Source of the DNA: Oscillospiraceae bacterium | Lineage (GTDB): Bacteria; Bacillota; Clostridia; Oscillospirales; Acutalibacteraceae | NCBI GenBank assembly: GCA_015066595.1 | Contig: SVNZ01000003.1 | Coordinates: 112,836-176,835 of the forward strand | Length of the DNA stretch: 64,000 nucleotides | Reading direction: 5' to 3' | Shown: in pieces, positions 1-64,000 of the stretch | How the letters are laid out: each line of letters starts with the position of its first letter | How positions within the stretch are numbered: the first letter of the stretch is position 1 | The notes under the pieces: generated by a model | The model's input: the letters and a program-made list of their open reading frames with translations, nothing else | What the model was told of the DNA's origin: nothing | Databases searched by the model: none | Position numbers and translations under genes: made by a program

Positions 1-1215
1 TCGACGTCCAGGACCACGGGAAGGTCTTGTTTCACCTACAGAGTAGCTTGGGAAGTTGTAGTGGTGCATATATCTCTTTGACTCTTCTTCATCGATACCA
101 TCAAGAAGCTGAGCGTCTGATACAGGACCCAAAGTAGCTATTGTGAGAACCTGAGTCTGGCCACGAGTGAAAAGACCTGAACCATGAACACGTGGTAAAA
201 GCGAGACTTCTGAAGCGAGTGGTCTGATATCGTTCATACCTCTACCGTCAACACGCTTTTGTTCATCGAGCAACCATCTTCTGACGATGAACTTCTGTGT
301 CTTGTACAGACACTCGTCGATTTTTGCTTCGCATTCAGGATAAATCTCGTCGAAATGCTCGTGAACCTTTTCATAGATAGGCTTGAGTCTTTCGTCTCTG
401 ACTGTTTTGTCGTCTGTGTCGAGTGCTACTTTGATATCTTCTTCTGAGAAAGCTTTGATAGCCTCGAACATATCGTGATCAGGCTCGTTTGATGGGTAAG
501 AGAATTTCTCTTTACCGATTTCAGCCTGAATACCTTCGATAAATTTGATGATGTGCTGGTTAGCTTCGTGACCAGCCATAATAGCGTTGTACATAACCTC
601 GTCGCTTACACAGTTAGCACCTGCTTCGATCATAGCGATACGCTCAGAAGTTGAAGCAACAGTTGTAGCCATATCAGACTTTGCTCTCTGCTTTGCATTT
701 GGGTTGATGATGATTTCACCGTCAACAAGACCGACTGAAACTGAAGAGATAGGACCGTTCCAAGGAATGTCAGAGATAGACAGTGCGATTGATGTACCGA
801 CCATAGCAGCGATTTCAGGCATACAGTCAGGGTCAACGCTCATTACAGTACAAACAATAGAAACGTCGTTTCTCATATCCTTAGGGAAAAGTGGACGGAT
901 AGGTCTGTCGATAACACGAGAAACAAGTACAGCCTTGTCTGTAGGTCTGCCCTCACGCTTTAAGAAGCTGCCCGGAATCTTACCTACTGAGTAGAGCTTC
1001 TCCTCAAAATCAACTGAAAGGGGGAAGAAGTCGATGCCATCTCTTGGCTTTGCTGCGGCAGTAGCAGCAACGTGAACAACGGTCTCGCCATAGCGGACTA
1101 AACAAGCACCGTTTGCGAGCTGTGTCATTTTACCTGTCTCGATAACGAGCGGTCTGCCGGCAAATTCAGTCTCAAAAACTCTGAATTTGTCAAAAGTCAT
1201 CATTGAGTTTGCCAT
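1..1215 (-). CDS. pnp: Polyribonucleotide nucleotidyltransferase (PNPase), 5' part; continues beyond the left window edge
   Basis: Manual translation from ATG at 1215 (RBS AGGAGG): MANSMMTFDKFRVFETEFAGRPLVIETGKM...KIPGSFLKREGRP...TRPSRGPGRR; follows rpsO. Confidence 0.97.
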   Translation of the reverse strand, partial: MANSMMTFDKFRVFETEFAGRPLVIETGKMTQLANGACLVRYGETVVHVAATAAAKPRDGIDFFPLSVDFEEKLYSVGKIPGSFLKREGRPTDKAVLVSRVIDRPIRPLFPKDMRNDVSIVCTVMSVDPDCMPEIAAMVGTSIALSISDIPWNGPISSVSVGLVDGEIIINPNAKQRAKSDMATTVASTSERIAMIEAGANCVSDEVMYNAIMAGHEANQHIIKFIEGIQAEIGKEKFSYPSNEPDHDMFEAIKAFSEEDIKVALDTDDKTVRDERLKPIYEKVHEHFDEIYPECEAKIDECLYKTQKFIVRRWLLDEQKRVDGRGMNDIRPLASEVSLLPRVHGSGLFTRGQTQVLTIATLGPVSDAQLLDGIDEEESKRYMHHYNFPSYSVGETRPSRGPGRR

Positions 1216-1240
1216 AATAAAATCCTCCTAAATATATTAT

Positions 1241-1347
1241 CACAGGATTTTACACTGTATCGTTTAGCAATAAAACCAACAGATTTCATACTGCGTTTTG
1301 CCAAAATCTGCTCGTTTTACCGCTAAATAACAAATGTAAAATCTGTG
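1241..1347 (-). promoter_or_regulatory. Long stem-loop in the pnp leader (candidate RNase III processing site)
   Basis: Minus-strand arms ATTTAGCGGTAAAACGAGCAGATTT / AAATCTGTTGGTTTTATTGCTAAAC pair with three G-U wobbles; outer CACAGATTTTACA / TGTAAAATCCTGTG. Confidence 0.65.
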
Positions 1348-1361
1348 CAAAAAACGCAATA

Positions 1362-1389
1362 TAGGGCAAACGAATAATCGTCTGCCCTA
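1362..1389 (-). terminator. rpsO terminator-like hairpin
   Basis: TAGGGCAAACGA / TCGTCTGCCCTA inverted repeat just after the rpsO stop; weak U-tract. Confidence 0.5.
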
Positions 1390-1397
1390 AGTGAATG

Positions 1398-1661
1398 TTA
1401 CTTACGGATACCGAGTCTAGCGATGATAGAACGATATCTTTCGATGTCAACCTTGATGAGATAATCAAGGAGAGCACGTCTTTGACCGATCATTTTGAAC
1501 AAGCCACGACGTGAGTGATGGTCCTTTTTGTGAACCTTGAGGTGCTCAGTAAGGTCGTTAATTCTCTTTGTCAAAAGAGCAATCTGAACTTCCGGAGAAC
1601 CTGTGTCGCCCTCGTGCATAGCATATTCTTGCATGATAGCTGTCTTTTCTTCTTTAAGCAT
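1398..1661 (-). CDS. rpsO: 30S ribosomal protein S15
   Basis: [16 protein letters not shown]...DHHSRRGL motif. Confidence 0.99.
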
Positions 1662-1792
1662 GAGTATATACCACCTTTTAAAATATTACCGTCTCACCCA
1701 GTAAAGGGATGGTGATGTCCGTAATACGGCTTGCACCCCAAACCGAGAACGCGGCTAAAATGTATTTTATCACAAAAGAAATTAAAAGTAAA
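1662..1792 (-). promoter_or_regulatory. rpsO promoter and structured leader (probable S15 autoregulatory leader)
   Basis: TTTACT-17-TAAAAT with TG extension (1792-1764); GC-rich leader of about 95 nt; S15 leaders are established in Firmicutes, fold not computed. Confidence 0.55.
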
Positions 1793-1823
1793 GGGCAAAT
1801 CGCTATATATAATGTAAAAATAA

Positions 1824-2201
1824 TTATTTAGTAGTTTTGCTCATATTCGTGATTTTCGCTAAAACAGACGATTTTTGCTTGTTGCTTAATAGCCTGAAGG
1901 ATAAAACAAGGGTTTGCTCATCTTTTGAAAGTGAGTAAACAGGAACAGTTGTTTTAGAGTCGCTGTCTTTGAGTGAAGCAGTCGAATCTTCTTTTGGTAG
2001 CAGAGTAGTTACATCTACATCGAAAAGGTCGGCTAGTTTTACGATAGTTGTGAGGTTAGGTTCAGTACGTCCGCTTTCATACCCGGTGTAGGTTGAGCGA
2101 TCAATGCCAAGAACAGTCGCAACCTGTAGCTGTGACAGACCACAGTGATCTCTGCATTTACGCAGTTTTTCAGCCGTGCTGGTATGAATGACTTTGCTCA
2201 C
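1824..2201 (-). CDS. XRE-family HTH transcriptional regulator
   Basis: LRKCRDHCGLSQLQVATVLGIDRSTYTGYESGRTEP HTH; start refined to GTG 2201 (RBS AAGGAGG); promoter TTGAAA-17-TATAAT at 2261-2233. Confidence 0.9.
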   Translation of the reverse strand: MSKVIHTSTAEKLRKCRDHCGLSQLQVATVLGIDRSTYTGYESGRTEPNLTTIVKLADLFDVDVTTLLPKEDSTASLKDSDSKTTVPVYSLSKDEQTLVLSFRLLSNKQKSSVLAKITNMSKTTK

Positions 2202-2267
2202 AAAAACAGCCTCCTTTCCCATTTCTACCAGTATTATAGAGTGAAAAAATGTCACTTTCAACAAATG

Positions 2268-2349
2268 GTGACAAACTGTCACATAACAATTTTGTAAGAC
2301 CTTACAAAATCAATAGATACTTGAAAAGCACACTCGATTTTGATATAAT
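2268..2349. promoter_or_regulatory. Divergent XRE/tRNA control region: two palindromes and the tRNA sigmaA promoter
   Basis: GTGACA-N3-TGTCAC (2268-2282); ATTTTGTAAG-AC-CTTACAAAAT (2289-2310); TTGAAA(2321)-17-TATAAT(2344) with TG extension. Confidence 0.75.
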
Positions 2350-2363
2350 CAAATACAATATTT

Positions 2364-2439
2364 GCTGGAGTAGCTCAGTCGGTAGAGCAGCTGATTCGTA
2401 ATCAGCAGGTCGCGTGTTCGATTCACGTCTTCAGCTCCA
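2364..2439 (+). tRNA. tRNA-Thr (CGT)
   Basis: Cloverleaf: acceptor GCTGGAG/CTTCAGC, anticodon arm GCTGA-TTCGTAA-TCAGC, T-arm GCGTG-TTCGATT-CACGT, encoded CCA. Confidence 0.98.
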
Positions 2440-2444
2440 AAAAC

Positions 2445-2475
2445 AGCAGGGCGCCGTTGGTGTCCTGCTATTTTT
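2445..2475 (+). terminator. tRNA-Thr terminator
   Basis: AGCAGGGCGCC-GTT-GGTGTCCTGCT followed by ATTTTT. Confidence 0.8.
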
Positions 2476-2501
2476 AGTATAAAAAGGCGACCTGCTGGGG
2501 G

Positions 2502-2710
2502 CCCCGAAGAGTTAAAAACTCTTTGGGGAGAGGAGGAATCGCGATGAAGCAGGATAGCGATTAAAATCGCTAGAAGCAAGTACAGCGAATGACGACGATG
2601 TCGCGTGTTCGATTCACGTCTTCAGCTCCACGTCGTCGCAGGCTACACAGGTCTGCGACGTTTTTTGCAAAATCGTTGCTTGACTTGTTGTCCTGATTAT
2701 CCTCTCCAAA
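2502..2710 (+). other. Structured non-coding element (candidate MITE-like element or ncRNA) enclosing the tRNA fragment
   Basis: Nested inverted repeats: 2502-2528 hairpin, GGAGAGGA(2527)/TCCTCTCC(2700), 2555-2572 hairpin, 2575-2592/2673-2689 stem, GACGACG/CGTCGTC, 2634-2660 hairpin plus T6. Confidence 0.6.
2600..2630 (+). repeat. Exact 31-bp copy of the tRNA-Thr 3' end (att-core-like)
   Basis: GTCGCGTGTTCGATTCACGTCTTCAGCTCCA occurs at 2409-2439 and at 2600-2630. Confidence 0.95.
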
Positions 2711-3015
2711 ATCCGATGAGTGATTGTACGAAGACTATTCAAAATTATTATGCTCGGAGTTTTCTTGAATACTCGATATCGAGTACAGCAAAATTTTGTC
2801 GCTTATTATTGATGCGTAATTTGATTGTATAAAACTTAAAGGGTGGATAGTTATCCACCCTTGTTTATGTAATTTTAAAACTATTTGGTGTGTCGTGCGT
2901 TCGAAAAATTGATAGAGCGTGTTATATCAGAAGCAAGAAACACGTACAATCGTTGGTATTGTGTAAATCATATTAACCTATACTCAAATTGTCAAGAACA
3001 ATTGTAGGTGAAAAA

Positions 3016-3228
3016 ATGATAGAAATACTGGCTAAACGACTCAGAGAGTGCAGAAAAGCACGGGGATACACACAGATGCAGGTGTCGATATACTGCGATA
3101 TAACAGAAAAAGCGTATCAGAACTACGAGCTTATGACTCGTGAACCTAAAATCGAGATACTTATGCGTATTGCAGATTTATATGATGTTTCGCTTGACTA
3201 TTTATGTGGCAGAAGTGATGAAAAATGA
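3016..3228 (+). CDS. Small XRE-family HTH protein
   Basis: RLRECRKARGYTQ...YQNYE...EPKIEILMRIADLYDVSLDYLCGR; ATG 3016 after AGGTG. Confidence 0.9.
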   Translation: MIEILAKRLRECRKARGYTQMQVSIYCDITEKAYQNYELMTREPKIEILMRIADLYDVSLDYLCGRSDEK

Positions 3229-3235
3229 TTTTATT

Positions 3236-3266
3236 AAGGATGCTTTACTGCATCCTTTTTTATTTT
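3236..3266 (+). terminator. Intrinsic terminator
   Basis: AAGGATGC-TTTACT-GCATCCTT plus T-run. Confidence 0.75.
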
Positions 3267-3374
3267 ATATTTATATAACGAAAAAGCTGTAAACCCTTGA
3301 AAAAACCACAGAAATCCGTTATACTTAATAAGTTGTAAATTGCACTTAAATTTAAAAACAAAGTAGGTGTTAAT

Positions 3375-4844
3375 ATGAAGCTTAAAGAAACGCTTAACAA
3401 GGAGTATTTTTCCATCGAATTGTATAAGTATATTTTGAGTGCTTTGCTCGCTTGTGTTATGGGTATATTCATTTCGATGGTTGTTTTTGCAGATGCGATT
3501 TTATCAAAAACGGATACGGTTCTTATTCCTTTAGTGTTTTCACTCATATATTTTGCTGCTTTGCTCATTATCTCAAGACTCAAGGACATAAAACTGTTTG
3601 ATTTCTCAGTGATTGCAGCTTTACTTGCGGCAGTTGTTGTATGTAGAGTGAGTATGTTGCAGATGGTATCTATGGACTACCACAACTTTATATATAAGTG
3701 GCTGGAGTCTATGAGTAAAATTGACTTTTCTTCAGCTATCACAACTAAAATCGGTGATTATAATCTGCCGTATCTGTATTTCCTTGCGGTATTATCAAGG
3801 TTTGAAAACGGATGGCTTGTCTGTGTGAAAGCTCTATCGTGTATTTTCGATGTAGTTCTTGCGTACTACGTGATGAAAATAGCTTCACTCAAGATTAAGA
3901 GCAATAAAATAAAAGCATTGATTTTTGTGCTTACACTAGCGATTCCAACTGTGTTGCTGAACAGTGCGGGCTGGGGTCAGTGTGATTCCATATATGGTGC
4001 TTTATGTATCGGCAGTATTTACTATGCTTTAACTGACAAAGGCACAAAGAGTATGGTGATGTTCTCGCTTGCATTTGCATTTAAGTTACAGGCAATTTTT
4101 ATCATACCTATCCTAATTATATGTTTTATATTAGGTAAAATAGACTGGTACAAGCTTTTGATAGTTCCGATAGTTTATATTGCTTGTATGTTCCCTGCAA
4201 TAGTATGTGGAAGAGGTTTGTATGAAAGTCTTTTTGTGTATGTTGATCAGGCATCACAGACACAATACCAGAAGATGACCTTGAATGCGACCAGTATCTG
4301 GACATTGCTTGAGGATGGTGCTTATTCAACGTACAAATGGGTCGGCATAATGCTGGCAGCTTTAGTAGCACTTGTTTACGTATATCTTTGTTATATCTAC
4401 GCTGACAGAATCGAAACAAAAGAGCTTGTGATTGTTGCATATCTCACAACTCTTGCGTTACCGTTCTTTTTGCCTAGCATGCACGATAGATACTTCTTTA
4501 TAGCTGATGTGCTTAGCGTTTTAGTTTTTGTTTATGACAGGCGAAAATGGTATGTGCCTTTTGTGACGGTGTTTGCTTCGTTTGCGACTTATGCGATATT
4601 CCTTATCAATGTTGCCGGTTTGTACAACCTCAAAGTTTTTACAGTTGCACTGATGGTTGTGATGATAGTTCTGACTAAAGATCTTTTTGAAAACCTTAGA
4701 GCAAAAGAACCTGTGCGCACTTTCCCGATAGCTCAGAAAACTATTGTTGAAGATACTTTTGAAGAAGACAAAACTGACGATGTTCAAAGCAAAGAAGTTT
4801 GTCAATTTGCAGAGGAAAGCGAAGCGGAAGAAGCTTCGGTATAA
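3375..4844 (+). CDS. Polytopic membrane glycosyltransferase, GT-C fold (GT87/mannosyltransferase-like)
   Basis: Many TM segments; DY...W, DYNLPYLY, NSAGWGQCDSIY, KLQA, PSMHDRYFF motifs; acidic C-terminal tail. Confidence 0.7.
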   Translation: MKLKETLNKEYFSIELYKYILSALLACVMGIFISMVVFADAILSKTDTVLIPLVFSLIYFAALLIISRLKDIKLFDFSVIAALLAAVVVCRVSMLQMVSMDYHNFIYKWLESMSKIDFSSAITTKIGDYNLPYLYFLAVLSRFENGWLVCVKALSCIFDVVLAYYVMKIASLKIKSNKIKALIFVLTLAIPTVLLNSAGWGQCDSIYGALCIGSIYYALTDKGTKSMVMFSLAFAFKLQAIFIIPILIICFILGKIDWYKLLIVPIVYIACMFPAIVCGRGLYESLFVYVDQASQTQYQKMTLNATSIWTLLEDGAYSTYKWVGIMLAALVALVYVYLCYIYADRIETKELVIVAYLTTLALPFFLPSMHDRYFFIADVLSVLVFVYDRRKWYVPFVTVFASFATYAIFLINVAGLYNLKVFTVALMVVMIVLTKDLFENLRAKEPVRTFPIAQKTIVEDTFEEDKTDDVQSKEVCQFAEESEAEEASV

Positions 4845-4870
4845 TCATAAATAAAGTTATAATGAAAAAT

Positions 4871-4905
4871 AAAAACCCGACCTGTTAAAATCAGGTCGGG
4901 TTTTT
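4871..4905. terminator. Bidirectional terminator between the glycosyltransferase gene and ychF
   Basis: AAAAACCCGACCTG / CAGGTCGGGTTTTT perfect inverted repeat. Confidence 0.9.
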
Positions 4906-4918
4906 ATTTGTGTAGTTT

Positions 4919-6025
4919 TTATACATTGAATCTGAATAGCACGACGTCTCCGTCTTTCATAACATATTCTTTGCCTTCACTTCGAACCAAGCCTTTTTCT
5001 TTAGCAGCAGCCATAGAGCCACACTGAACAAGGTCATCAAAAGCGATAACCTCAGCACGAATGAAACCTCGCTCAAAGTCGGTGTGGATTTTTCCTGCCG
5101 CACCCGGAGCTTTAGTACCTTTTTTGATAGTCCATGCTCTGACTTCTGGCTTGCCTGCTGTGAGATACGAGATAAGACCGAGAAGTGAGTAACACTCGTT
5201 GATGAGTCTGTCAAGACCTGATTGTTCAAGTCCCATATCGGATAAGAAAAGCTCTTTTTCTTCCTTGTCCATTTCGACAATCTGTTCTTCAAGCTCTGCA
5301 CATATAGGAAGCACACCGGCTCCTTCAGTCTGGGCGAGTTCTCTGACTTTTTTGAGTCGCTCGTTGTTGTCTATACCTGACTCAAAGTCGCTTTCAGACA
5401 TATTAGCGGCATAGATAACCGGCTTGTTAGTCAGCAGTGCTACTTCGGAAAGAAGCTTTTTCTGTTCATCATCACACTCAACACAGCGTGCGGTTTTACC
5501 GTTTTGAAGTGCGTCCTCGACTTTTTTGAAGAAGTCAACTTCAGCCTGATACTTTTTGTCTGCTTTGGTCATCTTCTGAGCTTTGTCGATACGTCTACTG
5601 ATGAGCTCGACGTCAGAGAGAATAAGCTCAAGGTTGATAGTATCGATATCTCTTATAGGGTCAACGCTACCCTCAACGTGAATGATATCGTCGTTTTCAA
5701 AGCAACGCACAACGTGTACGATAGCGTCACATTCTCTGATGTTTGAGAGAAACTTGTTGCCAAGACCCTCGCCCTTTGATGCGCCTTTGACAAGACCTGC
5801 GATATCAACGAATTCGATGGTAGCAGGAGTGTACTTGTCAGGGTCATACATCTGGGCCAGCTTGTCCAGACGCTTGTCCGGTACAGCAACAACGCCGACG
5901 TTAGGTTCTATAGTACAAAAAGGGTAGTTAGCAGACTGTGCGCCTGCATTTGTAATAGCATTGAAAAGTGTGCTTTTGCCAACATTTGGCAAGCCAACGA
6001 TACCTAGTTTCATATTATTCTCCAA
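4919..6025 (-). CDS. ychF: Redox-regulated ribosome-binding ATPase YchF
   Basis: [34 protein letters not shown]-terminal TGS domain. Confidence 0.98.
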
Positions 6026-6136
6026 TCTATGAGGTGTTGCTCAAAAAAGATTTTTGTAGTATTATATCAAATGATAGCATATGTAAGTATAACACAAACA
6101 TTTTTTAAAATAAAGACATTTTTTAAGGTGATATAA

Positions 6137-6787
6137 ATGAGCAGATACGATATAGCGCTCTTTGATTTAGATGGTACTATTTCAAAAAGTGCAGATGGCA
6201 TAAAATATTGTTTGATGAAAACACTGGATAAAATGGAAAAGCCTCATCCGGATTTGTCCGACTACTCTAAGTACATCGGGCCACCGCTTTTTAGTACTTT
6301 TCAGAACCTTTGTGGACTAAATGAAGAGGAAGCACAGCAAGCAGTGGAGATTTACGTAAAGCTTTATGATATAGACGGACTCAAAAGAAACGAGCTTTTT
6401 GAGGGCATTGACGATGTGCTCAAAAAGCTCAAAGAAAACGGAGTAAAACTTGCGATTTGTTCGTCAAAGCACGAAGCTATAGCAACAGAAGTTGTAAAGC
6501 TGCTTGGTGTTTACGATTATTTTGACAAGGTGTGTGGCTCAACCATAGACGGTAGCAGAAAAGAAAAAGAAGAGCTCATACCTTATGCACTGAATAAGCT
6601 TTGTGCAAAAGACAGCGACAAGGTAGCTATGATAGGTGACACTAAGTTTGACTGCAGGGGTGCGCTGCACTGTTGCGTTGATTTTATCGGTGTGACTTAT
6701 GGCTACGGAACACTAAAAGATATGAAAGATGCCGGCGGGAAGATGTTTGCTCACACTCCACAAGAACTTCATAAATATCTGCTTTAA
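6137..6787 (+). CDS. HAD-superfamily phosphatase (phosphoglycolate phosphatase/5'-nucleotidase-like)
   Basis: FDLDGT motif I, IGPPL, MIGD motif IV. Confidence 0.9.
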   Translation: MSRYDIALFDLDGTISKSADGIKYCLMKTLDKMEKPHPDLSDYSKYIGPPLFSTFQNLCGLNEEEAQQAVEIYVKLYDIDGLKRNELFEGIDDVLKKLKENGVKLAICSSKHEAIATEVVKLLGVYDYFDKVCGSTIDGSRKEKEELIPYALNKLCAKDSDKVAMIGDTKFDCRGALHCCVDFIGVTYGYGTLKDMKDAGGKMFAHTPQELHKYLL

Positions 6788-6847
6788 TCATAGCAGTGAC
6801 TTTCCTTTCATATATATAGGACAAGATATATATGAAAGGGTGCTATT

Positions 6848-7330
6848 GTGTTTGTTCTTACTATAAAGTCAAAATTTAGGAAAATCATACTTTTCTGTAT
6901 CATAGGAGTGGTTGTGTCAGTAGTAGTTTTTGCGGGGTTTCTTGCGATCAATAACACTCCTTTTGATACAGCCTTTTGTGAAAGCGTAGGGGAGTACTCA
7001 ACAAAAGCTCAAAGCGAAGAAGATATAGCGGATTTTGTGAGACAGTTTTTCTTTGAAACTGACGAGCTCTACAACGTAGAAGAGATAACTATACCATATG
7101 TTTTTAACGATACATATATTAAGTATAACGAGCTTCAAAAAAAGCAGGGACTTGACTTGGAACCGTTTAAAGGCAGAACTTCCATTCGCTATATTTACAG
7201 CCTCAAAAATCACAAAATTGATGATACCGATGCGTACATTACTATTATAGTATATAAAGGCAGGGTTATTGCAGGGCACATCTCAACAGGAGTAGAAGGA
7301 ACTCCTATATATACCTTTCTTGGAGAATGA
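6848..7330 (+). CDS. Membrane-anchored protein, DUF4830-like (probably sporulation-associated)
   Basis: N-terminal TM; IP..FNDTY..YNELQKKQGLDLEPFKG...VIAGHIS pattern; sporulation-type promoter upstream. Confidence 0.65.
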   Translation: MFVLTIKSKFRKIILFCIIGVVVSVVVFAGFLAINNTPFDTAFCESVGEYSTKAQSEEDIADFVRQFFFETDELYNVEEITIPYVFNDTYIKYNELQKKQGLDLEPFKGRTSIRYIYSLKNHKIDDTDAYITIIVYKGRVIAGHISTGVEGTPIYTFLGE

Positions 7331-8060
7331 TATGAATACTTTAGAACGACTGGACAAAATAATATCTACCCAGACAAGCTATTCACGCAAAGAGATAAAA
7401 AAGCTTGCACGTATGGGCGACATACAAGTGAACGGTGGGGTGTGCAAAAACAGTGATACCAAAATCAATCCGAATACGGATATCGTTACTGTTTGTGGTG
7501 AAAAAATAAGCTACCAAAAGTACGTTTACTATATGCTCAACAAGCCAAAGGGTGTGCTCAGCGCAAGTAATGACAAAAATGCAGTAACTGTTGTTGATAT
7601 ATTGCCTCAAGAGCTCAAACGCAAGAACTTGTTTCCTGCAGGAAGGCTTGATAAAGACACTACAGGTCTGCTGATTATTACAGACGATGGGGATTTTGCT
7701 CACAGAATGCTTTCTCCTAGTAAAAAGGTGTACAAGCACTACATCGCCACACTCGACAAAGAGCTCGACGATACTGTTAAAGAAAAGTTTGAAAACGGAA
7801 TAGTGCTTTCAGACGGTACAGTATGTCAGAAGGCGTTTTTTGAAAAGCTAGAACCCAAAAAAGCACTGGTGAAAATATGCGAGGGCAAGTTCCATCAGGT
7901 GAAAAAGATGTTCTTGTCGTGCTCATATATGGTGGTAGACCTTGAACGAGTGCAGATAGGAGAGCTCAAGCTTGATAGCAATTTGCACTATGGACAAGCC
8001 CGTATTTTAAGCGAAAAAGAAAAACAGGCGGTTTTTAGTGTGAAAAATGACCAAATATGA
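7320..8060 (+). CDS. rRNA pseudouridine synthase, RsuA family
   Basis: S4 domain RLDK..., YYMLNKPKG, GRLDKDTTGLL, EGKFHQVKKM. Confidence 0.93.
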   Translation: MENDMNTLERLDKIISTQTSYSRKEIKKLARMGDIQVNGGVCKNSDTKINPNTDIVTVCGEKISYQKYVYYMLNKPKGVLSASNDKNAVTVVDILPQELKRKNLFPAGRLDKDTTGLLIITDDGDFAHRMLSPSKKVYKHYIATLDKELDDTVKEKFENGIVLSDGTVCQKAFFEKLEPKKALVKICEGKFHQVKKMFLSCSYMVVDLERVQIGELKLDSNLHYGQARILSEKEKQAVFSVKNDQI

Positions 8061-8208
8061 CCTGTATTTTTTTATTTATGGGTATATTATATAAAAAATG
8101 TGGCAAATATTTAGTGAAAAAATAGGTGGCATTGCGTAAAAATTTGTGATACAATACTAGATGATATATATAGACGTGTTTTTGCACGCTATTATTGGAG
8201 GTTTTTAC

Positions 8209-9327
8209 ATGGCAAAAGTTTCATTACAACACATTTACAAAATTTATGATGGCGGTGTAACCGCAGTTACAGACTTCAACCTCGAGATCGAGGATAAGGA
8301 ATTTATCATCCTCGTTGGTCCATCCGGTTGTGGTAAATCAACTACACTGAGAATGATTGCTGGTCTTGAGGATATTTCTAAGGGTGAGCTCTACATCGGC
8401 GATATGCTCGCTAACGACGTAGCTCCTAAGGACAGAGACATTGCGATGGTATTTCAGAACTATGCTCTTTATCCACATATGACAGTATATGATAATATGG
8501 CATTCGGCTTAAAGCTCAGAAAGATGCCTAAAGATGAAATCGCTAGAAGAGTTGGCGAAGCTGCAAGAATCCTCGGCATCGAGGAGTATCTCGACAGAAA
8601 GCCAAAGGCTCTCTCCGGTGGTCAGAGACAGCGTGTAGCGCTCGGTCGTGCTATCGTTCGTGATCCTAAGGTATTCTTACTTGACGAGCCTCTCTCAAAC
8701 CTTGATGCAAAGCTTCGTGCTAATATGAGAACTGAGATTTCTAAGCTTTATCAGAGACTTGGAACAACATTCATCTACGTTACTCATGACCAGACTGAGG
8801 CTATGACTATGGGTACAAGAATCGTTGTTATGAAAGACGGTTTCATCCAGCAGGTTGACACACCTCAGCATCTTTATGATATGCCTTGTAACGAGTTCGT
8901 TGCAGGTTTCATCGGTTCACCACAGATGAACTTTGTTGACGCTGTTTTGGTTAAAGACAACGGCAAGTTTGCACTCAAGTTTGATGAGTACACACTGTAT
9001 CTTCCTGATTCAAAGAACAAGAACGACTGTCTTGAGCCATACGCTGGCAAGGAAGTTAGATTCGGTATCCGTCCTGAGCATGTTCATGACGAGGCTGAGT
9101 TCATCGCTAAGTGCGAAGGCGGCAACGGTGTAGTTAAGGCTAACGTTGACGTTACTGAGCTTATGGGCGCTGAGATTTATCTGTATGTAAACATTGGCGG
9201 TATTCCAATCACAGCTAGAGTTGAGCCACACTCAAAGGCTAAGCCTGGCGACGTTATCGAAATCGCATTTGACCTTGAGAAGATTCACATCTTCGATAAA
9301 GACACAGAGAGCACAATTACTAACTGA
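8209..9327 (+). CDS. msmX: Carbohydrate ABC transporter ATP-binding subunit (MsmX/UgpC family)
   Basis: GPSGCGKST, VFQNYALYPH, LSGGQRQRVA, C-terminal OB/TOBE; no permease adjacent; start refined to ATG 8209 (GGAGG). Confidence 0.9.
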   Translation: MAKVSLQHIYKIYDGGVTAVTDFNLEIEDKEFIILVGPSGCGKSTTLRMIAGLEDISKGELYIGDMLANDVAPKDRDIAMVFQNYALYPHMTVYDNMAFGLKLRKMPKDEIARRVGEAARILGIEEYLDRKPKALSGGQRQRVALGRAIVRDPKVFLLDEPLSNLDAKLRANMRTEISKLYQRLGTTFIYVTHDQTEAMTMGTRIVVMKDGFIQQVDTPQHLYDMPCNEFVAGFIGSPQMNFVDAVLVKDNGKFALKFDEYTLYLPDSKNKNDCLEPYAGKEVRFGIRPEHVHDEAEFIAKCEGGNGVVKANVDVTELMGAEIYLYVNIGGIPITARVEPHSKAKPGDVIEIAFDLEKIHIFDKDTESTITN

Positions 9328-9442
9328 TTTTGTATGTAATCGGGGTTTTTCATACAGTTTCAAAATTGTAATTTTAGCCTCAGTTTCTGACAAAATCTGA
9401 CAGCATGCTTTTGTATGTGTTAATAAACCTTTTGTTTAATTT

Positions 9443-9483
9443 GCCCTTTGCAATCCTGAAAACGTGATTGCAAAGGGCTTTTT
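9443..9483 (+). terminator. Intrinsic terminator after msmX
   Basis: GCCCTTTGCAATC / GATTGCAAAGGGC plus TTTTT. Confidence 0.85.
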
Positions 9484-9710
9484 GCATTTATTTGTGCAAA
9501 ATGACAAAGCTTTTGTGCAAATTACCTTTGTGAAATATTTATGAATAATTTGTTCATTTTTTGTGTATATGTATCACATTTTGAGTCCGTTTTTTAAAAA
9601 AAGGTTGATTTTTGCTATCTTTTTGTGTAAAATGTATATGATAATGGAGAATTTTTATTGAAAGCTCCAAATCGTTCGGTATTTTGACTATTATTTTTTG
9701 GAGGCATATT

Positions 9711-10796
9711 ATGTCTAACAGATTATTTCAAGGCGTAATCCATCAGATGAAGGATGCTATCGACAGAACTATAGGTGTTGTTGACGAGACCTCTGTTGTT
9801 ATTGCTTGTTCTGAGCTCGGCAGAATCGGTGAAGTCAACGAAAACATCAACTCAGAGACTCTTGCTGCCACAGTTCCTTTTGTTATCAATGGCCATACAT
9901 TCAAGTCATTTGGCTCTAGTGCCAGAGCAGAATACGCTGTGTTTGTACAGGGTAACGATGACGTGGCGCAGAAGTACGCACAGTTGCTTGCGGTTTCTCT
10001 GTCATCTATCAAGCAGTATTATGATGAAAAATACGACAGAAGCAACTTTATCAAAAATGTAATACTCGACAATATTCTTCCGGGCGATATTTATCTCAAA
10101 GCAAGAGAGCTTCGTTTTAACAGCGAAGTGTCACGTGTTTGTATGATCATCAAGATCACATCAAAGACTGATATTTCAGCTTATGATATCGTGCAAAATC
10201 TCTTCCCAGACAAATCAAAGGATTTTGTCATCAATATCAATGAAACTGATATCACACTTGTCAAGGAGATCAAGCCTGGTATCGAGGGTAAGGATCTTGA
10301 GAAGCTTGCAGGCTCTATAGTGGATACACTGTCAACAGAGTTCTATACACACTGTGTTGTTGGTATTGGCACTACTGTTGTTGGTATCAAAGATCTTGCT
10401 AAGTCATTCAAAGAAGCTCAGGTAGCTTTAGAAGTTGGTAAAGTATTTGATACAGAGCGTACTATTGTCAGCTATGACAACTTAGGTATTGCACGACTTG
10501 TATATCAGCTTCCGACAACACTTTGCGATATGTTCTTAAAGGAAGTTTTCAGACGCGGTTCCATCGAGAGCCTCGATCAGGAGACGCTCTTTACTATTCA
10601 GAAGTTCTTTGAGAACAACCTTAACGTTTCTGAGACATCAAGAAAGCTCTTTGTTCACAGAAACACTCTGGTTTACAGACTCGAGAAAATCAAGAAAATC
10701 ACAGGCCTTGATCTGCGCGAGTTTGAAGATGCTATCGTATTCAAGGTAGCTCTTATGGTTAAGAAATACTTGACCTCCAGCCCTACAAAGTACTAA
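9711..10796 (+). CDS. CdaR/PucR-family transcriptional regulator
   Basis: GGDEF-like middle (VGIG...LAKSFKEA) and C-terminal HTH FFENNLNVSETSRKLFVHRNTLVYRLEKI; start ATG 9711 (GGAGG). Confidence 0.92.
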   Translation: MSNRLFQGVIHQMKDAIDRTIGVVDETSVVIACSELGRIGEVNENINSETLAATVPFVINGHTFKSFGSSARAEYAVFVQGNDDVAQKYAQLLAVSLSSIKQYYDEKYDRSNFIKNVILDNILPGDIYLKARELRFNSEVSRVCMIIKITSKTDISAYDIVQNLFPDKSKDFVININETDITLVKEIKPGIEGKDLEKLAGSIVDTLSTEFYTHCVVGIGTTVVGIKDLAKSFKEAQVALEVGKVFDTERTIVSYDNLGIARLVYQLPTTLCDMFLKEVFRRGSIESLDQETLFTIQKFFENNLNVSETSRKLFVHRNTLVYRLEKIKKITGLDLREFEDAIVFKVALMVKKYLTSSPTKY

Positions 10797-10882
10797 TACA
10801 TAAGGATATTATGTCGCCCTGTGCATTGTTGCGGTGATTGCACTAGCGAATAACAACAAGCGGTTATTTAAGGACGGTTAAT

Positions 10883-11569
10883 ATGATTGAATTTCGTAAT
10901 GTTTCTAAAACATATTCTAATGGCACACACGCATTAGACAACGTAAACCTTTCTGTTGATAAGGGTGAATTTGTATTCATTGTTGGTGCGTCAGGTGCCG
11001 GAAAAAGCACATTTTTGAAGCTTATCATGCACGAAGAAACACCAAGCAGTGGTGCTATCATCGTCAACGATATGCATCTTGAAAAAATAAAAAGAAGAAA
11101 GGTACCGTATCTTAGACGTACTATGGGTATCGTTTTCCAGGACTTCAGACTTATTGGTAAGATGAGTGTCTATGATAACGTAGCGTTTGCGATGCGTTGT
11201 ATCGGCAAAAAAGGTAAAACCATCAAAAAGAGAGTTCCGTATATTCTCGACCTCGTAGGACTCAAGGATAAAGCGCACAATAAACCAAGTGAGCTTTCCG
11301 GTGGTGAGCAGCAGCGTGTAAGCTTAGCTCGAGCTTTGGTCAACAACCCTGCTATGATTATCGCTGACGAACCTACAGGTAACATCGACCCTGAGATGTC
11401 ATACGAGATTATTGAGCTTCTTTCCGAGATAAACAAGAGAGGTACTACAGTGCTTGTTGTTACACACGAGCACGAGCTTGTTGAAAGCTTTAACAAGCGT
11501 GTAGTCAGAATTGAAGGCGGCAGAGTCGTTCACGACAGTAAAGACGACGATACAATGATCGCTATCTGA
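10883..11569 (+). CDS. ftsE: Cell division ATP-binding protein FtsE
   Basis: GASGAGKST, VFQDFRL, LSGGEQQRV, ADEPTGNIDP; precedes ftsX. Confidence 0.95.
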   Translation: MIEFRNVSKTYSNGTHALDNVNLSVDKGEFVFIVGASGAGKSTFLKLIMHEETPSSGAIIVNDMHLEKIKRRKVPYLRRTMGIVFQDFRLIGKMSVYDNVAFAMRCIGKKGKTIKKRVPYILDLVGLKDKAHNKPSELSGGEQQRVSLARALVNNPAMIIADEPTGNIDPEMSYEIIELLSEINKRGTTVLVVTHEHELVESFNKRVVRIEGGRVVHDSKDDDTMIAI

Positions 11570-11588
11570 GCCGGAAAGGAAAATCACA

Positions 11589-12494
11589 ATGAATTTTAGT
11601 AGTTTTGGCTATCTTATAAAAGAAGGCTTTAAAAACATATGGTCAAACAGAATGATGAGTCTTGCGTCTGTTGGCGTGCTTATATCATGTCTTATACTGA
11701 CCGGATCTGCTATCATGCTTTCTGTAAATGTGTCGACGATTGTAGCGTCTGTCGGTGATTCTAACGTCACAACAGTTTATCTCGACGATGATATCACAGA
11801 GCTTGAGGCAGTATATATCGGAAAAACTTTGTCCGGTATTGAAAATGTAACTGATGCAACCTTCTATCCGAAGGACGAAGCAATCCTTGCGTACAAAGAT
11901 GTTCTCGGTGAAGAAGTATTTGTGAATATGTCAGGTGATGACAACCCACTGCCACACGCATATCACATTGTTATGGCGGATTTGTCACTATATGACCAGA
12001 CAGTTGAAAAGTTGCTCAGTGTTGATGGTGTCAACTCGGTTTCATCACGAAGTGATGTTGCAGAAAAGCTCACCTCGCTTAATACACTTGTTACAATGAT
12101 GAGCTTCTGGATTGTATTAGCTCTTGCTATTATTTCGCTGTTCATCATTTCTAATACTATCCGTATGACTATGTTCTCGCACCGTTTCGAAATCAGTATC
12201 ATGAAGTCTGTCGGTGCAACAGACTCTTTCGTACGAATCCCGTTCGTTATCGAAGGTATCATCATCGGTTTAGTATCTGCCGGTATATCCGTCGGCGCAC
12301 TTATACTGCTTTATGATGCGGTTATCAAAGCAGTACAGAACATTCTGCCATTTGAATACGTACCATTCACTGATGTAATGTGGTTTATCATTATCGCCTT
12401 TGTTGCGGCAGGCGTTTTGGTTGGTGCTTTAGGCAGTTTGTTATCTATTCGTAAGTATCTTAAACAAGAGGGTAATGAAATACTCGGTTGGTAA
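11589..12494 (+). CDS. ftsX: Cell division permease FtsX
   Basis: EGFKNIWSNRMMS, ISNTIR...EISIMKSVGATDSFVRIPFVIEG. Confidence 0.95.
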   Translation: MNFSSFGYLIKEGFKNIWSNRMMSLASVGVLISCLILTGSAIMLSVNVSTIVASVGDSNVTTVYLDDDITELEAVYIGKTLSGIENVTDATFYPKDEAILAYKDVLGEEVFVNMSGDDNPLPHAYHIVMADLSLYDQTVEKLLSVDGVNSVSSRSDVAEKLTSLNTLVTMMSFWIVLALAIISLFIISNTIRMTMFSHRFEISIMKSVGATDSFVRIPFVIEGIIIGLVSAGISVGALILLYDAVIKAVQNILPFEYVPFTDVMWFIIIAFVAAGVLVGALGSLLSIRKYLKQEGNEILGW

Positions 12495-12537
12495 TTATTT
12501 TCTTACATTTTCCGACCCTATGAAAAGGAGAATAAGT

Positions 12538-13779
12538 ATGTTAAAAAGAATACTATCATGTATGATTTGCCTGGGTGTTATCGCAGGATGCATTTTGTCA
12601 GTATCTGCTACAGATATTGATTCTATAAAAGAGCAGCAAGAAGCTCTTGCTCAGCAGAGTGCAGAGTACGAAGCTATCCTTAACGAGAAAAATGCTGAGG
12701 TTGCAAAACAGCAGGAATATGTTGATGCTATCGTCGGCAAGGTTGAGACTGTTACTCAGGAGATTCAGGTTAGTCACAAGAAGATCGACGCTCTCGATGC
12801 AGAGATTGCTGAAAAGACTGAGCAGATAGCACAGAAGAATAATGAGATTGAAGAGAATATGGATATCCTCCGCCAGCGTATCAAGACTATCTATCTTGCA
12901 GGTGAGGTATCATCACTTGAGATTATCTTAGGTGCAAAGAACTTCTCTGACTTTTTAGATAAAGTTCAGCTTGTAAAGAGCGTTTCTACTCATGACGAAG
13001 AGCTCATCAACGAGATTCAGGCTCAGCTTGATTTGATCAGCGAGGAGAAAGAAGCTCTCCAGATTGATAAGGTTGAGCTCGAAGAAGAAGAGAAAAACCT
13101 GAAGGCAAAGCAGGATGAGCTCAACGAGCTTCTTGAAGAAAACAAAGAGACACTCGCAACGCTGCAGGAAGAGAGTGATGATGTACTCCAACAGTTGACT
13201 TTGACAGAAGCACAAATAAGCGAGCTCGACGAGGAGCTTCAGGAGTACTACAGACAACAGCAGGCTGCTCAACAGCAACAGCAGCAACAACAGCAGGCTG
13301 CACAACAGCAACAAAGCACATCAAAACCTTCAACACCTACCGTTGAGGTTCCTGCAGGCGGTGGCTATGTATGGCCAGTTCCGGGTTACTATTTGCTCAC
13401 ATCACAGTTTGAAGAGTGGCGTGGTTATTACAACCACGGAGCTCTTGATATCGCAGGTGGCGGTATCATGGGCGCAACAGTTGTTGCGGCAGCAAGCGGT
13501 ACAGTAGTTGGTACAAACTCAAGCTGTAGTCACAACTGGGGCAAGTACTACTCATGTGGCTGTGGCGGTGGCTACGGTAACTATGTAATGATTAACCACG
13601 GTAACGGCAAAGAAACTGTTTACGCACATCTTACATCTGTTGCAGTATCCACAGGTCAGTCCGTATCTGCAGGTCAGTACTTAGGTACTGTCGGTTCAAC
13701 AGGTCATTCAACCGGTGCGCATCTCCATTATGAGACAAGATACAACGGTGTTAAGTACGACCCGATGAGCGAGTACTAA
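12538..13779 (+). CDS. Coiled-coil plus M23 peptidase (EnvC/PcsB-like FtsEX partner) with a poly-Q linker
   Basis: Signal peptide, long coiled coil, QQQAAQQQQQQQQQAAQQQQ linker, HGALD...GYGNYV...STGAHLHYE intact M23 motifs. Confidence 0.9.
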   Translation: MLKRILSCMICLGVIAGCILSVSATDIDSIKEQQEALAQQSAEYEAILNEKNAEVAKQQEYVDAIVGKVETVTQEIQVSHKKIDALDAEIAEKTEQIAQKNNEIEENMDILRQRIKTIYLAGEVSSLEIILGAKNFSDFLDKVQLVKSVSTHDEELINEIQAQLDLISEEKEALQIDKVELEEEEKNLKAKQDELNELLEENKETLATLQEESDDVLQQLTLTEAQISELDEELQEYYRQQQAAQQQQQQQQQAAQQQQSTSKPSTPTVEVPAGGGYVWPVPGYYLLTSQFEEWRGYYNHGALDIAGGGIMGATVVAAASGTVVGTNSSCSHNWGKYYSCGCGGGYGNYVMINHGNGKETVYAHLTSVAVSTGQSVSAGQYLGTVGSTGHSTGAHLHYETRYNGVKYDPMSEY

Positions 13780-13787
13780 AATCTATA

Positions 13788-13845
13788 ATAAATGAATATT
13801 CCCCTTGCATATACTGAAACATAGTTTATGCAGGGGGTATTTTTT
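13788..13845 (+). promoter_or_regulatory. sigmaE-like promoter overlapping the ftsEX-operon terminator and the next RBS
   Basis: ATA(13788)-17-CATATACT(13808); hairpin 13795-13841 followed by a T-run; SD AGGGGG at 13832. Confidence 0.6.
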
Positions 13846-14679
13846 ATGCTTACTACGCTTACAGTCACTAGGGTTCAGTACAAAAACATATTGTCAAAAA
13901 TTATCGGGAGGATACTGGGAAACAAAATGAACGTGGAAGTAAGACAAGCAGGGGATATCAGAATAAAATGTATTGAGTACATAGACAGAAAAGATAAAAT
14001 AAACTGGCGTAAGCTTGACAGAGTTATTGGCGCACAGCGAAACCGACTCTTGTGTGACAAAACTATTGTTCTTCCTAAAGAGCTTGGATATAAACGTTTT
14101 GAAAGTAATGAGTACAAGGTGCGACTGTGTACAAATCTTGCGATAAGTTTGCTTTCTGCTCTTTCAAAAGATAATTTGTGTGTTGGCCTGATAGATGATA
14201 ACGCAACGTATTCTACCTTGCCCAAATATCTGCTCACCTACACAGACAACCTTGTGGTCGTGACAAAAAGAGGTGATGTGTACTCTCAGGTCGAAAAAGA
14301 GCTCCTTCAAGATATGGGAGCACCCATAAGACTTTCGAAATCAACAAATTCGCTTGGAAACTGCGACATAATCATCGCACCTGAGCACAATGATGAAAAG
14401 CTTCCTAGTAAGGACGGTTGTCTTGTGCTTAAAACAAAAAAGCAAAAAGAAAGTTCTAACGAGTTGATTTTGTATGATTACTTCATCAGACTGCCTAAAA
14501 AGTTTTCTGACATCTGTCCCAAGTCTCTTGAGGATACGTACTTTGCATCTGCGTTGTATAGCATAGGATATCGCTATGAACTAGGGTCTTTTGTACCATC
14601 ATTATGCAAAGCAAACAACGGTATGCATACCTTTTCATCGCTAAAAAATCTTATGAATAAAGAGGCATATAAAACTTGA
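13846..14679 (+). CDS. Hypothetical protein (probably sporulation-associated)
   Basis: Long ORF with SD; no recognised motif; sigmaE-like promoter. Confidence 0.7.
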   Translation: MLTTLTVTRVQYKNILSKIIGRILGNKMNVEVRQAGDIRIKCIEYIDRKDKINWRKLDRVIGAQRNRLLCDKTIVLPKELGYKRFESNEYKVRLCTNLAISLLSALSKDNLCVGLIDDNATYSTLPKYLLTYTDNLVVVTKRGDVYSQVEKELLQDMGAPIRLSKSTNSLGNCDIIIAPEHNDEKLPSKDGCLVLKTKKQKESSNELILYDYFIRLPKKFSDICPKSLEDTYFASALYSIGYRYELGSFVPSLCKANNGMHTFSSLKNLMNKEAYKT

Positions 14680-14703
14680 CATAATGCCGATAAATGCTAT
14701 AAT
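14676..14703 (+). promoter_or_regulatory. greA sigmaA promoter
   Basis: TTGACA-16-TATAAT with TG extension. Confidence 0.8.
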
Positions 14704-14759
14704 ACTAACTATGCGCAGACAGTTATTCCTATTTTTATAAATGAAAGGACATATATATT

Positions 14760-15233
14760 ATGGCTAAACCGGTTATGCTCACAGCTGAGGGTTTGAAACA
14801 GCTGGAAGAAGAACTCGATTTCTTAAAAGGTGAAAAACGAAAAGAAATCGCCGAAAAAATCAAAGTTGCTCGTTCATACGGTGACCTGTCAGAAAACAGC
14901 GAGTACGACGATGCAAAAAATGAACAGGCAATTCTTGAAGCTCGAATCGTTACTATCGAGGCTACTTTGAAAAATGCTGTGCTTATTGACGAGAGCGAAA
15001 TCAATAACGAGCATATTCACATTGGCTCAAAAATTAAAGTTGAAAACATCAAGATGGGCAAGACCTTTGACTACAAAATAGTTGGTTCAAACGAGTCTAA
15101 CCCAAGGGAAGGAAAAATCTCTGACGAGTCACCTATCGGTGTAGGACTTCTCGGCAAAAAGGTCGGCGACGTAGTTGAGATTGAAGCTCCTGCCGGAGTT
15201 ATCGCACTCAAGGTACTTGAGATTTCAAAATAA
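14760..15233 (+). CDS. greA: Transcription elongation factor GreA
   Basis: [13 protein letters not shown]...[17 protein letters not shown]...ISDESPIG. Confidence 0.98.
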
Positions 15234-15240
15234 GATTTTT

Positions 15241-15269
15241 TGGGCGACTCCACACAGTCGCCCATTTTT
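15241..15269 (+). terminator. Terminator-like hairpin between greA and lysS
   Basis: TGGGCGACT-CCACAC-AGTCGCCCA plus TTTTT. Confidence 0.6.
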
Positions 15270-15293
15270 GGATTAGTTGAAAGAGGGATTTTT

Positions 15294-16793
15294 ATGGCAG
15301 ACAATCAGAACAAAAATCAGAATACCGAAAATTTATCTGAGATTTTACAGATCAGACGTGATAAGCTCACTGCTCTTCAAGAGGCGGGTCAAGATCCGTT
15401 TTTGGTGACTACTTCTGACAGAGATATTATGTCAAACGAGGTTGTCGAGCGATTCACTGAGCTCGAAGGCAAAGACGTTTGCGTAGCAGGTCGTATTATG
15501 TCTAAGCGTGGCAAGGGTAAAGTTATGTTTATGGATATCCACGACCGCGGTGGCAAAATCCAGATTTTTGCTAAATTCGATGACCTTGGTGAGGAAGTTT
15601 ACAAGGGTCTTAAAAAGTGGGATATCGGTGACATCATGGAAGTCAAGGGCTTTGTGTTCAAAACTCAGATGGGTGAAATCAGCATCCACGCTACAGGTGT
15701 GAAGTTGCTTTCTAAGTCACTTTTACCACTGCCTGAGAAATACCACGGTCTTACTAATACGGACCTTCGTTATCGTCAGCGTTACGTTGACCTTATTATG
15801 AATCCTGATGTTAAGAATACATTCATCAAGCGTAGTGCTATCATCAAGTCAATCAGAGAGTATCTTGACAACAACGGTTACATAGAGGTAGAAACACCTA
15901 TCCTCAACACTATCCCCGGCGGTGCTTCTGCTCGTCCATTCACTACTCACCATAACACATTGAACCTTGATATGTATATGCGTATTGCTACTGAGCTCTA
16001 CTTAAAGAGACTTATCGTAGGCGGTATGGAGAGAGTGTACGAAATCGGCAGAAACTTCAGAAACGAGGGTATGGACGTTAAGCACAACCCTGAGTTTACT
16101 TGCATTGAGTTTTACGAGGCTTATACTGACCTTTATGGTATGATGGACAGAACCGAACAGCTTATTAACAAAGCTTGCGTTGAAGTGAACGGTACTGACC
16201 AGATTGAGTATCAGGGCGACCAAATTAGTTTAGCGCTTCCTTTCAAGCGTGTTACAATGATTGATGCTGTAAAAGAGCATACAGGCGTAGACTTCAACGA
16301 GTTCTACTGTGATACTCAAAAGGCTAAGGAAGTCGCAAAAGAGCTCCACCTCGAAGTTAAGTCCACAGATACTTGGGGTAATATATTGAACTCTGCTTTT
16401 GAAGAGTACGTTGAAGATAAGCTGATTCAGCCTACATTTGTATGTGACTATCCTGTTGAGGTTTCACCTCTTACAAAGCGTAAGCAGGACAAGCCTGAGC
16501 TGGTTGAGCGTTTTGAGCTCTTCTGTAAAATCGGCGAGCTTGCTAATGCATACACAGAGCTTAACGACCCGATTGACCAGAAAAAGCGTTTTGAGCATCA
16601 GCTGATGCTTCGAGAAGCAGGTGACGACGAAGCCAATATGATGGACGACGATTTTGTTACATCTCTTGAATACGGTATGCCACCGACAGGTGGTGTGGGT
16701 ATCGGTATCGACAGACTTGTAATGCTCCTCACAGACTCAGCTTCTATCCGTGATGTTATCCTGTTCCCAACAATGAAACCTATTGAAAAATAA
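15294..16793 (+). CDS. lysS: Lysyl-tRNA synthetase (class II)
   Basis: YRQRYVDLIMN, EVETPIL, FRNEG..HNPEF, EYGMPPTGG.GIGIDRL; start ATG 15294. Confidence 0.99.
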   Translation: MADNQNKNQNTENLSEILQIRRDKLTALQEAGQDPFLVTTSDRDIMSNEVVERFTELEGKDVCVAGRIMSKRGKGKVMFMDIHDRGGKIQIFAKFDDLGEEVYKGLKKWDIGDIMEVKGFVFKTQMGEISIHATGVKLLSKSLLPLPEKYHGLTNTDLRYRQRYVDLIMNPDVKNTFIKRSAIIKSIREYLDNNGYIEVETPILNTIPGGASARPFTTHHNTLNLDMYMRIATELYLKRLIVGGMERVYEIGRNFRNEGMDVKHNPEFTCIEFYEAYTDLYGMMDRTEQLINKACVEVNGTDQIEYQGDQISLALPFKRVTMIDAVKEHTGVDFNEFYCDTQKAKEVAKELHLEVKSTDTWGNILNSAFEEYVEDKLIQPTFVCDYPVEVSPLTKRKQDKPELVERFELFCKIGELANAYTELNDPIDQKKRFEHQLMLREAGDDEANMMDDDFVTSLEYGMPPTGGVGIGIDRLVMLLTDSASIRDVILFPTMKPIEK

Positions 16794-16799
16794 TTTATC

Positions 16800-16839
16800 A
16801 TAACCCAAGATGTCAGCAGATGTCTTGGGTTATCTTTTT
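16800..16839 (+). terminator. lysS terminator
   Basis: ATAACCCAAGA / TCTTGGGTTAT plus CTTTTT. Confidence 0.8.
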
Positions 16840-16930
16840 ATCTTTACGAAAACTTAAGATGTTTAATGTTGAAATGTTTATATTAAGATGATAAAATAGC
16901 AATAGAAATTAAGAAGGGGGAGCTCTTACA

Positions 16931-17326
16931 ATGAATAGAAAAATCGACATTGTTTTTAATAGCGAAAAAGATAATGAGAATAAGTGTTTTCAGATAGCAT
17001 CAGGATATATATCACAAACAACGGTTCTTTTTGAAAAAGAGGATATCGTTGCAGTTGTGTACGCAAAAGGCCGTGTAGAATTTTACAATATGAATGATGA
17101 GTTGCTTACTATAGGCGAGGTACCTGTGGTTGAAAATGGTAAAGAGGTATATGAGGAAATATGCTGTAAGGTAGATGAAAATGCGGTTGGACTTCGTTTT
17201 CCAATAGTCGAATGGATCGATAATTATCCTCACTGTGATGGCGAGCATGACCGCTGGGACACAAGGATTATCGGATATCATACCCTGACATTTGACATGC
17301 TTACTAATTCGGTTGTATGTGAATAA
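16931..17326 (+). CDS. Hypothetical protein
   Basis: SD AAGGGG; own terminator at 17346-17372; WIDNYPHCDGEHDRW segment looks like a conserved motif. Confidence 0.75.
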   Translation: MNRKIDIVFNSEKDNENKCFQIASGYISQTTVLFEKEDIVAVVYAKGRVEFYNMNDELLTIGEVPVVENGKEVYEEICCKVDENAVGLRFPIVEWIDNYPHCDGEHDRWDTRIIGYHTLTFDMLTNSVVCE

Positions 17327-17441
17327 TAGGTTTTAATATCAATTTAAGCCCCTGATTGATCAGGGGCTTTTTCGTTGACAAGGAAGTAATAAAATTATAT
17401 AATAATCGCATATATTAGTGACTAAAAAAGGAGATTACACT

Positions 17442-17972
17442 ATGAAAAAGTCGATACTTGCTCTTATCTTGGTTTTATGTATGACACTACTGCTTGTCGG
17501 TTGTCAAAGTGGCGAGGCTACTCCTGATGAGGTCACTGTGAGCGAAACAGCTGTAGCAGAAACAACCGCTCCACAGTATGTTACATTTACACTTGACGCA
17601 TTCAGCTTCAATGGGTTTGAGCATCAGTTCAGTCTTCAAGAAGACCTCGGTGGAGAAGAAAAAGAAGTGTTCTTCAACAATATAACCTTTACAGCACAGC
17701 CTGGTGATGTAATCGAAACTGTACTCAGTGAGAACAACTACTCCAAAATTAAGAACGTTGAACTCCAAGATGAGTTTTTAGGCTGGATGGAATATAAGCA
17801 GGTCACCATTGTTGATGAAAATGATGTTGAAACCGTCACTTATGAAAGGACATCTGACGCTTTGTATTCAAACAAAGAGCTCATGCAAAAATCTGTGCCT
17901 GAATATAATGTTAAATACTTAGCTCGATGGAAAGATATAGGCGACGATTATTATTCAGCCTACGGTTATTGA
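17442..17972 (+). CDS. Hypothetical acidic lipoprotein
   Basis: MKKSILAL...LLVG-C lipobox; RBS AAGGAG; start ATG 17442. Confidence 0.8.
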   Translation: MKKSILALILVLCMTLLLVGCQSGEATPDEVTVSETAVAETTAPQYVTFTLDAFSFNGFEHQFSLQEDLGGEEKEVFFNNITFTAQPGDVIETVLSENNYSKIKNVELQDEFLGWMEYKQVTIVDENDVETVTYERTSDALYSNKELMQKSVPEYNVKYLARWKDIGDDYYSAYGY

Positions 17973-18006
17973 TAAACAATTTGGTTTTTTATATTTGAAG
18001 GTTTAA

Positions 18007-18108
18007 ATGAAAAGAATTATAGCACTTATCTTAGCAGTTTTAATGTCAATGGCATTGTTTGTCGGTTGTGGTGGTGACGAAGCGTTCTACACAGAAAGTG
18101 GTTATTAA
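18007..18108 (+). pseudogene. 33-aa lipoprotein ORF; apparently an internally deleted paralog of 17442-17972
   Basis: Manual translation MKRIIALILAVLMSMALFVGCGGDEAFYTESGY*; both ends resemble the upstream gene. Confidence 0.6.
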
Positions 18109-18176
18109 GAAGTAAAGACACTCTAGTTTGAGTGGCTTTTTATAAAGAATAAGTATAATTTGAAAGGAGCAATAGT

Positions 18177-18905
18177 ATGCTGAAATATTCTATCGAAGGC
18201 GGTAGCCTTCCTGTTGTTATTTGTTACCCAGAGGCTAACCAGACCATCTGTACAGAGAGTGGTTCTATGAGTTGGATGAGTCCTAATATGAAGATGGAAA
18301 CCAACTCAGGTGGCGGATTTAAGAAGATGATGGGCAGACTTTTCTCAGGCGATTCAATCTTTATGAACGAATACACCCCACAAGGTGCTAGCGGTATGAT
18401 AGCTTTTGCATCGAGCTTCCCTGGTTCTATCATCCCATATGAGGTTACTCCGGGCAACGGCATCATCGTGCAAAAATCAGGTTTCTTAGCAATGGAAAAG
18501 GGTCTTGAGCTGTCAATATACTTCCAGAAGAAGCTCGGCAAAGGTTTCTTCGGTGGTGAAGGCTTTATTATGCAGAAGATTACAGGTAACGGCTTAGTTT
18601 TCCTTGAAATCGATGGTTACTGCAAGGAATACGAGCTCGGCGTAGGTGAGAGCATCGTATTAGATACTGGCTACCTTGCTGCTATGAGCGAGAGCTGTAC
18701 TATGGATATTCAGTCTGTCAAGGGTGTCAAGAATATGCTCTTCGGTGGCGAGGGATTATTCAACACTGTAGTTACAGGCCCTGGTAAGGTTTATGTTCAG
18801 TCTATGCCTGTTATCAACACAGCAAATGCTTTGTCACCATATTTGCAGACAAATTCGTCAGGAGATAGCGGTGGCGGAATCAACATCAAACTTGGCGGTG
18901 ACTAA
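18177..18905 (+). CDS. AIM24/TIGR00266-family protein
   Basis: ESGSMSWMS, GESIF-like GDSIFMNEY, FGGEGF repeats, GPGKVYVQSMP. Confidence 0.88.
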   Translation: MLKYSIEGGSLPVVICYPEANQTICTESGSMSWMSPNMKMETNSGGGFKKMMGRLFSGDSIFMNEYTPQGASGMIAFASSFPGSIIPYEVTPGNGIIVQKSGFLAMEKGLELSIYFQKKLGKGFFGGEGFIMQKITGNGLVFLEIDGYCKEYELGVGESIVLDTGYLAAMSESCTMDIQSVKGVKNMLFGGEGLFNTVVTGPGKVYVQSMPVINTANALSPYLQTNSSGDSGGGINIKLGGD

Positions 18906-18916
18906 AATTTATCTAT

Positions 18917-18952
18917 AAACTCCGAAAGAGCACAACTCTTTCGGAGTTTTTT
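18917..18952 (+). terminator. Intrinsic terminator
   Basis: AAACTCCGAAAGAG / CTCTTTCGGAGTTT plus T-run. Confidence 0.85.
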
Positions 18953-19039
18953 GTTATCATATTGACGAAACTGTAACTGGTTAAAAAGTATATCACAAGT
19001 TATACTTAAAGTGTAAAAATACATCTTGAAAGGACGATT

Positions 19040-20221
19040 GTGATGAAAAAATTGTTAGTAGTTTTACTCGCAATAACTCTTGTTATGATGTCAGTAGTGC
19101 CTGCATTTGCTGCTGAAAATGATGTAGTAGCTACACAGAGCTCACCTGACCAGGTGACACCTGACTCAAGAGTACAGCAGTTATACAATGCTTTTGTAGA
19201 ACTGAAAAACACGCTTTATGGTAATGATCTTACAGCCTTTTTGAACGCATACGATGATTTTGAAGCAATCTCTACATCTATTGATACGCTCACTGACGAA
19301 GAGGCAGAAGAGCTTGTTGCACTTTTTGGTTCTGATATGGAAGGTATGGTAGAAGAACTGCTTACTGTTGCGATAGTTGCGGGCTTTGTGAAGGGTGTGT
19401 ATTTGGACTGTGAAGAGTTCAAAGCTACCCCTAACACATCAACAGCTGTTATGGTTATAGAAGATTTAGAGTCCATAGCTTTTAACGAAGAAATCGAAGA
19501 TGATGAGTTTTCAAAAGCTATCAGAAATCTGATTTCTGATATTGATGAGGTTTATAAAGAAGCTCTTGAGTATAAGCCTACTGATAGAGTGTATAAGTTG
19601 TATGAAAGTTACTATGATATGTTAGACCTGCTAGAGTGGTATTTATACGAAGACCTTGAAGAAACAACCAAGGAGTTTCGTGATGCTTACAATAGTATAG
19701 ATGAGTTTACTGATGAAGAAAAAGACCAGATCAGTGCGCTTATCGGACTACCGTTTGAAGAAGCTATTGGACTTATGGTTAGTGACTATATAGAAGCGTG
19801 TATAATAGTAGATACAGGCAAGATTTATGATGCATATATTGACAACCCATGCAAAGATACAGCACAGGCACTTGTGGATCAGTATGACGGAATTTTTAAT
19901 GACCCTAGCTTTAGTGATGAATATCTTGAGGACCTTATAGGTGAATACTTCTATGACTTAGAGGAGCTTTATCTGGAAGCGAAAGCGATGCTTGAGAAAG
20001 ACGACGATGATAGTGACGATGAGGATGATACAGTAAGCGGTGGAGATAAAGAAGACAAGAAGCCACAAAAAGGTGCGGATTCAACAAAGACAGAAGAATC
20101 AACAAAAGTGAATACAGCTGCTGTAAAAACAGGTGATACTACAATTGCTGTTATCTATTTTGCATTTTCACTCATCGTACTTGCAGTTTTCTGTTTTATT
20201 AAAAAAAGAACCAATAACTAA
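19040..20221 (+). CDS. Secreted, very acidic protein with two tandem helical repeats and a sortase-like C-terminus
   Basis: Signal peptide AFA-A; internal repeat; VKTGD + TM + KKR. Confidence 0.75.
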   Translation: MMKKLLVVLLAITLVMMSVVPAFAAENDVVATQSSPDQVTPDSRVQQLYNAFVELKNTLYGNDLTAFLNAYDDFEAISTSIDTLTDEEAEELVALFGSDMEGMVEELLTVAIVAGFVKGVYLDCEEFKATPNTSTAVMVIEDLESIAFNEEIEDDEFSKAIRNLISDIDEVYKEALEYKPTDRVYKLYESYYDMLDLLEWYLYEDLEETTKEFRDAYNSIDEFTDEEKDQISALIGLPFEEAIGLMVSDYIEACIIVDTGKIYDAYIDNPCKDTAQALVDQYDGIFNDPSFSDEYLEDLIGEYFYDLEELYLEAKAMLEKDDDDSDDEDDTVSGGDKEDKKPQKGADSTKTEESTKVNTAAVKTGDTTIAVIYFAFSLIVLAVFCFIKKRTNN

Positions 20222-20230
20222 GTGATCTTA

Positions 20231-20266
20231 TAAACTCCGAGAAAACTCTCGGAGTTTATTTTTTTT
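20231..20266 (+). terminator. Intrinsic terminator
   Basis: TAAACTCCGAGA / TCTCGGAGTTTA plus T-run. Confidence 0.85.
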
Positions 20267-20272
20267 GGAAAA

Positions 20273-20336
20273 ATGTAAAGTGAGCTTGACATTTAATGAA
20301 TGACATGTTATTATTTATGTAAAGGTAACTTTACAT
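20273..20336 (+). promoter_or_regulatory. sigmaA promoter flanked by two operators
   Basis: ATGTAAAG-N4-CTTGACAT (20273) and ATGTAAAG-N4-CTTTACAT (20317); TTGACA(20286)-17-TATTAT(20309). Confidence 0.85.
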
Positions 20337-20355
20337 CTACTGTATTGAGGTGAAT

Positions 20356-20553
20356 ATGAAAAACAAAGTTGAAGAACTCAGAAAGAATAAGGGCATAAAA
20401 CAAGACGAGCTTGCTAAAATTCTAGGAGTATCACGCCAGACTATAAGCTCACTTGAAACGGGAAAATATAATCCCTCAATTATGCTCGCATATAAAATAG
20501 CAAGAATATTTGATTTGACTATCGAAGATGTGTTTATCTTCGATGAAGAGTAG
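20356..20553 (+). CDS. Small XRE-family HTH regulator
   Basis: MKNKVEELRK...QDELAKILGVSRQTISSLETGKYNPS. Confidence 0.93.
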   Translation: MKNKVEELRKNKGIKQDELAKILGVSRQTISSLETGKYNPSIMLAYKIARIFDLTIEDVFIFDEE

Positions 20554-20562
20554 GAGGTAACT

Positions 20563-20973
20563 ATGAAGTGTGATAAAGCTATGAGAAGAATGTTTTTGAG
20601 TATAGCGTGGATAATAGTAGGCGCTGTGATATTTGTGCTAGGTATTATAGGTACTCTGGACGAATTCTGGAGTGGTTTTGGTGGAGCGCTGTTGGCGGTC
20701 GGAACACTCCAGCTTATAAGACACATTCGCTATCGGATCAATGAAGAGTATAAAGAAAAAGTTGATGTACAAGTAAACGACGAGCGCAATAAATTTTTAT
20801 CGAGTCAGGCGTGGGCTTGGACCGGATATATCTTTATTTTGTGTGCTGCAGCAGGTGCTATTACCTTCAGTGTGATGGGCAAATATGAGCTGTGTTATTT
20901 GTGTGCGACAGCGATTTCTCTGATGGTGGTTATTTACTTTGTTGCTTATATGATACTCAAGCGCAAATACTGA
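20563..20973 (+). CDS. Four-TM membrane protein (DUF2178-like, DER motif)
   Basis: TM-TM-NDERN-TM-TM layout, coupled to the HTH gene. Confidence 0.7.
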   Translation: MKCDKAMRRMFLSIAWIIVGAVIFVLGIIGTLDEFWSGFGGALLAVGTLQLIRHIRYRINEEYKEKVDVQVNDERNKFLSSQAWAWTGYIFILCAAAGAITFSVMGKYELCYLCATAISLMVVIYFVAYMILKRKY

Positions 20974-21027
20974 TAAAAAGGATAAATCAAATTTGCTTGG
21001 CAACAATAGATTTATTATAGTATTCTG

Positions 21028-21969
21028 GTGATTGTTTTGATTATTATTTCTATACTACTTATTGTAGTGGCGGTGACGATAGCCGCATTCTATGTTTATT
21101 ATGTGGCTTTTTACTCTCGTAAAAAAGGTCAGGACAATATCTACGCCATCCCTGTGGGAGAGCAATACGAGCCCCACAAAGAGCGTATGCTCTCGCTTAT
21201 AGACGCACTCGTCAAAAGAGAGTACGAAGATGTATATATTAAGTCATACGATGGGCTGACTCTTCACGGTAGGTACTATCACTACAAAGACGGTGCTCCG
21301 CTGAATATCGGCTTTCATGGATACAGAGCGACAGCTTTGCGTGACTTTTGTGTCGGTGCTAACGAGAGCCTGAATAGAGGTCACAACCTGATACTTATTG
21401 ACCAGCGAGGTCAGGGGAAAAGCACAGGGCACACCATCACAATGGGTGTAAAAGAACACCGTGATGTGCTATCTTGGGTGGAGTATGCGTGTGAACGTTT
21501 TTCAAAAGATGTAAAGATAGTGATATACGGAGTGTCTATGGGTGCTTCTTCGGTTGTTATGGCAACATCTCTTGATTTGCCTCCCAATGTAAAAGGCATT
21601 ATTGCAGACTGTCCGTACAACTCTCCAAAGGATATTATACTCAATGTCGCAAAAGAAGATATGAAAATAAGCCCTAAGCTTGCATATCCTTTTGTGTGGC
21701 TTGCAGCAAAAGTGTTCGGCAAATTTGACATAAATTCCATCACCTGTGCAGATGCAGTTAAAAAGTCAAAAATCCCCGTGATGATAATTCACGGAGAAGA
21801 CGACCGCTATGTTCCGTGTGAGATGAGCAAAGTCATAGCAGATGCTAACCCATCGTTTGTTACGCGCTACACATTTCCAACAGCCGGCCATGGGTTGAGT
21901 TTTCTATGTGACACGCAAAGATATCGTGAGCTCACTGAACCGTTCTACAAAAAATGTTGTGAAGATTAA
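21028..21969 (+). CDS. Membrane-anchored alpha/beta hydrolase
   Basis: N-terminal TM, FHGY, GVSMG nucleophile elbow, IHGEDD, AGHG. Confidence 0.9.
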   Translation: MIVLIIISILLIVVAVTIAAFYVYYVAFYSRKKGQDNIYAIPVGEQYEPHKERMLSLIDALVKREYEDVYIKSYDGLTLHGRYYHYKDGAPLNIGFHGYRATALRDFCVGANESLNRGHNLILIDQRGQGKSTGHTITMGVKEHRDVLSWVEYACERFSKDVKIVIYGVSMGASSVVMATSLDLPPNVKGIIADCPYNSPKDIILNVAKEDMKISPKLAYPFVWLAAKVFGKFDINSITCADAVKKSKIPVMIIHGEDDRYVPCEMSKVIADANPSFVTRYTFPTAGHGLSFLCDTQRYRELTEPFYKKCCED

Positions 21970-21983
21970 ATGATACAAAAGCA

Positions 21984-22016
21984 AAGGCAGTGGAGATTTT
22001 CTCTACTGTCTTTTTT
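21984..22016 (+). terminator. Intrinsic terminator
   Basis: AAGGCAGTGGAGA / TCTCTACTGTCTT plus T-run. Confidence 0.75.
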
Positions 22017-22247
22017 ACATATAAATTCGACTGTGTTTTGTGTGTTTTGCACAGTAGGTTGTATGTTTTGCACAAAGAGATTACTTCATAATTATTCAAT
22101 GGGTCAAACTTTTTTTATGTGATATCATTTTTATTGTATATTTTGTCCATTTGTAATATAATTATAAGGTGTTCACATAGGGAATTGTGAAAAATGACCG
22201 AAAAAGTTATTTTCGCTTTTCCTACAACGAAAGGAGTTGTTTTCATT

Positions 22248-24323
22248 ATGAAACAATATGACGCAAAACACATACTTAATATCGCTATGGCGGGTCATTC
22301 GGGCGCAGGTAAAACATCTGTTGCAGAGGCTATGCTGTATCTATCAAAGGCTTCTGACAGACTCGGTAAGATTTCCGATGGCAACACAATGCTCGACTAT
22401 GACGCTGAAGAAATAAAGAGAAAGGTTTCTGTACTTACAGCAGTTGCACCGGTTGAGTGGAAAAATATGAAAATCAACCTTATCGACACTCCTGGTCTTT
22501 TTGACTTTGAGGGTGGTATCTGTGAGGGCTATCGTGCGGCTGAAACAGCTATGATCGTTGTATCAGCTAAAGACGGTGTCAATGTTGGTACAGAAAAAGC
22601 AGTTAAAGCTGCTGACAAAGCTGGTCTTACAAAGATTTTCTTTGTAAACGGTGTGTGTGATGAGGATGCTCGTTTCTACCGTGTACTTGAAGATCTCAAA
22701 GCTACATTCGGTCCGTCCGTATGTCCTGTTATCGTTCCTCATATCGAAAACGGTCAGGCTAATACATACATCAACCTATTTGAGTACAAGGCTTATACTT
22801 ATGACAAGTCTGCTAACGCTACTCCATCTGATATTTTACCTGAGATGGGTGACAGACTCGAGGGACTTCGAGAAGCTATCAAAGAAGCTGTTGCTGAAAC
22901 ATCTGAAGAGCTCATGGAGAAGTTCTTTGAGGGTGAAGAGTTCACTCCTGAAGAAATTATCTTAGGTGTAAGTCAGGGTGTAAAAGACGGTTCTCTTTGT
23001 CCTGTATTCTGTGGTGACGCTCACTCTACGTTTGGTATCGAGCAGTTTATGAACTCACTTTCATGGCTTGCTCCTACTGCTGCTGACAAGGGCGCAGAAG
23101 TAGCTGTTGACGTCAACGGTGATCCTGTTGACATCGCTGTCAACGAAGCAGGCGCTGCTGCTGCAGTTGTATTTAAGACTGTTGCTGACCCATTTGTTGG
23201 TAAGCTTTCATACTTCAAGGTGGTTTCAGGTAAGGTTTCTACTGAATCCCCACTTGTTAATATGCGTACAGGCAAGGAAGAGCGTATCACTAAGGTTTTG
23301 ACCGTTAAAGGTAAGAAGCAGGAAGACGCACAGTACATCGGCGCAGGTGATATCGGTGCTATTCCAAAGCTTCAAGCTACTGTAACAGGTGACACTCTCT
23401 GTGCTCCAACACGCCGAGTTATCTTAGACGGCGTTGACTATCCTGCTCCATCATTCTCAATGGCTATGTATCCAAAGAAGAAGGGCGAAGAAGACAAGGT
23501 CGCACAGGGCCTCGTTCGACTTGCAGAAGAAGATCCTACTATCAAGTTTGTCAACAACTCTGAAACAAAAGAAATGGTTGTTTCAGGTATGGGTGAACAG
23601 CATTTAGATGTTGTTGTATCAAAGCTCAAGAATAAATTTAACGTAGAAGTAGAACTCAAACAGCCTAAGGTTGCATATAGAGAAACTATCCGTTCAACAG
23701 CTGATGTACAGGGTCGTCACAAGAAGCAGTCCGGTGGTAGTGGTCAGTTCGGTGATGTATGGATCAAGTTTGAGCCATGTGATAGCGATTCACTCGAGTT
23801 TGAAGTACAGGTTGTCGGCGGTTCTGTTCCAAAGCAGTTCTATCCGGCTGTTGAAAAGGGTCTTAGAGATTCTATCAAGAAGGGTCCACTCGCTGGCTAC
23901 CCTGTAGTAGGCGTTAAGGCTATCCTTCACGATGGTTCTTCTCATCCTGTTGATTCTAACGAAATGGCGTTCAAGATGGCAGCACAGATCGCTTTCAAGA
24001 ACGGTATCCCACAGGCTAAACCTACTTTGCTTGAGCCTATCGGTGCTCTTAAAGCTAACGTTCCTGATGCTAATATGGGCGATATCATGGGCGAAGTCAA
24101 CAAGCGCAGAGGTCGAGTACTCGGTATGAACGTGGGCGAAGACGGTATGCAGATTGTTGAAGCTGAAGTGCCTATGGCTGAGATGGCTGACTTTTCTGTA
24201 TATATGCGTCAGGTGACACAGGGTAGAGGCTCATTCTCATTTGAGTTTGAGCGTTATGAAGACGCACCTGCACAGGTTTCAGCAAAAGTTATCGAAGAAG
24301 CTAAAGCTAACGCAGAAGACTAA
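22248..24323 (+). CDS. Elongation factor G paralog (EF-G2-like) with degenerate G-motifs
   Basis: Five-domain EF-G layout (HKKQSGGSGQFGDV, DGSSHPVDSNEMAF, LLEPI); G1 GHSGAGKT, G3 DTPGL, G4 NGVC. Confidence 0.92.
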   Translation: MKQYDAKHILNIAMAGHSGAGKTSVAEAMLYLSKASDRLGKISDGNTMLDYDAEEIKRKVSVLTAVAPVEWKNMKINLIDTPGLFDFEGGICEGYRAAETAMIVVSAKDGVNVGTEKAVKAADKAGLTKIFFVNGVCDEDARFYRVLEDLKATFGPSVCPVIVPHIENGQANTYINLFEYKAYTYDKSANATPSDILPEMGDRLEGLREAIKEAVAETSEELMEKFFEGEEFTPEEIILGVSQGVKDGSLCPVFCGDAHSTFGIEQFMNSLSWLAPTAADKGAEVAVDVNGDPVDIAVNEAGAAAAVVFKTVADPFVGKLSYFKVVSGKVSTESPLVNMRTGKEERITKVLTVKGKKQEDAQYIGAGDIGAIPKLQATVTGDTLCAPTRRVILDGVDYPAPSFSMAMYPKKKGEEDKVAQGLVRLAEEDPTIKFVNNSETKEMVVSGMGEQHLDVVVSKLKNKFNVEVELKQPKVAYRETIRSTADVQGRHKKQSGGSGQFGDVWIKFEPCDSDSLEFEVQVVGGSVPKQFYPAVEKGLRDSIKKGPLAGYPVVGVKAILHDGSSHPVDSNEMAFKMAAQIAFKNGIPQAKPTLLEPIGALKANVPDANMGDIMGEVNKRRGRVLGMNVGEDGMQIVEAEVPMAEMADFSVYMRQVTQGRGSFSFEFERYEDAPAQVSAKVIEEAKANAED

Positions 24324-24340
24324 TACAAAATCGATAAATT

Positions 24341-24406
24341 AAGGCACCTGTTATTTCAGGTGCCTTGTTTGCATATAAAAACCCCGCGTGGATATTCACG
24401 CGGGGT
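24341..24406. terminator. Two hairpins between the convergent EF-G paralog and gpmI
   Basis: AAGGCACCTG/CAGGTGCCTT and ACCCCGCGTG/CACGCGGGGT. Confidence 0.8.
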
Positions 24407-24427
24407 AAATTATTGTGTATTATTTTA

Positions 24428-25942
24428 TTACTTAATAAGTGACTTGCCTGTCATTTCAACCGGCTGTGGAAGATCAAGAATCTCAAGCATAGTCGGTGCG
24501 ATATCAGCAAGACAACCGCCACTTCTTAATTCACAGTCCTTGCCGACCACAACAAATGGAACAGGGTTGGTTGTATGAGCTGTGAATGGTGAACCGTCTA
24601 CGTCATACATTTTGTCAGCGTTACCATGGTCAGCAGTGATGAGTGAGATACCACCCATCTCTTTTACTGCATCAGTCACAGCTTTGACACCCTTGTCAAC
24701 AGCTTCGACAGCTTTGACTGCTGCTTCGAAGATACCTGTGTGACCAACCATATCGCAGTTAGCAAAGTTAAGGATAATAACATCGTATTTGCCACTCTTT
24801 ACAGCTTCAACGCACTTGTCAGTAACTTCGTAAGCGCTCATATGAGGCTGGAGATCATATGTTGCGACCTTTGGAGAAGCAACGAGAATTCTGTCTTCGC
24901 CGTCGTACTGCTTTTCAACACCACCGTTGAAGAAGAATGTAACGTGAGCATACTTTTCTGTTTCAGCGATTCTAAGCTGTGTTTTGCCCGCTTTTGAAAG
25001 ATACTCACCCAAAGTGTTTTCTAAACTCTGTGGCTTAAAAGCAACCTCAACATTAGGCATAGTAGCATCGTACTGAGTCATACAAACATAGGTGAGAGGG
25101 AAGAAGCCTAATCTTCTCTCAAAGGCTGAAAATTCTTCGTCAACGAAAGTACGAGTGATTTCTCGTGCTCTGTCAGGGCGGAAGTTGAAGAATACAACTG
25201 AGTCACCCTCTGATATTCTCTTTGTACCCTCAATTACAGTAGGGATAACAAACTCGTCAGTGACGTCGTTTTCATAAGATTTAGCCACTGCGTCTACAGC
25301 ACAAGCGTTATGTTCGCCCTCACCGTAAACCATAGCAGCATAAGCTTTTTCTACACGCTCGAAGCGGTTATCTCTATCCATAGCGTAGTATCTGCCCATA
25401 ACTGATGCGATTTTACCTACGCCGATTTCGTTCATCTTTTCTACGCACTGTGCGACAAAATCTTTACCGCTTGACGGTGGAACATCACGTCCGTCCAGGA
25501 ATGCATGAACAAAAACGTCATTAAGACCTTTCTTTTTAGCCATCTCAAGGATACCGTAAAGATGAGAGTTGTGAGAGTGAACACCACCATCTGACAGCAG
25601 ACCGAAAAGGTGAAGTGATGTACCATTTTTCAGTGCATTGTCCATAGCAAGGTTGAGTGCCTTGTTTTGAAAGAAATCACCGTCTTCTATAGACTTTGTG
25701 ATTCTTGTCAGCTCCTGATATACAATACGACCTGCACCCATGTTAGTGTGACCAACTTCAGAGTTTCCCATCTGACCATCAGGCAGACCAACGTCCATAC
25801 CTGATGCACCAATCTGAGTGATAGGGTTAGAGCTGAAAATCTCATCAAGTGCCGGAGTGCTTGCAGCTTTGATAGCGTTGCCATCAACAGGAGCCACTCC
25901 AAAGCCATCCATAATAATCAAAGCAAGTGGTTTTTTTGCCAT
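24428..25942 (-). CDS. gpmI: 2,3-bisphosphoglycerate-independent phosphoglycerate mutase
   Basis: IIMDGFG, GQMGNSEVGH, FRPDRARE, NFANCDMVGHTG, TADHGNA. Confidence 0.98.
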   Translation of the reverse strand: MAKKPLALIIMDGFGVAPVDGNAIKAASTPALDEIFSSNPITQIGASGMDVGLPDGQMGNSEVGHTNMGAGRIVYQELTRITKSIEDGDFFQNKALNLAMDNALKNGTSLHLFGLLSDGGVHSHNSHLYGILEMAKKKGLNDVFVHAFLDGRDVPPSSGKDFVAQCVEKMNEIGVGKIASVMGRYYAMDRDNRFERVEKAYAAMVYGEGEHNACAVDAVAKSYENDVTDEFVIPTVIEGTKRISEGDSVVFFNFRPDRAREITRTFVDEEFSAFERRLGFFPLTYVCMTQYDATMPNVEVAFKPQSLENTLGEYLSKAGKTQLRIAETEKYAHVTFFFNGGVEKQYDGEDRILVASPKVATYDLQPHMSAYEVTDKCVEAVKSGKYDVIILNFANCDMVGHTGIFEAAVKAVEAVDKGVKAVTDAVKEMGGISLITADHGNADKMYDVDGSPFTAHTTNPVPFVVVGKDCELRSGGCLADIAPTMLEILDLPQPVEMTGKSLIK

Positions 25943-25968
25943 TGTAAAAATCCTCTCGAAAAAAGTAA

Positions 25969-26736
25969 TTATTTGCTTGCAGCTTCAACGATAGCAGCAA
26001 ATTTTTCAGCAACAAGTGAAGCACCGCCGATAAGACCACCGTCAACATTCTCTTTAGAGAGAAGCTCCTGGGCATTAGCATCGTTCATAGAGCCACCGTA
26101 CTGGATAGTAACGCTCTGTGCACATTTTTCACAGTAAAGGTCAGCGAGCACATTACGGATGATAGCACAAACTTCTTCAGCCTGATCTGCAGTTGCTGTA
26201 AGACCTGTGCCGATAGCCCATACAGGCTCATATGCGATAACAATTCTGCTAAGCTCTTCAGCAGAAACACCCTGTAAAGCAACCTTAGTCTGAAGTGAAA
26301 CTGTCTCAGCTGTGATGCCCTGCTCACGCTCTTTTAAAAGTTCACCTACGCAAAGGATAACTGTAAGACCTGCATCAAGTGCAGCACGTACTCTGCTGTT
26401 TACTGTTTCGTCAGTTTCACCGAAGTACTGTCTGCGTTCTGAGTGACCGATGATAACATACTCGATACCCATAGCTTTGAGCATATTTGCTGAAATTTCA
26501 CCGGTGAAAGCACCGCTTTCTGCCCAGTGGCAGTTTTCAGCACCGATTTTTACATTTGTGCCAGCTGTTGCTTCTAATGCTGTCTGTAAATCTACAAAAG
26601 GAACACAAGCGATAACATCGCAGTCTGCGTCCTTAACGAGTGGAGTGATCTGTGAGAGAAGCTCTTTAGCTTCAGCTGGGGTTTTGTTCATTTTCCAGTT
26701 GCCGGCAATGATAGCCTTTCTAACTGCTTTGTTCAT
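25969..26736 (-). CDS. tpiA: Triosephosphate isomerase
   Basis: AGNWKMN, IGHSERR, AYEPVWAIGTG, GGASL. Confidence 0.99.
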   Translation of the reverse strand: MNKAVRKAIIAGNWKMNKTPAEAKELLSQITPLVKDADCDVIACVPFVDLQTALEATAGTNVKIGAENCHWAESGAFTGEISANMLKAMGIEYVIIGHSERRQYFGETDETVNSRVRAALDAGLTVILCVGELLKEREQGITAETVSLQTKVALQGVSAEELSRIVIAYEPVWAIGTGLTATADQAEEVCAIIRNVLADLYCEKCAQSVTIQYGGSMNDANAQELLSKENVDGGLIGGASLVAEKFAAIVEAASK

Positions 26737-26814
26737 AGTAATTACCTCTTTATTAAAAAATATTTATTTCAAATTTAAGGGCGGAACTAAGTCCGCCCTA
26801 TCGTATATCAAAAA

Positions 26815-28023
26815 TTATTTGTCGCCGATAGCTGCGATACCAGGAAGAACCTTGCCTTCAAGATATTCGAGTGATGCACCGCCACCTGTTGAGATGTGGC
26901 TCATCTTGTCAGCAAAGCCGAGGTTGATAACAGCAGCAGCTGAGTCACCGCCACCGATGATTGTTGTAGCGTCAGTTTCAGCGAGCGCTTTTGCAACAGA
27001 GATAGTACCGTTAGCAAAGCAAGCATTCTCAGAAACGCCCATAGGACCGTTCCATACAACAGTCTTAGCGTTCTTTACAGCGTTAGCGTAAATCTCAGCT
27101 GTCTTAGGACCAATATCAAGACCCATGATGTCAGCAGGGATCTCACCTGTAGCGTAAACCTGTGTTTCAACAGGAGCATCGATAGGATCAGGGAAGTCTT
27201 TTGTGCATACAGCGTCAACAGGAAGGAGGAGCTCCTTGCCTAAAGACTTAGCTTTTTCAATCATCTCGAGGCAGTAGTCAAGCTTTGTATCATCAACGAG
27301 TGATGTACCAACTTCCTTGCCAAGAGCTTTTGCGAATGTGTATGACATACCACCACCGATGATAAGTGTGTCACACTTGTCAAGGAGGTTAGAAATAACG
27401 TTAAGTTTATCAGCAACCTTAGCGCCGCCTAAGATAGCAACGAAAGGACGAACAGGAGCCTCAACAGCGTTGCCGAGATAGTCAATTTCCTTCTGCATGA
27501 GGTAACCAACAGCAGTTTCTTTAATATGTTCTGTAACACCTACAGTTGAACAGTGAGCTCTGTGTGATGAACCGAAAGCATCCATTACGAAAACATCAGC
27601 AAGAGAAGCGAGTTCGCTCTTGAATGGCTCGAGGTTCTTTGTTTCTTCTTTTCTGAAACGTGTGTTCTGAAGAAGTACTACGTCGCCGTCTTTCATAGCT
27701 GCAACTGCCTTTTTAGCGTTCTCGCCAACAACTTCGTCATCATCAGCAAAAACAACCTCTTTGCCTAAGAGCTCTGAGAGTCTTACAGCAACAGGAGCTA
27801 AAGAGAACTTCTCTTCAGGACCGTTCTTTGGTTTGCCGAGATGTGAGCAAAGAATAAGCTTGCCACCATCTGCTAAGATCTTTTTGATTGTGTCTAAAGC
27901 AGCAGTGATTCTGTTATCGTTTGTGATAACGCCATCTTTGAGTGGTACGTTGAAGTCACAACGACACAGAACTTTTTTGCCAGCGAAGTTGATGTCATCA
28001 ACTGTGTACTTGTTGAGTTTCAT
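26815..28023 (-). CDS. pgk: Phosphoglycerate kinase
   Basis: [38 protein letters not shown]. Confidence 0.99.
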
Positions 28024-28206
28024 AATAAAATCATCCTTTCAGAAATATTGAAATTTTGTGTAAAATAATGCCAAATTTCTACATGTTAATTATATAACAA
28101 TATTATGGTCATTTTCAATAGTCAAAAACACTAATATTTTGCCCATAATTTCATACAATTATATAACTTAAATGCGAATAATCGGCAAGGTTTTTTTCAA
28201 TGTATT

Positions 28207-28704
28207 TCACCAGGTGTGGTTGTGCAGCTGACCGCACTCTAAAAGCGATGGATAATCCCACTGTCTGAGCACCTCGTATGTAGCAATAGCAACAGCGTTT
28301 GAGAGGTTTAATGAACGTGCTTCTTCTATCATCGGGATACGCACACAGAGGTCGCGATTTTGAAGTAGTAGTTCTTCGTCAAGACCCTTGGTTTCTTTTC
28401 CGAAAACAAGGTATGCTTTGTCAGGATATTCTACATCAGAATGACGGTGCAGTGCTTTTGTTGTGAAAAAGAAGTAGTGCGCACCTTTTGTTTTTTCAAA
28501 AAATTCAGCCTGACTTTCGTAGTAGGTGATATCGAGATACTGCCAGTAGTCGAGTCCTGCACGCTTTAAATGTTTGTCGTTTATTTCAAAACCGAACGGT
28601 TTTACTAAATGAAGTCTGGCTCCTGTAGCTGCACAGGTGCGTGATATGTTGCCTGTGTTCTGCGGAATTTCCGGCTCAATGAGTACTATGTTTAGTTCTG
28701 CCAA
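28207..28704 (-). CDS. trmL: tRNA (cytidine(34)-2'-O)-methyltransferase, TrmL family
   Basis: PEIPQNTGNI.RTCA, KRAGLDYW, FGKETKGL, RSLNLSNA. Confidence 0.95.
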   Translation of the reverse strand: MAELNIVLIEPEIPQNTGNISRTCAATGARLHLVKPFGFEINDKHLKRAGLDYWQYLDITYYESQAEFFEKTKGAHYFFFTTKALHRHSDVEYPDKAYLVFGKETKGLDEELLLQNRDLCVRIPMIEEARSLNLSNAVAIATYEVLRQWDYPSLLECGQLHNHTW

Positions 28705-28778
28705 AAGTTATCACCTCTATATTATTTTAAAATGGAGATAGTATTATTGCAAGTATTTTTTGAAACGGAGGGAAATCA

Positions 28779-28964
28779 GTGGCAAACGGTAGATTTATGA
28801 GTGTTGTAAAAGGCGTTGCCTTTGGTATGGCGACTGGCATAGCAGCAGGATATGTAGGCAAAAAAATGATGGACGAAGGCAAGCATGCTATGCGAAAAAA
28901 AGCGAACAGGGCTATCGACACTATGGAGAACATAGCTTCCACCGCAAAATATATTTTCAGATAA
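28779..28964 (+). CDS. Small protein with a glycine-rich TM helix (YtxH-like)
   Basis: SD GGAGGG; GVAFGMATGIAAG then a basic helix; own terminator at 28968-29002. Confidence 0.65.
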   Translation: MANGRFMSVVKGVAFGMATGIAAGYVGKKMMDEGKHAMRKKANRAIDTMENIASTAKYIFR

Positions 28965-29084
28965 AAAAGCACCGCAGTACATTTTTGTGCTGCGGTGTTC
29001 TTACTTTTTGAAAGCTTTGACATATCAAAGTGTATATGGTAAAATATAGTTGTCTACAAAAGGTAGACAAAAGGAGTGAGTTGT

Positions 29085-30155
29085 ATGAAAAAAACATTAT
29101 GTTTATTGCTTAGTCTTGTTATGATTTTTGGCGTGTCTGTGTCGGTGAGTGCGGTTGATATTATCGTAAACCCCGGATATCACGCTACATACGATGAGGC
29201 ATCCTTGAATCAAGCGATACCTGCTAATCCGACTGCAAAGGGAAGATGCGGAAAAGACGTTTACTGGGGCTATTATGAAGATACAAAAACTCTTATCATA
29301 GCGGGTGAGGGAGAGATTGACCTGGGCGCATGGATCAGACAGCCTGAATACTCAGCATATCCGTTTGAAAAAGCTGTTGTCGGTGAGGGCGTCACAGGGT
29401 TCAAAGAAAACGCTTTCACACGATGTCATTACGTAAAAGAAATCACACTGCCTGACTCTCTTGAAATAATAGGCAATTATACCTTTTTTGAGTGCAAAAG
29501 TCTTGAAAGCATCATAATACCTGCGAACGTAAACAGCATTGGTATAGGTGTTTTTGCACACTGCAACAGCCTGGAGAAAGTTAAAGTGGACAAAAGCAAT
29601 CCCGTTTTTGACAGCAGATATAGTTGTAATGGTATTGTACGTACTGATATAAACACGCTGATCTGTGGATGTAAAAACACAAAGATCCCCTATTCCGTAA
29701 CAAGCATCGGAGCGATGGCTTTTGGGTATTGCGACGAACTTACAGCTATAAGACTACATGCAAGTGTAGAAAGTGTTAATAATATGGCATTTGAGAGCTG
29801 TGCTAAGCTTAGCAAAATAAATGTATATAATCCAAATGTCCGCATAAATGACGTTATGGGCTCTGCTATTCCGAGCACTGCAACAATCTACGGATACAAA
29901 GGCTCGACCATACAGACATACGCAAATAATAACAAAAAGATTTTTAAGAGCTTGAGCGGTCAATATATTCCTATGGGTGATGTTGATAACGACTCAAGGA
30001 TGTCTGTGCTTGATGCGACAAGTATTCAAATGTACATAGCAGAGTTGAAAACTTTAACTACAAGCGAGACACGATGTGCCGATATGGATGGTGACTGGTC
30101 AGTTACGGTTATAGATGCAACAGCTATACAAAGAATATTAGCAGAACTTGAGTGA
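29085..30155 (+). CDS. Secreted BspA-type leucine-rich-repeat protein with a C-terminal dockerin
   Basis: LPDSLEIIGNYTFFECKSLESIIIPANVNSIG repeats; GDVDNDSRMSVLDATSIQ...DMDGDWSVTVIDATAIQ duplicated Ca loops. Confidence 0.85.
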   Translation: MKKTLCLLLSLVMIFGVSVSVSAVDIIVNPGYHATYDEASLNQAIPANPTAKGRCGKDVYWGYYEDTKTLIIAGEGEIDLGAWIRQPEYSAYPFEKAVVGEGVTGFKENAFTRCHYVKEITLPDSLEIIGNYTFFECKSLESIIIPANVNSIGIGVFAHCNSLEKVKVDKSNPVFDSRYSCNGIVRTDINTLICGCKNTKIPYSVTSIGAMAFGYCDELTAIRLHASVESVNNMAFESCAKLSKINVYNPNVRINDVMGSAIPSTATIYGYKGSTIQTYANNNKKIFKSLSGQYIPMGDVDNDSRMSVLDATSIQMYIAELKTLTTSETRCADMDGDWSVTVIDATAIQRILAELE

Positions 30156-30168
30156 TATATAAAAATAA

Positions 30169-30199
30169 AAGCACTGCGTTTTACGCAGTGCTTATTTTT
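30169..30199. terminator. Bidirectional terminator
   Basis: AAGCACTGCGT / ACGCAGTGCTT with A and T runs. Confidence 0.85.
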
Positions 30200-30662
30200 A
30201 TGCAAAGTAGTCGTAGCTGAGTTTTTCTACTGTCCAATCTTTGATGTCATTGTAGTATTTAAAAAGAGCCTTGTGAGCTTTCTCTACATTGTGAGCCAGG
30301 AAGTTTCCGCACTCGATTTTTGAGTTACCCGGAATATCGCCCTCGTGGTCACGACATTTTTTGACAATATCTTTGATAAGTGAAAGTGCCGTTTCGTGTG
30401 AAAGCTCTCGTGTCAAAAAGTAAAACCCTGTCATACATCCCATCGGACCAAAGTAGATAACGTTTTCAGAATACTCACTGTTTCTGGCATAGGTCGCAAA
30501 AAGATGTTCGATGGTATGCATAGCTAAGGGGTCTAAAAACGGTGGAGTATTAGGTTTTATAAATCGTAGATCATAGGTGACAATATCTGAGTCTATTCTT
30601 GAGATGTACACACCGACATTGAGTTTGTTGTGATCGACTGTAAAGCTTGCGATTTTTTTCAT
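30198..30662 (-). CDS. luxS: S-ribosylhomocysteine lyase
   Basis: SFTVDH, HTIEHL, GPMGCMTGFY, ECGN. Confidence 0.95.
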   Translation of the reverse strand: MKKIASFTVDHNKLNVGVYISRIDSDIVTYDLRFIKPNTPPFLDPLAMHTIEHLFATYARNSEYSENVIYFGPMGCMTGFYFLTRELSHETALSLIKDIVKKCRDHEGDIPGNSKIECGNFLAHNVEKAHKALFKYYNDIKDWTVEKLSYDYFA

Positions 30663-30671
30663 AGTTACCTC

Positions 30672-31634
30672 TTAGTAGTTTTTCATACATATGTTCATAT
30701 CGACAGGTCCACTGATACCGTCTACTTCACCTTCGATGTTATACTGCCACATTGTGAAGTTGTAGTACATAGAAGGATGATTTTCATAGTCAGCTATCCA
30801 GAATTCATAGTCTTTAAGACGCTCAAGGTCGTATTTGTAGTACATCAGGTTTGTGTTTGAATAGATAATTGACTTAAAACCGTTTTCTTCTATAGTGTCA
30901 CAAAAAGCGATAGCCGCATCAGTAAGGCTCTCGCCTGTTACACCATCAGTACGTGCAGTATCGCCTTCGATGATTTCCCAGTCAAATGCTATAGGATAGT
31001 CAAATTTCATACCACGTATCTGGTTGAGTGCATATTCTGCCTCTTCAAGACCTTCTTCTTCGTTTGTAGCCTGAGAGAAGAAGTAACCACCGACTTTCAG
31101 TCCTGCATCACGAGCTCCTTTGTAGTAGTTGTGCAAGTTTGTGTCAACATACATACCGCCCTCTTGTGAGTAGTATCTTCCACCGATTCGAAGTATAACA
31201 AAAGTAAAGCCTTGTTCTTTGACTTTTTCAAAGTCAACTTCACCTTGAAATTCGGACAGGTCAACACCCATACAAGAGGCAACCTCATCGTCGATGTAGT
31301 ATGTCATCATACCGTTTTCGTCTATAAAAAAGCTGTCGTTATCGTATGTGTTCTTTGCAAACCCCTCGACAGCCTCGATTTCTATAGTACCCATAGCCGG
31401 ATCGTTAATAGAGATTATTTCTCCTTTTTTTATGTACTTTGTTTTTTGCTCGACAAATTCAGTTGGCTCATCGTTAGAATTTTTTACGCTGTTGTTGTTG
31501 ATACTAGTGAAAACAACGATGAGTACACAAGCAACAACAAGCATACCGGACAATAAATAAAGTATTGAGGTGAAGTTAAAGCCTGACTTTGAATCGCTTT
31601 GAGCATGTCTTCTGCCATTTCCAAATAAAGCCAT
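30672..31634 (-). CDS. Membrane-anchored GH25 muramidase
   Basis: N-terminal TM; GVDLSEFQG, GGYFFSQA, PIAFDWE, WQY...G.VDMN. Confidence 0.9.
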   Translation of the reverse strand: MALFGNGRRHAQSDSKSGFNFTSILYLLSGMLVVACVLIVVFTSINNNSVKNSNDEPTEFVEQKTKYIKKGEIISINDPAMGTIEIEAVEGFAKNTYDNDSFFIDENGMMTYYIDDEVASCMGVDLSEFQGEVDFEKVKEQGFTFVILRIGGRYYSQEGGMYVDTNLHNYYKGARDAGLKVGGYFFSQATNEEEGLEEAEYALNQIRGMKFDYPIAFDWEIIEGDTARTDGVTGESLTDAAIAFCDTIEENGFKSIIYSNTNLMYYKYDLERLKDYEFWIADYENHPSMYYNFTMWQYNIEGEVDGISGPVDMNICMKNY

Positions 31635-31779
31635 AAAGTTCTCCTTTTCAGCATTTTATGCTACGAGGATACCACAAAAAAGATAGAATGTAAACAAATT
31701 TAACAGTAAGTTTACTTTTACCTTGAAAAAGTTTTCACTTACTTGTATAATGTAAAAAAATGCTGAAAGGGGATACGCT

Positions 31780-32022
31780 GTGCAGGTTTTAGGGTACAAA
31801 AAGAAAACTAAAGCTGAGCTTCTAAAAGCAGTGGATGAGTGTATCTCTATCAGCCAGCTGTGTGCTCTTATTCAGCACGAAGGTATCGTGATACAAATGC
31901 AGTGTTTTTCGCTTGCTTCAAATATTCCGAGCAAAAAACTGCCTGCAGGACAGGGCGCAGTTAAGTCTCCGCTTGACAATTTAAAAGAGCGGGTCAGACA
32001 CGCAATAGAGAGCAGCAAATAA
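31780..32022 (+). CDS. Small hypothetical protein
   Basis: SD AAGGGG; upstream TTGAAA-17-TATAAT; terminator at 32036-32060. Confidence 0.65.
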   Translation: MQVLGYKKKTKAELLKAVDECISISQLCALIQHEGIVIQMQCFSLASNIPSKKLPAGQGAVKSPLDNLKERVRHAIESSK

Positions 32023-32158
32023 TATTTTGTTTTTTAAAGTACAGGAGACTGTACTTTTTTATTTTTTTGTGAAAATTCACTAGTTTTTTCTTGATATATG
32101 CGTGTTCTGGTGTTACAATTATAATGTAAATCTATATTGACAGCTCAAGGAGGTTAAT

Positions 32159-35100
32159 ATGAAAAAGTTTTTATCTATCATTTTAGCTTTAGTGATACTT
32201 GTCAGCATGATGCCATACACGGTATTTGCTGAAGAAGTCAGCACCTTAAGCTATGAGTTCACAGGTACTAATGCCGATGACCCTGGTTATGCTGAGGGCA
32301 CTATCACCTTTAATGCGGCATCTAGTGCTACATACTACTTGTATTGGGGCGACGAAACAGGTGCGCTTCCACAGTATTTTGAAATTACTTCATTTACTGC
32401 TCAAAAAGGTAGTACTTATACATACAAATTTCCTGCACAGACAGCTATTCCTGCTGATGCAGAATGTGTTTTTGTTTCAAAAGCAAAAGACTGCGAAAGT
32501 GCTTCACGAAGCGAAAATATAGCAGAAGTTGAAATTCCTGATTCAAAGAAGCTTTTCGATTCATCTTCTGAGCGTCAGTACAGATACGCTGCTTTTTCTG
32601 ATATCCATATCGATATGCAACATGGAACTACAGCAGGCTTTTACACTAACTCTACAGCTCATTGGGCACAGGCTCTTGATGTATGCGTAGATAGAGAAGT
32701 TGACTTTATCATTTCTTCAGGCGACCAGGTTACTAATGCTTACGGTGCTACTTTAGAGTGGCTGACATATCAACAGATACTCGCTGATTCTGACTATGTG
32801 AATCCGATTTATGAGTCAGACGGAAACCACGAGCCACGTGGTAGCTATAACAGCAACTGTGACTCTGCGTGCAGCAATGAAGAGTATTCAATAGCTACAG
32901 GCCTTGATGTGGATGCACAGTCTATCGTAGATGGCAAGGACTATTACGAAGTTACAGAGCCTAACACAGGCGATCACTTCATCTTTATGAGTGAAGTGCA
33001 CGCTCATCCTGGTGAGAACGATAACTTCTCAAAGGAACAGCTTGACTGGCTTGAGGGCTTGCTCGCTAAATACAAAGACGACGGTAATAAGATATTCCTT
33101 ATTGAGCATGCTTTGATACAGGGTTATGGTGCAGGCGATGATACTTACGATCCTGGTTATCAGGGTGGTATCAGGATGGAACACGCTGAAACAGGCGAAC
33201 AGTTCCCAAACAACCAGAGATTCAAGAAAATCCTCGAAGAAAACAAAGAGATTATCTGGTATTCAGGCCACACACATATAGACTTTACAGAAGAGCAGAA
33301 CTATTCTAGCGAGAACGGTGCATCTTGTCATATGGTACATATTCCATCAGCTTGCAACACTACCCGCTATGAAAAGGATGCAAACGGATACAAGATTTTA
33401 GGTTCAAGCACAGACTATACATTCTTTGATGACACAACACAGGGTTATTTCGTAGATGTTTTTGACACAGCAACTGTTCTTTACGGAACAAATCTACACT
33501 ACAACAAGGTTTACCCAAGATATACATATATCATTGAAGAAGGTGAGCCGGAAACAAGACCTACAGAAGAAACACAGCCTCGACCAACAGTTCCACAGCC
33601 AACACAGCCTGATATTGAAAATGGCAAGACAGTTTACTGTATAAATTCTGCTAACTGGGCAACAATTTCTGCTTATGCTTGGATAGAGGGCGGAGCAGCT
33701 ATGACATGGCCGGGCAATCTTATGACAAAGACAGGCGAAACTGTCAATGGTTTTGATGTTTATATGGCGGTTGTAGAACCTGAATATTCAAGCATTATTT
33801 TCAACAATAATGACAACGGTTCACAGACTGCGGACCTTACTATTCAGGAAAATCAGTATTATGACGTAAAATCAGGAGCTTGGTACACTTCACTCTCAGA
33901 TGTTCCTGAGGTTAATGTGCTTGCTACAGATCGCTACATTGTTGGTGAATTCAATGGTTGGAGCACAGTTGCTAACGAGTTTAAGCTCAACGCTGAGGGT
34001 GACTCAACAGCTTATGTAACAATGAGTCTTGAAGCTAATAAGACATACCAGTTCAAGGTTGTAAGAGAGGGTACATGGACCAGTTGTGCGACCCCTATCA
34101 CAGACACAGTTTCAGGACTCACATTCTCAAAATCAGTGAGTGGCAACGCTACAATTACTACTAAGGCAGCTGGTGACTATGTGTTCTCGTTTGGTATCAG
34201 TAGCTCACAGCTTGGTGTAACATATCCAGAACCTAAACCGACAGAGGCAACCGAACCAACAGAACCTACTGAACCAACACAGCCAACGGAACCAACAGAA
34301 CCTACTGAGCCAACACAGCCGACAGTACCAACTGAAGATAAAACAGAACCGACTGAGGCACCTGTTCTCTATGGTGATGTAGATTTGAACGGAAAAATAG
34401 AGATTACCGATGCTACTCATATCCAACGTCATCTTGTCGAACTTGAAGTTCTGACAGAAGAACAACTCGTACGTGCAAGGGTATCAGGCCAAGCTGCTTT
34501 GAGTATTACGGATGCAACATTGATTCAGCGAAAGCTCGCAAGCATTATTGACAAGTTCCCGGTAGAAAACCTCAAAACTGTTGCAGTTACATCAGCTGAT
34601 ACACTGACTTCTGAAGAGCTCTTCAAAAAGGCTACAGACTACCTTTCTTATTACTTTCAGTATGCTTCATACAATGACTATCAGGCATTGAAGAAGACAG
34701 TCTACAAGTATAAGGATGCTGATACAACAGCATTGTCAGAAGATGCACAGGCTGAAATCACAGCTGCAATAGAAGCATTTGATGCATTAAGAGATAAAGT
34801 TCATCAGCAGACAGTTTACTACACTGACGGCAAAGGCTTTGGTGATATCAGAGCATACTACTTCAACAGTACTTCCAACGCACAGGTAGAAGACTGGCCG
34901 GGACAGATCGGATCTTATATTCACACTAACTCTTATGGTCAGAACATCTATGCAGTTACTTTGAACTTCTCTAAGTTTGACACTATCGTTTTCAACGGCA
35001 GTGGAAGTAACAAGACTGTTGATATTGCGCTTGACGGTAAATCAGGCACACTCTACTACCCAACAGACCAAGACACAACAGGCGCATGGGGTGTAGCAAG

Positions 35101-35464
35101 CAACACATTCAAACAGATGTGGTACAGTGAAGAAAAAGAGGATGAAATGGAAGACGATGTGCTCGAAGATATCACTATTTACTTCACTGATACCTTAGGC
35201 TGGTCAGATGTCAACTGCTATTATTGGTTAGGCTCACGAAATAATACATGGCCTGGTGAGCAGATGACTTTTGTAAGAAACAATTCACAAGGTCAGCCTA
35301 TTTATAAGCTGACAGTTCCTGCAGGCTCGTCTGTAGTATTCAACAACGGTTCCGGCACACAGAGTGTTGACGTAACCGGTCTTACTGATGGTTATGGCTA
35401 CTATCTGACAACATTGTCAAGTGGCAAGTACCTATATGAGTCATACAAATACGGAACAGCATAA
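32159..35464 (+). CDS. Secreted multimodular metallophosphoesterase with three CBM26-like starch-binding modules and an internal dockerin
   Basis: DIH/GD/GNHE/H/GHTH motifs; three Y.W...WPG...FN modules; PT linker; YGDVDLNG..ITDATHIQ dockerin; promoter TTGATA-17-TACAAT. Confidence 0.85.
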   Translation: MKKFLSIILALVILVSMMPYTVFAEEVSTLSYEFTGTNADDPGYAEGTITFNAASSATYYLYWGDETGALPQYFEITSFTAQKGSTYTYKFPAQTAIPADAECVFVSKAKDCESASRSENIAEVEIPDSKKLFDSSSERQYRYAAFSDIHIDMQHGTTAGFYTNSTAHWAQALDVCVDREVDFIISSGDQVTNAYGATLEWLTYQQILADSDYVNPIYESDGNHEPRGSYNSNCDSACSNEEYSIATGLDVDAQSIVDGKDYYEVTEPNTGDHFIFMSEVHAHPGENDNFSKEQLDWLEGLLAKYKDDGNKIFLIEHALIQGYGAGDDTYDPGYQGGIRMEHAETGEQFPNNQRFKKILEENKEIIWYSGHTHIDFTEEQNYSSENGASCHMVHIPSACNTTRYEKDANGYKILGSSTDYTFFDDTTQGYFVDVFDTATVLYGTNLHYNKVYPRYTYIIEEGEPETRPTEETQPRPTVPQPTQPDIENGKTVYCINSANWATISAYAWIEGGAAMTWPGNLMTKTGETVNGFDVYMAVVEPEYSSIIFNNNDNGSQTADLTIQENQYYDVKSGAWYTSLSDVPEVNVLATDRYIVGEFNGWSTVANEFKLNAEGDSTAYVTMSLEANKTYQFKVVREGTWTSCATPITDTVSGLTFSKSVSGNATITTKAAGDYVFSFGISSSQLGVTYPEPKPTEATEPTEPTEPTQPTEPTEPTEPTQPTVPTEDKTEPTEAPVLYGDVDLNGKIEITDATHIQRHLVELEVLTEEQLVRARVSGQAALSITDATLIQRKLASIIDKFPVENLKTVAVTSADTLTSEELFKKATDYLSYYFQYASYNDYQALKKTVYKYKDADTTALSEDAQAEITAAIEAFDALRDKVHQQTVYYTDGKGFGDIRAYYFNSTSNAQVEDWPGQIGSYIHTNSYGQNIYAVTLNFSKFDTIVFNGSGSNKTVDIALDGKSGTLYYPTDQDTTGAWGVASNTFKQMWYSEEKEDEMEDDVLEDITIYFTDTLGWSDVNCYYWLGSRNNTWPGEQMTFVRNNSQGQPIYKLTVPAGSSVVFNNGSGTQSVDVTGLTDGYGYYLTTLSSGKYLYESYKYGTA
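34253..34324 (+). repeat. Two tandem 36-bp units encoding the Pro/Thr/Glu linker
   Basis: GAACCAACAGAACCTACTGA(A/G)CCAACACAGCC(A/G)AC(G/A) x2. Confidence 0.9.
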
Positions 35465-35481
35465 TAACATTTGCATAAGGC

Positions 35482-35509
35482 AAAAGGCACCCATTTTAGG
35501 GTGCCTTTT
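35482..35509. terminator. Bidirectional terminator
   Basis: AAAAGGCACCC / GGGTGCCTTTT. Confidence 0.85.
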
Positions 35510-35510
35510 C

Positions 35511-36293
35511 TCATGTATTGTTCTTTTTATCTTTCAGTATCATCTTGCCTTCATGGTCGGTGTAATACTCGCCTTTTGGGATAATCTCACTGATAGGTAT
35601 TATCTCATAACCCTGCGCCTTTATTGCTTCTATGATGAGTGGCAAAGCTTCTGGTGTGTTTTTTGCTCCGTTGTGAAGCAAAATAATTGAACCCGGGCAG
35701 AGGTTTTGTTCTATCCTTTGCACCATATCATCAGGTGTCGGGTCTTTCCAGTCAAGGCTATCAATGTTCCATTGTACACAGTGCATACCGCAGTCGTTTG
35801 ATGATGTTACAACCGAGTTGTCATATTCACCGTATGGTGGTCTGAAAAGCGTGACTTTTTTTCCTGTTATCTTTGTGATTTTTTCGTTGCAGTTTTTGAG
35901 CTCGTTTGCTTGTTCATCAAGCGATATTTGTGTCATATGAGCGTGGGTGTCTGAGTGGTTGCCTACATCATGCCCTCTTTTGTCAATCTCTTTGACTGAT
36001 TCAGGGAATTTGTCAACCCATTCGCCAACTAAAAAAAAGGTGGTTTTTACTTTGTGCTCATCGAGTATTTGGAGCAGAGTGTCAGTCTGTTCGTTGCCCC
36101 ACGCAGCGTCAAAAGATATTGAACATACTTTTTCATCGGTATCGACGTAGTATATCGGTATGATACGCTCAGCAGATGAAGTTTCAGCCACTTGTGAAGC
36201 GGTTGAGGTAACAACCGTAAGAGCAATAGCCCCTATCAAAAAACACAAAAATATGCTGACAAGCCCTTTTTTTGTAATAGTAAAAACTTTCAT
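35511..36293 (-). CDS. Polysaccharide deacetylase, CE4 (PdaB/sporulation-like)
   Basis: ISFDAAWG, GNHSDTH, FRPPYG, SLDW, ILLHNG; start refined to ATG 36293. Confidence 0.9.
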   Translation of the reverse strand: MKVFTITKKGLVSIFLCFLIGAIALTVVTSTASQVAETSSAERIIPIYYVDTDEKVCSISFDAAWGNEQTDTLLQILDEHKVKTTFFLVGEWVDKFPESVKEIDKRGHDVGNHSDTHAHMTQISLDEQANELKNCNEKITKITGKKVTLFRPPYGEYDNSVVTSSNDCGMHCVQWNIDSLDWKDPTPDDMVQRIEQNLCPGSIILLHNGAKNTPEALPLIIEAIKAQGYEIIPISEIIPKGEYYTDHEGKMILKDKKNNT

Positions 36294-36361
36294 AAAAAAT
36301 CCCCCCGTAAAGCCTATGCTTACAGGGGGATTTTTAGTACTTATTATGGGTGCATTCAGCG

Positions 36362-37783
36362 TTATGGTGCCTGAATTTCCCATGTTATTCCGTCTTTTGA
36401 GTCTTTCACAACAACGTGCATTGCAGAAAGTTCATCACGGATTTTATCAGCAGTAGCCCAGTCTTTTTGAGCTCTAGCTTCTTGTCGTTTTGCGATAAGC
36501 TCTTCAATTTTTTTAGTATCAACACTTGAATTTTTTTGCTCGTTTTCGGCTTTGATTTTGTTTGCTTCTTCAATGAGGTTGAGACTTAATACTTTGTCAA
36601 AATCAGCGATGAGGTAGAGCTTTGTCTTGTCGTTAGTCTTAGCTTTTAATACATCGTACAGACTTGTAAGACCAAGAGATGTGTTCAGGTCATTGTCCAT
36701 ACTATTCTTGAATTTTGCGATATATTCGTTTGCCACTTCCATATCGACTTCGCCCTCGTCTTTGTACTTTGCGATTCGGTTGACCAGCTTGTTATATGAA
36801 ATTACTGTGTTGTCAAGAATATCAAAGTCAAACATCAGAGGTTTTCTGTAGTGTGACTGTAAGCAGAACATTCTGTACGCAAGTGGGTTGTATCCTTTTT
36901 CTTCGAGTAGTGATACGGTGAGGAACTCTCCCTTTGACTTGCTCATTTTGCCTCGTTTGTCGAGCAGGTGGAGTACATGGAACCAGTACTTGCACCACTG
37001 GTGACCTAAGTATGCTTCAGACTGTGCGATTTCGTTAGTATGGTGAGGAAAAGCGTTATCAACTCCACCACAGTGAATATCGCAGTACTCGCCCAAATGT
37101 TTGATGGAAATCGAGCTGCACTCAATGTGCCAACCCGGATAACCAACACCCCAAGGTGAGTCCCATTTTAATTCTTGATCATCAAATTTTGACTTAGTAA
37201 ACCACAGCACAAAGTCGGTTTTGTTACGCTTTGCGAGGTCTTCTTCAACGTCGTCACGAACACCTACTTCGAGGTCTTCCTGCTTTTGGTTACCAAAAAC
37301 ATAGTATTTGTCGAGCTTTGATGTATCAAAGTACACGTTGCCACCTGAGATGTATGCGTACTCCTTCTCTAGCAATACAGACACCATTTCGATGAACTCA
37401 TCGATACAGTTTGTAGCAGGCTCGACTACGTCAGGAGTTTTGATGTTGAGTTTTTTGCAGTCCTCAAAGAAAGCATCAGTATAAAACTTTGCGATTTCGA
37501 GCACGGTCTTTTTTTCACGCTTAGCACCCTTGAGCATTTTGTCTTCGCCAGTATCAGCATCGCTGGAGAGATGTCCTACGTCTGTGATGTTCATAACTCG
37601 TGTCACGTCATAGCCTGAGTATCTTAGATACTTTTCGAGTACGTCTTCCATGATGTATGTGCGCAGGTTTCCGATGTGAGCGTAGTGATATACAGTAGGG
37701 CCACAGGTGTACATCCTGACACGCTTGCCCTCAAAAGGAATGAACTGTTGTTTTTCGTTGCCTAAGGTGTTGTAGAGAATCAT
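36362..37783 (-). CDS. cysS: Cysteinyl-tRNA synthetase
   Basis: YTCGPTVY..AHIGN, PGWHIECS, FPHHTNEIAQS, KMSKS. Confidence 0.98.
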   Translation of the reverse strand: MILYNTLGNEKQQFIPFEGKRVRMYTCGPTVYHYAHIGNLRTYIMEDVLEKYLRYSGYDVTRVMNITDVGHLSSDADTGEDKMLKGAKREKKTVLEIAKFYTDAFFEDCKKLNIKTPDVVEPATNCIDEFIEMVSVLLEKEYAYISGGNVYFDTSKLDKYYVFGNQKQEDLEVGVRDDVEEDLAKRNKTDFVLWFTKSKFDDQELKWDSPWGVGYPGWHIECSSISIKHLGEYCDIHCGGVDNAFPHHTNEIAQSEAYLGHQWCKYWFHVLHLLDKRGKMSKSKGEFLTVSLLEEKGYNPLAYRMFCLQSHYRKPLMFDFDILDNTVISYNKLVNRIAKYKDEGEVDMEVANEYIAKFKNSMDNDLNTSLGLTSLYDVLKAKTNDKTKLYLIADFDKVLSLNLIEEANKIKAENEQKNSSVDTKKIEELIAKRQEARAQKDWATADKIRDELSAMHVVVKDSKDGITWEIQAP

Positions 37784-38409
37784 TGTTTTTCCTCCAGTTG
37801 TTTTTTAAGATTGTCGATTTGAATCTGCATTTTGCACAGCTCTTGTGCGACTGGGTCACTGTAGTGAATCTGGTCAAGATAGTCGAGTTTTTCACCGTTG
37901 ATTTTGACGACTCTAGCAGGTACACCGACAGCGGTAGCGTTGTCAGGAACTTCGGTGAGTACCACAGCACCCGCAGCAATTCGAGCGTTGTCACCGACTC
38001 TGAATGGGCCCAGCACTTTCGCCCCTGAGCCAACCAGCACATTGTTGCCAAGTGTAGGGTGACGTTTGCCGTGTTCTTTACCTGTACCACCTAGCGTTAC
38101 ATTCTGATACAAAGTACAGTTATCGCCGATGATAGTAGTCTCACCGATGACAACACCCATACCGTGGTCAATGAACAGTCCCTTGCCGATTTTAGCCCCG
38201 GGGTGTATCTCGACACCTGTTTTGTGTCGAGCACGCTGGGAAATATATCGTGCAATGAATTTCATGTTATGATTATAAAACCAGTGAGCTCGTCTATAAC
38301 TTCTGACCGCTTTGTAGCCTGAGTACAAAAAGAAAACTTCCATTTTAGATCTGGCCGCAGGGTCACGCTCCATAACGGAATTAAGATCAGCTATCAAAGT
38401 CTTGAACAT
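37780..38409 (-). CDS. cysE: Serine O-acetyltransferase
   Basis: RDPAARS, TGVEIHPGA.IGKGLFIDHGMGVVIGET, KRHPTLG. Confidence 0.98.
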   Translation of the reverse strand: MFKTLIADLNSVMERDPAARSKMEVFFLYSGYKAVRSYRRAHWFYNHNMKFIARYISQRARHKTGVEIHPGAKIGKGLFIDHGMGVVIGETTIIGDNCTLYQNVTLGGTGKEHGKRHPTLGNNVLVGSGAKVLGPFRVGDNARIAAGAVVLTEVPDNATAVGVPARVVKINGEKLDYLDQIHYSDPVAQELCKMQIQIDNLKKQLEEKQ

Positions 38410-38438
38410 AAATATTCTCCTAACCTGTCATGTATAAC

Positions 38439-38675
38439 AAAAAATGCGTCATCCCAAAAGGGACGACGCAGTCGTGGTTCCACCCAAGTTCAGTCGATAT
38501 AAAAAATCGACCCTTTGTGTCATATAACGGTGACTACCGTGTGAGGATACTGTAGTTCCCCTCACAAGCTCACAGGTGCATTTCGCCCAAATCGATCAAA
38601 GGAAATTCCAGCATACATTCCTCTCTCTGATGACGTCTTTTGAACTACTTCTCCTGCTCAAAGCCTTCTTATATC
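38439..38675 (-). ncRNA. Cys T-box riboswitch leader
   Basis: AACTTGGGTGGAACCACG T-box (38490-38473); terminator 38470-38439; GAAA-TGC specifier (Cys) at 38580-38578; promoter TTGCAT-17-TATAAT. Confidence 0.93.
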
Positions 38676-38715
38676 ATTAGTATTATATACATTATATCAA
38701 AAAAATGCAATACTT

Positions 38716-39300
38716 TTACATTTCGCTTATTGCATCTTTATTATCGAGTACGTATTTCACACCCGAAATAACAGTGAACACAACAGAAATCCACAGCATA
38801 ACTTCGCCGATGATGTAGAAAATATACTCCCACTTGAAGTAATCAAAAGCATCAACAAAAGTATCTAAAACTTCAAATAAAGTTTGTAGAGCAAACACGC
38901 CGACGATAGCAATAATCTGTGTCACTGTTTTGACTTTGCCCCACATATTAGCAGCAACAACCTTGCCTTGAGAAGCAGCAGAAAGTCGAACAGAAGTGAC
39001 GACAAACTCTCTGAAAAGTACGATAATGAGAATGATAGGGTCGCACAACTCTTTTGCTAAAAAGCACACAAGTGCTGATATAACAAGAATTTTGTCAGCG
39101 ATTGGGTCAGCGAATTTGCCGAAATTTGTGATAAGATTACGCTCTCGTGCAATTTTACCGTCAAAGTAGTCGGTGAGCGAAGCTGCACCAAAGATGAGCC
39201 CTGCAAAAAGATAATTGTAAGATACAGGTATCAGCAGTGCTGCCACCATAAAAGGCACAAGAATAATGCGGAGTATAGTAAGTTTGTTAGGTAAATTCAT
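38716..39300 (-). CDS. pgsA: CDP-diacylglycerol--glycerol-3-phosphate 3-phosphatidyltransferase
   Basis: MNLPNKLT, TDYFDGKIARE...FGKFADPIADK, GKVKT. Confidence 0.96.
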   Translation of the reverse strand: MNLPNKLTILRIILVPFMVAALLIPVSYNYLFAGLIFGAASLTDYFDGKIARERNLITNFGKFADPIADKILVISALVCFLAKELCDPIILIIVLFREFVVTSVRLSAASQGKVVAANMWGKVKTVTQIIAIVGVFALQTLFEVLDTFVDAFDYFKWEYIFYIIGEVMLWISVVFTVISGVKYVLDNKDAISEM

Positions 39301-39301
39301 T

Positions 39302-40633
39302 TTATGCCTCCATTTCGCCTACTAAATCGCAGTCAAGATAGTCAGTGATTTTCACCTTCACGATGTCGCCCTGACGTGGTTTGTCACCCGTTACTGTGAA
39401 GAACACGCACGGATCAACCTCAGGTGCGTCGAGCACTGATCGACCAAAATAACACTCTGCATAGCGGTCAAAGCCATCGACCAAAACGTCGAGCGTTTTG
39501 CCGATATGCTTCTGGCAGCCTTTTTCCATAATGATAGCCTGCTGTTCTGTGATAATTTGTGCTCTGTGAGCTTTTACTTCTTCATCGAGCTGATTGTCAT
39601 ATTCTCCTGCCGGAGTGTCTTCCTCCTGAGAATATGCAAAACAGCCGAGTCGCTCAAATTTCATATCGCTTACAAACTGCGATAGCTCAGCAAACTGTTC
39701 TTCAGTTTCGCCCGGAAAACCTGCGATAAGTGTTGTGCGCAGAGTGATATCAGGAATTTCTTTACGAAGCTTTGTGATAAGCGCAGTAAGGCTGTGCTTA
39801 TCACCGTGTCGGTTCATTTTAGAAAGCACGTCGCCGTTGCAGTGTTGAAGTGGAATATCAAGATATTTCACAATTTTTTCTTCAGTTTTGATGGTTTCAA
39901 TAAGCTCGTCCGTAATTCTGTCAGGATAGCAGTATAGTATGCGTATCCATTTCAAGTCTTCAATTTTACACAGTTCTTTTAAGAGGGTAGGGAGCATCAG
40001 CTTACCGTAGATATCCTCGCCATAACGAGTGGTATCCTGAGCAATAACATTGAGCTCTTTGACTCCGTTTTTGACAAGATACTCAGCTTCTTCTATGATG
40101 CTTTCCATCGTGCGACTTCTGAAATGTCCACGAATAAGCGGAATAGCACAGTATGTACAGCAGTTGTCACAACCGTCGGCAACCCTTAGGTATGCATAAT
40201 GCTGTAGTGTTGACTGCACTCTTTTTCCATCAAGAGGCATAAGTGATATATCAGGAAAGCTTTCAAACAGCTCGTTTTCGAGTGCCTTATCTATAGCATC
40301 ACAGATGTCACCGTTTGCACCAAGTCCCACAACAGCGTCAGCTTCAGTGATAAGCTCTTTTATCTGGTGCTGATAGCGCTGAGCAAGACAGCCTGTCACG
40401 ATGATTTTTTTAATTTTACCTTCTTCTTTGAGTTTAGCAAGTTCTAAAATCTCGTTGATGCTTTCCTGTTTTGATGACTCGATAAAGCCACAGGTGTTGA
40501 TGACAGCTACAGATGCCTGTGCTGCGTCTTCGATGATACGATAACCGTATTCTCTGACTTTGCTCATCATCATTTCGCAGTCAACGCGATTTTTTGCACA
40601 ACCTAAAGACACAAAACCGACAGTAATAGACAT
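39302..40633 (-). CDS. rimO: Ribosomal protein S12 methylthiotransferase
   Basis: SLGCAKN.VD, NTCGFI, DGCDNCCTYC radical SAM motif, DAPEVD TRAM domain. Confidence 0.95.
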   Translation of the reverse strand: MSITVGFVSLGCAKNRVDCEMMMSKVREYGYRIIEDAAQASVAVINTCGFIESSKQESINEILELAKLKEEGKIKKIIVTGCLAQRYQHQIKELITEADAVVGLGANGDICDAIDKALENELFESFPDISLMPLDGKRVQSTLQHYAYLRVADGCDNCCTYCAIPLIRGHFRSRTMESIIEEAEYLVKNGVKELNVIAQDTTRYGEDIYGKLMLPTLLKELCKIEDLKWIRILYCYPDRITDELIETIKTEEKIVKYLDIPLQHCNGDVLSKMNRHGDKHSLTALITKLRKEIPDITLRTTLIAGFPGETEEQFAELSQFVSDMKFERLGCFAYSQEEDTPAGEYDNQLDEEVKAHRAQIITEQQAIIMEKGCQKHIGKTLDVLVDGFDRYAECYFGRSVLDAPEVDPCVFFTVTGDKPRQGDIVKVKITDYLDCDLVGEMEA

Positions 40634-40647
40634 TTTATTCTCCAGAA

Positions 40648-41268
40648 TCAGTAGTAGTAATCTTCGTCAATGTAGTTGTTAAGCACGCTTTTGATATCGC
40701 AGTAGCTGTAGCCCAGACGCTGTAGAGCGTTGATACATCTGCGTTTGCCTTTTTCTTCGTTTAATATATGAGCGTACTTTTTATCTATAATAGCCTGTAT
40801 GTTGCTTTCAACATCACATTCGAGCGAGTCGACCGTGTCACGCGCGAGCTCTTTGTCAATACCTTTTTCGATGAGCTTTCTAACAGCCCCCATGGGTGAC
40901 ATTCGCTTTAAGTTGAGTAGGTCAGTAGCATAGCGCCGAGCATAGTTTTCGTCGTTTACGAGTCCTAGCTCTTCGAGTCGTTCTACAGCCTTTGTGGCTG
41001 CGTCAAAGCTACTGTGTTTGCTCACTTTTTCTATCAGTTCGTGCTTTGAATGATCACGGTACGATATCAGCCACATAGCTTTATCTTTCGCTCTTTTTGT
41101 ATCAGAGAGTGTGATAAGCTCATGTAGCTTTTCGTCACTTATCTCATCACCAACATCAACTCGCAGTGATAGCACGGTTTCAGTATCAACCTTTGTGACA
41201 AACTCACCGTCGATGTATAAAGCGCACAGCCCTTTTTTCTTGGGCTCAATAGCAGTAACAGTCATCAA
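40648..41268 (-). CDS. recX: Regulatory protein RecX
   Basis: [15 protein letters not shown]...[11 protein letters not shown]; follows recA. Confidence 0.92.
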
Positions 41269-42362
41269 TCTTCAACTAAAATGTCGATGTTTGATTTGCT
41301 ACCTTTTGCAGCAGGCTTTGATTCAGCCGGCTTAGAAATCAAAGTAGCTTTAGCAGGTTTTTTGACACGAGTGCTCAGCTTGTCGATATTTTGCCACAGC
41401 AAAGTTTCGATTTCATTTCTGAGCTCTACATTGTTTTCAAGAAGCTCTTTGACGTTATCACGACCCTGACCGAGTCTTGTTTCGCCGAAGTTAAACCAAG
41501 CACCTGACTTCTGAACAACGTCAGCCTTAACAGCAAGGTCAATGAGCTCGCCTGTGCGAGATATGCCCTTACCGTACATAATATCAAATTCAGCCTCCTT
41601 AAACGGAGGAGCAATTTTATTCTTAACAACCTTAGCACGTGTGCGTGAGCCGATCATTTCGCCATTTTGTTTGAGTGTTTCAACTCTGCGGATATCAATT
41701 CGAACAGAAGAATAGAACTTGAGCGCTCTACCGCCAGGAGTAACCTCAGGGCTTCCGTAGATAACGCCAACTTTTTCTCGAAGCTGGTTGATAAAGATAG
41801 CAACGCAGTTAGATTTTGAGATAGCACCGGCAAGCTTTCTTAACGCCTGTGACATAAGTCGAGCCTGAAGGCCAACATGAGAATCGCCCATTTCGCCTTC
41901 GATTTCTGCTTTTGGAACAAGAGCAGCAACAGAGTCGATAACTATAACATCGATAGCACCACTGCGGATAAGTGCTTCAGCAATTTCAAGTGCGTCTTCA
42001 CCTGTATCAGGCTGAGAAACTAAAAGCGAGTCAACGTCAACACCGAGAGCCTGCGCATATACTGGATCGAGTGCGTGCTCAACGTCAATAAAAGCAACGT
42101 TGCCACCGTCTTTTTGACCTTCAGCAATACAGTGTAGTGATAAAGTAGTTTTACCTGAGCTTTCAGGTCCGTATATTTCGATGATTCTGCCACGAGGCAG
42201 ACCGCCGATACCGAGAGCGATATCAAGTGACAATGAACCTGTTGATACGTGGCCGACATTTAATGCTGAGTCCTGACCCAAGCGCATGACAGCGCCCTTG
42301 CCGAATTGTTTTTCAATCTGACCTAAAGCGGTCTCGAGTGCCTTATTCTTATCGATTGCCAT
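41265..42362 (-). CDS. recA: Recombinase RecA
   Basis: [39 protein letters not shown]. Confidence 0.99.
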
Positions 42363-42406
42363 ATAAAAATCTCCTTTTGGGCTTGGCCCTATATAATACG
42401 GTAAGA

Positions 42407-42456
42407 ATTATACCATAAAAATCGACAAATTTCAACAATTTTCGAAAATATGTTCT
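42407..42456 (-). promoter_or_regulatory. recA sigmaA promoter with a candidate LexA (Cheo) box
   Basis: TTGAAA(42435)-17-TATAAT(42412), TG-extended; CGAAAATATGTTCT (42443-42456) is one mismatch from GAAC-N4-GTTC. Confidence 0.7.
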
Positions 42457-42474
42457 AATTGTAACCTTTTTAGT

Positions 42475-43320
42475 TTATGGTTTATACTGAGCGGTTATAG
42501 CACGGACAGTGGAAGACAAATCAAGGTGCCCTTGTATATCACAAAAGCCCGCATTACATAGCAGGGAAGAGATGTAAGAAAACTGTCCTTCACCGATTTC
42601 GAATGCGATATGGCCGCTGTGTTTTAGCTTTTTACTCCATTCATTTATGATACCACGATAAAAATCGTAACCGTCTTTTCCGCCATCTAATGCAAGAAGA
42701 GGTTCAAACTGCACCTCTTTCTGGAGTGTGGGTATTTCATCGGTGATGATGTACGGTGGGTTTGACACAATAAGGTCAAAAAAAGAATCAGCAAAGTCAT
42801 TCACACAGTCGTACAAATCAGCGTGAATAGTTTTGACATCGGCATCGTTATCTTTGCAGTTATCCTGCAAATAAGAGTACGCAATGTCACTTTTTTCGAC
42901 TGCATAGACAGTACTTTTTTTAAATATCTTTTTGAGCGTTACTGCGATGATGCCACTGCCTGAGCACAAGTCAACGATAGTTTTATCATCATCACAAAGC
43001 AGTTTCTTGCACGCATTTACGAGCACTTCGGTGTCGTCCCTCGGTATGAGCACACCTTCACCTACTTTGTAAGCATTATCCATAAAGTACCACTTCTTTG
43101 TGATGTATTGTATGGGCTCACCTAGGGAACGCCTTTTTATGCACTCTTTGAGTATATCGAGCTTATTGTTATCAACAGCTTCAGTTGCACGCACAGTGAT
43201 GTCAGTGCGAGTCATAGAAAACACGTGTTCAAAAAGGTATATAGTATCAAAGGCGGGGTCTTCAACGCCCGCCTTCAAAAGTTGTTGTTTAGTAAAATTA
43301 AAAGCTTCTTTGATATTCAT
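42475..43320 (-). CDS. prmC: Release factor glutamine methyltransferase
   Basis: EPIQYI, VLIPRDDTE, DLCSGSG, SNPPYI, LALDGGKDG. Confidence 0.96.
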   Translation of the reverse strand: MNIKEAFNFTKQQLLKAGVEDPAFDTIYLFEHVFSMTRTDITVRATEAVDNNKLDILKECIKRRSLGEPIQYITKKWYFMDNAYKVGEGVLIPRDDTEVLVNACKKLLCDDDKTIVDLCSGSGIIAVTLKKIFKKSTVYAVEKSDIAYSYLQDNCKDNDADVKTIHADLYDCVNDFADSFFDLIVSNPPYIITDEIPTLQKEVQFEPLLALDGGKDGYDFYRGIINEWSKKLKHSGHIAFEIGEGQFSYISSLLCNAGFCDIQGHLDLSSTVRAITAQYKP

Positions 43321-43329
43321 TGAAAGTGA

Positions 43330-44319
43330 TTATTGCTTATCGCAACAGTTAGAAATAATATCCGAACCGTCATCAGGGATGACAGCGGTCATAGCCTCTA
43401 TAGCAACCTCGATCATTTTGTTATCAGGCTCTCTTGTAGTGATTCTCTGAGCCCAAAGACCCGGGGTCGCAAGAAAGCGAGTGAACTTGTTGTCGTGTTT
43501 GCCACAGAATTTGATGCACTCGTAGCCGATACCAATCATCAGTGGAAGAAGTGCGAGTTTGAATACCGGACGCAGTATGCTGATACCAAAAGGTGCAGCC
43601 GGAATGAAAAGCCCGAGCACGATACCGATGAGTAGCGTAATAACAAGAAAGCTTGTACCACAACGTGGGTGGAATCTGCTCTGCTTCTCTATATTCTCAA
43701 CAGTGAGGTCTAAACCTTCTTCATAGCAGAAGATGGTTTTATGTTCAGCGCCATGATACATAAATACTCGTTTCATTTCTTCCATTCTTGAGCAAAGGAC
43801 AACATAGCCTAAAAACAGTGCGATTTTCAAAACGCCTTCAAAAACTGATTTAGCAAGTACGACTTCTTTGATAGAAGGGAAGAGCAGTGCCAGCAAATCA
43901 TACAAAAGTGATGGCAAGAAAAAGAAAAGTCCGACAGCGAGGATTACGCCCAGTACTGTAGCGATAACCATAACAACTTTCATCAGGTTGTCGCCGAGCT
44001 TATCAAGTAGCCATTTTTCGAATTTTGATGGTTCTTCCTCTTCAATTTCGCCTGCTTCCAGAGCTTTATCAGCGGAGATGGAAAGAGCCTTGTAGCTCAG
44101 TCGCATTGAGTCAACAATACCTGTGATGCCTCGAATGATAGGCAATCTCCAAAACTTTGACTTAGAAGCCAGCGAAGAAAAACTGAGGTCTTCTGTGTGT
44201 ATTTCATTTTCACCGGTGCGTACAGCGACTGTGGTGCGTTTAGGACCACGCATCATAATGCCCTCGATAAGGGCGCTACCACCGATAGAAGTAATTTTTC
44301 TTTGATTTATTTGAGCCAT
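43330..44319 (-). CDS. DUF1385-family membrane protein
   Basis: IGGSALIEGIMMR, YHGAEHKTI, HPRCGTSF, TTREP. Confidence 0.92.
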   Translation of the reverse strand: MAQINQRKITSIGGSALIEGIMMRGPKRTTVAVRTGENEIHTEDLSFSSLASKSKFWRLPIIRGITGIVDSMRLSYKALSISADKALEAGEIEEEEPSKFEKWLLDKLGDNLMKVVMVIATVLGVILAVGLFFFLPSLLYDLLALLFPSIKEVVLAKSVFEGVLKIALFLGYVVLCSRMEEMKRVFMYHGAEHKTIFCYEEGLDLTVENIEKQSRFHPRCGTSFLVITLLIGIVLGLFIPAAPFGISILRPVFKLALLPLMIGIGYECIKFCGKHDNKFTRFLATPGLWAQRITTREPDNKMIEVAIEAMTAVIPDDGSDIISNCCDKQ

Positions 44320-44332
44320 AGTTTAATCCTTT

Positions 44333-45796
44333 TTAAATATCAGTATTTTCCGCAGTAACAGGTTCTACCTCGTCCTGATGTTTGTATGTAGGGATACCGA
44401 TAGTAACAGTAGTGCCGACGTCCGGACTTGAGTCGATGTCGAGATGACCGTTGTGGAGTTTGATGATCTCGTCAGCAACTGCCAGTCCAATACCTGAACC
44501 ATTAACTTTTTGGTTAGCTTTGTAGAATTTATCTTTGATTTTAGGGATATCATCTGCAGAAATACCGCAACCGTTGTCAGCAACGACAACTTTGATCATA
44601 TCCTCTTTATAATCCTGATAAACCTGTACACCGATCATACCACCCTCCGGGGTGTATTTGATGGCGTTGTCAAGTACGTTGATAAACACCTGTTTGAGTC
44701 TGTTGCGGTCGCCGTAGACTGGAGGCATAATCTCCGGTTCATCATACAGCAGGTGTTTGCCTTCGGACAGAGCACGCTCTTTGAGCATATATACCGCTTC
44801 GTCAACTTCAGCGAGTATATCAATTTTTTGCATTTGCATAGTAAGACGTCCGCTTTGCAGTTTTGAGAAGTCGAGTAGCTCTTCAACAATACCTGTAAGA
44901 CGTGAGCTTTCTTTTACAATAACGGACATACCCTTTTCGAGTGTTATGCGGTCAGGTACGCCATACTGCATGGTTTCAGCCCAGCCTTTTATAGCTGTCA
45001 GCGGAGTGCGAAGCTCGTGTGATACACGAGAGATAAAGTCGTTCTTGAGCTTTTCAGATGCGTCGAGCTCTTTCGCCATATCGTTTATGGAGTCGCACAG
45101 TTCACCGATTTCGTCATCGTACATTTTGGTGAGCTTTGCATCAAAGTCACCCTGAGCGATGCGTTTAGCGGTTTCGCTCATTTCACGTACAGGCTTTACG
45201 ATAGAGCGTATGAAATAGTTGCCTGAAAAAGCAACGCACGCAATAATGATGAGTCCGACAAAAGACGCAATAAGTGTGATGACAAAGGTGTGCATATTAG
45301 CTTTTCGCAGTGACACGACAAACCTCACAGCACCCACAGAAGTCCCCTTTGAGTTGCGAACGATATGGGTAGTAGCCATAACCTTTTCGCCTGAGCTGAG
45401 TTTGCCTGTCCATTGTGCAAAGCCGGTTTCGTTATTGAGTGCTTCTTTGTAGTCAGGCATAGAAAGGTCTTCGTCACTTTCAAAACCTGTGGACGCAACC
45501 GTCACACGACCGTTAGCGTTTAGGATCATCAGCTCCATGCTTTCTTTGTGCTGAAAATCCTCGACATATTTGGAAGCAGTGCTCTGGAAAATAGCGGTGT
45601 TTTCGCACTTGTATCCGGGGAACACAGCCGACAACTCGCTGTTGCGATTAAGCAGAGCTTGCTCGATAGAAGAGTAGCACAGGGATTTAATCGAAACGCT
45701 CAGACATATTATAAGCAAGGTGATGATAGCAATAATGACACCAAAGGTGTTCATCACCCATCTTTTTGTGATACCTTTTGTGATACCTTTGAACAT
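44333..45796 (-). CDS. HAMP-domain sensor histidine kinase
   Basis: Two TMs, HAMP, SHELRTPLT, NVLDNAIKY, DNGCG, GSGIGL. Confidence 0.96.
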   Translation of the reverse strand: MFKGITKGITKRWVMNTFGVIIAIITLLIICLSVSIKSLCYSSIEQALLNRNSELSAVFPGYKCENTAIFQSTASKYVEDFQHKESMELMILNANGRVTVASTGFESDEDLSMPDYKEALNNETGFAQWTGKLSSGEKVMATTHIVRNSKGTSVGAVRFVVSLRKANMHTFVITLIASFVGLIIIACVAFSGNYFIRSIVKPVREMSETAKRIAQGDFDAKLTKMYDDEIGELCDSINDMAKELDASEKLKNDFISRVSHELRTPLTAIKGWAETMQYGVPDRITLEKGMSVIVKESSRLTGIVEELLDFSKLQSGRLTMQMQKIDILAEVDEAVYMLKERALSEGKHLLYDEPEIMPPVYGDRNRLKQVFINVLDNAIKYTPEGGMIGVQVYQDYKEDMIKVVVADNGCGISADDIPKIKDKFYKANQKVNGSGIGLAVADEIIKLHNGHLDIDSSPDVGTTVTIGIPTYKHQDEVEPVTAENTDI

Positions 45797-45860
45797 TTCG
45801 ATCCCTCCTCTCTAAAAAGCACTATATATCAAAATGCAAAGGTAATTATAGTCCTTTATA

Positions 45861-46562
45861 TTATGTGTCCCACTTGTAGCCAAGGCCCCATACTGTAACG
45901 ATGTACTTAGGGTTAGATGGCTCGTCTTCAACCTTCATTCGAAGTCTTCTGATGTTTACGTCAACGATTTTTTCTTCGCCAACATATGCTTCACCCCAGA
46001 CGTGGTTTAAGATGTCTGTTCTGTCAAGTGCAACACCAGGGTTTGAGAAGAAGTATTCCATAATCTGGAACTCAACCTGTGTCAGTTCAATCATCTTACC
46101 GTTCTTTAAGAGTGCACGATTTCTGAGATTGAGAGAGAAGATGCCTGACTTGAGCTCTTCTTTAAAATTGTTTTCAGCTTTCTGTTCAGCTAAAGCAACT
46201 CTGCGGTACAGAGCGTCTACACGTGCTGTGAGTTCAGAAGGTGAAAATGGCTTTGTGATGTAGTCGTCTGCGCCGAGCATAAGACCAGTAACCTTGTCCA
46301 TTTCCTGAGTACGGGCAGAAAGCATAATGATGCCGATGCCTGAGTTTTTGTTACGCAGTTCTTTACATACCTGAAGACCATCGATGCCCGGCATCATAAT
46401 GTCGAGAATAGCAACATCAAAGTCGCCACCGTTTTCTTCATACTTTTGTAGAGCCATCTCTCCACAGTCGGCCTCTACAACTTCGTAGCCTGCACGTCTA
46501 AGGTTGATTACCACAAAATCGCGGATAGCAGCCTCGTCTTCGCAAACAAGAATCTTTTTCAT
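45861..46562 (-). CDS. OmpR/PhoB-family response regulator
   Basis: CEDE, LDIMMPG, GADDYITKPF, VDVNIRRLR, TVWGLGY. Confidence 0.97.
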   Translation of the reverse strand: MKKILVCEDEAAIRDFVVINLRRAGYEVVEADCGEMALQKYEENGGDFDVAILDIMMPGIDGLQVCKELRNKNSGIGIIMLSARTQEMDKVTGLMLGADDYITKPFSPSELTARVDALYRRVALAEQKAENNFKEELKSGIFSLNLRNRALLKNGKMIELTQVEFQIMEYFFSNPGVALDRTDILNHVWGEAYVGEEKIVDVNIRRLRMKVEDEPSNPKYIVTVWGLGYKWDT

Positions 46563-46584
46563 ACTAAAACCTCCGTTTATAGTT

Positions 46585-47904
46585 TTATTGATTAACGAGC
46601 GAGAACAGTGAGCTTACTTCGTCGCCCGTGATAGACAAATAGTTGTCGGCGTTGCCGATAGAATAGGTGTAGACAGTAGAGCCGGTGCTCAAAAATTCAG
46701 TGAAGCCACTGCTGTCTTTATTATACTCATCAACTGAAAAAGCTTTTATAACCAAAAGCTCATCTTTAAGAGTCAGAGTGTTGTTTTTATATTCGATAGC
46801 GTAAATAGTGGTTTCGCGCTCTTTGACGTTATATCTGGCGGTGATGGTATCGCTCCATTTAGAAGGCATATCAAGCATATATCCGTCAGCAGTGCAAAGA
46901 ATAGAGCTTTCTATTGTGCTCAGCGCATATGTTTCAGTGTCGAAGTTCGACCAGTCGATACGTCGGAGTACTTTGTTCATATCTTCAGACTCATCGTATC
47001 CCATAAGCGAGCAAATCGGAATATCGATGAGCTCGTCTTTATCAAAGTCAACACAGCACACCTGAGTAGAACGTCTTGTGTTGCTGTAGCCTGAATACGA
47101 GTACAGTGGGTTGATAAGAGCCGGTTGTTCTTTATCAAAATACACAATCTGTGTGGTGTAGTCACCTGTTGAGCTGATGCCATCGATAACAGCACCGTAA
47201 GTACCATAGGACAGCTGAGCATATGTAGTAGCAGCGAGCTGAGTGATGTCAGAATCAAGTTCTGTCGAACCAAGCTCAGAGAGTGAGCCCTCGCTGTTGT
47301 ATATCATAAGTGTTGCTTGAGCAGCGACGTCTCCTGAGAAAAGAGAGATGAGCAGGATATCGTCGTGCTTGTCATAGTTGAAGTCGCCTGTGATAAGACT
47401 CGAATATGCACAAGCAATATCGAGCTTAGCAATTTCGTCTTGTTGATAGCTGAAGATGTTCAGGATGTTCTGAGAAGAAGTGCTTGTGCTGTATCCGATG
47501 AGAATTTCGTTTACTGAGTCACCGTTGATATCCGCAAAGTCTACGCGGTCAATACCTGCTGCTTCGAGCAGAATATCGCTTATTATGGTGTACTCGTCAT
47601 CGATAATATCAAAAAACAAAGCGTGGATGTGGTCGCCTTCTTTATCAGAATACAAAGCGATAGCTTCTTCGTCTTCGTCTTCATCAAAACTATGCATAAC
47701 GATAGAACTGCGGTTAGCACCGTTTTTAGGATATTTGAGAGTATAAGAACCTGAAGTTTCCTTATCAATGAGCTTTTGGATTTTTGCTTTTTCACCAGTC
47801 GCTTTTGGAGGAGACATAATGTTAGATTCTTCGAGTGAAAGCACCGAACAACCACAAAGTGTAAACAAAAGAAGTATAGATATAACTACACACAACTTTT
47901 TCAC
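46585..47904 (-). CDS. Lipoprotein with FG-GAP-like (DxNxD) repeats, upstream of the two-component system
   Basis: LCG-C lipobox; DINGDSVNEILIG, DFNYDKHDDILL, DFDKDELIDIP. Confidence 0.75.
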   Translation of the reverse strand: MKKLCVVISILLLFTLCGCSVLSLEESNIMSPPKATGEKAKIQKLIDKETSGSYTLKYPKNGANRSSIVMHSFDEDEDEEAIALYSDKEGDHIHALFFDIIDDEYTIISDILLEAAGIDRVDFADINGDSVNEILIGYSTSTSSQNILNIFSYQQDEIAKLDIACAYSSLITGDFNYDKHDDILLISLFSGDVAAQATLMIYNSEGSLSELGSTELDSDITQLAATTYAQLSYGTYGAVIDGISSTGDYTTQIVYFDKEQPALINPLYSYSGYSNTRRSTQVCCVDFDKDELIDIPICSLMGYDESEDMNKVLRRIDWSNFDTETYALSTIESSILCTADGYMLDMPSKWSDTITARYNVKERETTIYAIEYKNNTLTLKDELLVIKAFSVDEYNKDSSGFTEFLSTGSTVYTYSIGNADNYLSITGDEVSSLFSLVNQ

Positions 47905-47930
47905 TATGTATCCCTCCTTATCTTGAAATC

Positions 47931-48587
47931 TTAGAGCATTTTTGCTTTAAGGTGTTTTATTTTTATCCCTTGCTGTGAAAACATGGTTTCATGTTCAGTC
48001 AGAATGTTATCGCTAACGTCGCTGTTGTGAAGATCCCTTGTGAGATAGGTTATTTCAAAATTTGAGTCTTTAAAATAATCTAAACTCTCTTCAAACAGTT
48101 CGTCGTTATCGGTTTTGAAGTTGATGATTGCATCATCACTCAAAAAGGTGCGGTATTTGTTAAGCTTAGTCACGTGAGTGAGCCTGCGCTTTTTGTGCTT
48201 TTCTCTGGGCCACGGGTTACAGAAGTTGATGTACATCTGTTTGATGTTGTCTTCCTTTGAAATCAGCTTTTCAATGTTTTCAACGTTGAAAGCAACGAGT
48301 GCTATGTTGTGCACTGTTTTACCGTTGTCACAAAAAAGTTTTTCGATGTTGCGTCGACCAACGCCGAGCATATCGCTTTTAATATCAACAGCAATGAAGT
48401 TTGTGTCGGGGTTATTAAGTGCCTTTTGCGCAACGAAGCTGCACTTACCACAACCTACTTCAAGCTGTATTTCGTTATCGTTTTTAAAAAACTCTTTCCA
48501 TCTGCCAAAAAAGCTTTGTGGTTCTTTGACAAAGTAAGGACACAAGTCGAGCTCCGGTTGAGCCCATTTCTTCTTTCTGATTCGCAT
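47931..48587 (-). CDS. trmB: tRNA (guanine-N7)-methyltransferase
   Basis: EVGCGK, NFCNPWP..KHKKRRLT, FKTDN, TEHE. Confidence 0.95.
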   Translation of the reverse strand: MRIRKKKWAQPELDLCPYFVKEPQSFFGRWKEFFKNDNEIQLEVGCGKCSFVAQKALNNPDTNFIAVDIKSDMLGVGRRNIEKLFCDNGKTVHNIALVAFNVENIEKLISKEDNIKQMYINFCNPWPREKHKKRRLTHVTKLNKYRTFLSDDAIINFKTDNDELFEESLDYFKDSNFEITYLTRDLHNSDVSDNILTEHETMFSQQGIKIKHLKAKML

Positions 48588-48782
48588 GGCTACCTTTTGT
48601 GTGGTGCTTCATTTTGTGGTCGCAAAAACCACATATTACCACATATAGTTATTTACATTACAATATTATAACAAACTAATATATCTTTTGCAATTGTTTT
48701 TTACATATATAATACAAATTTTTTAATAAAATTACGACTAAAATAAGTTTTCTTTAAAAATAATACAAAAAATGCAATAAAA

Positions 48783-48821
48783 AAGCGAAAAAACGGTGTT
48801 TTTGAAACCGCTTTTTCGCTT
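48783..48821 (-). terminator. Terminator after the Nif3 gene
   Basis: AAGCGAAAAA..CGGT / ACCG..TTTTTCGCTT. Confidence 0.65.
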
Positions 48822-48838
48822 ATATCGCATACAAAACC

Positions 48839-49591
48839 TCAGATAAATCTGACAGGGTCTGCAAGGGATTTTGATTTTGTGAAAGTGACATCGCTGAAAG
48901 TAGCACTCAGTTTTTCAAGTAATGGGGCGACAACGATATCTTCTGTAGAAAAATGTCCTGCTTCAACACAGCAAAAACCTTTGTCTTGTGCATACAAAAA
49001 GTGATGATGTTTTATCTCTCCTGTAACTACTGCATCAAAGTTATATTTTTCTTTGAAAGTCACAGCCTCGCTACCACCACCTGAGCTGACTGCAACTGTT
49101 TTGATATTCTGTCCTTTTGTGTAGCGCACACCATTACAGTTGAGGCATTCTTTCACATGTTTTGCAAATTCGTCACTGCTGATAGCTTTTTCAAGTGTAC
49201 CGACGCACAAAAAGTCCTCAGGATACAGGGTTGTGTCATTGAGCCCCAGTGCTTTTGCAAGACATTCGTTGACACCGATATTTTTTGCTATGTCGAGATT
49301 AGTGTGAGCACAAAGTGCACATACATCACTTTTGATGAGCTTGTAGACAATGCTGCTTGAATCAATCTGTGACAAAGGGGAGAAGATAACAGGATGGTGG
49401 CTGATAATGAGTTCACAGGAGGATGCTTTCGCTTCGTCAACAACACTCTCAGTTATATCTAAAGAAAGCAACACTTTGCTCACCTTTTTGCTCATATCAC
49501 CAACTAAAAGTCCTGAGTTATCCCAATCTGCCTGTGACAAAAAAGGAGCGACAGAGTCTAAATATTCGTATATGTTTTTTATCTGTGTCAT
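48839..49591 (-). CDS. Nif3-like dinuclear metal-centre protein
   Basis: WDNSGLLVG, IISHHP, AHTNLD, TGEIKHH, AGHFSTE. Confidence 0.95.
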   Translation of the reverse strand: MTQIKNIYEYLDSVAPFLSQADWDNSGLLVGDMSKKVSKVLLSLDITESVVDEAKASSCELIISHHPVIFSPLSQIDSSSIVYKLIKSDVCALCAHTNLDIAKNIGVNECLAKALGLNDTTLYPEDFLCVGTLEKAISSDEFAKHVKECLNCNGVRYTKGQNIKTVAVSSGGGSEAVTFKEKYNFDAVVTGEIKHHHFLYAQDKGFCCVEAGHFSTEDIVVAPLLEKLSATFSDVTFTKSKSLADPVRFI

Positions 49592-50244
49592 AAATTACAC
49601 ATTCCTTTTATTTTTTCAATTACCTCAAAGAGAGATTCATCACCTATAGCACGTTTTTTAAGGTGTGAAATAATGTGCTCAAGGTACAGCTTTGATGCCT
49701 TGTCTTTTGGGTCGAGCTTTCCGATATAGAAAAAGCTGTTGTCAACATAACACGTATCACCTGTGTATTGTACGTGCAACACGGTGTAGTGCTTTTTGTC
49801 GCTTTCACACGCTTTTTGCTCTAATATCTCAAAACCATTTTCATAAAGCCACCGTATGAGTACTTCGCACTTTGTCATAGGTTGTAGTATAAATCGCTTG
49901 CTACTGTTTTTTGCCCAGGTGCATTCACGCAGTATTTTTGCGATAAGTTCGCCGCCCATACCGGCTATCACGATGTCTTCTGCTTCGTTTTCTTTGACCT
50001 TTTTCAGACCGTCGGACAGACGCAGTGTAATCTTGTCTGAAAGTGAGTAACGCTCAACATCAGCCTTGCCGGCATTTAGTGGACCTTCGTTTATATCACA
50101 CGCAAGAGCTTTTGTTACAACCCCATTTGATACAAGCCATATAGGCAGATACGCATGGTCTGTGCCGATATCTGCGAGGGTAGCGCCCTGTCGTACAAAG
50201 CTTGCACAAAGAGCTAACCTGTTATCAAGTTCAAAAAGTCGCAT
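49588..50244 (-). CDS. trmK: tRNA (adenine(22)-N1)-methyltransferase
   Basis: ADIGTDHAYLP, RLSDGL, IAGMGG, ILQPM. Confidence 0.93.
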   Translation of the reverse strand: MRLFELDNRLALCASFVRQGATLADIGTDHAYLPIWLVSNGVVTKALACDINEGPLNAGKADVERYSLSDKITLRLSDGLKKVKENEAEDIVIAGMGGELIAKILRECTWAKNSSKRFILQPMTKCEVLIRWLYENGFEILEQKACESDKKHYTVLHVQYTGDTCYVDNSFFYIGKLDPKDKASKLYLEHIISHLKKRAIGDESLFEVIEKIKGMCNL

Positions 50245-50245
50245 C

Positions 50246-50440
50246 TCAGATAGCGCTGTTTATTTTTTCTACAAGCTCGTCAGCGTTAGCACCATGTACC
50301 TGACATGCTTCTTCAATAGTTTCGCCCCTAGCTGCAGGACAGCCTAAGCAGTGCATACCCATCTCAAGAAAGAACTGTGCTGTCTGTGGATACATATCCA
50401 GTACATCGCCGATGATAGAACTCTTAGTTACCTTATCCAT
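50246..50440 (-). CDS. DUF1858-family small protein
   Basis: GMHCLGCPAARGETIEEACQVHG. Confidence 0.9.
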   Translation of the reverse strand: MDKVTKSSIIGDVLDMYPQTAQFFLEMGMHCLGCPAARGETIEEACQVHGANADELVEKINSAI

Positions 50441-50576
50441 AATAAACCTCCAAAAAAGTTATGTTTTAAAACGTGTAAATAATATACCACAAAAGCCAAG
50501 AAAAAACAACAGTAATATAAAATGCAAAAGGCACCCGATTTTCGGGTGCCCCAGAAAAAAGGATATATATTATATC

Positions 50577-50858
50577 TTAAGCTTCTGCTTCTTTTCTCTT
50601 TGCAAAGCATTCGCTGCAATAGTAGTCTTTACCTTCCATTGGTTTGAATGGAATAGTAGCTTCGCCACCGCACTGTGCACATGTTGTAGTGTGCATCTCG
50701 CGTGCTGATTTAACAGCATTTTTGCGAGCAACTCTGCAAGCCTTGCAACGCTGTGGTTCATTTACGAAACCTTTTTCTGCATAGAATTCCTGTTCGCCTG
50801 CTGTGAATACAAATTCAGCACCACAATCTTTGCAGACCAGAGTCTTGTCTTCGTACAT
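50577..50858 (-). CDS. Double zinc-ribbon protein (CxxC-x17-CxxC type)
   Basis: DKTLVCKDCGAEFVFTAGEQEFY...PQRCKAC; CAQCG...YCSECF. Confidence 0.9.
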   Translation of the reverse strand: MYEDKTLVCKDCGAEFVFTAGEQEFYAEKGFVNEPQRCKACRVARKNAVKSAREMHTTTCAQCGGEATIPFKPMEGKDYYCSECFAKRKEAEA

Positions 50859-50932
50859 AGTGTAACCTCACTTAAAAATATTTTACCATCCCGCGACGGA
50901 GTTGCACCGCCAAAACTTTTCGGGACATATAG

Positions 50933-51526
50933 CTATGATAGTTTTTTTCGGATACGATACAGCGCATTGTCGATAGCTTTTTCGCTGACATTAAGAGCAG
51001 TAGCAGACTGCTTGTATGAGTATCCGGACAGGTACAGCGACAGAACTTTTTTTTCAAGCTCTGATAGAGTACCTTCGATTTTTTTGTACACGGTTTTTAT
51101 GTAGTCCTTGCTTTCTATTAGCTCTTGCATAGATATAGCGTTGTTATCTTCAAGAGTACTCACACTTTCGTCAATGGGGACGATGTTTGATAGTGGCACT
51201 TGCGCTTTGTTCACAGCGTGGCGATATATCGAACGAAAGCGATTTTCGACACAGAGCATAGCGTAGTTTTTGAAAGACATGCCGGCATTTTCATCGAAAG
51301 TTTTGCACGCTGACAAAAGACCGATAAGCCCCTCCTGCATAAAGTCCGAGAGCTCGTAGCCTTTGTCACAGTAGCGGTATTTTGAAGCGATTGAAGAGAT
51401 GAGGTTTAGGTATCTTGCACACATCATTTCAAACGCCTGGTCTTTTGTGTCACAGTCACCTTTTATGAGAGTGATAAGTGTAGCATCATCACAGTTTTCA
51501 AATGGGTATGACGCATACTGCACCAA
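50933..51526 (-). CDS. Alternative sigma-70 factor, SigH-like
   Basis: DFMQEGLIGLL.A..TFD....SFKNYA..C; LSELEKKVL.LYL.GYSY...KAIDNALYRI; TTG start after GAGGTG. Confidence 0.8.
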   Translation of the reverse strand: MVQYASYPFENCDDATLITLIKGDCDTKDQAFEMMCARYLNLISSIASKYRYCDKGYELSDFMQEGLIGLLSACKTFDENAGMSFKNYAMLCVENRFRSIYRHAVNKAQVPLSNIVPIDESVSTLEDNNAISMQELIESKDYIKTVYKKIEGTLSELEKKVLSLYLSGYSYKQSATALNVSEKAIDNALYRIRKKLS

Positions 51527-51765
51527 AAAAGCCACCTCGCATACAACGTAAGACTACTTATAAGTATATTTTATAATACATTAAAAACATTGAAAAGTCA
51601 ACAAATTTTCAGTTTTTATTGACAAAAATACCGATAATGATAAAAACTATTGTGCAAAATATACAAGAATATGTCGTATTATTTTACTTTAGGTCGATAT
51701 ATGTAGTGTGCTATAATGTATGTTGTAAAATTATTTTTGATTGTGGTTGTTATGGAGGGATAGTT

Positions 51766-53292
51766 TTGGTCGTAAAATGTAACAGCTTAGGTTTGTTTGG
51801 AATAGACAGTTTTTGTGTCGAGGTTGAAGCGGATGTATCAAAGGGCATTCCTGCTTTTGATATCGTGGGACTTCCTGATGCTTCAGTAAAAGAAAGCAAA
51901 GACAGAGTTCGATCAGCGCTGAGAAATTGCGGATTCGTTTTTCCGACAACGAGGATAATCGTGAATCTTGCTCCTGCTGATATAAAAAAGGAAGGCCCTG
52001 TGTATGATTTGCCGATACTTGTGGCGTTGCTCACTGCTACAAAGCAGATCAATGCGGATTTATCTGACAGTGCTTTTGTGGGTGAGCTGTCGCTATCCGG
52101 CGAAGTACGTCGCATCAACGGTGTACTCCCTATGGCGATAAAAGCAAAAGAATCAGGCATCAAAAAACTTTATGTACCATATGACAACGCTTTTGAAGGT
52201 GCTGTAGTAAAAGGGATAGAAATATATCCGGTGAAAAGCGTCTTTGAGCTGTGTGACCATCTGGTGGGCAGAGCTTTGATACAGCCTACAGTGTATGACT
52301 ATGATATGAGTGATGAGAGTCTGGGTGCGCTTGATTTTTCTCAGGTCAAGGGACAGTACGAAGCAAAGCGAGCGCTTGAAATTGCTGCGGCAGGCGGACA
52401 CAATGTACTTCTCATAGGCCCTCCTGGTTCAGGCAAAAGTATGCTTGCAAAACGTATGGGAACGATACTACCTCAGATGACCTTTGACGAGATGATAGAA
52501 ACCACAAAGATACATTCTGTTGCTGGGCTGTTACCTCAAAATAAAGGGCTTATAACTACACGACCATTTCGCTCTCCGCATCATTCGATTTCAGCAGTAG
52601 GCTTGTCCGGAGGCGGAACAATACCGAAACCAGGTGAGATTTCGCTGTGTCACAACGGTGTGTTGTTTTTGGACGAGTTGCCCGAGTTTTCACGCAGTGC
52701 ACTCGAAGCTCTGCGCCAGCCGGTGGAAGACTCGACTGTCACTATAAGTCGTGCTATGGGTCGTCTGACTTATCCGTGTTCAATCACCTTGATTGCGGCG
52801 ATGAATCCTTGTCCGTGTGGTTTTTATAACCACCCTGTAAGACAGTGTACCTGTAGCGAGGACGCTGTACACAGATATTTAAACCGTATATCAGGTCCGC
52901 TTTTGGATAGAATTGACATTCACGTTGAAGTTCCTGCTGTTGACTATGATGACTTGACCGCAAACTCAAAGGAAGAGACTTCACAAACTATCAGAGAGCG
53001 AGTGAACAAAGCACGCCTGATTCAGACGAATCGCTACAAAGGAACTGCCATCAACTGCAACGCAAATCTTGACGCATCGATGTTTGAGTCAGTATGTGTA
53101 GTCGATGATAGGGCAAAGCTTATTTTGAAATCTGCTTTTGACAGGCTCGGACTCACCGCTCGAGCATATGACAGAATACTCAAAGTCGCTCGTACTATCG
53201 CTGACCTTGAGGGCAAAGAAGTCATAAACAGCAGTCACATCACTGAAGCCATTCAGTTTCGCTCACTTGACCGCAAATACTGGGGCAAATGA
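51766..53292 (+). CDS. comM: YifB/ComM Mg-chelatase-like AAA+ helicase
   Basis: VGLPDASVKESKDRV, NLAPAD, GPPGSGKSM, GPLLDRID, LTARAYDRILKVARTIADL; TTG start after GGAGG. Confidence 0.9.
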   Translation: MVVKCNSLGLFGIDSFCVEVEADVSKGIPAFDIVGLPDASVKESKDRVRSALRNCGFVFPTTRIIVNLAPADIKKEGPVYDLPILVALLTATKQINADLSDSAFVGELSLSGEVRRINGVLPMAIKAKESGIKKLYVPYDNAFEGAVVKGIEIYPVKSVFELCDHLVGRALIQPTVYDYDMSDESLGALDFSQVKGQYEAKRALEIAAAGGHNVLLIGPPGSGKSMLAKRMGTILPQMTFDEMIETTKIHSVAGLLPQNKGLITTRPFRSPHHSISAVGLSGGGTIPKPGEISLCHNGVLFLDELPEFSRSALEALRQPVEDSTVTISRAMGRLTYPCSITLIAAMNPCPCGFYNHPVRQCTCSEDAVHRYLNRISGPLLDRIDIHVEVPAVDYDDLTANSKEETSQTIRERVNKARLIQTNRYKGTAINCNANLDASMFESVCVVDDRAKLILKSAFDRLGLTARAYDRILKVARTIADLEGKEVINSSHITEAIQFRSLDRKYWGK

Positions 53293-53601
53293 GTATGCAA
53301 CTATTATTCTTTTTTCGAATTATTTACAAAATTATTACAGAAGCAATAATAAATATAGAAATTTGCATTACTTACTTTGAATTTTTACATACAACTTGAC
53401 CAAAATTTATTACAAATCCCATTTTTGGTTGACTTTAGCGTGGCTTTGTATTATCTTATACATAGATAATGGAAAGTTATGCTCAGGTATAGTGCCCAAA
53501 GAGCTTGCTTTTCTTATTTCTAGAAATTTTCAGCGTGAAAATTTTTCTGGGACGTTTTTTTAAGATAATTAGGCATATACCATATATACGATACAGGAAG
53601 T

Positions 53602-54906
53602 GTGCATATTTTGGAGAAATTTGTTGTCAACGGTGGAAATCCACTTTTCGGCGAAGTAACCGTCAGCGGTGCGAAGAATGCTGCTGTAGCGATTATTCCT
53701 GCTGTTATTTTGTGCGATGAACCATGCCGTATAGAAAATATACCGAATATAAGCGACGTAACACTCATTGCTACTATTTTGCAAGAACTTGGTGCTCAGG
53801 TTAAGCGTGTGGACAAGTCAACACTTGATATTGACCCTCGTCCTATCAACACCTACATTGCAACCAACGACTCTGTACGTGGTATGCGTGCGTCATACTA
53901 TCTGCTTGGAGCACTGCTCGGCAGATTCCACAACGCAAAGGTTGCTTTGCCGGGTGGCTGTAACTTTGGTGTCAGACCGATTGACCAGCACTTAAAGGGT
54001 TTTGCACTTATGGGTGCAAAAAACGAGCTTATCAACGGTGCTATTATCGAGTCTACTTCTGACCGTCCTTTGCACGGAGCAAGAGTTTACTTTGATACAG
54101 TATCCGTCGGTTCTACTATGAATATTATCCTTGCTGCTGTAAAAGCAGAAGGTCAAACTATTATCGAGAACGCCGCTAAGGAGCCACATATTGTAGACTT
54201 GGCTAACTTCTTGAACTCTATGGGTGCTAACATCCGTGGTGCCGGTACAGACGTTATCAAAATTCGTGGCGTAGAGTACCTTCACGGTGTTACTTACTCT
54301 ATCATTCCGGACCAGATTGAGGCAGGCACATATATGGCCGCTGCAGCCGCAACTCGTGGCAAGATCACCGTCCGTAACATCACACCTAAGCACCTTGACT
54401 CCATTTCATCAAAGCTTAGAGAAATGGGCGTTGAGATTGAAGAATACGACGAGGCTGTAGTAGTAGATGCTACTAAGCGTCCGCTCAACCGAGTGAACAT
54501 CAAAACTATGCCTCATCCGGGCTTCCCGACTGACTGTCAGCCACAGTTTGCAGCACTGCTCACATCTGTAAACGGTACTTCTATCATCAACGAAAACGTA
54601 TGGGATAACCGTTATCAGTACGTTGCAGAGCTTGTTCGAATGGGTGCTAAGATTTCAGTAGAGGGCAGACTCGCTATCATTGAAGGTGGCACACTGCTGA
54701 CAGGTGCTCCTGTTAAGGCTACCGATCTTAGAGCAGGTGCTGCGATGATTATTGCCGCTTTGGTTGCTGAAGGTAGCACATATATTTCAAGCATTAGCTA
54801 TATCGAGCGTGGATACGAGGATGTTATCAATAAGTTCAGAGCTCTTGGAGCTGACATCAAAAAGATTTACATTCCGGATAACGACGAGGTAGCAACAACA
54901 GCATAA
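53602..54906 (+). CDS. murA: UDP-N-acetylglucosamine 1-carboxyvinyltransferase
   Basis: SGAKNA, MRAS, LPGGCNFGVRPIDQH (active-site Cys retained), PGFPTD, DLRAGAA, RGYE; exact start uncertain. Confidence 0.97.
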   Translation: MHILEKFVVNGGNPLFGEVTVSGAKNAAVAIIPAVILCDEPCRIENIPNISDVTLIATILQELGAQVKRVDKSTLDIDPRPINTYIATNDSVRGMRASYYLLGALLGRFHNAKVALPGGCNFGVRPIDQHLKGFALMGAKNELINGAIIESTSDRPLHGARVYFDTVSVGSTMNIILAAVKAEGQTIIENAAKEPHIVDLANFLNSMGANIRGAGTDVIKIRGVEYLHGVTYSIIPDQIEAGTYMAAAAATRGKITVRNITPKHLDSISSKLREMGVEIEEYDEAVVVDATKRPLNRVNIKTMPHPGFPTDCQPQFAALLTSVNGTSIINENVWDNRYQYVAELVRMGAKISVEGRLAIIEGGTLLTGAPVKATDLRAGAAMIIAALVAEGSTYISSISYIERGYEDVINKFRALGADIKKIYIPDNDEVATTA

Positions 54907-54954
54907 CTACTAAAGGGTACTTGAAGTACCCTTTTGTTATTATTAGAGGATTTT

Positions 54955-55743
54955 ATGGCAAAAATTGTTCCACTTTTCAGTTCAAGTCAGGGCAACAGCT
55001 ACTACATATCCGGCAACAACGAGGCTGTACTTGTTGATGCAGGAAGAAACTGCAAGCAGCTTGAGCTCGCACTTAGAGCAAATGAAATAGACGAAAAAAC
55101 TATCAAAGCAATATTTGTTACTCATGAGCATACTGACCACTGTTCAGCACTCAGAGTTTTTGCAAAGCGATATGATCTGCCGATTTATGCAACAAAGGGC
55201 ACTATCGATGCACTCATAAAAGGCGATAAAGTCGATATAAATGCAAAGCTTAATGTGATAGAAGATGAGATCGCTCTGGGTAATATGCTCATAAAAACAG
55301 TGGCGACTTCTCACGATGCTACTGAGAGCTGTGGGTATCACATAACTACAGCCGACAACAGAAAATGTGCAATAGTCACCGATACAGGCTTTTTGACAAG
55401 CGATGCACTCAAAGCGCTGAAAAATTCTAACCTATGTGTTATTGAGTCGAATCACGATATCGAGATGCTCAAAAACGGGGTGTATCCGTACATACTCAAA
55501 AAGCGAGTGCTCTCTATGACGGGCCATTTATCGAATGTTGACTGTGCAAAGGTGTTACCATCCCTTGTAGATAGTGGTGTGACTCGCCTTGTACTAGCAC
55601 ACTTGAGTCAGGAGAACAATACTGTGTCCCTTGCACTTGATACAGCTGTAGCGTCGCTTTCCGCAAACGGTATGAAGCGTGACAGTGACTATACTATCAT
55701 GACCGCTCCTGTTGAAACTAACGGAAAAAACATCATTTTTTAA
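54955..55743 (+). CDS. MBL-fold metallohydrolase (YycJ/WalJ-like)
   Basis: SSSQGNS, THEHTDH, SHDA, TDTG, IESNHD, GHLSN, HLSQENN. Confidence 0.92.
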   Translation: MAKIVPLFSSSQGNSYYISGNNEAVLVDAGRNCKQLELALRANEIDEKTIKAIFVTHEHTDHCSALRVFAKRYDLPIYATKGTIDALIKGDKVDINAKLNVIEDEIALGNMLIKTVATSHDATESCGYHITTADNRKCAIVTDTGFLTSDALKALKNSNLCVIESNHDIEMLKNGVYPYILKKRVLSMTGHLSNVDCAKVLPSLVDSGVTRLVLAHLSQENNTVSLALDTAVASLSANGMKRDSDYTIMTAPVETNGKNIIF

Positions 55744-55758
55744 AAGGTGTGTGACACT

Positions 55759-56238
55759 GTGCTTAATGTGAACATTATTTGCATCGGCTCACTCAAAGAG
55801 CGTTATTTTACAGATGCAGTGAATGAATATAAAAAACGACTGACAAGATACTGCAAAATAAACATCATTGAACTTAGCGAAGAAAAAATAGCAGACAAAG
55901 TCAGTGATGCGCAGATTGAGAATACTCTCAAAAAAGAGGGCGAAAAAATACTCTCAAAGATATCAAGTAGCGACTATGTGATAGCTATGTGTATCGAAGG
56001 CAAAAATCTTTCGTCAGAAGAACTGGCAAAAAAGATTGAGGAAATCTCGATGAGTAGCGGTACTGTTGACTTTGTTATTGGTGGGTCGTGGGGACTCAGT
56101 CTTGAAGTGAAAAACAGAGCTGACTTCAAGCTTTCTGTTTCAAAAATGACGTTCCCGCACCAGCTTTTTCGAGTGATGCTTTGCGAGCAGATTTATCGTG
56201 CTTTTTCTATCACAGCTAACGCAAAATACCACAAGTAA
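55759..56238 (+). CDS. rlmH: 23S rRNA pseudouridine-1915 methyltransferase
   Basis: IGSLKE, FVIGGSWG, SKMTFPHQLFR..L.EQIYRA, YHK. Confidence 0.96.
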   Translation: MLNVNIICIGSLKERYFTDAVNEYKKRLTRYCKINIIELSEEKIADKVSDAQIENTLKKEGEKILSKISSSDYVIAMCIEGKNLSSEELAKKIEEISMSSGTVDFVIGGSWGLSLEVKNRADFKLSVSKMTFPHQLFRVMLCEQIYRAFSITANAKYHK

Positions 56239-56270
56239 GATATTGATATAAAACTAAAAAGGAGGTTAAT

Positions 56271-57962
56271 ATGGCACTCGACGGAATGATGCTCAGTCTT
56301 ATCAAAGATGAGCTTTCAAAGGAGCTAAAAGACGCTCACATAAATCAAATACATCAACCCTCAAAAGACGAACTGACTATTAACTTCCGCACAAAAAACG
56401 GAGCAAGAAAACTCTTTTTGAGTGCACGTGCCGACTGTGCAAGAGTGCATTTCACCGATAATGCTCCCGAAAACCCTAGTACACCGCCGATGCTGTGTAT
56501 GCTTCTTAGAAAACGCTTGTGTGGTGCTCGACTTATTGACATCAGACAGCCCCATTTTGAGCGCATACTTTTCTTTGATTTTGAAGCCACAAACGAGATA
56601 GGTGACAGAGAAAACCTCACACTTTGTATTGAGATAATGGGCAGATACTCAAATATCATTTTGATTGATAGCAAGGGTTTGGTCGTTGATGCACTAAAGC
56701 GTGTTGATGTCACTATGACCAGAGAGCGTGTTGTTCTTCCTAAAATCAAGTACATTATGCCACCAGCACAGGATAAGTTTGATGTTTTAGAAGTAACTGC
56801 TGATGAAATAACACAAGCTGTAAGCAATGTTGACAAACCGCTTGACAAAGCGATTTTATCTTCAGTGCAGGGTATATCGCCGATTGTGTGCAGAGAGCTC
56901 GAACACAGAGTTTTGAGTGGTTCTGATTTAAATAGCGAGATTGAAAAGCTAAGACAGCTTTTAGATAGTAAGAACGCTACCCCTACTATGATAGAAAAAA
57001 GCGAAAATGCTCCGTTTGATATATCATTTATGGATATCACTCAGTATGGTGATACACTTATCACAAAGCGTTTTGAAACATTTTCTGAGTTACTGGACAG
57101 CTTTTACTATCAGCGAGATATGGCTGTTCGGATGAAGTCAAAAAGTAGTGATCTTCACAAGCTTATCTCAAATACGATTGAACGACTCTCAAAGAAGATA
57201 AATATCCAGAATGAAGAGCTCAAAAAATGCTCTGACAGAGAGCATCTTAGAATAAAAGGCGATCTGCTCCAAGCGAATCTGTACCGCATACAAAAAGGTG
57301 CGATGTTCGCAGAAGTTGAAAATTTTTACGAAGAAGATTCACCGATATTGAGAATTGTGCTCGACCCGAGTATATCTCCTGCACAAAACGCTCAGAAATT
57401 CTACAAAGCATATGCCAAAGCAAAAACCGCACAGCAGATGCTCACTATCCAGATAGAAAAAGCTGAGCAGGAGCTACAGTATATGATATCTGTGCAGGAC
57501 TTTTTAGAACGTGCAGTATCTGACAAGGAACTGTCACAGATACGACTTGAGCTTGTTGAGCAAGGCTATATAAAAGAACGCAGGAACCAAAAACAAAAAG
57601 TTGTGAAAGCGCTGCCACCTCTCGAGTTTGAGACCTCGGATGGATTTACGGTTCTGGTCGGCAGAAATAACAAGCAAAACGATGTGCTCACGCTGAAAAC
57701 TGCGTCAAAACTCGACTACTGGTTCCACACAAAAAATATTCCGGGCTCACACACTGTTGTGCTGACACAAGGCAGAGAAATAAGTGATACAGCAATAAAG
57801 GAGGCGGCAGCCATCTGTGCATATCACAGCAAAGCAAAAGACTCCGCCCAAGTTCCCGTGGACTACACTCTGGTGAAAAACGTCAGCAAGCCAAGCGGAG
57901 CAAAACCGGGCAAAGTGATATATGTAAGCTACAACACAGTTTACGTTACACCTAAAATTTAA
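56271..57962 (+). CDS. rqcH: Ribosome quality control factor RqcH (NFACT/FbpA)
   Basis: MALDG, LRKRL, EIMGRYSNIIL, NAQKFYKAY.KAK, VGRNNKQND, PGSH, VPVDYT. Confidence 0.94.
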   Translation: MALDGMMLSLIKDELSKELKDAHINQIHQPSKDELTINFRTKNGARKLFLSARADCARVHFTDNAPENPSTPPMLCMLLRKRLCGARLIDIRQPHFERILFFDFEATNEIGDRENLTLCIEIMGRYSNIILIDSKGLVVDALKRVDVTMTRERVVLPKIKYIMPPAQDKFDVLEVTADEITQAVSNVDKPLDKAILSSVQGISPIVCRELEHRVLSGSDLNSEIEKLRQLLDSKNATPTMIEKSENAPFDISFMDITQYGDTLITKRFETFSELLDSFYYQRDMAVRMKSKSSDLHKLISNTIERLSKKINIQNEELKKCSDREHLRIKGDLLQANLYRIQKGAMFAEVENFYEEDSPILRIVLDPSISPAQNAQKFYKAYAKAKTAQQMLTIQIEKAEQELQYMISVQDFLERAVSDKELSQIRLELVEQGYIKERRNQKQKVVKALPPLEFETSDGFTVLVGRNNKQNDVLTLKTASKLDYWFHTKNIPGSHTVVLTQGREISDTAIKEAAAICAYHSKAKDSAQVPVDYTLVKNVSKPSGAKPGKVIYVSYNTVYVTPKI

Positions 57963-57975
57963 AGAAAAGCATAAG

Positions 57976-58010
57976 AAAAAGGCATAGAGCAAAACGCTCT
58001 ATGCCTTTTT
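57976..58010. terminator. Bidirectional terminator between rqcH and mutS2
   Basis: AAAAAGGCATAGAGC / GCTCTATGCCTTTTT. Confidence 0.92.
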
Positions 58011-58022
58011 AGTTTGTTAAAG

Positions 58023-60371
58023 TTATTTAAGTTCAACGATTGTAACGCCTGCTTCGCCCTCACCAAAGGTGCCAAGTCTGAAATGCTTGACCGCTTTGTG
58101 AGTTTTTAAGTGGCGGTGGATTTCAGCTCTGAGTACACCTGTTCCTTTACCGTGAATAACGGTCAGGGTGTGGGTGTTTGTTAGTATCGCTGTGTCGATT
58201 GCCTGATCTACTGCGATGATAGCTTCTATCGCTGTCTGACCACGCAAATCAATTTCGGTTTGGGCACGAGAAGAAACACTTTTTGTGACTTTTCGTTCAG
58301 GTCGTTTCTGGACTGTTACTTTCTCGTCATTTAAAAGTCGCAGGTTCGAAAGAGCTACTCTTGTTTTGATGATACCTGCCTGAACAAGAACCTGACCTTT
58401 GTCAGGCTTTTCGAGCACCTCTGCCTTTTTGTCGATATCAAAGATGAGCACCTTGTCGCCGACCTTGAGCTCTCGTGGCAGTTTGTATGAGTTACTTTGA
58501 CCTTTTGCTATAGGGTCAGCTGTATCTTCAAGCTCGCGCATATTACGCTTGATTTTTGCTCTGTCTTCAGCACTCATATTATTTGATTTTTTTGCTTTTT
58601 CGAGCTCGTCTATGAGAGCGTACGCCTGAGCTTTTGTTTTAGAAAGCAGAAGTGAAGCCTCGTGCTTAGCTTTTTCTATCTCACGCTGTGAGTCACGCTT
58701 TGTGCGCTCGAGCTCTTTTTGAGCCAATTCACGGTCAAGTTTTGCTTTATGGAGCTCACTTTTTGTTTGCTTTAAGAGTTCGTCGAGCGATTGCCTGCGC
58801 TCTTCGAGCGTTTCGACAACGTCTTCAAACTGTCTGCTTTCAGCAGACACAAGCTGCTTTGCTCTGTCTACTATATCATCTTCCATGCCAAGCCTTTTTG
58901 ATATAGCAAAAGCGTTACTCTTACCCGGTACACCGATGAGCAGTTTGTAAGTAGGGCGCAGGGTTTTCACATCGAACTCGCAACAACCGTTTTCGACCTT
59001 TTCGGTTTTTAGTGCATACTCTTTGAGTTCAGCGTAATGAGTGGTGCTTGCGATTTTTGCACCTTTTGAGCGCAGTTTTTCAAGTATAGCTACAGCGAGC
59101 GCTGCACCCTCAACAGGGTCAGTTCCTGCACCTAGCTCATCAATGAGAGCAAGGGTAGAGCGGTTTGCAAGTTTTAGAATGCCGATGATGTTAGTCATAT
59201 GAGCCGAGAAAGTCGAGAGCGATTGCTCGATGCTCTGTTCATCACCGATATCAACGAGTACTCGTCTGAAAGTAGACAGTTCACTGTTTTCATCACAAGG
59301 CACCATAAGTCCACACATAGCCATAAGAGTGAGCAGTCCGATAGTCTTGAGCGATACGGTTTTACCGCCGGTGTTAGGACCTGTGATAACAAGTGTGTCA
59401 AAATCCTTGCCGAGTGTGATGTCAGTAGGAACAACGTTTTTATCAGGAATGAGCGGATGTCTAGCTTGCTTTAAGTCGATGATACCCTTGTCGTTCATCT
59501 TAGGTTTTACAGCCTTCATTTTATACGCAAGCTGTGCTTTTGCAAAAATAACGCTGATGTCTACAGCAAAGTTGTAGCTTTCGATGATCTCATCTGCGTG
59601 TGTGCCACAAGTGGCAGACAGCTCGTATAAAATTCGTTCTATTTCGGCTTTTTCTTTACTTTCCAGTACCCTTATGTCGTTGTTAGCCTGTACAACGCCC
59701 ATCGGCTCAATAAAAACAGTAGAGCCTGAAGAGGAGGTATCGTGAACTAAACCTGCGACATTTCCTCTGCATTCTGCTTTTACAGGGACAACATATCTTC
59801 CGTCACGCTGGGTGATTATAGCATCCTGCAGATACTTCTGGTATGTTGAAGAATGGACAATTTTGTCGAGCACCTCGCGTGCTTTTGACTGTGCCACTCT
59901 TATTTTGCGTCTGATGTCATAAAGGGTAGAAGAAGCGTTGTCAGAAAGCTCTTCTTCGCCTATGATGCAGGTGTTGATTTTTTCTTCCAAAAACTTGTTG
60001 GTAGAAAGCGACTCAAAGTGGTTGTCAAGTGAAGTTTCTACACTCGCTGATTTGTTGCGCCACTCCTTGATGCCTCGTATTATCCTCAGTGACTGAGCGA
60101 TACGCAGTAGCTCTATAGTAGTAAGACAACCACCTGCCTGAGCTCTGCGCAACGCGTTAGCGACGTTTTTGAGCCCTGAGAAAGATGGTGCACCAAACCT
60201 GCCGATGAGCATATACGCATCATCAGTTTGTGTCAGCAACTCATTGACTTCAAAAAGTCCCCACGTAGGCTCAATTTTGAGCACTTGCTTGTGGGCATCG
60301 TCATTAGAGGTTTCGTTTGCTAAAAGCTCTAATATTTTGTCAAGTTCTAGTGATTTAAAATGTCTGTTCAT
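58023..60371 (-). CDS. mutS2: MutS2 (Smr-domain ATPase/endonuclease)
   Basis: TGPNTGGKT, DIGDEQSIEQSLSTFS, DELGAGTDP, C-terminal Smr IHGKGTGVLR. Confidence 0.97.
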   Translation of the reverse strand: MNRHFKSLELDKILELLANETSNDDAHKQVLKIEPTWGLFEVNELLTQTDDAYMLIGRFGAPSFSGLKNVANALRRAQAGGCLTTIELLRIAQSLRIIRGIKEWRNKSASVETSLDNHFESLSTNKFLEEKINTCIIGEEELSDNASSTLYDIRRKIRVAQSKAREVLDKIVHSSTYQKYLQDAIITQRDGRYVVPVKAECRGNVAGLVHDTSSSGSTVFIEPMGVVQANNDIRVLESKEKAEIERILYELSATCGTHADEIIESYNFAVDISVIFAKAQLAYKMKAVKPKMNDKGIIDLKQARHPLIPDKNVVPTDITLGKDFDTLVITGPNTGGKTVSLKTIGLLTLMAMCGLMVPCDENSELSTFRRVLVDIGDEQSIEQSLSTFSAHMTNIIGILKLANRSTLALIDELGAGTDPVEGAALAVAILEKLRSKGAKIASTTHYAELKEYALKTEKVENGCCEFDVKTLRPTYKLLIGVPGKSNAFAISKRLGMEDDIVDRAKQLVSAESRQFEDVVETLEERRQSLDELLKQTKSELHKAKLDRELAQKELERTKRDSQREIEKAKHEASLLLSKTKAQAYALIDELEKAKKSNNMSAEDRAKIKRNMRELEDTADPIAKGQSNSYKLPRELKVGDKVLIFDIDKKAEVLEKPDKGQVLVQAGIIKTRVALSNLRLLNDEKVTVQKRPERKVTKSVSSRAQTEIDLRGQTAIEAIIAVDQAIDTAILTNTHTLTVIHGKGTGVLRAEIHRHLKTHKAVKHFRLGTFGEGEAGVTIVELK

Positions 60372-60383
60372 TATCTGTACCCG

Positions 60384-61136
60384 TTATGGAGTATCCTCCA
60401 TCATTTTAAAAAATTGGAGAGTTAAAAAATCCTTTTCTGTGACAGAGCTCAGATAGCTCTCGGTGATTACGTTGAGAAGTCTGAGCGAATCGTCGCTCAA
60501 AGAAAAAGAAAACAGCTTGTCAAAATCTGCGTATATTGTGTGGCGCAGTGCTGTGATTACGCTTTTTGAAGCGCTTATTCCTCTTGCACCATTGCTTTGA
60601 GCACAGCTTTGACATAAAAGCTTTCCTGTCTTTGGTATGAAGGCCATTTGCTCTGATTCATAAGTACCGCACGAGTCGCACATCACAAGGTCAGGCATAT
60701 AGCCGCACAGCAGCATAAGCCTCATTTCAACACACGCTTTTATAAGCAGAGGGTCCTTTTTTTCATTTGCGAGCAGGTGCAGAGCGTTTAATATGAGTCG
60801 CAGATAATCATTAGCGTCTGCTTCTTTTGGACACAAAGTCATAGAAAGCTCACAAAAATACTGTGCAAGACTCATATTCCTTACATTATTACGAAGTTTG
60901 ATGAACATCTCAATGCTCTGAGCTTCGTCGATAGTATATGTACCCTTGTTTTCAAAAACAGAAAGCTTTGAATAACACAAAAGCCCGGTGGCTGCACACT
61001 TCGGGCTTTTGATATTTTTAGCACGACGCACAAACGCACGAATAATACCGTGAGAATCGGTGAGCACAGTGACAAGCTTATCTTGTTCACGTATATTCTG
61101 CTCCTTGATTATCAGACCGTTTGTCTTGAATTTCAT
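60384..61136 (-). CDS. recO: DNA repair protein RecO
   Basis: EQDKLVTVLT..HG.IRAF, GYMPDLVMCDSC, CQSC; start refined to ATG 61136. Confidence 0.92.
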   Translation of the reverse strand: MKFKTNGLIIKEQNIREQDKLVTVLTDSHGIIRAFVRRAKNIKSPKCAATGLLCYSKLSVFENKGTYTIDEAQSIEMFIKLRNNVRNMSLAQYFCELSMTLCPKEADANDYLRLILNALHLLANEKKDPLLIKACVEMRLMLLCGYMPDLVMCDSCGTYESEQMAFIPKTGKLLCQSCAQSNGARGISASKSVITALRHTIYADFDKLFSFSLSDDSLRLLNVITESYLSSVTEKDFLTLQFFKMMEDTP

Positions 61137-61251
61137 CTTCTTCCTCCAAGGTGTCGTTCCTTTTCTTAGCATTCTGGATGGATTTGTAGTGTAGATAGTC
61201 GAGCACGCTTCCACTAATCAAAAAAGAATTCCACGCATCAGTTTCGTTCAT
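61087..61251 (-). CDS. YqzL-family small protein
   Basis: AWNSFLISGSVLDYLHYK; conserved position between era and recO; SD GAAAGG. Confidence 0.8.
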   Translation of the reverse strand: MNETDAWNSFLISGSVLDYLHYKSIQNAKKRNDTLEEEDEIQDKRSDNQGAEYT

Positions 61252-61361
61252 ACATATCTGCCTTTCAAGTAGATTCAGGATATCCCCTGAGATTATTATC
61301 CTACACAAAAGGTGAGATATAGTGGGAAATATGTAGAAGCCAAAAATTGTATTTTGGCGGA

Positions 61362-62273
61362 TTAGTCAAAGTCTTTTTGGTTAAAGCCGAAGTTGTTCAA
61401 AAGCACTTCGCGGTTACGCCAGTCCTCTTTAACTTTGACCCAGGTCTGAAGATTCACTTTGCAGTCAAAGAACTTCTCCATATCCTGTCGTGCATAGGTG
61501 CTGATTTTCTTGAGCATTGAGCCGCCTTTTCCGATGATGATGCCTTTGTGGGTTGAACGCTCACAGTAAATAGTCGCATCAATATCGAGAATATCTGAAT
61601 CTTCTCTTGTTTTCATACGCTCAATAACAACCGCAGTACCGTGTGGAATCTCTTTGTCAGTGAGTCTAAGAATCTTTTCTCTGATCATTTCAGCAGCGAG
61701 GACTTTTTCAGGCTGGTCAGTGAGTGCATCATCTTCGAAGAAATGTCCGCCCTCCTGACACAGCTTTTTGAGCTCGTCGAGTAAGTCGTCAACTCCCTTA
61801 CCGTCTACTGCACACACAGGCACAACAGCCTCGAAGTTGTATAAGCTTGAATATGACAAAATAAGCTCAAGCAACTGTTCCTTGTCTTTGAGCATATCAA
61901 TTTTGTTGATAGCAAGCACAACAGGAGTGTTTGATTTTTTGAACTTTTCAATCAGCATGAGCTCGGTTTTACCAACTTCTTTGTCAGCTTCAACAACCAA
62001 AACGCACGCATCAACACCCATCACGGACTCGTTGATGGAACGCACCATATACTGACCGAGTGTAGTTTTCGGTTTGTGCATACCCGGTGTGTCAATAAAC
62101 ACAAGCTGGTATTCACCCTGCGTCAGTATGCCCATGATACGAGTACGGGTGGTCTGTGGTTTACTACTTACTATTGCAATTTTTTGGTTGAGCATGCGGT
62201 TTAATAGCGAGCTTTTTCCGACATTTGGTCGGCCTGTCAGCGCTATAAACGCAGATTTATCTTTTTGGTTCAT
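61362..62273 (-). CDS. era: GTPase Era
   Basis: GRPNVGKSSL, KPQTTR, DTPG, NKID, KH domain EIPH..., IIIGKGG. Confidence 0.98.
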   Translation of the reverse strand: MNQKDKSAFIALTGRPNVGKSSLLNRMLNQKIAIVSSKPQTTRTRIMGILTQGEYQLVFIDTPGMHKPKTTLGQYMVRSINESVMGVDACVLVVEADKEVGKTELMLIEKFKKSNTPVVLAINKIDMLKDKEQLLELILSYSSLYNFEAVVPVCAVDGKGVDDLLDELKKLCQEGGHFFEDDALTDQPEKVLAAEMIREKILRLTDKEIPHGTAVVIERMKTREDSDILDIDATIYCERSTHKGIIIGKGGSMLKKISTYARQDMEKFFDCKVNLQTWVKVKEDWRNREVLLNNFGFNQKDFD

Positions 62274-62290
62274 ATTTCGTCCTTTTAGTT

Positions 62291-62824
62291 TTATTCCTGA
62301 ATGTCTTCTTTAACTTCTTTTTTTATTTTGCCTAACTTATCTTTGATGAATGGTACATAGTCCTGAGGCTTTACTGCGATGAACATAACTGCTATAGCAG
62401 ATCCTAAAATCAAGAGTATGAGATCAAATATGTTAGTAGTAAAGTGGAATAAAATGTATCTGAAGACATCTATTCTGAAAAGTATGATGAACGCAACAGC
62501 AACAGCACAGATAGCAGAGATAAGCACAGCGCCAGCTGAAACGTCTTTTATAAATTCAATGTTTTTGTTGTACTCTTTTGTTACTGTGTCACACAAACGC
62601 TCCATAGCGGTGTTGATAATTTCTGTGATAAAGACAGAAGCTATGGTGAGTGACAGCACCGCCCACTGAGCAGAAGAGAGGCTGTAGAACTTTAGACCAA
62701 AAGCTATTACATAAAGAGCTGCTACCAGATGAAAACGCATATGCGATTCTGTAACAAAAACCGACAGCAGACCCTTGAATGCGAACTTAAAACTATGTAG
62801 CTGTTTTATAAATCTTTCTTTCAT
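62291..62824 (-). CDS. dgkA: Diacylglycerol/undecaprenol kinase (DgkA family)
   Basis: SFKFAFKGL, EIINTAMERLCD, KDVSAGAVL. Confidence 0.9.
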   Translation of the reverse strand: MKERFIKQLHSFKFAFKGLLSVFVTESHMRFHLVAALYVIAFGLKFYSLSSAQWAVLSLTIASVFITEIINTAMERLCDTVTKEYNKNIEFIKDVSAGAVLISAICAVAVAFIILFRIDVFRYILFHFTTNIFDLILLILGSAIAVMFIAVKPQDYVPFIKDKLGKIKKEVKEDIQE

Positions 62825-62833
62825 AATAGCACC

Positions 62834-63337
62834 TTATTCTTCACCTATGTAGCTCTTGTTCACTTCGAGTCCGAGCATATCCATAACATATTCTTCTTTT
62901 TCTCTCATATGGACTTTATCGAGCGGTTCCATGTGGTCATATCCCAGAAGGTGAAGCACGCTGTGAGCTGTAAGATAACCTACCTCACGTTGAAAAGTAT
63001 GACCGTAGAGCTCTGATTGTTCCAAAGCCTTTTCCATAGAGATGACTACGTCGCCCAAAATCTGTGATCCTGTTTGTGGGTCGATGTCATATTTTCCCTC
63101 ACTTCCCATCGGAAAGCTTAACACATCGGTTTCGATAGGCTTGTCACGATACTGTGTGTTGAGCTCTTTGATTTGTTCGTTATCTACAAAAGTAACGCTG
63201 ATTTCGGCGTTGCCCTCAAACTGCTCCATGGTGAGCACAGCGTTACAGCAACGACGCACGAGCATTCTAAGCCCTGTCGGAATTTTGACTGATTTTTGTG
63301 AGTTTGTGATGACTACCCTTACCTTATCCTTTGTCAT
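62834..63337 (-). CDS. ybeY: rRNA maturation RNase YbeY
   Basis: [32 protein letters not shown]; start ATG 63337. Confidence 0.96.
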
Positions 63338-64000
63338 GTCGTCTTTTTGCCTCCTCATTTTTTTCATATGCCTTGATGATGTCCTGCACAAGCTTGTGTC
63401 TTACAACATCTTTTTCAGAAAAAGTGACATGTTTTATGTCTTTTATGTTTTTGAGTATTCTGACAGCTTCTTTTAGACCACTTTTTGCACCGTTTGGAAG
63501 GTCAATCTGTGTGATGTCACCTGTGATGACCATTTTTGAACCGTTGCCAAGTCTGGTTAAGAACATTTTCATCTGTTCGCTAGTAGTGTTCTGCGCCTCG
63601 TCAAGAATGATGAACGAGTCGTCGAGTGTGCGTCCGCGCATATATGCAAGCGGAGCTACTTCGATATTGCCACGCTCTAAGTATTTCTGATATGTTTCAG
63701 CACCGAGCATATCAAACAGAGCGTCATACAGAGGTCGTAGATACGGGTCGACCTTGCTTTGTAAATCACCCGGCAGAAAACCGAGCTTTTCGCCGGCTTC
63801 GACAGCAGGGCGGGTGAGGATGATGCGGTTGATTTCTTTTGCTCTGAAAGCCGTAACAGCCATAGCGACAGCGAGGTACGTTTTACCTGTACCTGCAGGT
63901 CCAACGCCAATAGTGATGGTGTTGTCTTTTATAGCATTGCAGTAGTGCTTTTGCCCGATTGTTTTAGGCTTTATCGGCTTGCCTTTTGCGGTGACGCAGA
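63324..64000 (-). CDS. phoH: PhoH-family ATPase, 3' part; begins beyond the right window edge
   Basis: [49 protein letters not shown]. Confidence 0.97.

Follow-up and report, generated by a model that had tools for sequence, protein, structure and literature searches.

Near the start of the 64,000-nt stretch of Oscillospiraceae DNA analysed here (the window), an intact tRNA-Thr gene is followed, only 160 bp downstream, by a second copy of its own 3' end embedded in strongly folding sequence. The question raised by this locus is what placed the copy there: a mobile element, the remains of a deleted island, or an RNA that the host itself uses.

The tRNA-Thr gene and its duplicated 3' end

ARAGORN called a tRNA-Thr with anticodon CGU behind a promoter-like site. 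As reported in a first-pass annotation of the sequence, the final 31 nt of this gene (2409-2439) recur exactly at 2600-2630, and none of 100 shuffled sequences gave such a match. The insert is therefore bounded by an exact direct repeat of the 3' part of the tRNA, as attL and attR sites are. Between the two repeats lie just 160 bp with no ORF, so this interval holds no integrase, integrase remnant or cargo. The annotation had also noted the lack of an integrase, and we likewise found no integrase domain in the neighbouring ORFs up to ~10.8 kb, which encode PNPase, XRE regulators, YchF and others. The features of the locus are as follows.

2321-2349, + strand: promoter-like site of the tRNA-Thr gene (TTGAAA, 17-nt spacer, TATAAT, TG-extended)
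2364-2439, + strand: intact tRNA-Thr (anticodon CGU), called by ARAGORN; 69 bits against RF00005
2441-2475, + strand: terminator T1 (stem 2445-2469, then a T-run, T5)
2482-2497, + strand: antisense arm, reverse complement of tRNA 2403-2418 (tRNA positions 40-55), 14/16 nt, 0/300 shuffles
2495-2599, + strand: cassette A, intact family member; covariance model 61.4 bits, E about 1e-14
2497-2501, + strand: 5' G-run of cassette A
2502-2528, + strand: P1 of cassette A
2529-2537, + strand: single-stranded SD-like linker of cassette A, AGAGGAGGA
2538-2542 with 2585-2590, + strand: P2 of cassette A
2555-2572, + strand: P3 of cassette A
2591-2598, + strand: tail of cassette A, GACGACGA
2600-2630, + strand: sense arm, repeats tRNA positions 46-76 exactly (variable loop/T-stem boundary through CCA)
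2629-2716, - strand: cassette B, decayed inverted copy; 9.1 bits, E = 0.0086 with filters off
2634-2666, + strand: terminator T2, reverse complement of the cassette B 3' hairpin

The antisense arm contains an 11-nt exact core, GCGACCTGCTG, with a -10-like hexamer 6 nt 5' of that core. Terminator T1 is itself built of tRNA-like sequence: 2441-2454, which forms the 5' strand, copies tRNA 2400-2413 (tRNA positions 37-50) in sense orientation at 86%, and 2459-2469, which forms the 3' strand, copies the antisense arm at 82%. The antisense arm and the sense copy of the tRNA in T1 had both been overlooked in the first reading.

Together, T1, a spacer, the antisense arm, cassette A and the sense arm make up a 191-bp unit behind tRNA-Thr. 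The same unit is common to several species (the window and genomes G013, G021, G027 and G009); the insertion is old, and recent mobility at this locus is therefore unsupported. The unit is lacking at tRNA-Thr in G014, a distant comparator.

A family of structured cassettes

When 2440-2720 was folded, the minimum energy was -108 kcal/mol, with z = -5.6 for the + strand versus -3.6 for the - strand. Every pairing listed in the annotation was present: the clamp of GACGACG (2591-2597) with CGTCGTC (2631-2637), complementary at 7/7 positions; the terminator stem of CGTCGCAG (2634-2641) with CTGCGACG (2653-2660), followed by T6; GGAGAGGA (2527-2534) with TCCTCTCC (2700-2707); side hairpins at 2502-2528 and 2555-2572; and, in the minimum-energy fold, 2575-2592 with 2673-2689. 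Cassette A alone folds at -34 kcal/mol (z = -4.8).

Cassette A belongs to a family of ~108 nt that consists of GGGGyCCCC, the P1 hairpin, an invariant GGGGAGAGGAGGA, a long irregular hairpin and the GACGACGA tail. Among 17 sequences, 94.5% of cells were paired as compared to 40-54% in slid controls, and both sides had changed in 22 of 31 pairs. With 98 sequences the paired fraction was 91.3%, versus 39-46% when the partners were slid, and double changes numbered 863 as compared to 260 in shuffles. The folding strand of the family is fixed by G-U pairs, and the internal loops are conserved rather than variable.

A strict pattern found the motif in 30 of 401 genomes of the bacterial family, representing 26 of 185 genera. 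The same strict pattern matched 95 viral contigs and the genomes of at least 120 species, for the most part Oscillospiraceae and Ruminococcus MAGs. Within the genus, 28 of 61 species carried the cassette at 1-47 copies each, with 30-47 copies in G019, G480 and G025 and none in the other 33 species, and the host genome itself gave four to five covariance-model matches.

We compared these sequences with described RNA families. A scan of the window against Rfam 15 matched only the tRNA; the next best hit, YrlA, scored 16 bits where the cut-off is 69. Typical family members had no match in Rfam 15 either, with YrlA, DUF2800 RNA, HEARO, IS605-orfB and ribozyme classes among the families covered. 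Scans of the window together with 24 related loci returned only tRNA, a separate DUF2800 RNA and, elsewhere, a near-threshold Gut-1. Literature searches by sequence and by keyword yielded nothing relevant to the cassette. The family is apparently uncatalogued.

The SD-like linker raised the possibility of a small ORF behind it, which we rejected: an ATG 3' of the linker is found in some copies only, with GUG or GCG in its place in others, and we took the 32-codon frame from the ATG at 2598, which crosses the tRNA fragment, to be spurious.

An inverted second copy in place of a switch

The annotation had interpreted the locus as one arm-core-arm RNA with a terminator/antiterminator switch. This interpretation did not hold, as the two supposed arms are inverted copies of one cassette, A (2495-2599, +) and B (2629-2716, -). 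Cassette B aligned to the G009 copy with a score of 81, versus 18.7 +/- 3.6 for shuffles. With its 3' tail it adjoins the CCA that ends the tRNA fragment; P1 has been lost, the linker has degenerated to GGAGAGGATAA, and its fold is not significant (z = -0.5). The pairing across the core, and with it the apparent switch, is a by-product of the inverted homology between A and B, and it is not conserved in relatives.

The clamp and the second terminator fared similarly. Neither CGTCGTC nor T2 occurs at the orthologous loci of G013 and G021, where the tRNA fragment is followed by a second T1 copy and by an unrelated terminator, respectively. A hairpin of the T2 type (CGTCGTCGCA...TGCGACG-T6) is the generic trailer of tRNA-Gly and tRNA-Leu in this genome, so T2 is not the specific device that had been proposed. 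At the tRNA-Met locus, a related hairpin comes after the duplicated 3' fragment of tRNA-Met and is the reverse complement of that locus's own cassette.

We weighed whether the locus encodes a functional host RNA or cis-regulator: a tRNA-half RNA with such a switch, a mimic of tRNA, or a substrate for processing. The stable fold of the region, the mutual exclusion of the GACGACG/CGTCGTC and terminator helices, the -10-like hexamers described below and, by inspection, a potential pairing of GCUGGGG (2494-2500) with the acceptor 3' strand would all be consistent with a host RNA. Yet G013 and G021 differ after the tRNA copy and do not keep the alternative pairing; the partner arm is a decayed homologue with no significant fold; and cassette A lies between two strong terminators, with no full promoter found. 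Mimicry by a T-arm/acceptor piece is not general either, since the copied piece of tRNA ranges from 11 to 31 nt across loci. A host function of this kind is very improbable. As a separate candidate, a tRNA or tmRNA mimic was rejected: ARAGORN calls the real tRNA alone, and the acceptor-like pairing GCUGGGG/CUUCAGC is not general. The unit in the window is probably inert, as it lies between two terminators with no recognised full promoter and no real ORF after it.

Similar units behind other tRNA genes

The annotation had favoured a tiny non-autonomous tRNA-targeting element, or an orphan ncRNA carrying a tRNA half, over a plain scar and had proposed looking for the arms around fragments of other tRNAs. 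The first of these readings was supported: the gene-less 191-bp unit fits such an element, and its layout was found behind many tRNA genes here and in other genera, with arms that match the adjoining tRNA. In this 1.7-Mb genome the layout stands behind about 12 of the 41 tRNA genes, each with its own arms, and the order of antisense arm, core and sense arm was observed at Thr, Arg, Met and Leu tRNAs of several genera. Inverted copies of at least 10 nt were present at 13 of the 41 tRNAs, 11 of these lying 40-70 nt downstream, and direct copies of at least 11 nt at 17 of 41. Cores behind different tRNAs are 84-88% identical, while the arms match each own tRNA. Four loci, C1:3428-3870, C6:71640-72104, C7:4658-5137 and C11:34333-34780, carry tandem units (2.1-2.6 units, 95-99% identity). 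The two arms overlap at one tRNA coordinate by 1-6 nt in about 10 loci, and the helix that could form between them is 5-10 bp, the best in the window pairing 8/10 nt. A -10-like hexamer lies directly 5' of the antisense arm in 8 of 14 units, compared to 3.7 +/- 1.5 in shuffles.

These observations bear on the simplest account of a duplicated tRNA end, a plain attL/attR scar left when a tyrosine-integrase island or prophage in tRNA-Thr was almost wholly deleted, with 160 bp of its end remaining. A direct repeat of the tRNA 3' end from the T-arm region is what a scar would leave. The genome also has decayed island remains: at a distance of 5 kb from the cassette of tRNA-Thr(GGU) there are a Fic gene and a truncated piece of an integrase, 128 aa long. 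Cassette neighbours elsewhere include relaxases, T4SS parts and a resolvase. However, gene-less inserts of ~160-330 bp share the same minimal layout at about 12 tRNA genes and in other genera, which random deletions are not expected to yield. Tandem units at 99% identity and tRNA-specific arms that differ on homologous cores also argue against a scar, an additional antisense arm would be unexpected in one, and no IMG/VR phage carries the tRNA-Thr core. We consider a scar unlikely.

Phage copies and a predicted split ribosome-binding site

The main habitat of the cassette would be phages of Oscillospiraceae and Ruminococcus-type hosts, as an RNA element between a gene's SD and its ATG. A same-strand ORF started within 60 nt of 73 of the 98 viral copies, and in 32 of the 98 the start was at offset -1, 0 or +1 from the 8-nt GACGACGA tail. 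Genes 3' of the viral copies encode head closure, head maturation protease, exonuclease, minor tail, Dit and adaptor proteins, and the cassette sits between the native SD and the ATG of phage late genes. The exonuclease gene (81-100% identical) allowed empty and occupied sites to be compared in 80 phage loci. Eight were occupied by the cassette and 72 were empty; the empty sites read GGAGGTACTGGACG and then ATG, and the occupied sites read GGAGG(G/A)TATC, the cassette, GAG and then ATG. A helix flanking the cassette (P0) was also considered as a general feature of phage copies and rejected, since by inspection it occurs at the exonuclease site and not at other sites. In phages the strand that folds is without exception the mRNA-sense one, an indication of RNA.

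Judged from these sequences, the function of the cassette in phages is most likely that of a portable split ribosome-binding site. The invariant SD (GGAGGA) would form the 5' foot of the long P2-P3 hairpin, and GACGACGA with 0-1 nt and AUG the 3' foot; with these at opposite feet, folding of P2-P3 would place the SD ~8-9 nt from the start codon. By sequence, the phage copies do have a hairpin that would restore an SD-start spacing of 5-11 nt; this geometry has no bearing on the copy in the window, as no real ORF lies 3' of it. A portable site of this kind would allow the host gene to tolerate the insertion. A conventional SD lies 3' of the cassette in ~1/4 of phage cases, so the cassette's own SD is not always needed.

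Antisense and sense arms are absent from most phage copies, and phage cassettes and tRNA-linked units may therefore spread by different routes.

Mobility of the cassette

In G019, a 154-bp MITE occurs without the cassette and in a 259-bp form with the cassette in its central hairpin loop. The cassette is thus gene-less, repeated in the genome and its relatives, and represented by empty and occupied sites in phages and MITEs, as a non-autonomous element would be. No conserved protein accompanies it: 75 flanking ORFs fell into 62 different Pfam families. Five tyrosine-recombinase matches were found in the genome, none adjoining the unit in the window.

The MITE and phage copies also bear on whether a dedicated element is needed at all. 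Local tandem duplication with template switching at the T-arm/antisense inverted repeat, the cassette being a passive passenger, would account for the joint duplication of terminator, spacer and tRNA 3' end seen in the tandem arrays, at the tRNA-Leu locus and in G013. It would also account for a T1 hairpin made of one sense and one antisense tRNA-like piece. We regard it as quite improbable, as it leaves unexplained how homologous cores with matching arms came to stand behind about 12 tRNA genes, why other genera show this layout, and why cassettes lie in phage ribosome-binding sites and MITE loops.

We conclude instead that 2440-2716 is probably a composite left by a family of small, gene-less, mobile structured cassettes. 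Cassette A is the intact copy, carried within the 191-bp unit inserted behind tRNA-Thr, and cassette B is an older, decayed copy, tail-to-tail with the CCA end and now serving only as T2. At tRNA genes the cassette would move as a non-autonomous unit whose arms are copied from, or matched to, the T-arm region of the target tRNA, and an enzyme acting in trans is presumed.

How the arms come to match each tRNA could be explained by a guide-like, self-propagating element. A small RNA or single-stranded DNA would pair through its 5' antisense and 3' sense arms with opposite strands of the tRNA gene around the 1-6-nt overlap, direct a recombinase or reverse transcriptase, and be re-templated at each target. 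Arms that meet at a single tRNA coordinate in about 10 loci, near-identical cores with different tRNA-specific arms, tandem units of up to 99% identity, and -10-like boxes 5' of the antisense arm with a terminator 3' of the sense arm all fit such a scheme, and the principle is known from IS110 bridge RNAs (PMC11208160). Nevertheless, no IS110 was found in the host genome, and within the genus IS110 was not associated with the cassette (5 of 28 cassette-positive versus 7 of 33 cassette-negative genomes). Furthermore, the strand polarity mirrors that of IS621 with arms that are terminal and not in internal loops, most phage copies lack arms, and the extended duplication of terminator and spacer also fits a Campbell-type or integrase-type insertion. 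We regard the guide-like scheme as doubtful. Membership of the IS110 bridge RNAs themselves was rejected, given the missing recombinase, the lack of tracking and the terminal arms of opposite polarity.

Taking both habitats together, we tentatively suggest, as a real if minor possibility, that the tRNA-linked units are an undescribed class of gene-less, tRNA-gene-specific mobile elements. They would be transcribed from their own -10 box to their own terminator, with arms that act as guides or a splint on both strands of the tRNA gene and are re-templated per tRNA, and their core would double in phages as the portable split ribosome-binding site.

These results define a widespread, strongly covarying structured family in gut and rumen Clostridia and their phages that is absent from Rfam. 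If the portable ribosome-binding site is confirmed, it would explain how selfish insertions survive in tightly packed phage late operons and would offer a small module with which to initiate translation in Firmicutes. In this genome of 1.7 Mb, gene-less units stand behind about one tRNA gene in three, some in tandem and 99% identical, and the way in which arms come to match their own tRNA may represent new recombination or retro-mobility biology. For annotation, such loci should not be called riboswitch-like switches or prophage scars.

Comparison with known systems

Islands with tyrosine integrases create partial-tRNA direct repeats (attL/attR) and have integrase-less derivatives, such as CIMEs and those arising by tandem accretion; sublocation classes were reportedly set out by Williams in 2002. 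The units resemble these in that an intact tRNA is followed by an insert whose end directly repeats the 3' part of the tRNA, with identity from the T-arm or 3'-end region, tandem arrays, and a decayed integrase elsewhere in the genome. They differ in being only 160-330 bp and gene-less, in having an extra antisense T-arm copy, and in occurring with their own arms and homologous cores at about 12 tRNA genes of one 1.7-Mb genome.

Bacterial MITEs and structured repeats include RUP, BOX, Correia and ERIC. The cassette is likewise short, gene-less, present in up to 47 copies and patchy between species. In contrast to these repeats, it is not a simple palindrome, its structure is kept by compensatory changes across at least 26 genera, and we saw neither a target-site duplication nor terminal inverted repeats belonging to the cassette itself.

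Folded single-strand recombination sites are exemplified by CTX-phage attP(+) and integron attC. Shared features are an inverted arm, a structured spacer and a direct arm adjoining the host junction, as well as orientation-specific insertion and tandem arrays. However, the inverted arms of such sites form an imperfect duplex of ~20-30 bp; here the arms overlap by 1-6 nt and their complementarity is 5-10 bp (8/10 nt at best in the window), and the folding strand in phages is the mRNA-sense strand.

The target-binding loop of IS110-family bridge RNAs offers another comparison (PMC11208160). In both systems two segments flank a structured part and match opposite target strands around a short shared core. 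Bridge RNAs carry their guides in two internal loops, the 5' guide pairing with the bottom-left and the 3' guide with the top-right strand (PMC11208160). The units have terminal arms and no donor loop. Their 5' arm is antisense to the flank on the left and their 3' arm matches the right flank in sense orientation, which mirrors IS621; an IS110 recombinase is neither present nor associated.

The DUF2800 RNA motif (RF02960) shares its phage-like setting with the cassette, being placed 5' of the DUF2800 exonuclease module; it is nevertheless a separate element ~1.2 kb off, and the cassette does not match RF02960. A functional parallel would be the split ribosome-binding sites of T4 genes 38 and 25 (PMC3014915), where, as predicted for the cassette, a hairpin separates SD and AUG and folding restores a working distance. 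The cassette differs from this precedent in that its hairpin is 60-70 nt long and conserved, contains tandem G-A motifs, and occurs as a portable insertion before many unrelated genes.

The tRNA-Thr locus

Downstream of tRNA-Thr(CGU), the window carries a member of an uncatalogued family of structured cassettes whose fold is backed by covariation. The locus contains the following features:

2364-2439, tRNA-Thr(CGU), called by ARAGORN and Rfam
2445-2469, first intrinsic terminator (T1), then a T5 tract
2482-2497, antisense arm, reverse complement of tRNA positions 40-55
2495-2599 (+), cassette A, intact copy
2600-2630, sense arm, tRNA positions 46-76
2629-2716 (-), cassette B, decayed inverted copy
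2634-2660, second intrinsic terminator (T2), then a T6 tract
2989-3228, small XRE regulator, between the tRNA locus and ychF
3375-4844, 489-aa ORF without a Pfam match, between the tRNA locus and ychF

The exact 31-nt recurrence of the tRNA-Thr 3' end at 2600-2630 was real, as a second copy appeared in no shuffle. Also present were the other elements described in the first-pass annotation: the hairpins at 2502-2528 and 2555-2572, the GACGACG (2591)/CGTCGTC (2631) helix, the GGAGAGGA (2527)/TCCTCTCC (2700) pairing and the terminator with its T6 tract. The region folded far more stably than shuffles, and better on the + than on the - strand. Neighbouring genes were of housekeeping type (PNPase and an XRE regulator, with the small XRE regulator, the 489-aa ORF and YchF downstream), and none encoded an integrase, as had been noted.

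Two compared genomes (G013 and G009) have a CarD-like gene after the tRNA in place of the small XRE regulator and the 489-aa ORF; window positions 2989-4844 may represent what is left of a small island. At 2839-2862 lies a perfect 10-bp palindromic hairpin, AAGGGTGGATA-GTTATCCACCCTT, which could act as a bidirectional terminator.

Structure and distribution of the cassette family

From 5' to 3', the consensus opens with GGGGyCCCC and hairpin P1 of 12 bp, followed by the invariant linker GGGGAGAGGAGGA; then come a long irregular hairpin and the tail GACGACGA. The long hairpin comprises P2 (with one bulged base), the 3-bp P2b, a GA-NN-GA / GA-NN-GA internal motif with covarying NN pairs, and P3. 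The covariation check proposed at first reading gave strong pair support. Among 17 hand-picked members, 94.5% of cells paired, compared to 40-54% in slid controls, and 22 of 31 pairs showed two-sided change. Among 98 model-aligned members, an alignment biased towards structure because it was fitted to the model, 91.3% paired (39-46% when slid), with 863 double-sided changes versus 260 in shuffles. Frequent G-U pairs fixed the folding strand. Cassette A scored 61.4 bits against the family model (E about 1e-14), and its minimum-energy fold was the consensus (-34 kcal/mol, z = -4.8). No family resembling the cassette was present in Rfam 15, and our literature search found nothing on it.

BLAST of the stretch between the repeats against relatives showed conservation within the same genus, including compensatory changes in the G021 hairpin; 28 of 61 species of the genus carried the cassette, with 1 to 47 copies each. 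The strict pattern CCCC-N8-30-GGGGAGAGGAGGA matched in 30 of 401 genomes of the family (26 of 185 genera), with almost no matches for the reversed control. About 41 matches fell in a single genome, G447 (loci L057-L061), whose cassettes form part of a larger GC-rich repeat that has inverted repeats on its flanks (CTTCTTTTCTGTCCGCTTTTC...) along with other repeated modules. A longer pattern, GGGGAGAGGAGGA-N50-80-GACGACGA, matched at least 120 species genomes and 95 IMG/VR viral contigs. Among the matches listed, most were MAGs titled Oscillospiraceae, Ruminococcus or Clostridia; other titles, of isolates or MAGs, were Pseudoflavonifractor, Flavonifractor, Lawsonibacter, Agathobaculum, Acutalibacteraceae and Acetatifactor, and Patescibacteria or Peribacteria labels appeared on a few contigs.

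Three CPR-assigned contigs placed the cassette core beside a tRNA. In L135:23-157 and L139:6333-6462 (labelled uncultured bacterium / Patescibacteria) it had an extended P1 and lay 2-6 nt upstream of the tRNA-Ala or tRNA-Glu 5' end; in L078 it was tail-to-tail with tRNA-Asn.

Cassette B and the proposed switch

Aligned with the genus-type cassette, the reverse complement of 2631-2716 scored 81 (shuffles, 18.7 +/- 3.6), and with filters off the family model gave a weak full-length match. This copy has lost P1 and its folding (z = -0.5). T2, which spans 2634-2666, is its 3' hairpin as read on the + strand. As A and B are inverted copies, the clamp, the cross-core arms and the terminator/antiterminator switch claimed for the locus reduce to their homology; none was kept in orthologous loci. 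The CGTCGTCGCA...TGCGACG-T6 trailer also follows tRNA-Gly and tRNA-Leu of the same genome, and in several genomes an intact cassette adjoins the tRNA CCA end, tail-to-tail.

Cassettes in phage genomes

On viral contigs the cassette was intergenic and in the same orientation as the genes. An ORF of at least 60 aa began within 60 nt of 73 of the 98 viral copies, and 32 of these ORFs began at tail offset -1, 0 or +1 (GACGACG-ATG or GACGACGA-N-ATG). The genes that followed encoded head closure protein, head maturation protease, DUF2800-type exonuclease, minor tail protein, Dit, adaptor and neck proteins.

Empty and occupied sites were compared at 80 phage loci with exonucleases 81-100% identical. 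Empty sites (72 of 80) read ...GGAGGTACTGGACG directly before ATGCC; occupied sites (8 of 80) read ...GGAGG(G/A)TATC, the cassette, then GAG directly before ATGCC. The comparison shows that the cassette has been inserted between the native SD and the ATG of the gene it precedes. The upstream ORF at occupied sites stops at UGA within GGAAUGA, and at the occupied exonuclease sites the native SD is about 110 nt away and the ATG has no conventional SD close by.

In the cassette itself, P2-P3 has an invariant GGAGGA at its 5' foot and the 8-nt tail at its 3' foot; folding of this hairpin would bring the cassette's SD to 8-9 nt from the AUG. Because this geometry fits the split-site logic demonstrated experimentally for T4 genes 38 and 25 (PMC3014915), we infer that in phages the cassette probably acts as a portable split ribosome-binding site, which gives the family a concrete, testable role in phage translation. 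Alternatively, processing at the cassette tail could produce a leaderless mRNA. About one quarter of phage copies had a normal SD behind the cassette.

A clear DUF2800 RNA motif (RF02960, 123 bits) was found at L036:2702-2859 (-), and the DUF2800 exonuclease gene that lies about 1.2 kb downstream of it is preceded by a cassette; thus two different structured elements serve one phage module.

Repeated insertion

The cassette is mobile, or at a minimum has been inserted repeatedly. G019 carries the same module far from any tRNA, in a MITE with terminal inverted repeats of about 50 nt (ACTAAGTAGCAATAAAA...). This MITE occurs as a 154-bp form without the cassette and as a cassette-bearing form of 259 bp in G019, or 259-345 bp over L384 (G019:C35:15839-16192), L024 and L013, in which the cassette replaces the loop of the central TGTCA-AGAC-TGACA hairpin. 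A variant MITE end, ACTAAGTATCATTAAAA, has about 24 copies, which may mark the autonomous IS.

Both empty and occupied forms were present for a second recurrent target, GCTGTCACC-GAAC-GGTGAC. The recurrent motif GGCUCCCUUUG-N-AAAGGGAGCUGUCACC-GAAC-GGUGACUGAGGRAUUG serves as a cassette target in L073, L083, L110, L111, L126 and L373, where the cassette takes the place of the second hairpin's loop; L153 has the empty form. Neither a target-site duplication nor a conserved neighbouring protein was found at cassettes.

tRNA-framed units

Besides the cassette family, we observed that units framed by tRNA sequence recur across the genome. In the window, the tRNA is followed by T1, a spacer, the antisense arm, cassette A and finally the sense arm. 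The same order recurred at tRNA-Thr(CGU) in another genus and in one further genome, and at tRNA-Arg(UCU), tRNA-Thr(GGU), tRNA-Met and one tRNA represented by its 15-nt 3' end only. At all these loci the antisense arm stops where the sense arm starts, with an overlap of 1-6 nt. Recurrence around other tRNA 3' fragments, a check proposed at first reading, was seen, and the proposed tiny non-autonomous tRNA-targeting element is supported in outline; the switch and tRNA-mimic readings are not.

Of the 41 tRNA genes in the genome that contains the window, 13 had an inverted self-copy of at least 10 nt, 11 of them 40-70 nt downstream of the tRNA and right behind the terminator, and 17 carried at least 11 nt of their 3' part again, in direct orientation, within 600 nt. 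Only 4-5 units hold the cassette; the remainder have at least 2-3 other core types, with a CAGUG-loop hairpin in common. Core identity was 88% between tRNA-Pro and tRNA-Leu and 84% between tRNA-Ser and tRNA-Arg, while the arms fit their own tRNA. Four loci contained 2.1-2.6 tandem units of 95-99% identity. A -10-like hexamer lay 6-8 nt ahead of the antisense arm in 8 of 14 units (3.7 +/- 1.5 in shuffles; 3 of 500 shuffles reached 8), a hint that each unit may be a small transcription unit.

The other-core units (at tRNA-Ser, Gln, Pro, Leu, Val, Arg and Asn) run terminator, antisense arm, core, sense arm. Their cores are about 110-150 nt with a NNNNN-CAGUG-NNNNN hairpin, and Rfam gave no match for them. 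They lie in G000, the window's genome, at:

C1:3357-3870
C6:71581-72104
C6:100591 region
C6:389408 region
C6:523511-523900
C7:4658-5200
C9:27879 region
C11:34333-34839

The insertion at the window's tRNA-Thr locus is common to several species. Two cassette subtypes stand behind the same arms, one in the window and G013, the other in G021, G027 and one further genome. Therefore the insertion is old, or the core has been replaced.

Route of insertion

One candidate route is that a very small circle inserts site-specifically (integrase-type) or by a Campbell-type event, consistent with a direct repeat that often reaches through terminator and spacer; however, a single ordinary integrase would need to serve about 12 different tRNA sequences. 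Five tyrosine-recombinase matches were found in the window's own genome, among them a truncated 128-aa fragment of an integrase C-terminus that follows a Fic/DOC gene (L285:3123-4803; G000:C13:203122-204802) and is 5 kb away from the cassette locus at tRNA-Thr(GGU); the arrangement resembles a decayed island. Gut-1 RNA (RF01706) gave a near-threshold match (47.4 bits, gathering score 50) at L285:656-726 (G000:C13:200655-200725). Arm-arm pairing of just 5-10 bp speaks against a folded single-strand att site like those of CTX phage or attC.

The arms flank a short overlap and match opposite strands, which suggests that they could serve as a guide or splint at the tRNA gene. No IS110 recombinase was found in the own genome, and across the genus its presence was unrelated to the cassette (5 of 28 cassette-positive versus 7 of 33 cassette-negative genomes). 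The units resemble IS110 bridge RNAs, which use the same principle of arms matching opposite strands (PMC11208160), but differ from them, and IS110 itself was rejected, in that here the polarity is mirrored and the arms are terminal.

Follow-up and report, generated by a model that had tools for sequence, protein, structure and literature searches.

An EF-G paralog of the EFG II subfamily with a lineage-specific G4/G5 block in Acutalibacteraceae

The locus of the EF-G paralog

The window is a 64,000-nucleotide stretch of contig SVNZ01000003.1 of an Oscillospiraceae bacterium. On its forward strand, a stop-free open frame (22248–24323, +) is translated into a 691-residue EF-G paralog of the EFG II (EF-G2) type, designated P0001. 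A full-length, five-domain EF-G paralog had been predicted here, and this is borne out by the translation and by the Pfam matches, which comprise all EF-G domains (GTP_EFTU, EF-G_D2, EFG_III, EFG_IV, and EFG_C). A Shine-Dalgarno sequence, AAAGGAG (22230–22236, +), lies 11 nucleotides 5′ of the ATG and is kept in the orthologues. Further upstream, I infer a candidate promoter (TTGTAT, a 17-nucleotide spacer, and TATAAT; 22134–22162, +) from the alignment of nine orthologous upstream regions in which it is kept, since it scores under the consensus threshold of the promoter scan. An Rfam search of the 230-nucleotide region upstream of the gene found no relevant riboswitch or leader.

The gene preceding the EF-G paralog encodes an alpha/beta hydrolase and ends at a hairpin terminator of its own (approximately 21987–22016), and the genes that follow, gpmI-tpiA-pgk, are convergent. 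Two terminator hairpins (24341–24368 and 24381–24406, spanning 24341–24406 with no strand assigned) lie between the paralog and gpmI. The paralog is monocistronic and is transcribed alone. The original prediction that the gene stands by itself, outside an rpsL-rpsG-fusA operon, agrees with these terminators and with the canonical rpsG-fusA-tuf locus being elsewhere: the canonical fusA was found on a different contig, flanked by rpsG and tuf and preceded by rpoB-rpoC. The product of this fusA and P0001 are 36% identical. A conserved operon partner for the paralog was also considered and was rejected, the neighbours being common only to very close kin.

Placement in the EFG II subfamily

A FastTree phylogeny built from 176 rows contains a branch (100% support, length 0.55) that parts nine canonical EF-G sequences from 167 EFG II-type rows, and the latter clade takes in both P0001 and the Bacteroides-type EF-G2 representatives. 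A comparison with the EF-G2 of Bacteroides thetaiotaomicron had been proposed as an analogy; it is apt, and the relation is closer than that word implies, both proteins lying in the EFG II clade behind this branch. The canonical EF-G equivalog profile TIGR00484 gave 605.8 bits for P0001, under the cut-off of 659.4, and 1176.7 bits for the canonical fusA product of the genome. The profile NF009381 ("elongation factor G") gave P0001 858 bits, above the cut-off of 583, and it also gives canonical EF-G 830 bits, so that it does not separate the two paralogs. P0001 stayed under the cut-offs of NF058620 for Bacteroides EF-G2 (554.5 bits against 1000) and of NF009377 for the "EF-G-like protein EF-G2" (533.4 bits against 890); it is assigned to the same subfamily as these two groups and is an orthologue of neither. 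P0001 is best explained as a working EFG II (EF-G2) protein that is kept beside the canonical fusA.

Margus, Remm & Tenson (2011, PMC3150367) described an EFG II sub-subgroup of Clostridia, and P0001 likewise falls in a clade apart from EFG I. According to them, EFG II never occurs without a further EF-G, most often EFG I; here the companion is the canonical fusA. The Clostridia sub-subgroup and P0001 have in common the Gly at the first G1 position, the G2 form RxxS[IV], the loop I sequence KKQSGG, and the stand-alone gene. Among the better-known members of EFG II, B. thetaiotaomicron EF-G2 (Han et al. 2023 EMBO J; 7UVP, 8DMF) is roughly 35–40% identical to P0001. The motifs of 7UVP read GSSGSGKT / YGYSV / DCPGS / NQLD. 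Like P0001, this protein has no catalytic His (DCPGS), has lost the G4 Lys (NQLD), and has a non-canonical G5; unlike P0001, it keeps the G4 Asp and carries an insertion in domain IV. P0200 matched 7UVP with 582 bits. The EF-G2 of Mycobacterium smegmatis (9K0Z, 9K10; bioRxiv 10.64898/2026.05.25.727771) is also of the EFG II type and resembles P0001 in the replacement of the His (by Tyr) and in the altered residues through which the P-loop contacts the sarcin-ricin loop, but it retains both the Lys and the Asp of G4 (TKLD). A third member is Thermus thermophilus EF-G-2 (1WDT, 2DY1; Connell et al. 2007).

The GTPase motifs were read by residue-wise alignment of P0001 to T. thermophilus EF-G and to the genome's own canonical EF-G. 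All of the motif readings in the original prediction (G1 GHSGAGKT, G2 RKVS, G3 DTPGL, G4 NGVC, and G5 GDAH) were matched in both alignments, and P0001 differs from the canonical sequence at all four of the motifs AHIDAGKT, RGITI, DTPGH, and NKMD. The G1 motif or P-loop, GHSGAGKT (residues 16–23; 22293–22316, +; canonical AHIDAGKT), reads as an intact Walker A motif (GxxxxGKT) in the form typical of EFG II, with Gly16 replacing Ala. This Gly is an EFG II signature, which also includes Leu25 after GKT[ST] (Margus 2011, PMC3150367); P0001 differs at the latter position, which is Val in its sub-clade and Leu, Val, or Ile in relatives. The G2 motif in switch I, RKVS (residues 58–61; 22419–22430, +; canonical RGIT), continues as RKVSV and has Ser in place of the Mg-binding Thr. 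In EFG II, RGITI is relaxed to xxxSx, and to RxxSI in the Clostridia subgroup (Margus 2011, PMC3150367). The G3 motif in switch II, DTPGL (residues 80–84; 22485–22499, +), has Leu in place of the catalytic His of the canonical DTPGH. Leu is the usual residue at this position among the relatives, and DTPGH is kept in only three or four of 146 EFG II representatives.

In 92 EFG II proteins, G21, E55, P82, and G83 are invariant, and H17, K22, T23, R38, G40, G45, D50, and D80 are at least 90% conserved. In alignment, the P-loop, the switch-I Mg ligand (Ser), and DxPG are conserved in P0001. Equally, G-H-x-G-x-GKT, the G2 Ser, and the loss of the catalytic His are EFG II-wide by this comparison, and most of the apparent degeneracy is ordinary. 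The G1 and G2 forms and the missing His had been taken as peculiar to P0001 and turn out to be traits of a whole subfamily that was already described. The phrase "multiple degenerate GTPase motifs" does not fit G1.

The loops at the tip of domain IV are of the EF-G kind. Loop I, HKKQSGGSGQFG (residues 491–502; 23718–23753, +), forms the tip entering the decoding centre; its K492, K493, Q494, G496, G497, G499, Q500, and G502 are invariant or at least 90% conserved in the 92 EFG II proteins. The extra positive charge of this loop is an EFG II trait (Margus 2011, PMC3150367). Loop II, SSHPVDSN (residues 564–571; 23937–23960, +), aligns with SYHEVDSS of T. thermophilus EF-G, and in the same 92 proteins H566, V568, and D569 are invariant and S570 is at least 90% conserved. 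Both loop sequences of P0001 are canonical, whereas the domain-IV loops of M. smegmatis EF-G2 are displaced. An AlphaFold2 model of P0001 (pLDDT 93.2, pTM 0.86) superposed on ribosome-bound EF-G and EF-G2 structures with TM scores of 0.88–0.92, among them 0.88 for B. thetaiotaomicron EF-G2 (8DMF) and 0.91 for M. smegmatis EF-G2 (9K0Z). A Foldseek search with the model returned T. thermophilus EF-G-2 at rank 5 (TM 0.82).

The G4/G5 block and its conservation

The lineage-specific part of P0001, as aligned, is the G4/G5 change only (NKxD-S to NGxC-D, and SA to DA in G5). The G4 region reads NGVC-D (residues 134–138; 22647–22661, +; NGVC at 22647–22658) against the canonical NKMD: the Lys of NKxD is changed to Gly135 and the Asp to Cys137, and a new Asp138 stands one position on. 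The G5 motif reads GDAH (residues 256–259; 23013–23024, +) against the canonical GSA or GTS, the Ser of (G)SA being changed to Asp257. In EFG II as described by Margus et al. (PMC3150367), by contrast, NKxD and gSAx are conserved. Position 257 is acidic (Asp or Glu) throughout the clade that shares the change. The combination of NG[VLM][CAS]D and C[GV][DE]A was found in each of the 120 closest clusters (clustered at 90% identity) and, among the sampled loci with 63% identity or more, in every one except L064 (66% identity), an intermediate with SKLE and CGDG. Cultured strains with this motif block include Anaeromassilibacillus senegalensis An867 (L097) and Scatolibacter rhodanostii Marseille-P3890 (L119).

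All NGxCD rows fell in one clade in IQ-TREE, with 99% SH-aLRT support. FastTree had placed a second, independent origin of NGxCD, which was rejected as a long-branch effect in view of the single clade. Accordingly, the block K135G, D137C, S138D, and S257D has a single origin, inside Acutalibacteraceae, and all of the descendants sampled carry it in fixed form. A phylogeny had been suggested as a check; the trees group P0001 with EF-G2 and make the G4/G5 change specific to an Acutalibacteraceae clade. Only six of the 691 positions are diagnostic of this clade (G135, C137, D138, A171, D257, and Y398), and four of the six substitutions fall in G4/G5; the compared groups were set by three of the six sites, and the independent results are D138, A171, and Y398 only.

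Is the change a loss or a replacement? Among the 146 EFG II representatives, the G4 Lys is often replaced and the G4 acid is retained in about 86%. An acid in G5 was found in 21 of 24 EFG II rows with a non-acidic G4 position and in 5 of 151 otherwise. When independent pairs were counted, the loss of the G4 acid went with a G5 acid by 5 to 0 (sign test, p of about 0.06), an underpowered comparison, the sample offering no more than 9–10 independent contrasts. It is suggestive of a tendency across EFG II for the loss of the G4 acid to go with a G5 acid. The original prediction had read the loss of the G4 Lys as impaired nucleotide binding, which is not the best reading. Because the P-loop Lys and Thr, switch I, and DxPG are kept, the G domain has a low dN/dS, and D138 and D257 are fixed beside the lost residues, the alignments indicate that the nucleotide pocket of P0001 was rebuilt and is not dead.

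Relaxed selection or pseudogenisation, with dN/dS near 1, was looked for, and strong purifying selection was found instead. The dN/dS of the EF-G paralog is 0.024–0.039 overall and 0.015–0.038 in the G domain; that of the canonical fusA in the same genome pairs is 0.047–0.058. The frame is intact in approximately 200 orthologues. The codon adaptation index of 0.597 (94th percentile, similar to rpoB and rpoC) suggests fairly high expression. The paralog occurs almost throughout the family, in 73 of the 80 genera that were sampled, and is inherited vertically, without a mobile-element context. It is absent from five family genomes of 1.1–2.0 Mb, four of them no larger than 1.4 Mb, which keep a single EF-G gene. 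Thus, its function is dispensable. The clade with the rebuilt pocket belongs to abundant gut and rumen Clostridia, namely Ruminococcus-like Acutalibacteraceae with small genomes. A rumen metaproteome lists an "elongation factor G" of R. bromii, and its text does not tell which paralog is meant.

Possible roles and nucleotide use

The reading favored here, with a probability of roughly 0.6, is that P0001 would be a nucleotide-bound ribosomal factor without His-catalysed GTP hydrolysis, acting as a slow translocase or as a stress factor. P0001 would still bind a nucleoside triphosphate, which would serve as a conformational switch for entering the ribosomal A site. Asp257 of G5 and/or Asp138 would most likely replace the lost G4 Asp at the base, guanine nucleotides still being used. 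The canonical His-catalysed, ribosome-stimulated GTP hydrolysis would be missing, and P0001 would therefore either translocate slowly and independently of hydrolysis, which is what is reported of B. thetaiotaomicron EF-G2, or occupy ribosomes as a stress factor, the role reported for M. smegmatis EF-G2. Because P0001 groups with Bacteroides-type EF-G2 in the tree, homology makes it reasonable to expect a factor that binds ribosomes and is deficient in GTPase activity. B. thetaiotaomicron EF-G2 is cited as translocating without GTP hydrolysis (PMC12775393). It is also described as induced on carbon limitation via Cur, the carbohydrate utilization regulator. M. smegmatis EF-G2, with Tyr at the catalytic-His position, has no ribosome-dependent GTPase; reportedly, it does not translocate but traps ribosomes in the post-translocation state during stress (bioRxiv 10.64898/2026.05.25.727771).

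Did the base-reading change alter the nucleotide itself? By analogy with SpoIVA and YchF, the specificity could have been changed or relaxed, with ATP or any NTP used instead of GTP, and the G4/G5 block could have re-tuned an EF-G-family factor to a non-GTP nucleotide (ATP, a relaxed range of NTPs, or an alarmone); I consider both forms of this idea unlikely. Both guanine determinants of G4, the Lys and the Asp, are lost and an acid is gained in the G5 loop, and the conserved phosphate-binding elements make it probable that some NTP is bound. The Asn of G4 is retained, however, and an Asp or Glu at position 257 could equally restore contacts to guanine N1 and N2. No member of the translational GTPase family is known to use ATP. 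SpoIVA/Era and YchF are ATP-using descendants of TRAFAC GTPases which, like P0001, have lost the G4 Lys and Asp, gained an acid in the G5 loop, and kept the P-loop, and experiments with SpoIVA/Era found that the loss of NKxD together with an acidic G5 (SxE) suffices for a shift of preference from GTP to ATP (PMC7952092). SpoIVA underwent this shift in its evolution from an Era-like GTPase, and the change in YchF is of the same kind. They belong to unrelated families within the TRAFAC class and are not ribosomal translocases, and the new acid of P0001 stands at the Ser of SA, another G5 position than that of the SpoIVA SxE. They are a precedent for the mechanism only and not for membership.

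It is likewise doubtful, by analogy with T. thermophilus EF-G-2, that P0001 is a working GTPase with His-independent hydrolysis on the ribosome, serving as an alternative translocase or recycling factor. That protein presumably has Tyr instead of the catalytic His. Its GTPase and poly(Phe) synthesis activities were reported by Connell et al. (2007), and in the citing passage (PMC3150367) the intrinsic GTPase is reportedly higher and poly(Phe) synthesis near normal. The loss of the His may therefore not necessarily abolish hydrolysis, and since hydrolysis of GTP has been reported for this EFG II member, the sequence of P0001 is by itself no proof of GTP independence. EFG II moreover keeps G1, the G2 Ser, DxPG, and the acidic G′ patch (PMC3150367), and switch I is highly conserved. 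Against hydrolysis, a Leu is unable to position or activate the hydrolytic water, and P0001 has Ser and Gly in place of the Ile and Asp with which AHID contacts the sarcin-ricin loop. The H88Y change nearly abolishes the GTPase activity of M. smegmatis EF-G1 (bioRxiv 10.64898/2026.05.25.727771), and the EF-G2 proteins of M. smegmatis and B. thetaiotaomicron are described, in the passages cited above, as without activity.

It is very improbable that P0001 is a Tet(M)/Tet(O)-like factor that protects or rescues ribosomes, displacing an antibiotic or freeing them when they are stalled. Such factors belong to the same translational GTPase superfamily and have the same five-domain architecture, and P0001 has a weak match to the NCBIfam profile for tetracycline ribosomal protection (NF012153, tet_protect). 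This match, at 292 bits, is far under the cut-off of 775, and the tree puts P0001 inside EFG II; a Tet(M)-type protection protein was rejected on these two grounds. The EF-G type of the domain-IV loops and the vertical, near-universal inheritance without mobile elements also speak against it. Finally, a decaying or neutral duplicate, a pseudo-GTPase heading for loss, to which the several missing canonical motif residues and the absence from the five mostly small genomes might point, is rejected as extremely unlikely, unless the protein is never expressed, by the dN/dS of 0.02–0.04 (as low as that of fusA), the intact frames, the codon usage, and the fixation of the altered residues themselves.

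A second EF-G without the catalytic His is already known biology. Less ordinary is that the base-reading pocket has been rebuilt, and not just lost, in a whole lineage of gut Clostridia. This is a natural experiment: the textbook guanine-recognition residues have been exchanged together, and the phosphate-binding and switch elements have stayed fixed. EF-G2-type paralogs are widespread, only three have been studied, and each behaves differently. Whether P0001 translocates bears on the debate over the contribution of GTP hydrolysis to translocation, and the nucleotide that it binds bears on whether a GTPase specificity determinant was relocated or a translation factor changed its nucleotide. 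If P0001 used a non-GTP nucleotide, it would have no known precedent in the translational GTPase superfamily as a factor that a non-guanine nucleotide drives or gates, and a ribosomal factor of gut Clostridia would be coupled to a different energy or signalling pool. A gut and rumen clade with small genomes keeps this EF-G paralog as tightly constrained by selection as fusA.

The paralog gene and its locus

An uninterrupted open frame of 691 codons at 22248-24323 (+) encodes the EF-G paralog P0001, and a Shine-Dalgarno sequence (AAAGGAG) was read 11 nt before the ATG. The gene is preceded by a terminator hairpin belonging to an upstream alpha/beta-hydrolase gene and followed by hairpins ahead of the convergent gpmI-tpiA-pgk genes. 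In agreement with the original prediction, domains II-V are present, as all five EF-G domains were found with Pfam (GTP_EFTU, EF-G_D2, EFG_III, EFG_IV, and EFG_C). The gene indeed lies outside a str-type operon; the canonical fusA of this genome (1.73 Mb, 15 contigs, 99% complete) sits elsewhere, flanked by rpsG and tuf and 3′ of rpoB-rpoC, and scores 1177 bits to TIGR00484. P0001 is only 36% identical to this canonical EF-G. Motifs were read from alignments to T. thermophilus EF-G and the canonical EF-G of the same genome, and both alignments bear out each motif listed earlier: G1 is GHSGAGKT (canonical AHIDAGKT), G2 RKVS (RGIT), G3 DTPGL (DTPGH), G4 NGVC (NKMD), and G5 GDAH (GSA/GTS). However, the reading of G1 as degenerate was wrong, since GHSGAGKT is an intact Walker A.

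The glycolytic cluster pgk-tpiA-gpmI occupies 24428-28023 (-), and its adjacency to the paralog is preserved in very close relatives only; the codon adaptation of pgk (0.727) is among the highest in the genome. A neighbourhood comparison found no conserved neighbours of the paralog beyond close kin. The gene at 18177-18905 (+) encodes a 242-aa member of the AIM24 family (Pfam PF01987, E 4e-71), and the next ORF (393 aa, 19040-20221) has no Pfam match.

An alignment of nine orthologous upstream regions shows conservation of the candidate promoter (TTGTAT-17-TATAAT) and of the Shine-Dalgarno sequence, and an Rfam search at the gene found no element. Just 5′ of the promoter are two direct copies of the 9-mer TTTTGCACA, 21 nt apart (22045-22053 and 22066-22074, +); a GCACAA core at this place is kept in 9/9 orthologous upstream regions. 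This 9-mer has 10 copies in the window (1.8 expected; the others at 1344, 6602, 7441, 9493, 29552, 37830, 40592, and 51651) and 85 in the genome (about 13 expected). Since most genomic copies fall within coding ORFs, sequence composition, rather than an operator role, may account for the excess.

Placement in EFG II and traits of the family

P0001 scores 605.8 bits, below the NCBIfam cut-off for canonical EF-G (659.4), and is far under those for the Tet-protection, Bacteroides EF-G2, and 'EF-G2' equivalogs. The sole model it passes, NF009381, also scores canonical EF-G and is therefore non-discriminating. A tree was made of P0001, 22 same-order orthologues, and 8 canonical EF-Gs; an exhaustive search, clustered at 50% identity, supplied a further 145 cluster representatives. 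A branch of length 0.55 with 100% support parts canonical EF-G from all other rows, and P0001 falls within the large second group together with the Bacteroides-type representatives P0200 and P0221. Of the representatives, P0200 is closest to B. thetaiotaomicron EF-G2, with 582 bits against its structure 7UVP, so the comparison with that protein in the original prediction is apt. This group corresponds to EFG II as described by Margus, Remm and Tenson (PMC3150367). Members of that subfamily begin G1 with a Gly, have lost RGITI while retaining the Ser (RxxSI in Clostridia), have a domain-IV loop I that is more basic, and always co-occur with EFG I. P0001 has all of these signatures.

DTPGH occurs in only 3-4 of 146 representatives, one of these a canonical EF-G, and the remaining ones have Y, F, L, D, N, S, or other residues at the catalytic His position. 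B. thetaiotaomicron EF-G2 itself has DCPGS at G3 (and NQLD at G4), and M. smegmatis EF-G2 has a Tyr in place of the His. Thus, the His loss is a family trait and not specific to P0001. The H88Y substitution in M. smegmatis EF-G1 almost eliminates GTPase activity (bioRxiv 10.64898/2026.05.25.727771). Scored over 92 EFG II proteins, invariant or at least 90% conserved positions include the P-loop (H17, G21, K22, T23), switch I (R38, G40, G45, D50, E55), the DxPG residues (D80, P82, G83), and domain-IV tip loops I (K492, K493, Q494, G496, G497, G499, Q500, G502) and II (H566, V568, D569, S570). Thus, EFG II retains the triphosphate-sensing switch and the decoding-centre element.

The base pocket in the Acutalibacteraceae lineage

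The paralog is present in 73 of the 80 family genera sampled, and the relatives of this organism are ruminant and other gut MAGs labelled Ruminococcus sp. or Acutalibacteraceae. DTPGL, NG[VLI]C, and GDA are found in all 120 nearest 90%-identity clusters (76-97% identity). In the genome samples, loci of at least 63% identity have NG[VLM][CAS]D and C[GV][DE]A, with one exception, L064 (G079:C28:12531-14579), an orthologue from Acutalibacteraceae whose pocket looks intermediate: G4 is SKLE (Lys retained, Asp to Glu) and G5 is CGDG. This pocket suggests that the G5 acid may predate the loss of the G4 Lys and Asp. More distant family members have [NTS][KR]xD and a G5 without the acid. The G4/G5 departures noted in the original prediction are real and specific to this lineage. 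IQ-TREE places every NGxCD row in a single clade (SH-aLRT 99%), and a second origin suggested by FastTree was rejected on this ground. G4 and G5 were described as conserved in EFG II by Margus et al. (PMC3150367), and a literature search found no paper describing the NGxC-D/GDA block. The His-less EFG II type was already known; the block is what differs in this lineage.

When 98 clade members were compared with 62 members of the family and order from outside the clade, only 6 of 691 positions were nearly fixed within it and seldom seen elsewhere (G135, C137, D138, A171, D257, and Y398). Sites 135, 137, and 257 had defined the groups, leaving D138 (adjacent to G4), A171, and Y398 as independent results. 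From these positions, the clade signature is concentrated in the base-binding pocket. Two diagnostic sites lie outside G4/G5: A171 (22758-22760) aligns with a conserved Phe starting the G′ subdomain, and Y398 (23439-23441) replaces the Phe of the F-P-x-P motif that opens domain III. In a wider EFG II sample, 24 rows have a non-acidic residue at the G4 Asp position, and 21 of them carry an acid at the G5 Ser position; among the other 151 rows, 5 do. Pairs that are independent in the phylogeny stand at 5 to 0, an underpowered result (p about 0.06) that is suggestive of G4-acid loss accompanying G5-acid gain across EFG II. The pocket can be read in two ways. Guanine may still be recognised, with D257 and/or D138 standing in for the lost G4 Asp. 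Alternatively, nucleotide specificity may have been switched or relaxed, as in SpoIVA and Era, where NKxD loss with a G5-loop acid leads to ATP preference (PMC7952092).

Selection and possible function

The original prediction named relaxed selection or pseudogenisation among the signs that would count against it. The frame is uninterrupted, and dN/dS (Nei-Gojobori, P0001 paired with four close orthologues) is 0.024-0.039 for the whole gene (G domain, 0.015-0.038; domains II-V, 0.031-0.042), which argues against both; canonical fusA gives 0.047-0.058 for the same genome pairs. With tuf, fusA, and rpsG as the reference set, P0001 has a codon adaptation index of 0.597. Among about 1,390 crude ORFs, this places it at the 94th percentile, with a value that falls between those of rpoB and rpoC. 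The top value in the genome (0.885) belongs to a 121-aa Lys/Thr/Ala-rich protein outside the window (contig C13:120602-120967), which has a histone-like or nucleoid look and a low-complexity N-terminus. The AlphaFold2 model of P0001 (pLDDT 93.2, pTM 0.86) superposes best on ribosome-bound factors: EF-G in 7N2V and 7PJV (TM 0.92), M. smegmatis EF-G2 in 9K0Z (TM 0.91), and B. thetaiotaomicron EF-G2 in 8DMF (TM 0.88).

Five family genomes (G060, G080, G103, G074, and G095) have a single EF-G-family gene (E <= 1e-60). They are 1.1-2.0 Mb in size, four at most 1.4 Mb, and one is closed. Therefore, repeated losses have occurred, chiefly among the family's smallest genomes, and the paralog is valuable but dispensable.

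As read from its sequence, P0001 belongs to EFG II, looks expressed, and is under selection; it keeps an intact phosphate/Mg site, switch I, and A-site tips but lacks the catalytic His, and its base pocket is rebuilt. I consider it somewhat probable (roughly 60%) that P0001 binds an NTP and enters the ribosome as EF-G does, without canonical hydrolysis. T. thermophilus EF-G-2, by a report cited in PMC3150367, hydrolyses GTP, which is a caveat on calling P0001 GTPase-dead. If the non-hydrolysing reading is right, P0001 might be a stress factor occupying the ribosome, as M. smegmatis EF-G2 is reported to be (bioRxiv 10.64898/2026.05.25.727771), or a slow hydrolysis-independent translocase, as B. 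thetaiotaomicron EF-G2 is cited to be in PMC12775393. The translocase reading is slightly favoured because the domain-IV tips are canonical in sequence.
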